Below, piece by piece: positions 1-64,000 of a DNA stretch of 64,000 nucleotides. This DNA is from Carcharhinus longimanus (Eukaryota). How positions within the stretch are numbered: the stretch's first letter is position 1; each line of letters begins with the position of its first letter. The notes beneath the pieces are model-generated. The model ran no database searches and was not told the origin of the DNA. It worked only from the letters and a program-made list of their open reading frames with translations. The stretch covers positions 76,732,760-76,796,759 of the forward strand of contig JASCQW010000061.1 in the NCBI GenBank assembly GCA_030264375.1, written 5' to 3'. The position numbers were made by a program, and so were the translations under genes.

Positions 1-1377
1 GCAAACATGGTTGTCATGGATTACACTTATGACTACCAGCCACCACATACTACAGTGCAACACATCACCTATCCTCCATTCTTACTGTATTTTAATTAGC
101 TGATTTCTTGATTACATTTTAATTAGTGCCTCTAGCCTTGCCTGTTCTTTTATCATTTCAATTAATGTTAATATCTACCCTGATTATTTACCCAAATTGT
201 GCAATGTGTTACGATGATCTGGAACCACTGTCTGAAATAGCGGTGCAAACAGATTCAGTAGTAACTTTGAAAAGGGAATTTGAGATTTACTTAGAAAGGA
301 AATATTTACAAGACTGTAGAGAAAATGAGAGTATTTGGATAGCTCTTTCACTTTCCTGTCACAAGCAAAATGGGCTGAAGATTCCTCAGTCTGGTATAAT
401 TAAGGTTTTCATTCTTTTTTAGCTTATGGAATAATACAACCATGGCTTTTCAACATTTACATTCACAAACAATTTTTATTTCACTCAAAATATAAAGAAA
501 AAATTTAACATGAAAGCAAGAGCTGACCAATGCCACATAAAATATATTGTCACTTCTATTATACCACTATAGTCAATCATCCACTCTAAGACAACCCCAC
601 CCCCCGATGAAAAATGTTAATAGTAGAGAATATTGCATTTTAAATGTTTATAGAATAATCGGCACCCTGGTGAAAGACAAATGAGCCCAATTGATGCATG
701 TTGAATTTCTGGTTCTTGTATGTAGTCTTGAACTGTGACTTTGAAACCTTTGCTTTTGAGTGCTACAAAAGGGTTTCAGATTGAATAGCACGGGTAGTTT
801 CTCTCCTTTCCCTTGATGAACTAGTATACCATCATAGTATTTTATTTAGATTAGTTCAGCATAGAGATAAATTTCTGCACACATTTTCGTTTTCTTATTT
901 TCTTCTTGATATGTTTTGCAACAGCCAATCTATTTGCCAGGTCAATGGATGCAAGAAAACTGATTTCTCTGTTTCAATTAGATGAGTTCCACTGCATGCA
1001 TAGAAAAACTTATTAAATGGTCCCTGATCAGGGTTAGGATCAGGAAAATAGCCTCACTGTATCTTGTTTTCTATAAAAACTAAGTTGTTTTCAGCATAAT
1101 AAAGACTTTAAAAACATTTTTCTCTTTCTAGGCATAGTCCTATTTCCCAAGTTCTATGCAGTCTCTTCCTCTTCGTTGCTTTTTCAGAAGTTCAAAACAT
1201 TCATCAAGGCAACTCCATCTGAAATCCTCGTACAATCATTCAAATTAAACTTCACCACTGCAAGCTGATCTCCTAAAGACCACTAAAAGAATGATTTTAA
1301 AATATGTGCATTCTCAGCATGGAGCTTGTCCACCAAGAGTGTATGATCTGTAAAGTGTGGGCACAAGCCATTGATTT

Positions 1378-1445
1378 TCAAAGAACAAAGAACAATACAG
1401 CACAGCAACAGGCCCTTCGGCCCTCCAAGCCTGCGCCGCTCATGA
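1378..1445 (-). mobile_element. CR1-like LINE 3' tail fragment
   Basis: aagaacaaagaacaatacagcacagcaacaggcccttcggccctccaagcctg, the same tail as the element starting near 33008. Confidence 0.65.
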
Positions 1446-1864
1446 GCCCAACTATTTTCCATCCACTAAAATTTGTTCTGGGCTTCTGCAAATAATAATA
1501 TCTAAACTGACTTTGGTTGACTCTGGCTGAGAAAATTTGACAGTGGCTCTTCAATACTTGTGTTTAGAGACCAATGAAATAACCTCAAAAATAGACCAAC
1601 CATTATATTAGGGGGGCAGCTTATGACTGTGAAGCTGGGAGTCTCAATGGATTTGGGGAAAGGTCACCTATGCAATGTCTACAGTGGATCCTTGAATATT
1701 AAATCTTTCTCTGGATCATATTTAGATACCTTAAAAACAGGAAAAATACATTTTTGATAACTTGTGCAAATAACTGACAATAAGAATATTGTAGCCCAGA
1801 ATGTCTGATCTCCAGGTGGTCATACCCAGGCCTTGGCCCCTCTCCCAAGGGATGAGCTGGTAGA

Positions 1865-2140
1865 TAGTGGCACAGTGATTAGCACTGTAGCCTCACAGCA
1901 CTTAGGACCTGGGTTCAAATCCCAGCTTGGGTCACTGCCTGTGCAGATTCTGCATATTCTCCGTGTCTGCATGGATTTCCTCTGGCTGTTCCGGTTTCCT
2001 CCCACAATCCAAAAGATATGGTTAGATGCATTGGCCACGCTAAATTCTCCATCAGTGTACCTGCACAGGTGTTGGAGTATGACGACTAGGGGATTTTCAC
2101 AGTAACTTCATTGCAGTAACTTGTGACACTAATAAATAAA
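1865..2140 (+). mobile_element. tRNA-derived V-SINE-like element, tail type B
   Basis: A-box/B-box head (ggcacagtgattagc...gggttcaaatccc), a V-domain-like core, and tail gactaggggattttcacagtaacttcattgcag...taataaataaa. Confidence 0.8.
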
Positions 2141-3257
2141 GCAAAAGTCACGACATATGCAGAAATTGCATGGGAAGTTTAGACTTCCAATGGATAACTC
2201 CCCTGCATTTTGAACCCTCCAAAATTCTAAGTTAGAATTAGAGATTTCAGATGTTTCTAACCCACTTACAGAATAGTTGCCCAGGAAAAAAAATTAAAAC
2301 CAATTCTAACTGCTGAGTAACTATACGATTGAGCCTGCAACTAACAGCCACTCCAACAACTTCCCTTTACCTCCACACCCACTTAGCTGCCACCATACCC
2401 CCTCATTTTACACATTTACCTTCTCCACATAGCTTCTCAAAGTGGCTTTGGACCTTTAAACTCTCTACATACTGAATACAGAATTGTGCTGTAAAAAGGG
2501 GGCATGGCTTAGCTCTCCTCAACGATATTGCACCTTGGGTGTGCTACACATTTCTGAAGAGGCCCAATTTACAAGTCCAGGCCAGAAATGTACGTTCCAC
2601 CTTAGGGGAAGAAAAAAAAATCAGATTATGGCTGACAGTAATTGCCACTCCTTGGAAGATTTGACCAAGATTTTACTTATTGTGGAGAGGAACATCACAA
2701 GGGCAGCGGATTTGAGCTCTCCTAAAATGAGGCAGAGCACTGCAACCACTGACCTCAGTGCTTAGAAAAGACAATATTTAGTACTTACTTAGCAACACTC
2801 ATTATTCAACACCCACCTGGAAGCCCAAAACCCAAAAAGCCAGTTTCTCATTTGTCAGATGTGGTATTAGGGTGTGCAAGACTGAAAAAGATAATGTGTG
2901 GGACTGGAGAAACAGTACCACCCACGTGATGATCCAAGAGTCCAAAAGGAGAAAGCACATGGCTTAAGACTGAATAACACCTGTAGTCTCACATATCTCT
3001 AAACAGTTATGTCCATAAAATGAACCAGTTACTGTTCAGACATTTCAATGACACTGCAACTGTTCTTTGCCAGCCATAAGTCAACATATATCATGAAACT
3101 CGTATGATGTAGCATCAGCATTTCACGTTCTTGTATTATCTACTGTTTATCATGATCAACTATTTCTACATAACCCATACGACCCTCTATCTACAAATTT
3201 GATATCGTGTGAAGTAAGTAGTCTATAATCTCATTCTTCTTCAATGCAATGGTCCTA

Positions 3258-3601
3258 GAATAATAGGAACCCTACAGTGCAGAAGGAGGCCATTCGGTCC
3301 ATCAAGTCTGCACCAACAACAATCCTACCCGGTCCCTATGCCCATANNNNNNNNNNNNNNNNNNNNNNNNNNNNNNNNNNNNNNNNNNNNNNNNNNNNNN
3401 NNNNNNNNNNNNNNNNNNNNNNNNNNNNNNNNNNNNNNNNNNNNNNCCAACATCCACATCTTTGGATTGTGGGAGGAAACCCATACAGACACGGGGAGAA
3501 TGTGCAAACTCCACACAGACAGTAACTCAAGCCAGAAATTGAACCCAGGTTCCTGGAGCTATGAGACATCAGTGCTAACCAAGGAACCACTGTGCAGCCC
3601 C
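3258..3601 (-). mobile_element. HE1-like V-SINE spanning an assembly gap
   Basis: CR1-like tail left of the N-run, and V-domain plus tRNA head right of it, in the same orientation. Confidence 0.8.
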
Positions 3602-4774
3602 TGAACGGAACCCTCGGACAGGCCTCACAGGCAAATGCTGCCGCTGCTTTTTTTTTTTAAAAGCTAGTTATTTATGGTATGTGGACAGTGCTGTTTAGAC
3701 CAGTGATTCTCAACTGTGCCTAACAGCCCCCAAGTGTGCTGAGCAAAAAGATTCCAAATTATTTAAAATTTGCATAAATAAACTAAAACTAACCATCGTC
3801 TTCAGCATTGTGGTTGGCATCTCCAAGACCTGACAAATCTTGGGTCACTTGGGCATGCGCCGGCTGGGAAAGAGGTCTTGGGTTCTATGAAATTGCTGAT
3901 CAATTCCTAGTAGTCTCCCACTTCCGCACTGATAAAACCTGCTACTGGGTTCAGGTGCCTTTTGAGCTCTAAAATCTTTGTAACCCTGTTCTGACTCTCC
4001 TTTTCAGTTTTATCCATCTCATTAAAGTTTAATTTCTGTTCCTACCATTAAAAGGATGCAGCAAACATTTATATAGTGCCTTTAACACGGTAATAATATT
4101 TGACGCTATCACATAAGGAAACACTAGAACACATGCTCCACAGCTTGTGTCAAAAAAGTACATTTTAAAGAGCATCTTAAAAAGAGAAGTAACGGGAAAC
4201 AGATTGTTTATGGCCCACAAAGCTGAAACTAAGATCATAACGATGGAGTGATGAAAACTGGGAATGCACAATAGACCAGAACTGGAAAATGTTGAGAAAT
4301 TGGGAGGGACATATAGCTCAAGAAGATTACAGAAGAGAGGGATCTGACTGCAAGTATGAGAATTTTAAATTTTAGGCCTTGTCCAGCTGGGATTCAATAC
4401 GGGCACTTTTATGGGAGGATGGGTAAATGGGGCTTGATGGGTGTAGGTACAAGAAGCAGACATTTCAATGAGCTCAGGTTTACAAAGGGTGCAAGGTAAC
4501 CATGTGAACACAGGAATGCTCTGCGCACAAATCCAATTCTGCACATGATGCTATGCAAATAGCTCATCCAAAGTTGGGTCTTGAGCCTTAGTTAAATGAG
4601 ACTGGGAGGTTGCACACTATCCCTATACGTCTCAGGTACCTATGGAAGCAGATGCAAACTTTTGGTCACTGCTGGCTGTGACCTATGGTTGGGTCCTGAG
4701 AAAGTTGAAGGTGAGTATTTCCAAATATTATAATAGAAAATTCAATAAGTTAACAAATTAAGACACAGCAGATT

Positions 4775-6021
4775 GTTGGTGCCTTTACCACTTTTATTTC
4801 ACCATGAAGAAACATACATTCAACATTTATTACATTGCAGCAAAAAATTTAATGAAAGTATTGTACCCTACAGTTAGCTGTGTGGTCTTCTGTAAATCAT
4901 AAATGCTTCACGATTTGAAAGCTTTCAATGGAGTTTGCGATTATTTTCTGTTTAGTTTAAGGCTTTGCTCTGAATCTGGAGTCTACGCAGAGTGTTTACA
5001 AAGAATCAATGCTGTCATAGTCAATGTNNNNNNNNNNNNNNNCACAGGTAGTAAACAGAGAAAGTCCTTCTAGAGCAGACACATTCACTTGCAACATAAA
5101 CCGAGCAAAACAGACTCGGTTTAAAAAGGAATACTGACATCTCCTCTAAGGGAAGTCAACATCTACAACTACTGATGGATTACTCTACCTGGCCTTTTGG
5201 TTCTAACTTAAAAAGAATGTGCTCATCTAACAAAACCAAATCATTCAAGTAAAATATATATTTTTATATATATATATACTTCTTTAAAAAAATGTTAGGT
5301 GACATCAAATTATGCTGACAAAGCACAAGATGCAGCAAAACAAGTTGTTCTAATCTGTGTAAGGTTATTCATGTTTTCACAGGCATTACCATTGTATATC
5401 AAGGTTTCCAGTTATAAGCTTCAAGTTGCTTAGTATGATAATAGATATGGACTTGCACTGCCATTGGCACATCTACTGTAAGGTATGACATAATCCCTCA
5501 ATACAATTAACACTTTTCACCAGCTTTGGGGTGAAAGTTATTTGCTTATAAATGAAACCAAGTACAATTAAAATGACTTACTGCCAACTTATTTATCTTA
5601 ATATCAGCTATAGTAATTTTTTTAAACTGTCAGAGGATTTTCCTGTTTCTTTTAAAACATTAATGTTTCAATGTATCTTTTGCTGTTTAAAACTGCTGAT
5701 AAAATGATAACTTAAGAGATGTGAACGCCTTACTATATACGGATTTGGAAAACGCTTTTCTCATTATTTCTTTTTTGTGACAAAGGTTTATTCTAATCAT
5801 GCATTATTCATCTGCCATTTGGATATGCTGGAATGAGGTTTTTGCCAATGTTCTTATTTAGTGAGAGGGTCCTTGTACAACGTGCTCCAGTATGCTTGGT
5901 GTGAAAGGTCATTAGTGGATGGATTCAGGACAAATGAAGTCATGTATATGACTCCATCTAGACTCCAAAATCATTCCTAATGATGTGTATGCATTACTTC
6001 TTTGTGAAGACGTGGTTACTC
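4775..6021 (-). other. EPB41L3: EPB41L3 non-coding terminal exon (3' UTR)
   Basis: Strong acceptor tttcattttccttcccag|GAGTAACC at 6021. Repeat-free AT-rich sequence ending in clustered polyA signals. The 3' end is approximate. Confidence 0.75.
4793..4853 (-). terminator. Polyadenylation signal cluster
   Basis: Minus-strand ATTAAA (4848-4853), AATAAA (4826-4831, overlapping TGTA) and AATAAA (4793-4798), with GT/T-rich sequence downstream. Confidence 0.7.
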
Positions 6022-8813
6022 CTGGGAAGGAAAATGAAACAAGCAGCCCATTAATAAAACAAGTTAACTAGAGTTATCAATGACTTTGTAGACAAGTATA
6101 AAACTGAACAGATTATGCAATATTTGCTTTCAATATTAACAAATTACCTAATGTTAAAAATTGACAGCTTTTAAAAATGACAAATATATTGCAAATCCTA
6201 TGTTTACAGTTTGATATAATAGAGATATGCAAAAACAAAACTAGAACCCAGCGAGCGGCAGAGGCGTCTCATTTAAAAGAGAAATAGAAAATGCAAACTT
6301 CCGAAAAAGTTTATAACAGCAAAATGCAGTGTTGTTATTAGGCAGCCATATAAATCAAAAGAAAACTTTTCAAAAACAAGCAAGAAATTGCAATTTACTT
6401 TTAAAATGATGTTCAAAGCTATATCTACTTATGCAATGATAGCATTTTGCATTATTGGATTATAATGAACCAATCTAACGTGCTGTTGCTGCATGATGTG
6501 TTTTTAGGTGAGCCAATAGTTTCTCCTTCAGTGCGTTGGATGATTCATGGGATTTTAAAAATATTGACATTTTCTCTCTAAAATCTGGACAGATGGTTTG
6601 TTTTTCAGCAAAGTGCTTTTCATTGACCTGTAATTTGCTGGAACAGCGCCTTTACTCGTGAACATTATTATTAGTTCGACCAGCTGGAGAATTGGGTTAC
6701 ACTGTAACCCAATCCCTCCAGAGATGAATTTCTAGCTCCTTTTTTCTTTTTCCAGTTATTTGCTGGGATAGTACGCTCAGCATCATTTAGACTGTTGTTT
6801 GTCCTGATCCTCCAGTGGCTAATTTATTTTTCTGGAGAACTCATTAGAATACGTCCCAATGGTGATTCAAATTCTAAAGCTTACAGTCACTGCACTGATC
6901 CCACATACTGACAATATAAAGTCAAGATCGATATGGCAATCCTCCAGCTAGAAAACAATGAAAATTTCCAACTAAAGTGCCGTTATCTTCCTTCATCAGA
7001 ATCATTCTGATTCTGTCTATGTGGAAGAGATGATGGTGGACAGTGTGTTGGGGAAAGCAAAGATAATGAAATTCTATTTAGGGGAAGGTCATGGCAGGCA
7101 GAAAAGTTTGGTTTTGTGCTCTAGGAATCTCTGCCAAATTTTCTGGAAGAATATGCCACATGCTGTAGGTACACCATTATTCTGGCAATGTTCCAACAAA
7201 TTCCAGCCAATATAGATCGGTGTTGAACCATGGGTCAGTTTCAAAATAAGCATTATAAGCTTCATTTTACTAGTTATCTATTGACTTTGAAGAAGAAATA
7301 ATGACGGGATTTTCTGAACAACCACTGCATGTTTTATGTTGGAGGAGGCAGACTGCCATTGGCCAGCAGTGGGATCTTCTGGTTCTGCCATTGAATTCAC
7401 TCCCCTCTGCTGGGAAACCCACCTTTGGTGGCACTGGAAGATCCCACTGGCATAGATGGCTGGAAATTTCCAGCCGAGGACTTTCAATAAGTGAATTTTT
7501 ATAGAGATATTTCATACATTTAAGCTAGGATTAAAAAAAACACTAAGGGAAAATATATCTCAATTTTCACATCTTAAATGTGTTGAGATTTAATTAATGA
7601 TTTCTCACAGCATTTCCCCCTAAATAAATACGGTCAAGACAAATGGGCTTAATACTTTATTAGGTTTTATTCCCAGGTTAAAAAATAAAATGGTTATGGC
7701 ACTAAGATGATATGATTTAGCACGTGCAAAAGCATCGTAGGAAGTCACACCAGTGAAATCATGGAGGGTGGAAATCACAGTTTCTTCAAATAATCAGAAG
7801 CAGGCACACAAATCACTCTTTAACCCATAGTTTGAGATTATACAGTACTTATACGACAATGAACTCCCTAACAAATACTATCTTTAACCTTGTACTGCTC
7901 ATTATCACATTCTTCTCCATCTCAAGTTGGGAGGACATAGCAAGATAGACATGGACAAACTGCAGATTTATTCAGGATAACAATTAAAGCTAATCTGTAA
8001 CTGATCAAGTGCCTTCAAGTTTAACTTGAAGCCAAGCCACCAATACCTTGTGGATCCCTTCCACAGCCTACAAATGGCATTCTGTCTTTTAATCCTTCTG
8101 GGAAATGTTAAACTTCACTCAACTGCTAGGTTTAAATGTCCATTAGGCCTGAGGTTTGAGCTTGGGCTTTAGTTTACTGTTTAACTAAAACTCAAACGTT
8201 GAGGTACAAGTAATGTATTAGTGAACTTGTTCTGCTGCTATGAAACAAAATTGAATTGTACTGGATTAGCATCAAAAAATTTTATTTTCTCTTACATCCT
8301 GTACTCAGTCAGATTTATAACCATTACAATACAAGGTAATAATGTACAAATTAAACCATTAATGGCAGTGATATTGGAAAATGAAGCATTTGAGGAGAAG
8401 GGCCAGTTTGTACTACAATCTATTTCCACACACCCCCTTAACCTAATCTCTTGAAGGGAAGTTCTGTGTAAATAGTTTTTTAGATCCCCAAAGTAATCCA
8501 GTAAATAATAGAGCCAGATCTGGTACTAATGTAGCTAATTAACTGCACTGATACAGATCTGTTCTTCATAGTGGCCAAATTATATTATGTGCATCTTGCA
8601 TTGTAATATTTACAATATTTTAAAGCTGTAACATTATGTATTTAAGCAAACATTATATCCTTTAAGTTGTGTTAATAGAGCATCCCAAAGCATTTGCCTA
8701 TGGGTTATAGAGTTAAAAGCTGCAAATTAAAATCAAAGGTGTGCAGAGAGCACTACGGAATTGCACAGCAGCTTGTAAAGTACCAGGCGGATGCAGTTTG
8801 CTCTTACCTGCTG

Positions 8814-8924
8814 TCAATCATCTCCGTCTTCTGGCGTGATCTCTGTCTCTTTGTGTACCACTACTTTGGTCACAGACATATCAGGGTGCTGCTCTTTGGC
8901 CTCTTTAATTGCCTGAGCCAGGGC
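8814..8924 (-). CDS. EPB41L3: EPB41L3 last coding exon ([36 protein letters not shown]); the exon extends to 8808
   Basis: Acceptor gggttag|, TGA at 8816-8814, then CAGCAG|GTAAGA donor. The C-terminus matches 4.1B (...EITPEDGED). Confidence 0.97.
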
Positions 8925-9616
8925 CTAACCCAAAGAAAGCCCCCCCGAGGTATAAAAAGAGTAGGTGGGACATGCATGATCAGAAGCAGGATGGATATTT
9001 ATGATGACTTTTTCTCAATTACTTTAATGATGAAAATGATTAAAAGAAAATTTTAAAATTTCTACCAGAAGGAGCAGTATGTCACACATTTATGTGCTCA
9101 ACAAAATATTATAAAGCTGACCACATCTCTTTTGAGGGTGTCGATTTTCTTTTAGTTCTGTACGGAAATGGGGCAGTTTAGCCAATCAGTACCACCAGCT
9201 TCCACGCTCACTATGGCCTCTGTCAGAAATCTCTATCTTGGTAGTTGCTTAAGATCATTGTAGCTGGAGCTGCTCTCAAACCCCATCATCCTCTTTTCCC
9301 CCCTCCCCCTAGAAACCACAGCAAACGTTCATGAATTGATTTTTTTTTTAAAGTGTGAAATTTGAAAGCAATTTATTTATTCTGTTCATGGTTTTACCCA
9401 CAATTTCATTCCATTAATCTACCAGAGGTACCATGTTATGACTTACAGCTCCTTTAACTTGGAATGCAGTTGCTGAATTAAATTACAAAGCATGCTGATT
9501 TTAGTGTCTTTTTGTGAGTAGAGTTTCTGTATACTAAATAGGTCTTTTAAATATATAAGCCATTTTACTCAATAGCCTATTTAGATGCATTGTGACCATG
9601 CTATGTGTTAACCTAC

Positions 9617-9697
9617 CTGATCATGATCAATGTCAGCATCTCCTGTAATAACAATTCGTTTCTCAATGCGTGTTTCTGAAACTCCTCCTTTCACAGT
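9617..9697 (-). CDS. EPB41L3: EPB41L3 C-terminal domain exon (TVKGGVSETRIEKRIVITGDADIDHDQ)
   Basis: Boundaries tttatag| and CAG|GTAGGT. 81 nt. Near-invariant 4.1 CTD sequence. Confidence 0.97.
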
Positions 9698-10015
9698 CTA
9701 TAAACAGAAAGTCCAGTAGTTAGTCACTTCATGTTACTGAAACTTTCAATTACAGCTAACTTATGGGTAAATTTACTGGCAGGATTCGTACAAAGTCATA
9801 GGCTAATCCCTGATTTGTGCTAAACTGGGGTTTCATGATAGGGTTTCCAATATCCTTCCTACAATTGCAGTGTAGAGAAATGCATGCAATAAATTCAGTG
9901 TGGCCTAACCAGTGTCTTGTACATTCAAGATCACTTCCATCAAGGCTACTATGTATAAAATCAGATTAACCTTTTTTAAAAGCTTTTTCTATTGGCAGTT
10001 CTATTTTTCAAATAT

Positions 10016-10210
10016 AGAAAATACTGGAAGTACTCAGCAGGTTTGACAGTATATGTAGAGAGAAACAGAGTTAACTTTTCAGATCAATTAAAAGTCATTG
10101 ACCTGGAAAGATAAGTTGGATTCTGCCTCTAACCCTCTGCCAGGCCAGTTCAGTATTTTCAACATTTTCTGTTTTAATTTCAGATTGTCAGCATTCACAG
10201 TATTTGTTTT
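10016..10210. repeat. Degenerate hairpin (inverted-repeat) element
   Basis: Arm agaaaatactggaagtactcag is roughly complementary to ttcagtattttcaacattttct. A related copy lies at 32311-32435. Confidence 0.55.
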
Positions 10211-13200
10211 TCAGCTTTCCAAAGATCTGTGCGTATGCACAATAAGAACATTCCAGCCTCCACTCTCAAAACGATCTTACCATTTTAGGTTTACATGTTA
10301 CTGTTTCCAAGAGACAAAAGTCACAATTCTCTTCACTGATTTGCCGATCCCCCAGCCTTTTGGCCTTCAGCAATCTTTAATGAGTTTACCATAATTTGAT
10401 TTCAACTAGCTTCAAATCATTCTTCTGGCACCTACAACTAAATATTTGCACAAATTGAAAACAAAAAAAAATCCAGCACAAATTCCTGAAAAGCATCAGC
10501 AAGGAAGATAACATCAAGTGGTTTATAACTTCTTGGCTTATAATTTTCTCCTTCAGGAGTGGAGCATCTAACATTCTCTCAGCACTTGGCCCAATTCTTG
10601 AATCTAAATTTGAAAAGTTAGTGCCTCCACCATTTTCTTCTCAAATCTATTCAGTATTGAGGGACATATCTTCTACTTGTTTAAGTATTTAAATGTGAAT
10701 GCTGCAGACCTCTCAGCAAAGGAGACCATTTTTTTCCCTCCTTTATTTTGGATTTTTGTGTAGCCAGATGGAGTTGCCAGAATTCCCATTCCCTGAACTA
10801 GAATGCTGCTTCTATAATTTGGAGCAATGCTCCCAGTTCACTGGTGCTACAGTAATGAGGACCAACCATCAGGGCTGCCTGGCTCTTACACTAACAACAC
10901 TGGGAAGTTGGTATGATCATACTGTGTGCCTGGCAACTGCAGTGTCTAAAATCTAACCCCTACAATTCCACCACCAGTTTATCAAAGCAGCAAAAATATA
11001 ATTTAAATACATACTGGTCACTGCCAGGGGGTTGGGGAGAGGAGGAGAGGTGTGCATACACACGTCTGAGAGATCAAAAGCAAAGTGAAAGCAAGCCCAA
11101 TGTAGCGGGACAAAAAATTTAGACCTCTGGGTGAGCAGAGCTGATCTGATAGTTTGACACAGACTAACTGCAAGAGATTGATGCGAGGAGTGTTGTCTCA
11201 CTTTAGACAGCCCTTCCCAGACAACCAGACATCATTACCACATTGATTGCTGTGTAAGCTACCTCCAGGGCTTGAGAACAGTTCCAAAAAAATGATGGTA
11301 CATTTTAGAATGCGTACATCTACTGGTCACTTGGCTTGTACTGAGTTTCAGATACGCAACTGAAATAAGCTCCCTGAAGAGAAATGATATTCCATTCTGC
11401 TGCTGTGGCAATCTTATTCATTTCAACAAAGCAGTGACCACAGCTCAAGCTAGTGAGCTCTGCTCAGCAGGAAGAGGTGTGGTGGGGCAGGGGACATGTG
11501 GTAATAGGTTTAATGGGTGACACAGCAAACAGGCTTTTAAGCAACGCAGAATGTATATGAAAGAAGGTAGTCTAGTTGTTGGGTGAGGGCTGCAGGAGCC
11601 ATCAGGCGGCAAAAAGGAGTATGGTTCTGTTTCAGGATTTTAGGACAGGACAGATTATTCTGTTTAAGGAAATAACACAAAAAGTGAGATGGCATTACAC
11701 GTTATTTTATTATGCAAACTTAAGATATATTGATTGAATGAAGTAACTCTGATCACTCTCATTAGTTATTACATTTCACTTTACTGTGAGATAAAGGAAT
11801 TAATGAATTGAACCAAATTATGCCTCATTTAGCATTAATTCATTTCACATAGAGACTAAAGAAATTTTCAAACAGATCTCAAGGGTGTTTTATTGTTACA
11901 CTATTACACTCCTAGGTCCCAGTATGATGTGATTAGATACAGAGCAATGAGTATAAATCTTCTGTCAATATCTTCCCAAGTTTAATGATGTCAATTGCTG
12001 TTTTAAATAGACTGACAATCCATAAAATTAATACTACCAACAAGTTGTATTTACATAACTTTTTTTTTTAAAAACGGTAAGACCTTCCAAGGAAGGTCAT
12101 AGAAACATTATAAAACAAAATTTGACACCAAGCAAATCAACAGGATAATAGGGTGGGCGACCATAAGTTCAATAGAGGTTGTTTTAAGGAACCTTTTAAA
12201 GGAAGAAAGCAAGGGAGTAAAGGAAGTAAGCAGAGGTTTAGGGAAGAAATTCCAGCATCCAGGGCCTTGGCAGTTGAAGGCATGATTGCCAGTGGCGGAA
12301 TGTTTGAAATTGAGGGTGCTTAACAGGTCAGAATTGGAGAAGCACAGGTATTGCAGAAGGTTGTAGGGCTAGAGGAGATAGAAAGTGGCCAGGTGATGGA
12401 GGGACTTAAACAATGATGAGAATTATAAAATCGATGTGTGATCTAACGGGGAGCCAATGTAAGGAGAATGATGATATACTGCTTCAATGAGATGACATAG
12501 TTTTAAGATAATCAAGATTAACTACAGAGATATTAATAAGATTCCTTTGCAGAAGATGGTTATAATGTAGAATCATGACCACAAACAGTTGTTGAAGCAA
12601 AATCTGGTAAGGAAAGATTAATTGACAACAGTATGTACTGAATAGCAAGCCCAAAGTTGCTTACTAAAGAAGTATTTACTGTAAACCTGCTCCATATTTA
12701 ATTCTCTCCAATGCCACACTCCCAAGCACATTTACAGCTCCTTCACTGCATTTCATTGATACGCATCCTCAGTGCACTTCAGCTCTGAATGCAACATAGA
12801 ACTGAAAGCTTTGTGATGGTCAATACCATACCTCAAGCCAATGCAATACTGTCTAGATACAGGTTATTTTACGGAGTACAAATTGGTATGCAGATTACTG
12901 ACATCTATATTCCTCCAAATTCCAGCATCTCAGTGCTGCAGTTAGGGCTGTGCAAGATGTCAGAATCACAACCTTCAGAAGCTCTGTCCTCAAAGCAGAG
13001 ATACCCAAGACACATCTAATCAAACACCATAAAGCAGATGTGTAGACTGCATATATGAGTGAAGGAAGATCTTTGCTCGTCTCAGGTGCAGGTAGATCTT
13101 GCTTTGATCATTATTACAATGCAACCTTTAAATCCCCTGACAACTTTGGTAGAATTCATAGACGGTTTGTATTGCAACATTTTAGAGTATTTTAAGAACA

Positions 13201-13399
13201 TGAAATGTAACAAGGAGGAAAAATAAGCAAAGACAAAGTGAAAAGGAAATCCAAAGGATCATCAGCAATTCAATGGGAATGAAAATCAAACATTTTTCTA
13301 TTGTATAGTTTGGCTACAAGATTAGTTTTATGTCCAGATAGCAAGTTCAAAATCTATCCTAAAGTAAGTACTCCATTTCTGGAATGAAAATGGAATTAC

Positions 13400-13498
13400 C
13401 TTGGTGATGTGTGTAGTGGTTGTGGTACTTGAAGTTTCTGAGGTGATCGTCTGAGCACTCATTAGAACCCCTGGGTCACTGTCAGCACTCGAATCCAA
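13400..13498 (-). CDS. EPB41L3: EPB41L3 C-terminal domain exon (LDSSADSDPGVLMSAQTITSETSSTTTTTHITK)
   Basis: Boundaries ttttgtcag| and AAG|GTAATT. 99 nt. 4.1 CTD motif. Confidence 0.96.
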
Positions 13499-14577
13499 CT
13501 GACAAAAAGAAATGGAACAGAAACTCATTCATTTTTTTGGTAAATTTCATCAGTATTATAATGAAGTAGAAGCTGTAGCAAGAAAAATGCTTCTCTTTTT
13601 TAAATTTCTTCAGCTGTGGGAAAGTTTTGTGAAAAAAAAACAAACGTGCACTTTTAATGAACAGAAGTCAAGGTCTCTGTTGGAAGTATGCATTTGTTAT
13701 TAATTGCTTATGAGAAAGATGGCTCCAGATTCTGAAGCAGATTTGTCCCAAAGGTTAGATTAGAAGTGAGTATTTGAGCTAAACTTCGCAATTAGTTGGA
13801 AACTTTTGAACTATAAATCTATACATATATGTCTATTCCTTTCGTTATCATTTTTGAGTATTATTTGCATTTTCGGAACTCAACTTTAGTATGGACATTC
13901 CTTCTTTGCTTGGGCCAACAATGGCCTACTGCATTTGGCTTCCACTCATTTTGCAACATCTTTGGGTCTCCCAGCCATTTACCTTTCAATACTAAAACTA
14001 TTTCTTCCTGCTGCAGCTTTGCAGCAAGCTCTACTTTTAGAATATTAAGAGGGATATTTCACATTTTTACTAACTCTCTTGCAAATGCTGGCACTAGCTG
14101 GCTGCTTTTACTGACTGTACTAATGCTCAGTTAGTTTCAGGCTTCTCCAATGGGCTGCATATAGCCCATGATCATATTTCCCATCCCACTCAGATTTTTA
14201 GTGTCTCACGCTAACTGTCTCTCCTCTGCATTCAGAACTACACATCTGCATTTCCTGCCCTGGTTACAGATGTATCATGGCAGCACCATGTAAGCTAGCC
14301 AAATTGCAGCTTCTGACACTGCCTGCTCATGTTACAACCCAATCCTCTTCACGTCCTTAAGTACAGTTCTTAGTCAAAAGGGTTACTTAGACAATTAAAC
14401 CATTTGTAATTAAACAAAGTATTGATGTTTCTATTGTATCTTAGATGATCCAGTTTTCACAAACTACTTTATAACAAATACTTGATATATACTATTCATC
14501 ATTGTCTGTAAGCAATTTACTAGCAGTTGATAATTAAATTGCGCATCTTTTTAAACAGTAACTTCAGGTTTCAGGGA

Positions 14578-14638
14578 AGAGGGCGGGGCGTCGCGAGAAA
14601 CAGGCCCGCAGAGGGCGGGGCGTCGCGAGAAACAGGCC
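14578..14638 (+). repeat. Perfect 29-bp direct repeat x2 (period 32), CpG-rich
   Basis: agagggcggggcgtcgcgagaaacaggcc at 14578-14606 and 14610-14638. Confidence 0.9.
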
Positions 14639-14910
14639 TCAAGGTGGTAGTGGTGTGTTGTCTTCTTGAACTACTGCTGTCCATATGTTGTTGGAACACC
14701 CATGGAAATATAAGGAAGAGAGTTCTATGATTTTTACCCAATGAGAGTGAAGGAATCTGCTACAGTTCAGCTATGATCTTATCAAATGGCGGCAAAGGCT
14801 CGAGGGGCTGAATGGCCTACTCCTCTTAATTCCATGTTGCTGCATACACATTGAATTGTCATTACAAAAATAAGTCTATGCTGGTCACACAGATTAGCTA
14901 AATCTGTTAC

Positions 14911-15039
14911 CTTTGCTGATTCATAGGTGATTGTTTTAGTCTCGGTGTGAACGACAGGTACATCCTTTGTGCAGATTTCCTTTCCATCCTCCTGACACAC
15001 ACTGCCAAAGCTGACCGTTTCAGTTTTCACAACAGGTGG
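14911..15039 (-). CDS. EPB41L3: EPB41L3 exon (PPVVKTETVSFGSV...TKDVPVVHTETKTITYESAK)
   Basis: Boundaries cttttag| and AAG|GTAACA. 129 nt. Carries the 4.1 family motif VPVVHTETKTITYES. Confidence 0.96.
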
Positions 15040-16164
15040 CTAAAAGATAAAGGGACAAACAAATCCTCAAGTGTGAGCAAACCTCATAACATTCTTCATT
15101 CTCAGCATTCAGCAACTGATGTTTTCTCAGTACCATACGCAGCATACCAGTTTTAGGGTGCATTTCCCATGGTTTCCCTTCCTCTTTGGAAAGAGTCCAG
15201 GAGTGCCATATGCAAGGATTCCTATTCAAAGCAGACAAGCTTGATGCCCCTAAATTTACAATGGTGCCTTTTCTCTTTGAAATTGGATGGAGTCCATATG
15301 TAAACATGAGTCTCCAATAGTTATTTCCAAGAACATAATGCCACAAACCATCAATGCATTTCTGGATCTATTCTGCTTGCCCAGCCATGTTTAGGAAGTC
15401 AGGAAAGCTGCAGATTTATAGTTGGCTACACTCCTATAACAATAGCTAAATAGAAAAACAGTGTTGTAGCTTTCTACATTGTTCTCTTCTCTACAATCAG
15501 AATTTCAATTGTGAACAAGGACTGAAAAAGATAGCCTGGATTTTGTGGTCGTAATGAGAGAAAAACCTGTCAAAGTTTGGCTTCAGTCCTCTGAAACCGA
15601 ACGTAATTTCTGGAGCCAACACATGTGCAATTAAATGCAGAAATTCAGAAATGTTAGTAGCTCTCCTCCAGAGGATGTGCCGTCTTGCAGAAGTCCACGC
15701 AGACTTCAAACAATTAAAAAGCAATGACCTGATAAGAATTTCCAACTTTTCGTACAGTAATATCATGCAAAAACCTTTGACAATATTATGTCTCAGTGAT
15801 GAAGTGTGAACTAGATTAATAGCGTACTAAGTTATAACAACTGCCAAACAACCTTACTGGCTCTGGAAACTCATAACCCAAATTCACTATTCTGATAAAA
15901 TGAATTTGTTACTTTGGTCCTTTTTTTTTAAGAAAAAGCATTTGATATTTTAGCTTCTAATTAAAAAGTGAAGGATAATCAGTGCATTTTATTTCCTGGT
16001 TTGCTGTTCTCACTATGTTATTTCAGACAATGACCAGTACGCAACCTATTCACTTGGAAAGTGCCCAACAGCAAGTTAAATTGCTGTTGATTTTTGTCCA
16101 CAAGTTAGTTTAGAAATGACAAAGAAAGCTATGCTTCTTTGACGATTATAGAGATTTTTTTAGA

Positions 16165-16425
16165 GTTCATAGAATCCTACAGTGCAGAAAGAGGCCCTTC
16201 GGCCCATCGAGTCTGCACTGAACACAATCCCACCCAGACCCTACCCCCATATNNNNNNNNNNNNNNNNNNNNNNNNNNNNNNNNNNNNNNNNNNNNNNNN
16301 NNNNNNNNNNNNNNNNNNNNNNNNNNNNNNNNNNNNNNNNNNNNNNNNNNNNATGATCTTACTGAATGGCGGGGCAGGCTTGAAGGGCTAGATGGCCTAC
16401 TCCTGCTCCTATTTCTTATGTTCTT
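16165..16425. mobile_element. HE1-like SINE tail (-) and CR1-like tail (+) on either side of a gap
   Basis: catagaatcctacagtgcagaaagaggccc before the Ns, and gaatggcggggcaggcttgaagggctagatggcctactcctgctcc after. Confidence 0.65.
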
Positions 16426-17769
16426 ATTATATTTATTCACTATTTGTGCAGTCATATCCTTATTTTTGCTACTAATATTCTTTTGATGGCAATGTGATCT
16501 TAGAGCTACATTAATAGTAGAAAGTCAGTTGGAACTGTAGACACATACCACTTAATGGAACATAGTCTCATGGCTAAAGAGGAAAGGAAAGCCAGAGGGA
16601 GTACTTTTAGTGTAATTATCAAAATATCACACACCTATCTTCTGTCTTTCAGCAGACATTGTCATTTCTCATGGGGATCTGACATTTAGGACTGATTCAC
16701 ACTCAGCCCAGTTATAATAATGTTGGTTATAGTGCTGTGTGCGTCCCAGAAGAAGACCAATTTGGTAGCTGGAATAGCAATGAATCAGCAGCATACTCAG
16801 ATGTGAGACCTAATGAGCTGGACTGGGAATATACCATCTTACTACATTGTGTGTCTATGAATTATTAATAGTCAAACATACAATCTACTCTGCAAATCAT
16901 CTGGATAATCAGCTTGGCACTTGTTTTAAACGCACTACTTTTATTTTTAGTGCAACTGAGTTCTATAATTCATCCAAACCCATTTACACAAAATGGGAAA
17001 AGAATTATCTGGGCATTAAAGTAAGAGAAAACTAAAAGTCTGTACTGCAAACAAAAGAGAGGCCCCTGCCTTCTTATTTAACTTGACTTTGAAATATTGA
17101 GGCTGGAATATTCAGAAATAAAGTTCAACTTCTGCTGTAAGGACAACACAAACTTCTGGCCTTTTAGAGAAAAATAGTCTGCGTTCAGTTTGTCAAAACT
17201 GAGAAAGTATCTTGGGCAGATTGTATATTCTCGAATCATTTTGTTGCTTTACATCTGTATGATTATAAATTTGATCTGTTTTTGATTACTTCACAGCATA
17301 TACTGAATGTTGATGAAAAAATTGCCAAAAATGAAGTTAGACTTTCAATTACCTTCACAATTAATTTTAAGCACATTGATTCATCAGACTGTTGAGAATT
17401 TTAAATTAAATTGCTTAATGCCCTCTTTAAAACACCAGGATAAGAGTAAGACACTAATCTTCACAACATGGGAATGTGAAACCTAGAGCTGTATTTTATC
17501 TCCCTTGGTAGTGTCCATTCGGAAAGTCAGTAGATTGCCAAATCCTGCCCTAACCTATCAATGACATGGAATAGTACATATAATGGCCAATGAGTACCTG
17601 CCCTGTGGGGATGTGACCTATAACTTTGTGAGATGGTGGGCAGCGAGCTGAGTTGGCTAATGCAGGAAAAATATTCAAGCACTGAGACAGGGAGGTGGGA
17701 CGGGGGGTATTATTATCAATCTGCTTGACTGTTCTTTTAGTTGGAAGGCATTCAGGGCCTTTCTTATGG

Positions 17770-18223
17770 AAACAAGGATGTTGCCTGGATTGGGAGGCAT
17801 GCCTTATGAAGATAGGTTGAGGGAGCTAGGTCTCTTGTCCCTGGAGAGATGAAGGTTGAGAGGCGACCTGATAGAGGTTTGTAAAATGTTGAGAGGAATA
17901 GATCGGGTGGATTCTCGGAGGCTATTTCTCAGGGCTGAAATGGTCGCTACGAGAGGACACAGGTTTAAGGTGCTGGGGAGCAGGTGCAGAGATGTCAGGT
18001 GTAAGTTTTTCACTCAGAGGGTGGTGAGTGAGTGGAATCGGCTGCCGTCGGTGGTGGTAGAGGCAAACTCGCTGTGGTCTTTTAACAGACTTCTTGATGA
18101 GTACATGGGATTTAATGGGATTGGGAGTTATAGATAGTTCTATGGCCTGATAGGTATGGATATGTTCGGTGCAACTTGTGGGCCGAAGGGCCTGTTTGTG
18201 CTGTAGTGTTCTATGTTCTATGA
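17770..18223 (+). mobile_element. CR1/HER1-like LINE, 3' end
   Basis: ORF2 C-terminal translation MLPGLGGMPYEDRLRELGL...RGDLIEVCKMLRGIDRVD...TRGHRFKV with an in-frame stop, and a (ttctatg)n tail. Confidence 0.88.
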
Positions 18224-18420
18224 TTCAGGGAAGGAATTCTGGAGTTTAGAGCATAGGCACCTAAAGGCATGATGAAGCAGTGATTTGATTTGATTGATCA
18301 CAATAAATGAAAATCAGTAAGAGGCCAGAATTGAAGGAGCCCAGAAATATCAAAGGCAGTAAAGTTGGTGAAAGTTACAAAGGGGAAGGAGAGGATGGAG
18401 AGATTTGAAAGAAAAAGCTG

Positions 18421-18842
18421 TGGGGAGGTGACGGTCTAGTGGTACTATCACTGAACTACTAATCCAGAAACCCAACTACTATTTGGGGGACCCAGGTTTG
18501 AATACCATCATGGCAGATGGTGGAATTTGAATTCAATGAAAAATATCAAGAATGAAGAATGGCCTGATGAAGGTTCAATGCTCCGAAAGCTCGTGATTTC
18601 AAATAAACCTGTTGGACTTTAACCAATTTACAGTGTCTACCCTGTCCAACACTGACATCTCCACATGATGTTGAACCCATCTGGTTCACTAATGTCCTTT
18701 TGAGAAGGAAATGTGTCATCCTTCTGTGGTCTGGCCTACATGTGAATCCAAAGCCACAGCAACTACCCTCAGGCAACTAGGGATGGGCAATAAGTGCTGG
18801 CCAACCAGCCACATCCATGTCCCACACATGAATTAAAAAAAA
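18421..18842 (+). mobile_element. tRNA-derived SINE (SacSINE1/DeuSINE-like), interrupted by an insert at ~18560-18668
   Basis: Head ggggaggtgacggtctagtggt...ccaggtttgaataccatc, and tail gggatgggcaataagtgctggcc...gaattaaaaaaaaa. Related copies at 29138, 37135 and 62738. The family name is tentative. Confidence 0.7.
18560..18668 (+). mobile_element. Short Penelope-like-derived repeat carrying a hammerhead-ribozyme-like core
   Basis: CTGATGA (18564-18570)...GAAA (18585-18588)gcTC, then aaataaacctgttggact. A second copy lies at 26095. Confidence 0.65.
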
Positions 18843-19731
18843 ATGTGATGTTAAATTTGGGGTATTAGGTACAGAGCCAATATAGATTAATGAATGTGAT
18901 AGCGGATGAACAAAAATTTGAGTGAGTCAGGATAAGTAACCAAACTACAAGAAGGATTAAAGTTCTAAGTAGCCTTACAGTTCAGCAACAGCTAGCTATC
19001 ATTCAAAGAGAACCTGAGTATGTTTCCCACTGCTAGCACTTGTGAAGTTTAACATTGTTCAATGCGGAAAACAAGTGACAGCAACATCTAACTACCTTTT
19101 GTATCATTATCCCAGATTACCACATTTCAAATAATAGGCTTCGTAAGCTCTCCAGCTCTATCATTAGACTTTTAAGCCATTGTTCAATAAGGACAACTAA
19201 GAGCTAGTTCATGGATAATGATACTGATTGGTCCCATTTTCTGTTGGCTGAAATGAATCCTCTGGTGATGAGTAGTGCTCAGGAGCTGAATAGGAGTTGT
19301 TGCATTGTCAGGCAGGGTTAAGCAGTTGGTCAATTTGACAGCTGCAATTCATCCAGCCCTGTATCACAGGACAGTGGAGCAAAGGCTCCATCAAAAACTG
19401 GCATCAACCTGCACTAATTATATGGAAAAAGCAAAAACAGTGATCATCTCTAAGAAAGGCTTAAAAAAAATCGGTCTTGCATGGTTTTGCAGTTTAAGTG
19501 GATATAACAATATATTCTGCTGTAATGTGCCTTTAAGAGATAGCAGCATGACATCACTAAAAGGGAAATGTGTCATGTGATCCAGTCTTAGTTTCACTTT
19601 TGATTTGAGTGGAGCACAAATGCACACAGCTCTGACGTCTTCCAGCTTTATACTAATGTATAACTGTCCTCATATGCCCAGTCTTAATGAAGGAAAACAC
19701 AACCTGTCTACCCCATCCATTTTAAGGCATA

Positions 19732-20035
19732 GAATAAGACCATAATATATAGGAGCAGAATTAGGCCATTTGGTCCATCAAATCTGCTCCGCCATTCAAA
19801 CATGGCTGATAAGTTTCTCAACTTCATTCTCCTCCCTTTCCCCCATAATCTTTGATCCCCTTACCAATTAAGAGCCTATCTATCTCTGTCTTAAATATAT
19901 TCAATGACCCGGCCCCCACAGTCTTCTGTGGCAATGAGTTCTATAGATTCACCATCCTCTGGCTGAAGAAATTCACCTAATCTTGGTTCTAAAAGGTTGT
20001 CCCCCTATTTTGAGGCTGTGCCCTCAGATCCTAGT
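19732..20035 (-). mobile_element. CR1-like LINE 3' fragment
   Basis: cataatatataggagcagaattaggccatttgg... tail, followed by antisense ORF2 C-terminal sequence. Confidence 0.75.
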
Positions 20036-20374
20036 CTAGAACTCTACAGTGCAGAAAGAGGCTTTTTGGCCCATCGAGTCTGCACCAACCACAATACCAC
20101 CTAGGCCCTACCCCCATATCTCTACATATTATACCTACTAATCCCTCTAACCTATGCATCCCAGGACACTAAGGGGCAATTTCTTAGCATGGCCAATCAA
20201 CCTAACCCTCACATCTTTGGACTGTTGGACGAAACCGGAGTACCTGGAGGAAACCCATGCAGACATGTAGAGAATGTGCAATCTCCACACAGACAGTGAC
20301 CCGAGCCAGGAATCGAACCCAGGACCCTAGAGCTGTGAAGCAGCAGTGCTAACCACTGTGCTACTGTGCCGCCC
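20036..20374 (-). mobile_element. HE1-like V-SINE, near full length
   Basis: The reverse complement gives gggcggcacagtagcacagtggttagcactgctgcttcacagc...gggttcgattcc, the V-domain and a CR1-like tail. Confidence 0.88.
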
Positions 20375-20917
20375 AAAGTGACATTTGGTACTGTTCAAAC
20401 AAAAATTTTAGTTTTTCCTTTTTGTATTGAAAAGGAAAGCTTTTTTTCTCCTTTCAGTTATGTTTTATAGAATGAAGACTTCATTTAAAACAGTGTATTT
20501 ATTATTTATATATATAAAATATGTGAGCCTATTTTACCATTTAATATGTTCACAACTGATTTTTTACATCTCAATTCCTCTTTCACACGATCTCATATCC
20601 CTCAACTCTCAGAGTCTCTCTCAGCAGTGAAGATACTCAACTACGTAGACCCACAGCCTTTGGAATTGAGAACTGCAAAAATTCAGAACCGTTTGAGTAA
20701 ATTATTTGACTCCTTATCCAGAGACTAAGCTCCTCAGCTTCAGACTCCACTGCCAGGAAAACAACCTCAACTTCTGTCTGGTCAACCCTTCTTGTACGAT
20801 TCAATGAGATCACCTTTCAAATCTTCTGAGCTTCACATTACTTAACCTCTCGTCACAGGAATCAATCTCATGATTCTTCACTGTACTGCCTCTAAGATAA
20901 GTACATCCTTCTTTTGA

Positions 20918-21212
20918 TGGTGGCACAGTGATTAGAACTGCTGCTGCACAGTGCCAGGGACCTGGGTTCAATTCCTGGCTTGGGTCACTATCTGTGTGGC
21001 GTTTGAACATTCTCCCTGCGTCTGCCTGGGTTTTCTCCAGGTGCTCCCGTTTCCTCCCACAGCCCAACAATGTGCAGGTTAGGTGCAATGGCCATGCTAA
21101 ATTCTCCCTCAGTGTACCTGAACAGGCACTAGAGTGTGGTGACTAGGGGATTTTCATAGTAGGTTCATTCAGTGTGAATGTAAGCCTACTTGTGATGAAT
21201 AAATAAACTTTA
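20918..21212 (+). mobile_element. V-SINE-like element, tail type B
   Basis: Same head and core as the HE1-like copies, with tail gactaggggattttcatagt...gtaagcctacttgtgatgaataaataaact. Confidence 0.82.
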
Positions 21213-21594
21213 AAACTGTGCATATCCAATCACCCTCTGTAAAGTGATTCAAAAATGAAGGGCAAGTTCTTTTTCACTTCCTGCCATATCACAGAAACTG
21301 GGCCAAAGAGTGAAAAGGAACATGTAAAATAACACTTGACAATTTAATCTTCTTTCAGACAAAATAACTTTAAAGGTTTTTACATTATTGAATTAACAGT
21401 AATGCAGGTGAGATTTCACACCAAATTGTAGCAAGGTTCCTTACTCTTCTAGTTCAACCCACTTGCAATGAAGTCCACCATGCAAGTGACTTCTTAACAG
21501 TTTGCTGTACCTGCATGTGAACTCATGTTCCAGATTTAGAAAAAAACACAAACTACACCAAAATCATTAGATGCTTGCATTTTAGAAAAGTGGA

Positions 21595-21858
21595 GCTGAG
21601 TGGTTAGCACTGCTGCCTTGCAGCACCACGGACTTGGGTTCGATTCCCTGTTTGGGACACAGTGTGGAGTCAACATATTTTCCCTCTGTCTGTGGGGGTT
21701 TCCTTCGGGTGCTCTGGTTTCCTCCCACAGTCTGAAAGACATGTTGGTTAGGTGCATTGGCCTGCTAAATTCTCCCTCAGTGTACCTCAAAAGGCACCAG
21801 AGTGTGGTGACGGTGGAATTTTTACAGTAACTTTATTGCAGTGTTAATAAACCAATAA
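21595..21858 (+). mobile_element. V-SINE-like element, tail type B (diverged)
   Basis: gtggttagcactgctgcc...gggttcgattccc...tttacagtaactttattgcagtgttaat. Confidence 0.78.
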
Positions 21859-23094
21859 TAAGAAAGAAACTAAATTCAGTCTTTTTTTGCATAAACTCCC
21901 AGCAGTCTACTCTCAGACATTTTTCTCTTACAAATCTAGGCACAGATTTTGCAGTTGAAATGATGGAAGCAACTTCTGGTGCCTGCACATGTGCAGTTAA
22001 ACTAGGGAATCCAAAAGTTGCTGTCTGTTGTTCCCTGCTGCTCCAGAGGATGCAAATGTAGATGCCCCCACAGATAGTAATCATCTGGAAATCAGATGTG
22101 GTCGGAAATTCCACTTTTTATGTTAGTTTTGCTGTAAACGTTAAAAATGCTATTGTCTTGATAAATGAGGCTTAGTTGAGTTTTCAAATGGAGTGCTAAG
22201 TCATAATGATTGAACAATCTCTCTGGCCCTGAAAGCCTAATTAAGAAATATAAAATTTCTCCACTATGATAAAATTCCCATAGAATTTTAAAATAAAACT
22301 ATTTTTAAAGTCTGTTTGCCATTTCAACTTCTATCTTAATCTCATGTGCACGACCTAATCTTTATCTTGCATGCTGTAAAGTCATTAGCAAGTGAATGAT
22401 AACCAATGTTGTATACTTCTTACTTTGCTCTCTGAGAATTTAATGATGCGAATGGCTGCGTAATCAGCTTGATACCATAATTATTACAGGAAACAAAAAG
22501 ATCCCCTGTAGTTGGCGCCAGTATGAAATTAATATTCATAAGGATGAAATCCACACTGCTGGGGACAGCTTTGAGGTCAGCGAGTACTGGCATTTCACCA
22601 CTGACCACAAAATCCAGACTATTCTTTTGAGCACAATCTATTGGTTGAATGCACATTGAAAACTTTACTTCAAAAATTGGCCAAAGAAGAGGAAAACAAT
22701 GTGGAAAAATCATCTGATTGAGTTTAACCCTCTTTTCAGACGAATCAAAGTAATTCTAATCTCTAAAATAATTTTATATTAAAAAAGTTATAATTTTTTT
22801 TAAGCCATACTAAACTAAGATTTGAAGATATTTGGTGTTGGTCGAGTCCCTTAATTCAGGAAAGAACTTAAAATTTGAGTTAGATTAACCAAGTGGTGCA
22901 TTGGTCCCAGACGTTTACAATAAAGTAATTTGATTTTGCAAACAGTGATTATAAAATATCAAAAATAGAAAGCAGCACATCACCCACAAGTTAAGCTAAA
23001 AGCACCGCAAGCTTGCAAGAGGCACTTGATTAAAGAAATTGCAGCAGAACAAATAGTAGCATTTCAAAATCAATGGTGAGATGACTGTAGGCAC

Positions 23095-23244
23095 AAGGGG
23101 CTCATTTTAACACAGCCCATTCAGAGCGAAAGGCTCAGATATCCATTTTACACTCTGCCTGAATTTACTTTCCAAAGTAGTCGAAAAGCAAAATTCAGCT
23201 CTGGGCAGTTCGCAGTTGACCAGTTGTGGTTAAAATGACCCCTT
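23095..23244. mobile_element. MITE-like element with ~16-bp terminal inverted repeats
   Basis: aaggggctcattttaac (23095-23111) versus gttaaaatgacccctt (23229-23244), one indel. Confidence 0.55.
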
Positions 23245-23471
23245 TGGTTTGTAAATAACAAGGACAATAAACATCAGCCTTGCATTAAGTGTGCTTCAAA
23301 ATAACTTGACTCAATAGAAATTAATGATAGTCAATCTTTTTGCAGTTCATGCAAGTCAGCTGCTCTGCTGTCTTTTTTCCCATAGGTTTTTGCAAATGTA
23401 CAAAGAAACAAATAGATTAAATGAGAATGATTAATGGTGACAGTTGGTAAGAGGTGAGGGAAACCAGTTAC

Positions 23472-23888
23472 CTCAAACTGAGGTTTGTCTTCAGATTTAT
23501 CTGAAGGCTTGCCTATCATTTCACGCTGTTTCTCCCACCCTTGAACAGAAGCAGATACTTCTGCAACTTCAGTTACTGCATTATCCACTTTGGGACTCGC
23601 CATCTCCCTCTTGTCCTCTTTGGTTTCCACGGTCGTCAGGCAACTCAGACCCACTGCATCACCAGATGAGTGAGCTTTGCTCGCCTCTGCTATAGTATCC
23701 CACTCAACTCCTGCCAGCTTAGCACATAGAGCGGAAGCATCCTCGCTTGCATGCACATTCATCACATGCTCCTCTTCCATCACCATTGTTTCCTGTATAA
23801 CCTTCGTCGTCTTCTCCTGTTCATGGGTTTCATGTTGCACTACTTTGGAGCTTACTTCCAAGTTCATTTCAGATTTCATTTCAGATTT
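23472..23888 (-). CDS. EPB41L3: EPB41L3 large U3 exon (KSEMKSEM...KVIQETMVMEEEHVMNVHASEDAS...KPQFE)
   Basis: Acceptor T10-gtccctag|, donor GAG|GTAACT. 417 nt. Matches human KVVQETVLVEE..VHASGDAS and KPHFE. Confidence 0.92.
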
Positions 23889-26094
23889 CTAGGGACAAAA
23901 AAAAACCTCTGCTATGACAATACGTCGTAAAATGTAATTATTTCACTATAGCAACCAGTAAAGGATTTACAATTGAGGCACAAAAGTCTCAATTTTCTTA
24001 AATCCCTATTTGACCCAACTATACATTCATTAAAATTGAACTTAAAAAAATACTTTATCCAGGACACCCAAATAATCAGCAGACCCAAGTATTGTAAAGC
24101 CTTAAAATCTCACAGCTTAGTGAGTATAATGCATATTCTGTGTAGGAAGCATACATTGATTTTGTAAAAAAGGTTTTCATCACAGTGCTCCATCTAAAGC
24201 ATGCTTTCCGTGCAGAATGCATACAAAAGAAATTTTAATGTAAAAATAAAAATGCACAGATAATTTGAGCTTTCTCCTATTATTTTCCTTCTTTTGTCAG
24301 CATATTGAAACTGCTCCATTGTAGAATTTTTCACTCAGTTTGTAGGCACGTATTATAAAATCTCTCGCCAGCAACAATCATGAAATTGGCATAGTTTTCA
24401 AAGCAGACATTGATTTAAAGAATGCAACATTTCTGCAGTCACAGAACAGATTCTGAATCTGTGGTAAGGAATGGAAATCAGCATCAGCATCACAATTCTT
24501 GAAAATGATCTCTGAAAAAAATTTTCAGAGCCACAATGCACATACTGGTAAGTTTTTTTTGGAATGAGATAAAGTAGAGAAAGCACAATGCTCTGTAACT
24601 TTAAATCAAAAATAAAAAACTAAATGGCAGAAGCTACATACAGTCAAATACTCTGATATGCAACCCACCAACTCGAATAGTTTTGTCATCTGCACTTTGG
24701 CTGTTGTTAAGTCTTTACTGCAAATCCTGCTGCCTTACTGATCAAGCATGTCAAGTTCATAACAGAAATATTCAGAACCAGTTCTATTATGTACTTGAAA
24801 TTTTACTTATCTTTGTGGTTATAGATTTTGACAAATTCCAAAGTTTAAGTAATGTGGAGAATATAGGAAGATACTGTGGCAAAGTGGAGTTTCCTTTTTG
24901 GAACCTGCTCTTCCATGAAACAAACCCAAATCGAAGCATACATTACCATCCTTAATACCACTAAAATTCAACAATTAGGCTGCTTTCTAAAAAACAAATC
25001 AGACTGGATTTCAATAAATTCAAAAATGGTCAAAAGAAAATGAACAGAAATGCGAAGTTGATGACCATGCCATCATGCATTTCAGAAACAGAAGGAATGA
25101 CCTATCAAAATTATACACACATGCACTGAAATGATAGGCCCAAGAGTTATTGTAGAATCATAGCCTGTCAAGTTTATGCCAGTTCAGTGCAAGAGCAACT
25201 CTGCTGGTCTCACTTCCTTGTCCTTTCCTTATAGTCCTGCACATGCATTCCAGTTTCCTTTTGAAAGGGACAATTGAATGTGCCTCCACCATCCTCTCGA
25301 GCAGATCATAACCACTTTCTGCATAAAAAGGTTCTTCCTCATGTTATTTCTTTTGCCAATCTCCTTTAATCAGTGTCCTCTGCTTTCCTCAGAGCTGCTT
25401 GTGTCATTATCTTTGTTTGAAGTGCAGCAAGGATCTCATTGCCTCATGCAAACAACATTTCTCTGACACTTCTGGCAAATTTCTGGTGACAAGCAGGAGC
25501 AACTCCAAGGAAACTCTCAGCATAAAATCATAAGGAATTTAAAACATGTACTTGTCTGCATTTCCCATCTCTGCACCACAGTGACGCATTATTAACCTGT
25601 GTACAAAGTGCTATTGTGGACAATACATTGTGAGGAAACATCCTTACTGTGCACCTTCTCTGTTAAAAAAAAATCTTCTAGCAAAACAGAGAATAAAATG
25701 TCTAAAAAAATCGAAGATTACCAACATAAAACAATTGCCAGTACAACGGTCTAAATGGTATATTTATTGCAAAAACATGCCATTTAACATTCAAGAAGCC
25801 ATCTTAAAGCAGAAAATGCAATCCGACAAGATCAAGTGGCTGCAATTGTACGTTGTCACAATCCCACAATGTACTACTTACAGCTTCCGACACAGACACA
25901 AATGCAATTGGTAAAGCAATGTGCCTCAGATAATTTCACATTGGATGACTAAGGTGGTAGCTGGAACCATCATTCAAATGAAAGGTGCATTACTTTTAAA
26001 TCTTACAATGGAAATACTTTATAAACACAGAAGATTGTTTCTTAAACTTACTGGAGTGAAGATAAATTGATTGTGACAAATTAAACATGAAACA

Positions 26095-26220
26095 CTTCAC
26101 CTGACGAAGGAGTAGCGCTCCAAAAGCTTCTGATTTCAAATAAACCTACTGGACTATAAGCTGGTGTCCTGTGACCTCTCATCTTGTCCACCCCAGTCCA
26201 AAACCAGCACCTCCAAATTA
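26095..26220 (+). mobile_element. Second copy of the Penelope-like/hammerhead-core short repeat
   Basis: tcacCTGACGAaggagtagcgctccAAAAgcttctgatttcaaataaacctactggact...cagtccaaaaccagcacctcca. Confidence 0.65.
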
Positions 26221-26830
26221 AACATGACAGCTCTGTAGCTTCAGAACAGACTTACTACAATTCAAGCACTTGATCACTGGTTCACTGTGAGGAAGCACCA
26301 AGTGGAGGCCGGAATATTCCCTACACAGACGGAAATTTGAGGGTCAATCATTCCCAGGTCAGTGTTGCAAACATCCTGGCCCTGGCTGCAGCTTTGAAAG
26401 TGACATCTGTAGGGGCCTGGTGAAAGTAGTTCTTAAGAGTAGTTAAGTTTGCCAAAGCCTCCAGGATTAAACTTAATTTCCAGGAATCAAAGAATAACCC
26501 ATCTCAAGCAACTCCGAAGAAAAAAAAAATCAAAAGGGACCATTAGAAAAAGGTGATTTTTGTTTTAAATGAACCCTTCTGTTTATTTGTTATTAAAAAA
26601 ATTTGAACATGGGAAAGAAGGCAGATTGACTGACAAATCACCCAACTGGGGAATCATTGATATACGGAGGCAGTGCACCATGTGGGTGGGGAAGTTGTAG
26701 GTTGAAGGATTAAAACCTCCAAGGGTATGTCCAACCAGAGCTAGAAACTCAAAGGATAGATGATGTAAAGCATGAACAGAAGTTAAATAAAATAAAATGG
26801 TGTTCACACAAAAAAGGATAGTCCTCTCAA

Positions 26831-27113
26831 AGGTGGCACTGTGGTTAGCACTGCGGTTAGCACTGCTGCCTCACAGTGCCAAGCACCCAGGTTCGATTCC
26901 CAGCTTGGGTCACTGTCTGTGTGAAGTTTGCATGTTCTCCCCGTGTCTGCATGCGTTTCCTCTGGATGCTCCGGTTTCTTCCCACATGCTGAAAGACGTG
27001 CAGGTTAGGTGCATTGACCCAAAGAGGTGCCGGACTGTGACAACTAGGGGAATTTCACGGCAACTTCATTGCAATGTTACTGTAAGCCCTACTTGTGGCT
27101 AATAAATAAACTC
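26831..27113 (+). mobile_element. V-SINE-like element, tail type B
   Basis: Head with a 12-bp duplication (cactgtggttag cactgcggttag), B-box ggttcgattccc, V-domain, and tail ...ctaataaataaact. Confidence 0.85.
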
Positions 27114-27220
27114 CAAGTAAAGAAAAACATACTAGCAAACAGTGAGAAAGAAGTGGAACCAACAAAAATGTCTTAAGCCCATCTCAGTGCAATGAATTTC
27201 TATAAAGAATAAAAAGACAC

Positions 27221-27343
27221 CTGAGCCCAACTGTAAGATGAGGCAGAAGCCCATTCCTTTGTATCCATTTGTTTTCGTGCTGAATCTATTAGATTGGAGA
27301 CGTCTACATTTGTTGAAGTAACTTCTGGACCAGACTGCTTTGT
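27221..27343 (-). CDS. EPB41L3: EPB41L3 123-nt exon (TKQSGPEVTSTNVDVSNLIDSARKQMDTKEWASASSYSWAQ)
   Basis: Boundaries ctacacag| and CAG|GTGTCT. Aligns to human TKQSSGEK...SLLESARK...SQSWVQ. Missed by the ORF track. Confidence 0.88.
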
Positions 27344-27856
27344 CTGTGTAGACACAGAAAGTCAACATATAAAAGCTAACTGACATACATGATTACGTAA
27401 ACAGCAGACAGATAAAAGTCTATTCAGATATAAAAGGTTGAAGAAGTTAGGAGAGATTAATTAGGATGTATGGAAAAAGCAAAAGGAGGGAATAAGTGTA
27501 GAGAAACATACAAAGGATAACAGGTTAAAGCTGAGGAACATCATATTTCAGAGGCTTTGCTCGATTGAAAAGATGTGCAACATAATCGTGAATAAAGTTA
27601 GAAGGTGATGGGGCAATCTGCTGAAATGCAATGAGGTGCAGCCTGAATAAGCTTAAAATTTTAAGGGAACAATGCCTAATTTAACCAAACGATGATGTCA
27701 AAAATAAAATGGCAAAACTATCCTAGAGGACCACTGGCTGGGTGCAAGCAAATAGCAGGTAAGCGTAATCGCGGCTTTAGCTGTGTAAGCATACCAAAGC
27801 CATGTTGTCTGAAAGTCATGCGGATCTTTAGATTGAGTGGTGGGGGCAACAGTTAC

Positions 27857-28099
27857 CAATAATCTTGATCCCGTTGACTCAGTAAAGTAGTGTGCTGTAG
27901 CAATAGTAAACATTGGCTCTTCACCAGTCTTCCATTTGGTCATTGAGGTCTCATACTTCTGCAGTGGGGTTGGGCCCATATAAGAGCTTTCAATTCCTCC
28001 TGCAGTCTCTTTAGCTGTCAGGCTACCTTCAGTTTCACCTCTTTTTGTTTCCCCCTTCTTTGAAATGACAGTTGCTTCCAATGTAGACAGCACAATTTT
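27857..28099 (-). CDS. EPB41L3: EPB41L3 U3-region exon (KIVLSTLE...EEPMFTIATAHYFTESTGSRLL)
   Basis: Acceptor aaacag|, donor TTG|GTAACT. 243 nt, open, phase 0/0. FTIATAHYxTES resembles long vertebrate 4.1B isoforms as recalled. The 5' boundary is less certain because of an in-frame CAG giving a start at 27958. Confidence 0.72.
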
Positions 28100-28696
28100 C
28101 TGTTTGATAATTTGACAGATGACAAAATCTACCAATCGTTGATCAGATCAATACATTTCATCTTCAACTTTACTTTCTCCACTGACTGCTGTCAAGCATT
28201 GCATTATAATGTTAGCATTTCTTTTCTATTGTTGCCTATATTGAAGTTCCTTTCTCACCATTCCCCTCCCCCTTTCCCTCCCTCCATCCATATTGTTTTT
28301 GAAATTTGTGGTCTATAACTTTTTCAGAATGGCAATCTCCAGTGGATTGCAACTCTGGATGGACTTAATTATATTGAAATTGCACAGCTCGTCTCGCCCA
28401 ACCTTCCTCACTCAGGCTAGGTGAGAAAGGAGTAGTGGAGCACGCCCCCGGCTGCATCATCACAGTGTTAACTGGGGAATATAGAAGGAAGGCGTGCTCC
28501 CTTTTGACGACATAGGGACAATTTAAAGGGAGAAGGTAGCTGGTGGTTCAGACATTGACGGGGAAGACATGGTTTTTGGAAGGGGCAGGGTTAGGTTTTG
28601 GATTGGGTGGAGATGTGGGCTTGATTGGGATGAAGGGTTGAGGGTTCCTGGGTGTGGTCATGGGTGGTGTGCAGAATCCCCTGAGGGATGGGGGAA

Positions 28697-29042
28697 GAAT
28701 CATAGGAACACTACAATGCAGAAAGAGGCCCTTCAGCCCATCAGGTCTACACCGAACACAATTCCACCCAGGGCCTACCCCCATATCCCTACATATTATA
28801 CCCACTAATCCCTCTAACCTACACATCCCTGGATACGAAGGGGCAATTTCTTAGCATGGCCAATCAACCTAACCTGCACATCTTTGGACTGTGGGAGGAA
28901 ACCGGATTACCCGGAGGAAACCCACACAGACACGAGGAGAATGTGCAAACTCCGCACAGACAGTGACAAGAGCCGGGAATTGAGCTCAGGACCCTGGAGC
29001 TGTGAAGCAGCAGTGCTAACCACTGTGCTACCGTGCCGCCCC
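28697..29042 (-). mobile_element. HE1-like V-SINE, full length, relatively young
   Basis: Retains CpGs (ggggcggcacggtagcacagtggttagc on the minus strand). Highly similar to 20036-20374. Confidence 0.9.
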
Positions 29043-29137
29043 AAACACAGTTGTGTTTTTTAGCTCAACTGTAAAGAACACAGTTGTGTTCTTTAGCTCA
29101 AGCAAAGCTTTGATTGAGTAATTTAAAATAATTAAGT

Positions 29138-29492
29138 CTTTTTTTTATTCATTCATGTGATATGGGCATCACTGGCTGGCCAGCATTTATCGCCCATCCC
29201 TCGTGGCCCTTGGAGGATGGTTCAACCACATTGCTGTGGCTCTGGAGTCAAGAATAGGCCAGACCAGGAAAGGATGGCAGATTTCCTTCCCTCAAAGGAT
29301 ATTAGTGAACTAGATGGGTTTTTTCCTGAGAATGGTTTCATGTCATCAGTAGATTCTTAATTCCAGATTTATTTTTACTGAATTCAAATTCCACCATCTG
29401 CCGTGGTTGGATTTGAACCCAGGTCCCCAGAGCATTAGCTGAGTTTCTGGATTAACAATCTCGCGATAGTACCACTGGGCCATCACCTCTCC
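29138..29492 (-). mobile_element. SacSINE1/DeuSINE-like SINE, full length
   Basis: Reverse-complement similarity to 18421-18842, without the insert. Confidence 0.75.
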
Positions 29493-29524
29493 ATAAGTAT
29501 GGAAGGAGAGATCTTGGTGAATTC

Positions 29525-29640
29525 TAACGGTGTATCTTGCAGATGGTACACACTGCTGCCAGTGTGCGTGGGTGGTGGAGGGAGAAAATGTTTATGGATG
29601 GGGTGCCTATCGAATGGATTGCTTTGTCCTGGTTCTGATT
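29525..29640 (-). mobile_element. LINE ORF2 C-terminal fragment (CR1/L2 group)
   Basis: QDKAIHSIGTPSINIFSLHHPRTLAAVCTICKIH resembles the Q..A.R.I...SL..RR.V C-terminal pattern of L2/CR1-group ORF2. Confidence 0.55.
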
Positions 29641-30044
29641 GACCATGCAGTTGCGATTTTGACTGATGTGGCTCTTATGTGATATGCGGAAATGACTTTG
29701 ATCGAGAGTCAGAGAAATTTCACAGATTATTTGTCTGTTTTCTGTTGTTCTTGCACTTTGTCCAATGTAGCTGCTAACAGCAGAGGGAAGCATATTGCTC
29801 AATTGCACTCTGAGCATGGATTCAAGCTTTTTTTTGTGTGATAGATGTTGGACTAACAGGCCTATTGTTTCCTGCTTTCTGTCTGTCTCCTTCTTTTATT
29901 GGATAAAGCTCGCTATCGTCTAATGTACTGGGACCCTTCCAGAATGTAAGGATATTTTGGAAGAAAATAACCAACGCATCGCCTATCACTGCCGTCACTC
30001 CTCGAGGGAGGTGGTGGAGTGGGGGAGTGGGGGGGGAGGTGCTA

Positions 30045-30310
30045 CTATGGAGGTGGTGGTATAGTGGTATTGTTACTGGACTAGTAATCCNNNNNNNNNN
30101 NNNNNNNNNNNNNNNNNNNNNNNNNNNNNNNNNNNNNNNNNNNNNNNNNNNNNNNNNNNNNNNNNNNNNNNNNNNNNNNNNNNNNNNNNNAAACCCACAC
30201 AGACACGAGGAGAATGTGCAAACTCCACACCGACAGTGACCCGAGCTGGGAATCGAACCCAGGACCCTGGAACTGTGAAGCAGCAGTGCTAACCACTGTG
30301 CTACCGTGCC
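30045..30310. mobile_element. DeuSINE-like head (+) and HE1-like head (-) flanking a gap
   Basis: ggaggtggtggtatagtggtattgttactggactagtaatcc before the Ns, and an HE1 V-domain plus tRNA head on the minus strand after. Confidence 0.7.
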
Positions 30311-31559
30311 GGGGGGTGCGGGCGGGTGGTAATGGGTGTGCAGGGTGTCCCGTGCAAAGTTGGGTCTGGGTTTTTGAAGTACCTACTCTGGAGTTGGAAT
30401 TGATTTTTTTCCTTCCAACAGAGTAACTATCAGGGTAAAATTAGCAGAATCGCCTAGTGTTATTGATTCAAATCACTGCTGTCGGATAGTTCCCAGCCCA
30501 GCACAATTGTCCAAAGGAAGTCAGCACTTCTGGGCAATTGCTGGGGAAACCCTCATGTGGGAACTTCTGTAGGGATTCCCCAGTGTACCATTAGGATATC
30601 CCCCAAAAGTGTCACTGGAAAACCAGGAAGATATTGGCCTGTGTCTCATAAGATGCCATCAGTCATCTGGAGTGGGTTGAGAAGTAAATTGTCCTTTACT
30701 CATCAACTCTAACTCTCAGCATTAGATTATAAGCTTCAAGTGGATGTTGATTGTAAAGGCAAATTTTTGACCTAATATGGGCAGTAATCTGGCAGAGTGG
30801 GTCACCTATCTATTAAAAAACTGATTTTCACTGATGAATGGATTGGAAGTTGGTGCGCTCCATAACAGGCAGGTTACTGTTCACATGGCAAAGTCTAAAA
30901 CTTATTACAGCTGTCTCTAGAGAAATATAACCTTCAGCAGATAGCCCTTCTACAAATATCACAGATCTTAGTCTCTGATGTTTTAAACAGGATTTTAAAT
31001 TTGTGTAGTGAAATGCTTTTATAGAGCAACTACATTCATTCTCAGATATATGCCAACATTATACTTAACACTGAATAGGTATCATTTTAACCAACTGTTG
31101 TGTTATAGTTAAAAGGGCACCTATGTTTTCATCTGCTTCAAAAGGGGAAGGTACAGTCGCTATACATGACTCAATTTCAGAACTAAGCAGGTTGTAAACT
31201 CTTAGGTAAATAAACAATTCCATCACTCACATTCAAATAAATACTTGAACAGAAATATAACATTTTAAATGCTAAACATTTAGCTTAGGAATCATAGCTT
31301 ATGATATGTCAGTATTACAACCTGAAATTCTATCCTTCGTTGGTAAGTTTAAATAGACTATGTACAAGATCATGGAGTTACTGCAAATGTGTGCTTAATA
31401 TCCAAGTACATACAATACATCAGGATTGAGAAACAAGAACCCTGAGCACTCTGTGGAAGTATTTGCTAAAATAGTCTTAACCAAAGTCAAAGTGATGTTC
31501 CTGTATAACAATTGTGGTTTATGATTCTCTTTGCACCCTTTGACATATTCAACTACACC

Positions 31560-32300
31560 TAGCCTCTTCAAAAGTCTCTACTTCATTGTCTAGTTCATGT
31601 GAGGCTGCCATCATCCAGTTTCAGGCTTAGCATGCTGAATGTTGGAAAGGTTAAACTCAATACTTTCAGCTCCACCACAAAATTGGTGCACAAACTTCAT
31701 TCCCAGCTCATTCTCAAGTTGAAGCAGACTCACCACCTCAACATTCTACTCGATCCCAATGTCAGATCCTCTCCATCAAGAAGAGATTGCCTACTTCCAC
31801 CTCCGTAATAATGCCCACCTCTCAACCTTACCTCTGCCCTTGAGTTGAAATCTTCATCCTTGCCTTTGTCATATCTAGAATCAGCTATTCCAATGCTCTC
31901 CTGGCTGGCCTCCCATTCCACAACCTCTAAACTTCAGCTCATCCAAAAATCTGCTGCATTTATTCCACCTGTAACCAGGTCTCACTCACCCTTCAACCCC
32001 TGCCCCTTCAGCTCTGTTCCTCAATGTCTTAATTTAAAATAAATTTTCCGTGGGTTTAAATCCATAGATGGCTTAACCCTCCCAACTCTATAACCGCCCC
32101 ATCAATACAACATTTCTCAAATTCTCCATCTTTGGCCAGTTTTGCATTTCCCTCTCTTCTTCACCAGTGACCGTGAATTCAGCTGCCTCGACACTACTTC
32201 GGGGATTCCGTTCCTGAATCCTTCTGCCCCTCCACTTCCTTCTTATTCTTTATAACCTTCTTTAAACCCATGCTACCACCTCCTTAGGCACCTCATTCAT
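31560..32300 (+). mobile_element. Degenerate L2-like LINE 3' region
   Basis: Decayed AYFHLRN...FILAFVISRISYSNALLAGLP...KLQLIQKSAA, the L2 RT C-terminal pattern. Confidence 0.7.
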
Positions 32301-32310
32301 TTTTGGATAA

Positions 32311-32435
32311 AAGCAAACTACTGTGGATGTTGGAATCTGAAACCAAGAGAAAATTCTGGAAAATCAACTAGCAAATGCAGCTCTTTTCTCTCCTTACAGA
32401 TGATGCCTGCTGAGATTTTCCAGCATTTTCTCTCA
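32311..32435. repeat. Hairpin element related to 10016-10210, internally deleted
   Basis: gagaaaattctggaaaatc / gattttccagcattttctc inverted arms. Confidence 0.55.
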
Positions 32436-32555
32436 TTCATTTTTTGATTGTGGCTCTGCAGACTGCACTGGAACTTTCTGCAATGCTAAAAATGATGTAC
32501 TGATGCACGTTGTTGTTTCGTTATTTCATGTGAGCAAATTTGCATTATACATCAT

Positions 32556-34364
32556 TGTGACGATATTGTGCCTTTAAGAACTGTATTTGTCATTTTTTTG
32601 TGCAGCATCTATTCTATGCACTCAGCAGTTCTTTCTATATTCCAGCATCCTTTATTTTTACTGCAACGGTATAATTGTTCGTTTTAATTTGAACTAATTC
32701 AGTGTTCTGATGGTTTTGGTGTTCTCTGGGATTGCAGAATGGGCTTGATTGATACATTAAGTCGTGTGACTGGGTACAGGTAGAATTACACAGAACTCAA
32801 GCTTTTTGAGAGAAGTGTCTCTCTTTTCTCCTCTCTAAAGTTGGGGACTGCTAGGAGATAAATCTCCTTCTGAGAGATTCTACTGTGTGAGGGGGGATCT
32901 GAGTAACTATTTTAGATGCTGTTTTTGAGTTGAGGGAGAGGAGTGCCTCTCTTTTCCCCTCTCAAGACTGGAGACTGGGAGCTGCCAGAGACTAGGTTTA
33001 CTTCTCTGAACAAAGAAACTTACAGCACAGGAACAGGCCCTTTGGCCCTCCAAGCCTGCAGTGACCATGCTGTCTGACTGAACTAAAACCTCCTACCCTT
33101 CAGGGGACCATATCCCTCCGTTCCCATCCTATTCATGTATTTGTCCAGATGCCCCACAAAACTCACTATTGTATCTGCTTCTACTACTTCCCCGGCAGTG
33201 TGTTCCAGGCATCCACCACCCTCTGTGTAAAAAAACTTGCCTTGTACATCTCCTTTAAACCTATGCCCACTAGTAATTGACTCTTCCATCCTGGGAGAAA
33301 GCTTCTGACTATCCACTCTGCCCATGCCCTCATAGTCTTATAAGCTTCTATCAGGTTGCCTCTCAACCTCTGTCACTCCAGTGAAAACAAAGCAAATTTC
33401 TCTCACCTCTCCTTATAGCTAATGCCCGCCACAGCAGACAACATCCTGGTAAATCTTTTCTGTACCCTCTCCAAGCCTCCACATCTTTCTGGTGGTGCGG
33501 CGATCAGAATTGCAACCTAACTAAAGTTCTATAAAGCTGCAACATAACTTCTGATTTTTAAACTCAATGCCCCGGCTAATGAAGGCAAGCACGCTGTATG
33601 CCTTCTTGACTACTTTTTCCACCTACTTTGCCACTTTCAGTGACCTGAACACCCAGTTCCCTTTGCCTATCAATACCCTTAAGGGTTCTGCCATTTACTG
33701 TATATTTCTTATTTGTATTAGATCTTCCAAAATGCATTACATCACATTTGTCTGGATTACACTCCATCTGCCACCTCTTAGCCCAAACCTCCAACCGACC
33801 TATATCCTGCTGTATCCTCTGATGGCCGTCATCGCTATCTGCAAATCCACCAACCTTTGAGTCATCCGCAAACTTACTAATCAAACCAATTACATTTTCC
33901 TCCAAATCATTTAATATGTGTATTGAGTTTTTTTTTGATGTTTTGAGGATATATCCTTCTCTGAAAACTGCTATCTGGATCTCTGTCCAGAAGTGTTAAA
34001 AATGTGGAAATTTAGTATCATGTAAGCATCTTTGGTTTCTGTGCTAACTGCTTCTATAGAAGAGATTTGTGTCTCTGGGGTATTGCTTTAGCTTGCAACC
34101 ACAGGGATATTTAGCTGTTAAGGATTATTCTTACTATGTCTAAGCATTTTGATTGGTAAAAATTATGCTAATTCTTTTTGTTCTATTCTAACTGTGGTCT
34201 TAAAGAAAGCTTCTTTGATAAAAGCTTCATAGTGGGTCAACTGAATCACATCTGGAGAGAAGTGCCTTATGCTCATCTTAATGCCAAAATCAAATGCAAA
34301 AGTTGAGGTCTAGGCTAACTGCATAACATGCCTTGGAGTTTCTGGTCTGATCTGATCCTTAATA
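32556..34364. mobile_element. Probable solo LTR-like element with a nested CR1
   Basis: Begins TGTGACGAT and ends atccttaata (a decayed ...ACA?). Has internal tandem units (agtgtctctcttttctcctctc / agtgcctctcttttcccctctc). No clean TSD. Confidence 0.45.
33008..33912 (-). mobile_element. CR1/HER1-like LINE 3' ~0.9 kb including RT (ISKFADD) remnant
   Basis: ORF fragments GLISKFADDSKVGG...WQMECNPDKCDVMHFG, RGNLIEAYK and FFTQRVVDAWNTLP, with frameshifts. Confidence 0.9.
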
Positions 34365-34732
34365 CCACTGAAAATAACATCATTGCCAGCCACTGGTGAT
34401 GCTGCATTAGCCTAAAACGTCATTTAAACTCTCAATTTTATCAAATAAATCAACTTTCTTTTCTGATCAACGGACAGCCCAAGTAAGAGCCATTTACAGG
34501 TTTAACAACATTTCACGTTTGATAGATTGAGTCCAGTTGTAATGTTTTATCTTTGCTATCTAACAAAAGATAGATCAAAAGAAACTTAAATCCAACTTGG
34601 CTTTCAATTCGAGAGAATTACCCTTGATTTCTTAGTGGAGATTACAACATTCATTGAAAATTCATATATAAATAAATGTCAATAACCCAAATATCAATAT
34701 GTACAAATGAATTTTAAAGAAAAACAATCAAC

Positions 34733-34837
34733 CTCTGGTGGAGATGAGACTGTTTTGCTGACCACAACTTCTTCAGACACCATGGTGCTTTGATCAATGA
34801 TTGGCTCCTTGTCCTGCACCACCTTCTCTTCTCCAGC
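34733..34837 (-). CDS. EPB41L3: EPB41L3 U3-region exon (AGEEKVVQDKEPIIDQSTMVSEEVVVSKTVSSPPE)
   Basis: Acceptor tttttattccaattag|, donor GAG|GTTGAT. 105 nt, open, phase 0/0. E/V/S/K-rich like the other U3 exons. Confidence 0.7.
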
Positions 34838-35134
34838 CTAATTGGAATAAAAATATTAGTGCTAATTAACAAGACAATTATACAATATTCAAATTTTGGT
34901 GAAGGCTCTAGACATGCAACAGTTATGAAAAGCAGGTAAGGGTTACATTCCAGGTGCAGGACTTTACCTGCCAGAAGTTCATACTTGGAAATTGTAGGTG
35001 TGCTTGGCAAAATTATTTCATTCATAGGTGGAAAATTGTAGGGAATATTCTTACAATGCCCAGACTGCAAACTGGTTTGTGAAGCTCCACACTGGGAGCA
35101 TGCATTCAGCAAATGTGTGTTAACGTAAACAGGC

Positions 35135-35830
35135 TACGTGAGGAAACACAGTGGAGGACGCACCCCTGTCTACATCAATGGTAATGAAGTGGGAATGGAT
35201 GCAAGCTTCAAGTTTCTAGGTGATCAGATCACCAACAACCTGTCCAGGTCACATCACACTGATGCTACAGTTAATAAAGCTCACCAACGCCTCTACTTTC
35301 TCAGGAGGCTAAGGAAATTCGACACATCTGTTACGACTCTCACCGATTTTTACAGATGCACCATAGAAAACAACCTTTCTGGATTTATCACAGCTTAACA
35401 TGGCTCCTGATCTGACCAAGACGGCAAAGAACTACAAAGGTTTGTGAGCATAGCCCAGTCCATCATGCAAACCATCCTCCCATCTATTAAGTCCGTCAAC
35501 AATCGAAAAAGCAGACTGCATAATCAAGAACCCCACGCACCCTGGACATACTCTCTTCCACCTTCTTCCATCGGGAAAAAGATACAAAAACCTGTATCAA
35601 CCGACACAAGAACAGCTTCTTCCCTGCTACCAGACTTTTGACTGGATCTACCATATATTAAGCTGATCTTTCTCTACACCCTATCTGTAATTGCAACACT
35701 ATCTTCTGCACCCTCCACTTTCCTTCCCCCCACCTACTCTATGAACAGTATGTTTTTTCCTGAATAGTGCACAAGAAACAATACTTTTCACTGCATCCCA
35801 TTACATGGGATAATAAGTAGTCAAATCAAA
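35135..35830 (+). mobile_element. Rex1/Babar-like LINE 3' fragment
   Basis: PVYINGNEV...FKFLG..ITNNLS.S.HTDATVNKAHQRLYFLRRLRKF...FYRCTIE, typical of the Rex-Babar RT C-terminus. Confidence 0.8.
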
Positions 35831-37134
35831 CAACGGCTACTTTCACAAAGAACAAACATTCAAATAAAATGGAAGGCAGGCAAAAAAAACTGTCCACATC
35901 TCAAATATGATTTTCATCAGAATTTTTTCACAAAAGTTCTGTTACTATACAATATTTCAGCAGTAGCTTTTGGATATATATCTAAAATCAAGTCACTGCC
36001 ATTTTAATTAGGTTGCTGAGCTATGTTATTTGTGAAAACAAGTGGGCTATTAACATGTATAGCTATTAAATATAAAATTAGAAATTTAATGTTACCTCAT
36101 AGAAAGATTAATTTCTGTCTATGCAAATTAGCAGAGGATCAGAGAAACTGGAAAGATCTAGCGATAGATCCAAATGATACAGATGGGCCATTTTCAGAAC
36201 GGGCTTAGGGAGTTGTGGCTTTTTACTCAAAACTGTAGAATTTGAGGGGTAAGCTTGGATATAGTGAACAGCTTTACTTCCACTCAAGTGGTAGGTTATC
36301 TAAGCGAGCTAGAGAGTGTGGAGATTGAGGGAGGGCAGTGGTACTAGTTAAGAAAGCATAGAAAATGCCAGAAAATCCTCTCAACAGGTTGGCAGAGCAA
36401 GCAATTAGTTTGGCTTCATTTTGGACCTTCAAAAGGGAGCTGGATGAGTTCTTCTGACTGAAAGATATCTTAAGTTATAGGTGGTGTGTGGGTCAACTGG
36501 CACAAGTGAATCGGATCATTGTAGTCTCCTAGAATTTGCTCATATCATCTTCTGGGCTTTGTTTTCTTCTTAAAGTAACCAAAATAACTGCTAGAATGGT
36601 TTTGGTAAGTGAAGAAGTCTTTGTAGTCATATGTTAACTATAAATCTTCATTGGCTCTTAGAACTATTTACACGCATACAGTAAAGGGTATGAGCTGTCA
36701 CTATGCTTGCTGGTACACGCAACTCTGTCCTAACTCAACTAGCCCTGGGGGCAAGTCAAGTGCTCGCTTACATCACTGTGTGGGTAGCACTGTACTCAGT
36801 CCCACATTAACCCTGTCATGTGCCAGACTTTATACTATAGGAATGCTGTAATATGTTTTTTCTCCCCCCTCCTTATGATTGCGTGGCAGGAAAGAAAGCA
36901 GGGAATGGGACTACTAATACATCCTACATGCACTAAATCATTCACAAGGACCAAATGGTTTCCCAACTGGTGATCCTGTGTCTCATTTTGTATGTTTCTG
37001 CATTTAGATGAAATGTTCACTACGTTCATATTAAATTTCTCTGTCCACTATTTTAATGGGATCATGAATGCATTATTTTAAATAGATTCATGGCTACATT
37101 AAAATAATGCATAGATATATGATATAATAATTTT

Positions 37135-37530
37135 TAAAAATTCATTTGTGGGATTTGGGCATCACTAGCTGGCCAGCATTTATTGCCCATCCATAGCTGC
37201 CCTTGAAAGTTGATGGTGAGCTGCCTTCTTGAAGTGCTGCCATTTCAGAGGGCAGTTGAGAGTCAACCACATTGCTGACACATGTAGGCCAGACCACAGA
37301 AGGATGGCAGACTTTCTTCCTGAAAGGACATAAGCAAACTAGATGTTGTTTTCCAACAATCAACGATGGTTTCATGGTCATCAGCAGATTCTTAATTCCA
37401 GATTTTTTAAAAATCAAATTGAAGCTCCACCAGCTGCTGTGGCAGGCTTCGAACTCAGGTCCCCAGAAGATTAGCTGACTTTCTGGATTAATAGTCCAGC
37501 AATATTATCATTAAGCTATCACCACCCCTC
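37135..37530 (-). mobile_element. SacSINE1/DeuSINE-like SINE
   Basis: Colinear with 29138-29492. Confidence 0.75.
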
Positions 37531-37699
37531 ACAAAAATCAACAACATTATTTTCCAGGCATAGGTTTCAAGCTCTGTATCTTGATTTGGTCATTTTTCGT
37601 TTCAATATCATTATTGTCCCTGAAAACAATATGACTTTAAGAAAAAGGACTTAAGGCAGATTACAAATTCACTGGATTAACTGGATCCTCATAGAATTC

Positions 37700-37844
37700 C
37701 GACAAATTTGTTGGAATTCTATGAGGATGTGACTAGTGCGGTAGACAGAGGGGAACCGGTGGATGTAGTGTTTCTCGATTTTCAGAAGGCGTTTGATAAG
37801 GTGCCGCACAAAAGGTTGCTTCAGAAGGTTAGGGGGCATGGAGT
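37700..37844 (+). mobile_element. CR1-like RT fragment running into a gap
   Basis: TNLLEFYEDVTSAVDRGEPVDVVFLDFQKAFDKVPHKRLLQKVRGHG. Confidence 0.88.
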
Positions 37845-37944
37845 NNNNNNNNNNNNNNNNNNNNNNNNNNNNNNNNNNNNNNNNNNNNNNNNNNNNNNNN
37901 NNNNNNNNNNNNNNNNNNNNNNNNNNNNNNNNNNNNNNNNNNNN

Positions 37945-38021
37945 ACCTCCCTACTTTTATATTCAATCCCCCTCGCGATGAAGGCCAGCATCCCATTCAC
38001 CTTCCTGACCACCTGCTGCAC
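37945..38021 (-). mobile_element. CR1-like ORF2 fragment, opposite orientation
   Basis: QQVVRKVNGMLAFIARGIEYKSRE. Confidence 0.8.
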
Positions 38022-38796
38022 ATCTAACTTACATCAATATGTTAGCAAAAATGAACTGAATGAATCTCTTAATAAAAACAAAATTTTTATTAATTGTTTA
38101 AAAGGAACTAGACATGGAAAGCCATAAAAGGAAAGCAACTTGCATTGTAGAAAACTGTTTTGAAAGCTGTGCACCAAAAACAGTCAATTTTCAGCATCGC
38201 TGCAGACACTCTCTGACCAGTAGTGTTTTTGATGTTTTTCTATTATCATACTGTTCAATTAATTATGAAAAAAGGCACAGAGTTCATAAATGCCTTGTGG
38301 TATACAAGCATATTTCAATATCAAGTAAAAATATATTGCACTGAATGAATGCAATGTCGACATTTTCAGTGATAATGTTCAAGCCAACTTAATGCAAAGC
38401 AGCTTAATCTGCAATTTAAAATTCCATGCATCTAACTTTGAAAGTATTCTCATGTGACAACTCAAACAGCACACATTTGAGAATTGCATGCTTTGCAACT
38501 AATTTGGTCCTCACAGACTGATTTTTGACTAACTTGTCAGAAATGCTCAATTCAGTCCCAACAATCCACATCTAACAAAATGTTAAAGACACTGAAATTG
38601 TCATACAATGTGAAAAAAAAGAACTGGAGATACACTAACAATACAGCAGTGTATCAAATATAAGGGACAGAATGTCGAGCAGCGAATCCTGATTCACATT
38701 CCATGAGATTTTCATGGTCTGTTAAATATGTAACGTGAGATGCACAAAGAACAATAACAGTTACACACAATGGCAAAAATATATCAAGTTTAATAC

Positions 38797-38901
38797 CTTT
38801 ACTAGTCTTTCAACATCTCTCACCACAGATATGTCAGGGCCAGCAGCACTCTGTTCATACACAGATTTGTTCTGTAGTGTCTCACCAGCAACCTCTTTGG
38901 T
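38797..38901 (-). CDS. EPB41L3: EPB41L3 U3-region exon (TKEVAGETLQNKSVYEQSAAGPDISVVRDVERLVK)
   Basis: Acceptor tagcag|, donor AAG|GTATTA. 105 nt, open, phase 0/0. No counterpart in canonical human 4.1B that I recall. Confidence 0.7.
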
Positions 38902-39203
38902 CTGCTAATAATGTTGAAATAATTCAGGAACAAGTATGTAAAATGATTTTACAAACTGGGTGATATTAGAAACTTTAAGATAAAGCATGATTACAATGTT
39001 AGTAACATGGAAAGCATACAGTTGTACAAATTCTCTATGCCTTACTTTATATATTATTTATCTCAGTGTTTTATGATCCATTGCATTAGCTTATAACATA
39101 TACAATTTTAGTGCTTAAAAATGGACAAATTATGTACAGGTGTTGACATTATTTCAGATACGCATATTTGTGAGTTTAGCAGTAATGCTGCAACAAAAAT
39201 TAC

Positions 39204-39392
39204 CTCCTCAGGCATAAGGGGCTCAATCATAGGCAAGTCCTCCGTCTTTGAAAAGGTTCTAACTGGAGAGGCAGATAATCTCTTTTCCCATTCGTCAGGT
39301 CCACTTTCAGATGTAGATTCCAGGAATGTTCGTTTCATCTCATTTATGTTGGCATGGTGCTTAACCACCTCTTCCTGAGTTTTATCAAAGTC
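39204..39392 (-). CDS. EPB41L3: EPB41L3 SAB domain exon (DFDKTQEEVVKHHANINEMKRTFLE...EWEKRLSASPVR...PMIEPLMPEE)
   Basis: 189 nt, AG|...|GTAATT. Strong similarity to the 4.1 family SAB core. Confidence 0.95.
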
Positions 39393-40444
39393 CTTTCCAT
39401 TAACAAACAAAAAAACCAAAGGCAAATAATTTTAGCACGTCACCTTAATACAACTAGATTTCAAACTATTACTGCTCTTCACTTCCTCACTTTGGAAATA
39501 TGAAATGTATATGTCATTTCACCTGACTAGCTCTGTCCCATAATTCTGCATTTTTCATTTACGATTGACACTTGAAAAATTGATATGATTGCCCTTATAA
39601 AAGAAAAATCTCTGATTGGTGTTCATAGTTTCTTGAGGAAAAGTTCACAAAGCTGCAATACTTTAAAAGTAACATAATTTTGAAGTTATGGACAGAATAC
39701 TGCCCTCCCACCCCACAAAGAAAAGTCACCTCAGAATTTAGCAATTCAACTATTTTAATGATTCAGTTGCTAAGCTATGTATATGAGCCAAACAAATTAT
39801 TCAATCCTGTGCTGTTTTAGCTGAGGTTCATGTCAAGATTGCCGCAATTTAGGTCAGCTCCCTTGCATTGTGGTAGCAGGTGGAGGATTATATTTGGGGC
39901 CAGGGGTCCGCTTTCAATCACTGCAAGTGCAAAACTGGACATCAGGTGAGATCTGAATGGGCCTGAGCTTGTTGTCTGTGACCCAATAGCTCGCCTACAC
40001 TGATATGGAGAATGAGAGTAGAGGATTACTGGTGCACATGAAACTACAGCCCAGAAAGGAGTCAAGAACTTTCACAACAGGAGGCCAATGAATGGAAAAA
40101 AAACAAAAACTTTGTAATTAATTTGACCAAATATTATACCAATTTAAACAGCTTATGCTTCATAGCACCACAAAATAGTTTTTATAATATGTTAACTGGC
40201 ACACTCCTCCGGTTTAAAAGTAATGACTTTCACACAAATGTTGCTGAGTAAACATGCAACACCATTAATTATTTCAATAACTACATGATATCAATATCAA
40301 AATAAATGCATTTCTTTTCATTTGGAACACATGATACTTCATGGTCTGGCTATCTCCTGGCAGTTTGGTTTGATCATTTCAAATAGCATCAGTCTCCTTC
40401 ACAGCCAAAGCCTTTCTCTACTGCAGCATCATTCCTGAAGGTAA

Positions 40445-40790
40445 TGTAGATGCAGGGAGGGTATTCCCAATGGTGGGAGAGTCCAGAACCAGGGGTCACA
40501 GTCTGAGGATTCAGGATAGACCATTTAGGATGGAGGTGGGGAGACATATATTCATCCAAAGACTGGTGAGCCTGTGGAATTTAATACCACAGGAATTAGT
40601 TGATGCCAAAACACAATGTATTCAAGAGGCAGGTGGATATAGCACTTGGGGCGAATGGGATCAAAAGGTTATGGGGAAAAAGCTGGATTAGGCTATTGCG
40701 TTGGATGATCAGCCATGATTGTAATGAATCGCAGGGCAAGCTCGACAAGCCAAATGGTCTCCACCTGCTCCTATCTTCTATGTTTCTGTG
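40445..40790 (+). mobile_element. CR1-like LINE 3' end
   Basis: VGESRTRGHSLRIQDRPFRMEV.RH.F.QRLVSLWN plus tail ccaaatggtctccacctgctcctatcttctatgtttct. Confidence 0.82.
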
Positions 40791-41136
40791 TAACCAAAGC
40801 CTTTAAACTCCTCTTTGGCAACCATGACTGCTGCTGACAATCATCACTCCAGACATCTTCCATCCTGAAATCTGTATTGCAATGCAATGAATATCTGGAT
40901 GTGGTTTGTTTCCAAACTTGTTTTCAGTCACTCAGCCATCTCTGTCTCCCCTCTTAACCAAAACCCACTTGCTCAAACATTGCAGTTTTTCTCCAGTCCT
41001 CAACAAATTACTTCCCTCCAGGACATGCACCTGTGACTCCCTGAAGTCCCTTCCAAACACATTTCTCATTAACTCCCCTTCATTAGCCTACTTATTGGTA
41101 TCAATTTCTACTTCACTTCAAGCTGTTTAAAACTAT

Positions 41137-42368
41137 TGTGATATGCTATTTTTAAAGTTGCTAGATAGGAAAGCAAAGGTAGTTTTACAGGATTTATATT
41201 TGCATTGATAAACAGTAGAAACAAGGTGTAACTTTAAGTGTATTTAATTTAATGTTTCAGTGCCTGAAAGGGTAAAACCTATAGTTACATTCATACTAGA
41301 TAAGGGTGTTTATATTTGTGGGAGTTGGTTAAGTTCCAACTGTATTTAGAGGGGGTTACAGCATGAAGAATAAACTCAGTAGTAAGGGGTGTTACTTAGC
41401 AACAAGACCAGAGGGAAGGGCTGTCCTTTGTTTTTAGTTTTAACTGGAAGCCAGAACAAGACATTGATAAGTGAATAGTTCTCAACTCTGCCAGGAGATC
41501 CTGAACAGGACAAGGGAGTTACAAAGATGCAAGCTTCCTACAAAACTAGATACAATCTAGCTAACCAGGAAATGGTGATGCAAAGCATGTTTAAGATGAC
41601 TGAAGTTAAATGAACAGAGATTAAAGATATTGTTCAGAAGAATTCAAGGAAGAGTAAACAAAGTGTTCGCGTTAAAGAGACAATTGCAGTAACTGCATTT
41701 AAAGTAGGACAGCAGCCTCAAGATAAATGAAACATCTGATGCCATTTTAAGACAATCTGGGAATTGAGATTTAAAGCAATTGTTAACAGTTTGCACAGCA
41801 GTCAAGACAAAAAAATCCTAAAGAGGTTGGTGTATAATCCTAGACTGGATTCAGTGTTAAAATTGGAGAAGTGTTAACTCTCATTTGGAAAACCTGGTCT
41901 GGTTTTCTGATTGCAAACTGCTAAGGGGAAAGCATTATTATTATGAGAGAAGATTTTAAGGTATATTTTTGGGAGTGGAGTTTGGAAACTGTCATGAGAT
42001 AATCATCTAAGGGAGCTCTAAAGGAGAAATCCACAGACACTAACTTGTGTTCAGAGCAGGGTGTGTGTAACTGACCACAGCAATCCATGGGTTTAAAAAG
42101 GGACTGTCTGTTACTGAGACCACAGTTTAAGATGTACTTTTTAATCCATGTTAATTTTAAAACTTGTGTGTATGTTGAACTAAAGGGAGAGTAAAGTATT
42201 TTGTATAACAGTCCAATTTAATAAATGCTTTTTCTTTCTTATTAAACTAATAAGTGGTCCTTTGACTCTGTATGTTTTATGAAAGAAAAGGAAAATTTGT
42301 TGTCTTTTGAGCCAGGGTTCCATTCTGGGATCTTCCCATCCATTTCATCATCAACTGGAATTGTAACA
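41137..42368. mobile_element. Probable solo LTR (~1.23 kb)
   Basis: TGTGATA...TGTAACA termini (TGT/ACA), AATAAA near 42220, and a sharp composition change against the pyrimidine-rich L2-like flanks. No perfect TSD. Confidence 0.55.
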
Positions 42369-42379
42369 TCCCTTTAATT

Positions 42380-43790
42380 TCTCTATCCTTATAAACGAAT
42401 GTTCCATCTAACCGTACATTTTTCTTCATGGTCTTTGCCTGTCACAGTCATCATACTTTATGCATATTTATTTTTCCTGCCACTTCTTTCAATCCAATTT
42501 CCAACCAACTCACAGCACTGAGATAACTGATCAGTCACAAATCACACCCTCTGACTGAATAAAATTTACTTTCCCTCAATCTTCTTGTCCTCTGTGTAAT
42601 AAATACATCTCAAGACCCTTCACATCATGTGGCCACTCAGCTCTGATCTACTCCATCCTCGCTCCTTCTTAATCATTAAATGTTAGCCACCCCTGGAAAA
42701 ACCACTGGCAAGCACAGGGTCAGTACCACATGTATGACACCAAACAGTCATCGTCACCTCTCTGCATCAGCATTGACTCTTACTGACCCAATGAACTATT
42801 ACTCAATGGGCTATTCTTGCTCCTTTTTCTTATGTTCTCATGTTGTTAATCCCAACTTCTCTATCTTCTCCAAAGATGTGCGAGTTAGGTTGGTTGGCCT
42901 TGTTGACTTGATCATTAGTGTCAGGGGATTAGCAGGGTAAACACAAGAGGTTGCAGGGATAGGGCCTGGATGGGTTTGTCGTCAGTGCAGGCTTGATAGG
43001 CCAAATGGCCTCTTTCTGCGCCGTAGAGATCCTATGATTCAATTATGTCTCAGATAAACTGTAACTCCCTACAGTTCTACTGTGCAAAACTGAAGCTTTC
43101 CTGCTATACTTCCACTGGCATCTATGTGCATTCTCTCGTGGATTCCATTAAGATCCTTGGTATTCAGCCTGAAGGAACAGCCACACACAAACTGAAATGA
43201 TCTTTCTGGCCCATCAGTTGAGCTCATGTTAAATTATGGTATAAAGCATATTTGGCATACTGCTGATTTATACTCATGCCTTAGCTTTCCCATTGTTAAA
43301 CCTCTAACCTCGCCTTCTGTAACGGAAGAATCTACTCCGGAAATTCTCTGCAGACCACACTCCCCACTTTCAATCTTCAAAAACCAACTAGTGTAGAGCT
43401 CCATGGTCTGAAGTCTTTCCCTTCTACCCATCACTCAATGGTTCCCAGGTTCCATACTGCTGCAATGAAACAACTTCCAGATCTGCATTCATTTTCAAAA
43501 GTCATATCCCACTCTATTCATGTAATTTTCTCCCACCATATATCTCAGTCCACCCCCACCTTCCCTCTGATCTCAGGTTTCTGGTTGACCTCCACCTCTC
43601 CATTCTAATATTTGAGGCTGCTATTTCAACTCCAACATGCAGCATTCTTCAATTCTCTTCCAAAACCAGCTGGTCTTGCTTCCTTGATCTCTGCCATCTA
43701 TAATCTCATTGGCAGCTCTACATGTGTTCACATTTTCAAATTCCCACTCTTCCACAAATTTCCTGTTTGTTGATCATCTTCCTGCCTTCA
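42380..43790 (+). mobile_element. Very degenerate L2-like fragment with an HE1-like 3' fragment at ~42868-43040
   Basis: C/T-rich L2-type strand bias. Contains ccaaagatgtgcgagttaggtt...ggcctctttctgcgccgtagagatcctatgatt, the HE1 tail. Confidence 0.5.
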
Positions 43791-44615
43791 TGAGACATGA
43801 GAGTTGAGCTCCATAACAATACTGTTAATTTACTTTAATTAAAATTGCAAATCAGGATGGCCACATATAAACTGTGCTGTGCCTATTTGGAGATTTATTT
43901 TTTATATAAGGGTTTGTATAAATACTGCCATTGCAGCAAGTTTAATAAATAATGCTAGGTATATTGCTATAATACCGTGACTAATCATTATTCCAAATGC
44001 TGAACACAGCTCACAACAATTATACAATAGTATACAATTTTAATGAAGATTAAACATGCTACACTATAACTGCATCAGAATATTTGAGAATGCCAGCACA
44101 GGTACATTTTATTTTTTTTTTAATCCTAAATTCAGAGATCAACAGAAATAGATAACTGTCACTTTGTTCAAATTTGTTTAATGAATGTGTTTTCCGTTCC
44201 ATTAAAATCCCCCAAATTACATAATTTGACAATCTGAAATGGAGAAAACAATGCCTGGCATTAAGCCTGGTCTGCAAGTGCTTCTTAGAAAGATCAGTAT
44301 TAATGGTGTTAAAAAGTTTTTTTTTTCAAAAAAAATCTTACCAGAAGACAAAAAAAAAGTAACTAAAGGCTTGCAATTTATGTTACTCCAGCTCGACATT
44401 ATATAGTACTAGTAACACACACATTACATTTTCACTTTGGTTATGCAGTGTTTAAAAAAATGTGAATTCTTTTAACTAATGTTAGTGACTATTGAGAATA
44501 ATGCAACACATGCAGCAAAGACACAGCACTCCACATCAAACAGCTGATCGCTAACTATGCAGATCTACTGGTGTGCACAAACAACTAGTAATGCACAACT
44601 TAAACAAATACAAAC

Positions 44616-44681
44616 CTCTAACATAAGATTACTATGTTTGACATACACATTTTCACCTTTGATTCGGTTTACAAGGCTATT
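44616..44681 (-). CDS. EPB41L3: EPB41L3 66-nt spectrin-actin-binding (SAB) cassette exon (NSLVNRIKGENVYVKHSNLMLE)
   Basis: Acceptor T-tract+ACAG|, donor GAG|GTTTGT. GENxYx(K/R)HSNLMLE is the motif of the protein 4.1R exon 16-type SAB cassette. Confidence 0.92.
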
Positions 44682-44904
44682 CTGTAAAAAAAAACAAGCA
44701 AAAACAAAACGGAAACAAAAAAATAAGTATTCAGAACAAAAAGCTAGCAAAGAAAAATGGTGAACAAAAATGATACTATTGAAGCAAAGCAAAGCTTAGG
44801 AAAATATAAATCTACCACAGAAACTAAGTACTGGAAAATAATAATTCAGACTGATGGACTACGTCTACAATCTAGACGTTTACATAAAAATCTCTTCCTT
44901 GTAC

Positions 44905-44940
44905 CTGGGTCTTGGATTCCGTTTCATCCTCTTGATCAGA
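44905..44940 (-). CDS. EPB41L3: EPB41L3 36-nt exon (SDQEDETESKTQ)
   Basis: Boundaries ccatcag| and CAG|GTACAA. Similar to human SDQEEDAELKAQ. 12 codons. Confidence 0.88.
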
Positions 44941-46719
44941 CTGATGGCGTAAAGAAGGATTTAAAATCAAAGCTTTAACAACATCTAATCACTGACACCA
45001 TCTCAATGTACAAATTTAGTCACAAGAAAGCCATACCACCTTAACCAAAGTTACTGCTGTGTTATTCAACAGATTTTGAAATCAATCATTAACCGAGCAA
45101 GAGTCAGAAAATGTATAGAGCACAAAAAAACACTGAAAATGATCAACTGCTTACTTTAGATTGTGATAAGAGTACAAAATCTCCTCAGAAACAGCTTTAT
45201 AGTGGGGACTAGAGGGACTTGCCATTCAGTTAACGCCACCTTTAAAATAGTTCAGGATAATCATCTACCATTCAGAGGAAGACAACAGCTCCTCTTTAAA
45301 AATATAATACAATTCGCTTTAGTAGAACAACCAGTTACAGTTACGCATTCATTGTGCTAATGCTCTGACTGTATTTCTTTGTGTGCATATTGACACACAG
45401 CATGTGTATATGAGCCAGAAACACATGAACAGTGCGTGATTTGAAAGGAGTGAAGTGTATAATTAAGTAATTATGTAAATTCTGCCAGTTTTCCATTATT
45501 AACATGGATGCATTTTCAAGAATGTTCTCAAATGTGACTATTGCTAAAGTGGGTGTGATGGAAACATGTTGTGCCTTTTTTTAAATAGCACACAACTGCC
45601 AGTCTCAGAATGCTGGGTCTTTGGCTAACAGCCTCTTTCACCAGCAAAATCACAGAATGTGGTACAGAAAGAATCACCTCATTTAAACACACCCTTTAAA
45701 CAATGTGAAATAAAATGTTTTACTTAGCTAAAGTACTAAAGTTATTACGTGACTTCAAGTAATGTGCATTAATTTTAAGTGAAGCACTTGAGAAAAAAAA
45801 AGCATTGTTAAAGCTGTAACAACATGGTTCCAGCAATCAACTACCTTCCAATTTTAGCAACATAAATCCCACTAGCCAGTGGCATCTATGCGCTCAGGCT
45901 AGTCAAGAGCTGGATCATTAGCAAACACAGTAGAAAAATGAAACACAAAGTTTTAAAAGAGGAACAAAAGATGAATGATTGCAGAAAATCAGCAGGAAGG
46001 AAATACTCTTTAGGTACATGCCAACAGGACAGAGCAATATAACAGCTTTCTGCAGCTTTCGCTAACTTTATTTTCTGAACCAATTATAATAATGCCGAAA
46101 CAGCAGTAGTAAGCAGTTTGGCGTACTGAGCAATTAACGCCACAAAGCGGTGAAAGTGGGTCAGTCCATGATACCTGACAAAGTGGGTTTTGATAACAAC
46201 TAGGTTATCAAGTCTTTGCATGCAAAATTTGGAGGGGTACTGAAGGACAAGATGCTTAGTGTTAATTCTGCATCAAAATAATTCCCTGGTTCAACATTTT
46301 AGTTTGGGAAAATTTGAAAGCTATTAAAATTTATACACTGCCTGCATTTTCCAGTAATAAATCTCGCTACTGTTAATCTTGAGAAGGCACGCTGTACAAG
46401 TGAAGCAATAAATTCAAACACAGATGCTTTTAATGCCATTATAGATTATAATTTCCTGATTTAATTTTCATGCAGTGCATTTTCTCAATGACTTTTTGAA
46501 CTACTCTGTCCTGCTGATCTTACTGGCCAATTCGCATTTTAGCTTAGAATAAGTGCTCTGTTACTTTGTATTTGGCACTTCTTCACATGAATCTGTATAC
46601 CATCTTGTGGTGACATTAATGTCAATGTTAACAGCTGCACCAGTTAATACTCTCAGACAAACAAGTGAGATTATGAGGACCATTTCCATGGGAAATGCAG
46701 GCTGGTGGAATGTACAAAC

Positions 46720-46776
46720 CTCTGCGGTAGTTTCCCCATCAGCAGGAGCCGTGGTGTCAGTCTGCTCACTGTCAGT
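46720..46776 (-). CDS. EPB41L3: EPB41L3 57-nt exon (TDSEQTDTTAPADGETTAE)
   Basis: Boundaries aaatag| and GAG|GTTTGT. Similar to human TDSERTDTAADGETTATE. Phase 0/0. Confidence 0.9.
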
Positions 46777-48298
46777 CTATTTTGCCAGCAAAATCCCAAG
46801 ATGTCCAGTAGGAAAGCAGGAATAAAAATACATCACCCTTGTGAAAACAGTGAAGCTTATTTGCAAGGTGCCTTACTCACATCACTCATTGTGCCGTTGC
46901 ATCAGTCGCAAAAAGTGCTCATTAGAAGCATGAAACAAACAAATGAAATGGAACTAGCTCAGAGGAATGTTTGAGGCAAAAATGGGAAGTGCAATAGCAA
47001 GTTACAAGATTGCCTTTTAAAAACAAAAATCACATTGTTTAAAGGCCTCATCAGAAAGATATTTCAGTTCTATTGTATTTACCGAAAAGATGATTGTTTT
47101 GGAGCCAGATATTACCAAATTTTGCAACATTGGTAAGCAAATGGCTTACACAAAAACTTGGAAATATTGGTCCTAGAGGAACTCATTTAAGCCCATTCCA
47201 ATTATAGGGCAAGTTGCATGGAGTGAGAATCCCTTTTCCACAGTAAAACAGAGGTTGATTACCCAAGTTATTTCTGTTAATGGCTGGTTTATGTACACAG
47301 AAGTGATCAATTATGTATCTCAAACTAATGGCCAAAAGGCCACACCCATATTATAGCTAATGTGTAGCATTCATTAAGGAGGAACAGCATGTGTATACAA
47401 CAATGGTTCAAGGATAGATTTAGTCCCTCACCTGCAGTACCTATTGTTTAATAAAATTGTGACCGAGAAAGATAAACACTTGATATTTTGTTAGAGAGAA
47501 AAGAGCTAGAAATTGGATTAGGCCAAAAATGGATGGCATGCTTAGAACTTGAGCTGGAGGTTCATCCGAAATTGGATGCTACCAACATACTTAAAAGTGA
47601 AGGTGTGGATGCCATGTAGGCATTCAGAGGCAGTGGAGGAGAACAGGAAAGGCGCAAACGCAGGTCAAGTGTGACTCTGAGGAGTGCTGAGAGGCTAGGT
47701 GAAGCACTTCACCTGCAAAGTCTCATTAAAAAGATGGAACTTTACCAGTTGATTGGTAGCCTTCAGCATTCCCTTTTAAGGGCTGTTGGCTAAGCCACAG
47801 CAAGAACTAGAAAAGCTGAGAGGAACACATCTGGGACGTGCTCTACTCAAATTGAATAATTATGAGAGGGGACCTTAAAGTGGCATTAGGAACTCTACAT
47901 ACACTCGAGCTGCTGAATAGCTCTTCAAGATAGCCAACAGGGATGCCTGAATATCACTTGAGCAAAAACAAATACTACGTGTGTTTCAAGTGGCCTTGGA
48001 GTGCAAGATGTAGTATGGCGAAAGAGGAACTTTCTGTCCCCATTACATACCAAAATCATGGAACGCAACAATGTCCAGTTTACTTTTAAATGTTTATACA
48101 GCATTTTTTGAGATACAAAATTGATTTGGTATAGTTTAAATTAAACAATTACAATTTTGTAACCAACTATTTTTGGCTGGAAAGAATGCAACTCATTTAC
48201 ACCAGAAGCAAAGTTTACTTGAGAACTATCATCAGTCATTGTGACAACAGTCTAACTTTCANNNNNNNNNNNNNNNNNNNNNNNNNNNNNNNNNNNNN

Positions 48299-48332
48299 TA
48301 ATTATAGATATATGTATATATATATATATATA
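48299..48332. repeat. (TA)n microsatellite adjoining an assembly gap
   Basis: tatgtatatatatatatatata directly after the N-run. Confidence 0.8.
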
Positions 48333-51272
48333 GGTCTGCTTGCAGCATTTATATGAAAAAAATTAGACTCATGGTCAAGCTGCCCAATAGTCTGAATACC
48401 TTAATTTACAATTAGACTGTACTGGTCTCAGCAAGTTTTTTTTTTAAAAAGGACTTTTTACTACACTTCTGACAAGATTTTTTGCTATATCTCAACCAGG
48501 ACTAAAATGAGAACTGACATCTCTATCATCAATTATACAAATATTTCATTTGATGGACATGGACATGTGATGCTGTCATTGAAATAATTAAAGCAGTGTA
48601 ATGTATTTTCATATTTTCCTGTTATACAAAATTTTGTAATGCTTCATAGAGAAAAATTATACGAAAGTACCAAAATTGGCACTCTGAAAAATCAATACTT
48701 TTTTCCTCCATTTTCTAAACCAGTTACTCCAGGAAGGTGACTTACAAACTAATAACAAATGCCAATATTTTCTTTGTCTAATGATGCTTAATTATCAACA
48801 ATGTACACTGAAGCAACACTGGATAATTGGAATTATGGAAGAGGGATGAACGGATCAAGAACGCACCAAGATATCAGCTTTTCACTAGAAGGAAAATGTG
48901 CTTGATGTAACATTGATGGTTTATTAAAGGAGTACTGTTCCACCATTGCTGACATTGTAACACATTTGAAAACATGTTTTGAGAGACTTCAGCACAGTGA
49001 AGGAATTCTATTTGTCATCCTTTGTGTAAAGAATTCAGAAATTTGGCTTCAATGTTCATTTTAATAAATCTTCAAAACTATGGAAACAAAATTGTCATCC
49101 TATCTTCAGTGGACTACAATAGATAGCTGAAAGATTCTGCAATACCAAATCCTTTATTAAATCAAGTATGAAAATCAACTTCTGCTCAAAGATAGAGTAA
49201 ATATGCAATATAGCCCATGTTTTAAGGATTTTGAATCAAATACAAATCTGAGTTATGCTTTCCTAAATGCACAGATATATAGGTCATGATGCAAACAGAC
49301 CCTCATTCATTGAATGATCCTTTCATGCAATGTGGACCAGACAATGACCACTAGTTTAACTTCTCCATTTATTTTAAGGAACACAGAACATGCATAATAA
49401 TGTATATACACTTTACTATCAGCCGATTCTGGGTGCTCCAGAGTAGAGGTTCTCAACCAGAGGTCAATGAGAATGTTTAAAGGTCTGCCAAATCAGCGTC
49501 TTTCAAGAATAAAACCTTATCAAAATTCTATTCTGCAAAATGGGTACACAATAAAAAAGTAAAACTGATTGCTACTGATGTCAACTGGACCTCATTTATT
49601 GCTAAGAATGAGATTTTGACATTGGCTATTTTTTTAAACCCACCCTAATTCAGCTCTGGTTGGACTAATGTGGTGCTGCTGCCACCAATGACACTGGAGG
49701 AATGCAGAAGAGACCCTACTCCCTAATTTCCCCAGATCTGTTTGAGAGATTTGGCAATGGATTATTTTCCCACCATGTTGAGTGGTGCACACTCACGCGC
49801 CCACCATTTTAAAATCAGTATGCAGAGCAACAGATTAGTGAGATTTGAAACCTGTTTAGTTGTGTCATAGATAGAATTTACCAAATAATGTTGGTGACTG
49901 CTCAGCTGACTACACCTTCTAGTCTTCTTGTGGCCAACTGCTGCCTATCCATCACAGTGTTACCAAAACAAAACATGGTACCAGCAGCTGATCAAACCGC
50001 CTCTATGTTGCTGAGACTTTTAGGTCAGAGTGCAGGAACATCATTCTTAACATGCAGGCAGAAATGAAGGCAGACATTTTTTCATATTGGGAACCAAGCC
50101 TGGAGCTTAGGTAAACATGATCTATGGTAACCCATCTGATTTTCTGTTCTGGGATCTTACTGTGCACAAAATGGGGGGTGGGGGGCCTGCTGAATTTTAC
50201 CATGTGGCTGGAACCACCCAATAATAGTTGTGCTGCGCTAAAGAGGGCCTGTAGCATTTGTGTAACATAGGACGGCAGTGGGAGAATCTCAGAAACAAAA
50301 AGGTTGAGAACTCCTACTTTGGAGGATGATTTGAAATTAGACACCAAGTTTTCATTCTGAGCCTACAGTGAAGTTAACCTAGTCTATACCCCTGAATCTG
50401 TTTTAATGCCTGCAACATTATACTGTATATTCTGCCTGCTTCATTTATCCACTTCCAAAGCAGAATTTAACTGTTTATCAAAGATACGACTTTCATTTTG
50501 TACTAAAGTAAGTCAAGACAGAAAACTGAATAAGGTCATATTGAGAATAATTCATGCTGACAGCTCCCGGACCCTGTATTCACAAGGGACCATAGTAACT
50601 TCAATTTCTATATTAAACAGAAGGTCATAAGCAACAGGCAGCGTATTTCAATAGGAGTTTAGGTGTATTAGTGAGATAAAAACTGTGATTTTAAAGAAAT
50701 TGCATTGTCAAATATAAAATTATGCATTTTGGTCTTTAATAAGGTGACTAATCATGCCCTTGATGTTTGGTATTTCAACTCAGAGCCATTGAGCAGAACA
50801 AGGTTCACTGAAGAACAAATGGTCTACTGTAATACTAATGAGGTTATGGCCGTCTCATAGTGGAGAAACTAAACTGATTGACCTATCAACTGGCTCCAAC
50901 TTCTAGGGAAATGCCAGCATGGCCCATTTCAATGACCTCATTCAATTTAGGAATTTACATCTATATAAGAGCAAGAACTTTGTGCCACATGCCAATTACT
51001 TCATATTTTTCCACTATTATTACTGAACAGTTTTCATAGCTGTGAAGAATTAACCCATTTTCCAGAAACTTTTTTCCTTCTGCAAGTACAAAAACTTTTT
51101 GTCTAATCTGATGAGTCAAGTTACAGTTATGCCTCACTGAAACATAACTTTAACAACAAGAAAAAACAGCAATGAGGTTCTGAAATTAAGATTACTATTG
51201 CAGCCATTGTACATTGCGCAGGACACCCAAGCACTGAACACAAAGGACTGTGTTCTTGGCTGAGGTACACAC

Positions 51273-51848
51273 CTCTTCCTCTGAACTGTCACTCAGGTCA
51301 TTGTCAACTGAAGCACTCAAGGAGGCTGCCCTGGGCTCCAGGTAGCACAGGCATATAGCAAGAGGGAAGGAGAGAATGAGAGCCAAAGGTACAGAGAAAG
51401 AGACTGAAAGCAGGAAAAAGAAAATGAAAAGAAAACAGGGGACAAGTGATGGCGACTGAATGGGCAGATAACGTTGGAAACTCTCAGGTAAGAAACTGGC
51501 ATCAGAGAAGCTTGGGAAGGTGAGGTAGCCATCATCATCTAGCAAAGAGAATGATGCTGGGAGATGCAAGGAGAACGAAAACAACGTCCCTCCTTTCCTA
51601 GATCTAGGCCCTAGATTGTGGTCCTTTTTAAATCCCATTGCTTTCTTATCAACATAGTTGGAAGAGTCATAGTCCAATAGTGGATGAGCAGTACTTCTGG
51701 GATCTTCAGCCTTAAGACAACCAGCTGATTTTGAAACATTCTCTGTACATCTCCTATGAACGCTTGTTGATGACACAGGAGAGTCACAGTGCAAAGGCAG
51801 AGAGCAAGAGGAAGAGCTAAATGAATCTGTGGCAAAGAATGAGGAGGT
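51273..51848 (-). CDS. EPB41L3: EPB41L3 large U2 exon (576 nt)
   Basis: Acceptor ctcctctgtag| and donor GAG|GTGTGT. Encodes TLFSFSLHLP...LLDDDGYLTFP...SPSLVPCFLFIFFFLLS...CLCYLEPRAASLSASVDNDLSDSSEEE, matching 4.1B. 192 codons. Confidence 0.94.
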
Positions 51849-52334
51849 CTACAGAGGAGCAAAAAGGAAATCAGAGAAGATGAAGGAGCAACAAAAATGA
51901 GCAGGAACATTTAAAAAAGACAAACAAAAAGAAAATTATTAGTTAATGCATCCCACAGTATTTGTTCTTCCAAAATTTCAGAGCATCTGCTAACCAGAGA
52001 TATCTAGCAGCTTGGGATTCAGAAATGCTAAATTACAGGGATCCCACGACAATTTTACACAAGTATTCAAATTTCTGCAAATTGTTTAAATGCTTTTAAA
52101 AATGCTTTCTCCCATAGTATGTTATACAAATTAGCTTTGTTTACTCTGTTCATCTCAATCACTTGTTTGAATTTATTAAATATTTCTATGTAATAATTTA
52201 CCCTGTTTGTTTCCTTTGTTGTGCATTTTTCCACTTGTTTATTTCTAGCTCACATTTAATCCTGAATTTGCTAACTTGCTCTTTGATTTATATAAAAGCT
52301 AATTTTATTTTTCCAATGCCTCTTTGCACCTCAC

Positions 52335-52421
52335 CTTGTTAATCTGCTTCTTTTTCGCCTTCCTAGTTAATTCAACCAGTAGTGATGGTATCCTTCTTAG
52401 CCCCATTCCAATGCTCTCAAA
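52335..52421 (-). CDS. EPB41L3: Candidate 87-nt cassette exon of EPB41L3 (FESIGMGLRRIPSLLVELTRKAKKKQINK)
   Basis: Strong AAG|GTGAGG donor and weak aataag| acceptor. 29 open codons in phase 0/0, compatible with the flanking exons. No homologue confirmed. Confidence 0.45.
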
Positions 52422-54559
52422 CTTATTTGGATACAAGAGATGTAACTATTTTAGAACAAGTTCAGTTCATACTGGGCATTCTTATCCACACAGAATTCAG
52501 AATGTGAAAGGTTTACAGGATACAATGGGAGCATTTAAAATAAAATGCGGCTACTTAACAAACATTAGTTGGAAGTCTGGAACGTAGAAGATGGAAAAGT
52601 CCTAGGGAGTTGGTCAAATTTCATGCGCCTTTTGACTCAGAATCCCAAGTTAATGGAAAACTGAAAATTTGAAAAATGTCAAAAACTTTTTTCCTATTAC
52701 AGCACAGTTCAATTTTACAGAAACAATTACAGTTAAAAAAGTCAATTTTTTTTGGAGCAGTGATAAATGCTAAATGTTATCGCATTTTATGTCAGTTTGT
52801 TTACGTCTTGGGATATATGATGGATGATTAAAGTTTTCATATAAAACAAAGAAAAAAGGTTTGCATTCTGTTGGGGGTGAAATCACACTTAATATCTGTG
52901 GTTTAATATGTTCACATGAAATTATTCTATCCTCTATTTTAACAAGGCAGTAACCCATTTAAAGTAATGGACAGGTGGGCAAGTTAGAATTGCCCCAGTA
53001 ATTCACCCAGCTGATGGGATCTGCAGGATGATCCTAGCAGCCAATCATGTCCCTGCTTACTGTAGGGGAGCCTCAGAGCTGCGAGATTTTCCATAATCTT
53101 TTACCCAGAATAGGTTGAAATCAGTGAGCATATATTAAAAATCAGGCCTGGGAATTAAAATTTCTAGATTTGTGCAGGGGTTTCCAAGCTCTCAGTCATA
53201 CATCCGTCCAAAATTTACCTGAAGTTAAAATCAGGCCTAATAGTGGTAAAATGGTGGGTGAATAAATTTAACATTGTCATGTTAAACATCTTCTATGTCA
53301 GCCACCACAATTAGCACTAAAGACAGATAACTATATCTTGGGAACAAATTGCCACTGTGATCCTCACTAAGGAATTTTCTTTATTATACCGATTTGGAAG
53401 TACCATCACCAAAGTGATTCAGACAGCAGTTTACTATGCTTTCACAACTGCATTGCCCATCCCAAGTTGTAAAGTGCTGCTATACTCTCAAGAAAAGCTT
53501 CTTGGCAAAAGAAACCTCAACCCCTTAATACCTATAAATAACATCATTCTCTCATCAAACCAAAACTGTTTACAACAAAAGGAAATAATATCCCAATTTT
53601 GGTCAAACTCTTTAGAGTGGATTTCTAACCCCAATTAAATATGATAATTCCACTGAGATATCTGAACTTTTCCTAATTGTTCAAAACAATTTCATTTAGC
53701 AGATGACAGTAATACTGCAGAGATAAGTTGTACGACAGACCTGTTTAGCAAGTCCATTCAAAGTGAAAGAGTGGTGCCTTAGAGCTGAATTGCAGCACAG
53801 TACATTTTTGTGCTCACAATTTGAGATGTGGTATGTTCTCAGTCTTGTAGAATTAACCCAAAACAGAACTAACATGTGTTTAAATAGAATAATGGAACAT
53901 GTTTGTATTTGCTCCAGGCTTCGGCTGGCCTCTGCCCAACCCCTGATTGTACAGTAGTACAGACAGGAAGCCGAGAATGACACAACTGGCCATTCTCTCA
54001 GGCGGTTTGTTGTTTGACATAGGAGACTAAAGACAGAGTTTAATATTCTCTTCTCCAAATCAAGTAACAATCTCCTAAAATTAATTTTATATCTGGTTTT
54101 GGGATGTATGGAAGGCACAGAAATTGCACAAAATTCCTGTAATAATCTTCCAGAAACCATTCAATATGCACGTGAAAAATATTAACCTGATCCAATCAGG
54201 CGCCATTCAACAGTAATTTTTGCTTTTAAAAGCAATTAAAAATGAAATATTACACTGCAGCAGCTAATGGGTCATTGATAAAAATAGTTAAAAGTTGAGC
54301 TTAAAAATTATAAATTATTTGAGGTTTACTCTGAACTTAAGTCTTTAGTTGAACTTCTCAGACAGGATACAGCATTTGAATTCATTTTAGGGCTTTGATT
54401 ACATGCATATTGGGTGAACCTTGAAGGTGTACAGTGGAGCATAACTTATTTCAGGCAACATCTAGTGGTAAGTGGTTTCATGCCAGTTGATTGGAAGGTC
54501 AGTTGCTTTGCTGATTATATAGTTGGCGTTCCCTGCTGCCAAGCTAATGATATTAAATA

Positions 54560-55310
54560 TCATAAGATATAGATGCTGGAGTTGGCATTTAATTAATTGA
54601 GCCTGCTCTGATTATGGCCTTGATGCCACTTTTCCTGCCTTGCCTATCCCAAAACACTTAGTGCCCTTGTCAATTTAAAATCTGTCAAACTTGGCCTCAA
54701 ATGTATTCAATTTCTCAGCCTCCACTGTTTGTTGTGGGAGAGGATTACACAGACTAACTCTAAGAAAAGAAATTCCCTCTCATCTCGATCTTAAATGGGA
54801 AATTCATTTTTAAACTGTGGACCCGAGTTCTAGATTCCTCCAAGAGAGGAGGCACCTTTCCAGCATCAATTATGTAAGGCCACCTGAGAATTAACAAGAT
54901 TACCTTTCATTCTTCTAAACTTGGAATGAGTATAAGCTCAACCTGCTCTCCTTTCCTAACAAGACAATCCCTTCATCCCAGGAATCAACCTAATGAACCT
55001 TCCCTGAACTACTTCCAATGCAAGCATCTCCCTGCTCAAGTAAGGAGACAAAACTGTACACGGTGCTCCAGATGTGATCTCACTAAAGCCCTGTACAGTT
55101 GCAGCAAGGCTTCCCTACTTTTATATTCCAACTCACTTGCAATAAAGGCCAACATTCCATTTGCCTTCCTAATTACTGGCTGAACCTGGATGCTAGCATT
55201 GTTGAACACCCAGATACCCCAGTACTGCAGAATTCTGCAGTCTCACTTAATGTAAATAATATTCTGATTTTCTATCTTTCCTGCCACGACCTCTCATTTT
55301 CTCCAGATTA
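54560..55310 (-). mobile_element. Degenerate CR1-like LINE 3' part
   Basis: Antisense matches ...RKANGMLAFIASELEYKSRE.LLQLYRALVRSHLEHRVQF..., with a tail near 54560. Confidence 0.75.
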
Positions 55311-55659
55311 TATAACATATCCAGGTATTCTCAATCACTAAGAATGGATCTTGACTTCTACATCTGTTATGACTCAAAATAAAATTGAATACAGAAACCA
55401 CAACTCAAGATAGATCTCAACTCAGAGATTAAGGGAGAATTTTAATGCTAAAAATGGATGGATTTTGAGTCAATGTGGGATGGTAAATTATCAAAGATCA
55501 AATCTTGATGCTAGTCCCATTTCAGCTGTAATGGAGGTGGGGAACATAGGGCCAAGTTGGCAATTTAAATACAAAGCCGCGTGGCTCGTATTAAATCATC
55601 ATTTTAAATTTAACCCAGGCCATCTGAGTTTCAGGGCCTCCCCATCCTATCCCCATAAT

Positions 55660-55892
55660 GCCACTCATGTACAATGGCTAATCCACCTACTCTATACACC
55701 TTTGGGCACTAACGGACAATTCAGCATGGCCAATCCACCTAACCTGCCCATCTTTAGACTGTGGGAGGAAACTAGAGCACCCTGAGGGAACATACGCAGA
55801 CACGGGGAGAATGTGCAAACTCTACTCAGACATTCACCCAAGGCCAGAATCGAACTGAGGTCCCTGGTGCTGTGAGGCAGCAATGCCACCCT
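55660..55892 (-). mobile_element. V-SINE-like element (other subfamily)
   Basis: V-domain and tRNA-like head (cattgctgcctcacagcaccagggacctcagttcgattc on the minus strand). Confidence 0.75.
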
Positions 55893-58800
55893 TGGACTCC
55901 AACTTCTCCTGGCCCCAACCTCCCCAATGTTGCCTTGCTCCAGAGTCTAGCTTCCTCCACCAGCCCTTGGCGTCCTTGATTTTTCCTGGCTTGTTTCTGC
56001 TTCCAGGCCACAGCCTACCCACTCAATATTCAGCCAGCTTTTCAATCAGGCTGGCTGCAGTTGGGAAAGAGATCCAAATCTTTATCAAGTCCTGCCATTA
56101 AGATTGACAGAACTTTTGGAAAATCCATTATTTCTAGTTCTTTAATCCAAGCAATAACGCACATAATCACTTCACGCTTCTCCCACACCCGCAATACCTC
56201 TGAGTTAATAGTATCCAGCTCTAAGTCTCAGCTGACAAGATTTATACTTGAGTTTCCCTTTGCATGCAAGTTTGTCAGCCTCAATCGAGTCATAAGGGGG
56301 ACAGGAGAATCCATTCTTCCTAAATTGTGCCTCTTGAGTCAACGGATGAACTCTATTGTTCTTCTGTAGCTAAGGTTGGCAACCTTTCAGAAATGGCATG
56401 CTAAGTCTTGGTTCATTCACAGTAATTTAAGGTTTGGTGTACCAGTAATATAGTTTTAACATTTATAAAGTCTGTATATTTAATTAAACTATTGTATAAA
56501 GTAAATAAGGTCTTTAAAAATGCTTCAGAAGATTAATTTAAAATTAAAATGCAGACCTTACTGGCTTAGTGTAATCACTGCACTTGCTTTTCCTTCCTTT
56601 CTTAGGAGCTGACATTGTCAATTGTACGCCTCAATTTATAGTAAAAAACAGATTTTTGACCCACTAAGGCAAATGCAACGTGCTATTCTGCATTACATCA
56701 TACCAAATGTAAGCATCAAATTTGATATTAAAAACATCCCAGAACTGAATAAAACAAACATTTACTGTTTAAATTCTACACATCTATTAATAAATGTAAC
56801 ACATTTTCTCGGGATAAGTAAACGACAAAATATTTTTGTGTGAGTGCCCCTCAAAATTATCTCATGTTCCACTTTTGGCATGCATACCACAGATTGCCAA
56901 CCCCTTCTCCACTGAGGAACCTGCAGGCTGTATAATCAAGCTTCTGAAGCAAATGCAGAATAAATCATTGGACATGATAAAAACAATTGAGGTGGTGACA
57001 AGACAGAAAGGTTTTTGAAGCATGGTTATGAATAAATTCAATGATTTCAGGAGTCTGAACTGGCTAATCTATTTATAATCAGGCTTCATCCCTCTAAGAC
57101 TTTTTGTACTTCTGAGTTACAGATCTATGCACAGAAACACACAGGGTGAAAACTGCCTTTGGCAGTCTCACAAAATGGTGGCTCACACACTGACAGCCCA
57201 TTTTCTGCTCCATCTGACTTTGTTCTGTCAATGGAAAAAAAACGACTGGGCTGTCAATGCACTATTGACTATTCTACTCTAATGCCAAGGATGAATTCAC
57301 CTCTATGGACTATTAAAAGTGGACTGAAAATTGGACACATTCCATGATGGGCATACAACCTTCAGACCCTGTTTTCCTTTACGCTTCCCATCCTGATGAT
57401 TATTTGTCCAAAAAGAAAAGAATAATTTGTCCTTAGATCTGTAACACAATCCTCACATTTAACTAATAAAAGTTAAGCTCTAACTGATGTCTTTTTTTTA
57501 AAAATCAAGTTTTTTTACTTCATTCTGCAGAATTCTAATTTCTATGTAAACATTGCAGTGATCTGGTCTTCACTCAAATACTTCATGAGAAAGTGATGGA
57601 AAATGGGAGTATTTTAGAAATCACTTCCAGAATTTGAAGTTCCATTTACAATTCCCACGAATTGAAGTAAACTTCAGCAAAATCAAAATTATTGAAAAAA
57701 GCAATCTCTTCACTCTCAGCAAAAATACATAACTGGAGATATACAATCTTATTCTTCACTAAGATGTGGCTTACAATAAAATAATTTGGATGCAGCATTG
57801 TCAGGGTAAATAGATAACACACACTGTTCTTTCAACATTTTCAGAACGTTCACAAACTACATATTTTGTTATGCAAGGAAAGTCAAAAATTAGGTATGAT
57901 ATCCCTGAGTTGGAGAAATGTAACTTACTTAGTTACTTTGACTATCATGCTAGTTTGTTCCTGCCTACCACTACTTTCCTTCACAGCTACTTTTTAAAAA
58001 CATTTTTGACATGCTTGGTTGAAATATTATGCACCTGCATATAACTTTTACCTTCCAGAGCCCTTCACTCCTCCATTTCATGCAGTAGACTCTTCAAACC
58101 ACTCCAAAGCATTTTATCACATGTCAGCCACTAAATCTGACATCAAGCATTTCAGGATACTTCATTTTGAGACCGAGATCAGGTATAGCACACTTTTAAT
58201 GCATAAATGAAGGCCTTTTAACCCCACGCTAATGCTGTGCCTTATACCTCAGGGCAACTGCTTGACTAGTCCTATATAACATTTTTTAAGCTATCCAGTC
58301 AGTCTACAGCCCAAGAAAAAACCTTGGCCTTTTTTTTTTAAAACTATAACAATTTTGTGGCATCATTTAATCCTGACCAGAAATTGGATCAAAACTGTCC
58401 AATTAGTTAATCTGGGTAACTAGCAGGTAAATTTACAGACTTTCATTTACCCTGCCTAGGTTATAACCAACTACCTGGACAGGTCACAAGAGCTTATCTT
58501 ACGACCAGAAGAAACTTTATTGGTGAACTGTTTCCAGCTGTTTTTCCAAGTATCATTCTTGAAAAGTGATCAGCCAAGACACCATTCTTCAGTGCTTAAA
58601 TGTACCACACTAAGTGAACTTCAGTTACCTGTAAAGTTCAGGCTTCTAAACTATCTGATATTACAAATGCTGTTATCCAATAAACTCAAAAGTAGTAGCA
58701 GCCCCACCATTTGGAATGCAAATTTCCAAACATCAATAGTCTCAGTCAAATTCTGAGGTTAGCCAATCATTTCCCCTTCACCGCTGTTGCAGTGATGGCT

Positions 58801-59482
58801 AAAACTGACTTGAAGCTTCAGCAATAAAATATTCATCTGCTACCCAAGGAAAGATCCAAAGATTATATAGTCCTATAAGTCTTACATACATGCTTGATGA
58901 TGGAAATTACTAACAGCTATGAAAATGCAATGCCCCACAGATTGATCAAAATGTTTGCAGAAAAGTTTCAAATTTCTATTTACCCTTTTAAAGCTAAAAA
59001 CTGAACATGGCAACAAATCCTGATATTTAACATCAGCCTCAAGAAAGACATATAAACATGACAAACTCAAATTATCAGTGGAACCAAAAAAGGGATTATC
59101 AAGCCCACTCTTAGAAATACAAAGTTATAATTTTTTCCAATAATATCACATTAATATATTGTATCAACAAACCACAGACTAGAAATTAAGGCAATTGATT
59201 CTATTGAATAAATGTTTATGCTCATATCAAGTACCTCATTTCATTATTTTAATGAAAGCATCAATTAAAAATAGTGTATACCAGCATCGCTAACAATTAT
59301 TTTCACACAAATATCCTGTACTTCTAAGCAGAAACATGTTTCTTAGTTTGGAACAAACTAGTCAAACTGGTTTCAAATTAACCTATCATAATTTCTAATA
59401 ATGGCCTACTTTCCTAGGCTTTCAGACGTATCGCCTGCCTATTTTGTCAACAGTATACTTTTCTTGCCCCAGAACATACTAC

Positions 59483-59703
59483 CTTTATTTCATGCTTGGC
59501 CGGTGTGACTGATGGAGTAACATCAATCTTTGTTTTTTTCTCCTCTTCCTCTGCTTTCTCCTCTTCTGCCTTTTTCTCTGGTGTCACTGTGGTTATTAGA
59601 TTGGTTGAGGCTAGGCTCTTGGCAGCACCATAATGACCTGTAGCCACTTCAGAAGCTGAAATGGAGTCCTTTATGAGCATCTCATGGTTCTCAGTGACAG
59701 ATG
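59483..59703 (-). CDS. EPB41L3: EPB41L3 exon, start of the U2 region
   Basis: Acceptor ttttaaag| and donor AAG|GTAGTA. Translates (A)SVTENHEMLIKDSISASEVATGHYGAAKSLASTNLITTVTPEKKAEEE...HEIK; TNLITTVTPEKKAEEE matches 4.1B. Phase 1 in, phase 0 out. Confidence 0.93.
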
Positions 59704-60025
59704 CTTTAAAAACACAAAATACATCTTGTCAGTCAGTGTGTCCAGCTAAGCCCAGTGGACCCAGTAGCACAGAGTTCCTATGATTGGCCTAAGGGCCTCT
59801 AGACAAAGTGGGAAACCAGACATAGTTCCTTCCCAAATTTGAGTGACCCCTTTGGAAAGTACTTAATATATCTGAGCCACTTCAGTGTGATTGCTGTCTT
59901 GAAACACAGTGGTAGAGTGGCAGAAGAATTATGCACTCAATGAGCTGGTGTCTTCAGGAGATAAAGGGGTGATAAAAAGAGGTTGAAGCTGAAAGTGGAG
60001 CTCATTGAGGACTTGGATTGTGAGT

Positions 60026-60095
60026 TTAAAGTTTATTTATTAGAGTTTAAGTAGGCGTACATTAACACTACAATGAAGTTGTTTTGAAAATCCCG
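60026..60095 (-). mobile_element. Tail-type-B SINE 3' fragment
   Basis: aagtttatttattag...aagtaggcgtacattaacactacaatgaagtt is the reverse complement of the type B tail. Confidence 0.6.
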
Positions 60096-62299
60096 TATTG
60101 GGAAAATTATTTAAAATCTTTTGCTAAAGCCAGGCTAAAGCCAAGGATAAAAAAAAAGAGACACTTATAGGAAAAGTAGGAGAAACAATTAGAAGTGTGC
60201 ATTGTGAAGATGAAATTAAGAAAGATGCAAGGAAGCGTGTGTACAGCACAAGCAAAGACTTGTTGGCCCGAATGGTCTATTTCCGAGTTGTATGTTCAAT
60301 ATAATAGAGGGACAAATCTACAGTCTAGCTATATTAACTTGAACCAAACGTCACACATTGATCAGAGGTAATAAAATCAGAAATGTCCTTAAAGCTGCAA
60401 CCAGTCAGGCCCTGCAACTGCCAAAAGTGAAGCAGAAACTTGGTTATGTAAATTAGACTACTGCCACATTTCTGGCAAAATTAAGCTTTAGAGAACAGAG
60501 CTAGAAATTCAAACAAGCTGTTAATTCCCTCAAGAACGAGAGTATGATTACTTGATACCATCAACATTTTGAAGGGGGAGGAATACCAATGAGATTTAAA
60601 TTTGCACTGCTAATCCTTCAAGACTGGACACATCATTCACAACAAACTGATGGTTCCAAAGTTCATCTTTAGCAGGTCAAGTTAGTCAGGATAGCCAAAA
60701 TGCCTATGATCCATGAAATCCACATACTCTCATTAATATGGAACCTGTATGTTTTTGTAAAACATATATATAATTTCAACGATGAACATGAGTATGAGTA
60801 AATTGAAGTTTACCACCTCCGTTCAATCATTGTTTAAAACAAACAGAACAGCTAACCCATTTCACATCAGGATTTTTTCAAATCTGTATTAAAGAACCAT
60901 ATTAACATCCAGTTATGTTCTCTATAACTTCCATATTAATGTGATTTTCATATCCTTAAATAAATCAAAGGGATGAAACAGTCCTTTTTTTTTGCTTTTC
61001 TACACCGTCACTAACATTTAAAACAGTTTAGTTTAGACGATTACCATAATGAGTCTGGGCTGCATGCTGCGCACAACCCAAAAAAGAAAAAGTCCAAACA
61101 TTGCAAGAGGGTGGAGTCAGATCATAATTTAGTTCAAAATATTAACACACATTTTTAGGAAATTCATCTGATCTTGGTACAGATCACTGCTGGATTAGAA
61201 GCAAATCATAAAACACAAATGGAAGGACTGCTAAAAAGGGCCTAACCAAAGCAAAAACAATTATGTTGACATTTCTACCTATAGTGTCACAGTCATTGAC
61301 TGCAGCTAGCAGCTTCAAATCATGAAAAAGAGTCGCCCAGAAAGTTTATACGTTAGAAGCTAAAATCTAAAACATAAATTACTATGGGCACTTATGCTTG
61401 GGAATAAGCCCATGAGCTTGTTCCATTTTTCAATTAGATTACTGGATCTGTGCCTCAAATTCATTTGCCTGCCTTTGCAGATAAAGGCCTGACTGATGAT
61501 TTTAAAAAAAGTCACACTTGCACATTCTTTTATATACTGGAATTTACACAGGCAGACAGATTTTACTTTCATTGCGTTCATCATCGTTAAGAGAAAGTCC
61601 AACATTATAGTGCCGCAAATGTACTTATTCAGCAGCACATTAAAATGGGGATATTTAATTATGAAATAGCATTTCAATAAATATTAGCAGTACAAGTGGA
61701 TCACTCATATAGACATAGGTGTTTCACTTTAAAGTGCGGACAGTCTTTTGACTGCAAATGCTAGCCCAATTATCTCCCCTCCCAACTCCGGTTCCATCTG
61801 AAGACTAAATGTCTTTGTGACAGTTTCCCAGAGTAATAAGTTGTGGCGCAAAGTGCAGATAAAGCTACTTAGATCTACAATTGTATATGAAGCAGGGTTA
61901 ATTAGTAATGCCATAGTAAAAGGTCCACTGGGAAATAGTAATCACAATACCATTGGATTCCATGTCAAGTTTGAAAATTATGTGCTTCGATGACAAGCAG
62001 GAATCTGAAGCAAAGTCAATTACACAGTTTACAAAGAGATAACTAGCTCAGGCCGGTCGGGTAAACAGACAAAAAAAAAAGGTAAAAAAAGTACAAAAAA
62101 CAGTAAATGAACAGTGGGAGTCATGTAAAGAGACACTGAAAACATTCAGCAAAAATGCAATCCACTGAAAAAACAAAAATGCAGCAAGATAGGTCCATCT
62201 CTAGCTTAATCAGGAAGTTAAAGATAGCATTATGTTAATAGAGATTTATAATGTTGCAAAGAATAGCAGCAAGTCTGATGATTGAGATTATTTTAAAAA

Positions 62300-62735
62300 C
62301 CCGAAAAGGGCCAAAGAGTTAATAAAAGTGGGAAAAACAAGTGTAAACCAGCCAGGAATATAAAAACAGGTCGTCAGAACAATTCCAAGTATATAAAAAG
62401 AAAGAGAATAGCTAAAGTAAACATTGCTCCCTTAGAAACAGTAGCGAGAGAAATCATCATGCAAAGTGAGGAAATGGCAATGGTACTGAACAAATATTTT
62501 GCATCCGTCTTCAAGAATAGGAAACACAACTTATATATCAGAAATAGAAAACTCAGTGTCTGAAAGAGGAAATTAAGGTGATTAATATCAGAGAAAAAAT
62601 ATTAGAGAAACTCAAAGAACTAACGTCTGAAATTCCTGAGACCTGATGGTCTAACGCTAGGGTTCTGTTCTGGAAGAGATAGGTGCAGAGGTAGTCCACA
62701 CACTAGATATGATTTTCCAAAATCCCTTAGATTAC
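62300..62735 (+). mobile_element. Degenerate CR1-like ORF2 central fragment
   Basis: KYIKRKRIAKVNIAPL...EEMAMVLNKYFASVF...GPDG...RVL...IFQNPLD pattern. Confidence 0.75.
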
Positions 62736-62737
62736 AG

Positions 62738-63330
62738 GAGGGAGTAGCATAGTGGTAATGTCACTAGACTAGTAATGCAGAGGTCCACGCTAATACTCTG
62801 GAGGCATGGCAGCTGGTGGAATTTGAAATCAGTAAGTAAACCTATTTCATTAAATGTAATTAAACAATTAAAAGCTCATCTAATGGTGACCGTGTAACCA
62901 TTGTTCATTATCATATCTTTGTCCAACGACATCCTTTAGCAAGAAAATCTGCCACCTCATCTATCTTACATGCGACTCCAGACCCACAGCAATGTGGTTG
63001 ACCCACAAATACCCCCCCGAAATGGTCTAGCAAGTTGAATTAAACCACTGCAAATTCTAAAAGGAATGAAACCGGACAGACCTCCTGGCATCAGTAGCTG
63101 AAGTCCTGCCTTTACATTGAAGATGCCCTCCATCATGTTGTGTGGCACTACTGCAGTGCTAAACGAGACAGATTCCAAACAGATCTAGCAACTCAAAATT
63201 GGGCATTCCTGAGATGTTGTGAGCCATCAGCAGAGTCAAATACAACCACAAGATGCAACTTCAGAACCTGGCATATCCTCGACTCTAACATTACCATCAT
63301 GCCGGGGAGTCCATCCTCATTCCCAAAAAT
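62738..63330 (+). mobile_element. DeuSINE-like head and body continuing into LINE-ORF-like sequence
   Basis: The head matches the 18421 family. The downstream frame reads LHHVVWHYCSAKRDRFQTDLATQNWAFLRCCEPSA, a post-endonuclease-like motif (W.Y..A.W..F..DL...NW). Confidence 0.55.
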
Positions 63331-63871
63331 CATGTACATCTGTTACTCTGTCCCCCTTTAAAATTCTTTTAACCAAAGTCTGAGTAATCGCTAATAAACA
63401 TTCAAGTGGTTTGGCATTCATCTCTCATTACTCCTTTCTAAATTGCTCTGGAATTTCTTGTCCATCACCGATTCTGTAGCAAGAGATTTTTACGAACATA
63501 GAAACATGATGTGCATGTCCCAAGAAAGAACTTGTAGTGATAAGTTCTGGAAATAAACTTTATTGGAGATGAAAACACATTTAAAATAAATGCGTTAACA
63601 CTTTTCTTCAAAGAAAAGCAGAGCAGACTTTCAGACTAGTTAGGTGTTCATAAATTAACATTTTGGTGTAATTTCAGAGACTTCTTCATCCGTTTATTCT
63701 ATTGCATACTAAGTGAGGAATTAAGTAGGATTAAAAAGAACCTGATGATCTCTTTCCTGGATTCTAATTGAGATTGCACACTAAGTGAATTAGATTTCAG
63801 ACAAGCAACACGTCTTTGGACAAGGATTCTACTTCACATTGCTTCAGGCTGTAACTCCCCCAGTTCCTTAC

Positions 63872-64000
63872 CTCCATCTAAGCTGCGCGACATGGTATAG
63901 CGTTTGCTGGAAGAACGCTCAAAGTATGGTGCTGGGCGGTCGATGAGAGAACTGGCTTTCCGTGTCTGGGCTTGTGTTCTACCACTGTAGCGGAATTTTG
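63872..64000 (-). CDS. EPB41L3: EPB41L3 exon, FERM-adjacent (FA) domain; truncated by the window edge
   Basis: The reverse complement translates [42 protein letters not shown], nearly identical to human 4.1B FA as recalled. It ends in a G|GTAAGG donor, phase 1. Confidence 0.96.

What the first reader, a model, noticed from the sequence alone, without database searches (positions are those of the whole stretch)
18560..18668. Minimal type I hammerhead ribozyme core in a short repeat nested inside a SINE
Seen: CTGATGA-aggttcaatgctcc-GAAA-gc-TC-gtgatt, i.e. both catalytic boxes, a very short stem III containing the palindrome AGCT, and an NUH-type triplet. The segment is absent from sister SINE copies (29138, 37135), so it is an independent insertion. 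Established: Penelope-like retroelements carry minimal type I hammerheads, thought to work as dimers via palindromic stem III. Inference: this is a non-autonomous Penelope-derived element. This copy has a damaged stem II and lies antisense to EPB41L3, so it would not cut the pre-mRNA.
Basis: partly seen in the sequence, partly recalled or inferred. Interest (0 to 1): 0.7.

Follow-up and report, generated by a model that had tools for sequence, protein, structure and literature searches.

The report
Broken Penelope hammerhead stub in SINE
This is the clipped, damaged end of a very common Penelope-type jumping gene that landed inside another repeat in a gene's intron; it carries the already known small "hammerhead" self-cutting RNA motif, but this copy is likely dead and faces away from the gene, so it is ordinary.

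Summary
The motif is real: CTGATGA (18564-18570), extra A, GAAA, AGCT palindrome and a CUC triplet, in a ~108-bp insert that interrupts a SINE in an intron of a minus-strand protein-4.1 gene. It is not shown to be a non-autonomous element. It matches the short end-repeat (pLTR tip plus tail) of an RT + GIY-YIG Penelope-like element, likely Neptune clade; one locus carries the unit on both sides of the ORF. The genome holds at least 13,673 copies, 2,025 with an exact intact motif. Stem II covaries with a sister family. This copy has lost its native stem I 5' arm as well as two stem II pairs and takes hammerhead topology in 22 of 5,000 sampled folds. The host SINE has its own CTGATGA at the junction (17 of 26 copies), so that box likely served as microhomology. 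Side result: 23 of 86 copies begin 3-11 nt before the core, not at the cut site. The scan noted the same on other shark windows. Known kind; low interest.

The parts
18563..18670 (+). 5'-truncated end of a Penelope-like element (pLTR tip plus tail), with an internal loss of about 14 nt near 18625; 3' end between 18666 and 18670, at the family's likely ORF start codon
   Evidence: 18563-18624 is 84% identical (median, max 90%) to 51 family copies
18564..18570 (+). hammerhead box C3-A9; also present in register in the host SINE, so likely the microhomology of the 5' junction
   Evidence: 17 of 26 uninterrupted SINE copies
18571..18571 (+). unpaired extra A between positions 9 and 10.1, a mark of PLE minimal hammerheads
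   Evidence: A in 46 of 46 descriptor hits with stems; PMC4209133
18572..18584 (+). stem II, damaged: 2 outer pairs kept, U-U and U-C mismatches, then one C-G
   Evidence: 5 pairs in intact copies
18585..18592 (+). GAAA box, loop-less palindromic stem III (18588-18591) and CUC triplet; predicted cut 18592/18593
18593..18596 (+). 3' strand of stem I; its native 5' partner is missing (only 18563 is element-like); SINE flank 18557-18562 offers a chance helix with a G-G mismatch, pair probabilities under 0.01
18633..18670 (+). about 38-nt optional tail of the pLTR
   Evidence: present in 37 of 86 copies; 30-40 bp tail described in PMC8557442
18421..18562 (+). host SINE, part before the insertion (a SacSINE1/Deu-type SINE by recall only, not tested)
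18671..18856 (+). host SINE, part after the insertion; about 16-27 nt of SINE lost at the site, no target-site duplication
14911..15039 (-). nearest identified downstream exon of the host protein-4.1 gene (start of the 4.1 C-terminal domain)
39108..39431 (-). open frame holding the SAB-domain exon of the host gene, upstream of the insertion in gene direction
   Evidence: PF04382, E 5e-23
26096..26218 (+). second copy of the same family; G12 lost; 14-bp target-site duplication at 26077-26090 and 26214-26227

Best explanation
The segment is the 3' tip (pLTR plus tail) of an RT- and GIY-YIG-coding Penelope-like retrotransposon, inserted into a SINE in an intron, antisense to a protein-4.1 gene, and it is likely an inert relic. 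How it likely arose: the element's enzyme began reverse transcription at the tail end, copied about 110 nt through the uncut ribozyme and stopped; the new DNA end was likely joined to the SINE through the shared CTGATGA, which removed 16-27 nt of SINE, left no target-site duplication and dropped the 5' arm of stem I. Later mutations broke stem II. In the parent element the motif is a minimal type I hammerhead that would cut after CUH, likely only as a dimer through the AGCU palindrome (from the literature, not assayed here). Shown: anatomy, repeat family, link to the ORF, junctions, strand. Inferred: integration steps, Neptune clade, inactivity.
For: Upstream walk from the unit reaches GIY-YIG-type and RT motifs; L137 has the unit at 1713-1850 and 4677-4775 on one strand around ORF pieces, L139 likewise; in L128 the unit runs into an ATG and continues as ORF. 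RVT_1 E 1.1e-4; Atlas neighbours at 0.95-0.96 with RVT_1 on 12-15% and GIY-YIG on 11% of members. CX4CxxC linker and cysteines between the GIY and YIG motifs fit Neptune/Nematis as described in PMC8557442. Intact copies fold stems I and II with pair probabilities 0.86-1.0; this copy 22 of 5,000 samples, z +0.85. Between-family stem II changes G-C to A-U and A-U to G-C. N17 is G in 1 of 59 copies. A PLE inserted in another retroelement by 5' microhomology without TSD is described in PMC3846280.
Against: The RT hit is below Pfam's cut-off (22.5 vs 29.6 bits) and no Pfam GIY-YIG hit was found in 5 EN-side pieces; no intact ORF was seen; no RT tree was built. Covariation inside the main family is weak (9 of 500 shuffles reach the score), and the between-family signal rests on a hand-picked set and on a few independent events. 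The three letters before the box differ from the SINE majority, so the junction may instead lie 3 nt earlier with a larger deletion. 67 of 86 copies are as short as this one, more than smooth truncation predicts. No cleavage assay.
Confidence: 0.88

Rival explanations
1. The short unit is a non-autonomous, SINE- or retrozyme-like element that copies itself from its own short RNA using the Penelope enzymes.
For: 67 of 86 copies start within 15 nt upstream of the core or further in; 23 of 86 start in a 9-nt window just before stem I, about 31 nt after a TATA-like run. Non-LTR retrozymes derived from pLTRs are reported, including in one chondrichthyan (bioRxiv 10.64898/2026.07.22.740005).
Against: 5' ends are spread over more than 400 nt; both spacer subtypes occur in short (30 and 37) and long (5 and 14) copies; short copies lack the TATA-like run; this copy is single, not a tandem array, and starts inside the ribozyme; only 2 of 51 copies that reach stem I are intact.
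Confidence: 0.08
2. The copy still works as a ribozyme on an antisense transcript, with the SINE flank supplying a replacement stem I.
For: All invariant core letters and the palindrome are intact, and flank 18557-18563 can pair 6 of 7 with 18593-18599.
Against: That fold is 2.9 kcal/mol above the minimum and appears in 22 of 5,000 samples; stem II keeps 2 contiguous pairs; even intact minimal hammerheads showed no monomer cleavage and low dimer cleavage (PMC4209133).
Confidence: 0.03
3. The hammerhead pattern is a chance product of joining the SINE's own CTGATGA to an unrelated repeat.
For: The SINE does carry that box at this place.
Against: The repeat family has the same box itself in nearly all copies, 2,025 exact intact motifs against 0 control, and 46 descriptor hits with stems against 0 in 5 shuffles.
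Confidence: 0.01

Closest known systems
Minimal hammerheads (min-HHR) in pLTRs of metazoan Penelope-like elements (Cervera and De la Pena 2014, PMC4209133; abstract, results, discussion and part of methods read, parts 1-2 of 4)
   Same: Type I, 4-bp stem I, extra nucleotide between 9 and 10.1, G10.1-C11.1, palindromic 15.2-16.2 with no loop 3, thousands of dispersed single copies tied to truncated PLEs, nearby inverted pairs; reported from fish Neptune, Poseidon and Xena elements.
   Different: Stem II is 4-5 bp here against 7-8 bp in their Schistosoma families; sharks are not named in the parts read; this copy is broken.
5'-truncated insertions of EN+ PLEs, Neptune clade (Craig et al. 2021, PMC8557442, passages read; Arkhipova et al. 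2013, PMC3846280, passages read)
   Same: C-terminal GIY-YIG, CX2-5CxxC linker, pLTRs, inverted truncated partner copies, optional 30-40 bp tail, insertion into another retroelement by 5' microhomology without TSD.
   Different: Clade assigned by motifs only; the pile-up of 5' ends at the ribozyme's edge is not in the passages read.
Non-LTR retrozymes (Li, Clavereau and Pollet 2026, bioRxiv 10.64898/2026.07.22.740005; part 1 of 5 and passages read)
   Same: Type I hammerhead, pLTR-related, short, non-coding.
   Different: Defined as tandem repeats with a complete ribozyme in each unit; this is a single truncated copy without a complete ribozyme.

Membership tests
PLE minimal type I hammerhead (family level) | CUGANGA and GAAA boxes with NUH triplet | tested here: met
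   N7 varies, N17 is G in 1 of 59
PLE minimal type I hammerhead (family level) | extra nucleotide between 9 and 10.1; G10.1-C11.1 | tested here: met
   A in 46 of 46; first pair G-C 31, G-U 15 of 46
PLE minimal type I hammerhead (family level) | palindromic, loop-less stem III | tested here: met
   GC at 15.2/16.2 in 42 of 46
PLE minimal type I hammerhead (family level) | stem II supported by compensatory change | tested here: met
   (29 double-change cells vs 11.4 shuffled, 0 of 500; hand-picked, few events); weak within the main family
PLE minimal type I hammerhead (family level) | stem I supported by compensatory change | tested here: inconclusive
   82-92% paired but almost only one-sided changes
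PLE minimal type I hammerhead (this copy) | intact stems I and II | tested here: not met
   2 and 2 contiguous pairs; 22 of 5,000 samples
PLE minimal type I hammerhead | self-cleavage as a dimer | not testable with these tools
   co-folding gave other dimers; needs an assay
EN+ Penelope-like element (parent family) | RT followed by C-terminal GIY-YIG endonuclease | tested here: met
   motifs in order in natural copies; RVT_1 below cut-off; Atlas leads; motif labels recalled
EN+ Penelope-like element (parent family) | direct pLTRs on both sides of the ORF carrying the hammerhead | tested here: met
   L137 and L139
EN+ Penelope-like element (parent family) | inverted truncated partners and optional tail | tested here: met
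   44 of 86 copies with an inverted partner, 37 of 86 with tail
Neptune clade | CX2-5CxxC linker and CCHH motif | tested here: met
   against PMC8557442; shared with Nematis
Neptune clade | RT phylogeny | not tested
   no reference RT sequences were fetched
Non-LTR retrozyme | tandem units each with a complete hammerhead | tested here: not met
   single copy; next copy is 7.5 kb away
Non-autonomous PLE derivative | own lineage with fixed ends, separate from the coding element | tested here: inconclusive
   modal but not fixed 5' end; subtypes shared with long copies; no tree built

The most novel reading that the evidence does not exclude
The family's short copies are DNA copies of the uncut front end of the element's RNA: transcription starts about 6 nt before the hammerhead core, 31 nt after a TATA-like run, and reverse transcription primed near the start codon runs off that end. 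This would place the ribozyme at the very first letters of the RNA and imply that template RNAs are mostly not cleaved. In the sister family the predicted cut site also coincides with a splice-donor-like hexamer 73 nt before an acceptor-like site, so cleavage and splicing might compete.
Probability: 0.4. Interest if true: 0.45.

Novelty: new member of a known kind. Interest (0 to 1): 0.17.

Why it matters
The copy itself does not matter: it is one of more than ten thousand decayed stubs and cannot be expected to touch the host gene. The family is a usable test bed for an open question, what PLE minimal hammerheads do in vivo, because thousands of genomic 5' ends record where template RNAs or cDNAs ended. 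The junction is also a neat example of a catalytic box doubling as the microhomology that killed the ribozyme.

Tried and rejected
Rfam scan of 17500-19800 gave no hammerhead at E up to 10; an intact sister-family copy in L153 was missed too, so the blank says nothing. Co-folding two copies gave strand-swapped or stem II duplexes, not the catalytic dimer: no verdict. No RNA holder listed on record; only guessed RNA contig sets. Contigs of four runs laid on 18230-19300 did not bridge the insertion site: presence in a relative about 4% diverged in the flank is undetermined. The splice-joint test on the pLTR was not obtained, so the intron idea is untested. Enrichment of 5' ends at the cut site: 7 in a 4-nt window against 18 in 20 neighbouring nt, p 0.11; not shown, and a few percent is not excluded. 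A chimeric SINE subfamily carrying the ribozyme was rejected (0 of 39 candidates span the insert; 0 of 26). Pfam found no family in 6 of 8 PLE-derived pieces and only weak, unrelated-looking hits in one. Lunse et al. (dimer cleavage) is not held; cited only through the review PMC6765202 (passages). Scripts had indexing errors, corrected in 69 and 80 (the L013 probabilities and identity figures of 79 are unaffected). Searches for this motif in sharks in print: 'Penelope + hammerhead + shark' 4 papers, none on it by listing, one checked by passages; 'Penelope-like + shark + Neptune' 0; 'pLTR + hammerhead + transcription start + truncated' 1 work. Supplements were not read; those of PMC4209133, PMC8557442 and the 2026 preprint may list chondrichthyan families.

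Full report
Setting. The window lies at G000:C61:76732760-76796759 of a 2.68-Gb genome. Exons of a protein-4.1 family gene are on the minus strand on both sides of the finding: a SAB-domain exon in 39108-39431 (PF04382, E 5e-23) and four 4.1 C-terminal-domain exons between about 15,040 and 8,810. The finding is therefore intronic and antisense. That the paralogue is EPB41L3 and that the host is a shark-like fish are recalled or taken from earlier scan notes, not tested.

Observation. The surrounding SINE (18421-18856) aligns to window copies at 29139-29493 and 37131-37531 on both sides of the insert but not across it. Of 40 scored genome candidates for the 340-nt junction query, only the site itself spans the insert, and 0 of 26 uninterrupted copies hold the insert's downstream part. 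So it is a one-off insertion.

Junctions. The uninterrupted SINE has CTGATGA at exactly the place where the insert begins, in 17 of 26 copies. The box is thus shared by target and element; a 7-letter match in register has a chance of about 6e-5 per junction, although the site was picked for that box. About 16-27 nt of SINE are missing and no direct repeat of 6 or more letters flanks the insert. The window's second copy (26096-26218) has a 14-bp duplication; 4 of 29 lone short copies show an exact repeat of 9 or more letters against 11 of 812 mismatched pairs. PMC3846280 (passages) describes a PLE that entered another retroelement by 5' microhomology without a duplication, so the junction type is known.

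What the repeat is. An exact 35-mer just downstream of the ribozyme occurs 13,673 times (control 0) and an exact intact ribozyme pattern 2,025 times (control 0). Walking upstream from the best hits led into a 3' UTR, then endonuclease and RT coding sequence. L137 has the unit at 1713-1850 and 4677-4775 on one strand around ORF pieces, and L139 at about 5740 and 2650. In L128 the unit runs into an ATG and on into the ORF; short copies with the tail stop at about that ATG. Natural copies read frame by frame show RT motifs, a CX4CxxC linker, cysteines between the GIY- and YIG-like motifs and the later histidines (labels recalled). Pfam gives RVT_1 at E 1.1e-4, below its cut-off, and no GIY-YIG; Atlas neighbours score 0.95-0.96 and carry RVT_1 on 12-15% or GIY-YIG on 11% of members. 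By PMC8557442 (passages) the linker marks Neptune or Nematis; the 2026 preprint found Neptune and Poseidon in vertebrates. Neptune is likely; no tree was built. No intact ORF was seen.

Ribozyme at family level. From 77 copies in loci not picked by the ribozyme, 59 with the upstream UTR were kept and 18 dropped. Variation concentrates at N7 (0.70), the stem II loop, a wobble-compatible stem II position and N17 (C 25, A 18, T 15, G 1). Fixed core letters are 0.90-1.0, no better than the flanks (which were used for picking and so are biased upward), and G12 is lost in 19 of 58 at a CpG. On 53 of these 59 (6 with large gaps left out) 85.9% of cells pair and the covariation score is reached by 9 of 500 shuffles: weak. 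A sister family keeps core, palindrome and stem I but has another stem II. On 25 hand-picked copies across subtypes (24 distinct) 92% of cells pair, with 29 double-change cells against 11.4 shuffled (0 of 500); stem II pairs 2 and 3 go G-C to A-U and A-U to G-C. These are a few events counted many times; stem I shows almost only one-sided changes. A descriptor scan of the 634 kb then held (enriched by design) gave 46 hits with both stems of 81 core matches, against 0 in 5 shuffles; the extra letter was A in 46 of 46 and the palindrome GC in 42 of 46. These are the marks listed for PLE minimal hammerheads in PMC4209133, which also reports no cleavage for a monomer and low cleavage for dimers.

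This copy. It begins one letter before the core, so the native stem I 5' arm is absent. The SINE flank could pair 6 of 7 by chance, but with stem II reduced to two contiguous pairs the hammerhead fold is 2.9 kcal/mol above the minimum and appears in 22 of 5,000 samples (z +0.85). Intact copies fold both stems with probabilities 0.86-1.0. Being antisense, it is not in the host pre-mRNA. It is likely inert.

Non-autonomous or truncated? The first 100 matches of the downstream 35-mer on contig C1 were all fetched; 14 were dropped for N at the boundary. Of 86, 67 start within 15 nt upstream of the core or further in, and 19 are longer, up to the 380-nt limit of the test. Both spacer subtypes occur in both classes; 44 of 86 have an inverted partner and 37 the tail; 2 of the 51 of 100 that reach stem I are intact. 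This fits repeated truncation of the coding element's RNA better than a separate lineage, but no tree was built. There is a real peak: 23 of 86 start 3-11 nt before the core against 20 in the 34 flanking nt (p 3e-6, window chosen after looking; about 2e-4, the floor of 5,000 simulations, after allowing for the scan under an exponential model). A TATA-like run lies 31-32 nt before the +6 position in 4 of 5 long copies printed. 13 of the 23 are in inverted pairs, so fold-back at stem I is a rival cause. Ends at the cut site are not enriched (7 against 18, p 0.11). I wrote this idea down before opening earlier scan notes, several of which report the same pattern in this and other shark-type genomes; they are not independent proof.

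Verdict. Observation confirmed; interpretation partly supported. A decayed member of a known kind. The only fresh points are the shared catalytic box at the junction and the family's 5'-end peak, already noted elsewhere in the scan. Interest 0.17.

Noticed in passing
window 26096-26218 (+): Second copy of the family, G12 lost, with a 14-bp target-site duplication (26077-26090, 26214-26227).
   Followed up: yes
L149-L173 (sister family, e.g. L153:930-1100 minus): A splice-donor-like GTGAGT starts exactly at the predicted cut site, 73 nt before a branch-point-like and AG acceptor-like site just upstream of the ATG; a 75-bp 5' UTR intron is described for Drosophila Penelope. In the main family the donor-like site is weak. 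No RNA test obtained.
   Followed up: partly
L174-L269: 5' ends of copies pile up 3-11 nt before the hammerhead core, about 31 nt after a TATA-like run.
   Followed up: yes
L002, L007, L009, L010, L014, L017, L025: Head-to-head inverted pairs centred just upstream of the ribozyme, usually with the tail on one arm only.
   Followed up: partly
window 18602-18607 and family: An AATAAA followed by a GT-rich stretch lies just after the ribozyme in nearly all copies and in the sister family; possible polyadenylation signal.
   Followed up: no
window 29349 and 37384 (minus) and SINE loci L062-L085: The host SINE itself reads CTGATGA, four letters, GAAAC; too short for stem II, probably chance, but it is the target microhomology.
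   Followed up: partly
window 17550-18224: A LINE-like 3' fragment (frame 17853-18137 resembles a CR1/L2-type ORF end by recall) lies just upstream of the SINE; 88% like L023:2614-3058.
   Followed up: no
window 51195-51910, 59447-59728, 27698-28147, 23331-23888 (minus): Long minus-strand open frames inside the protein-4.1 gene that may be large alternative exons.
   Followed up: no
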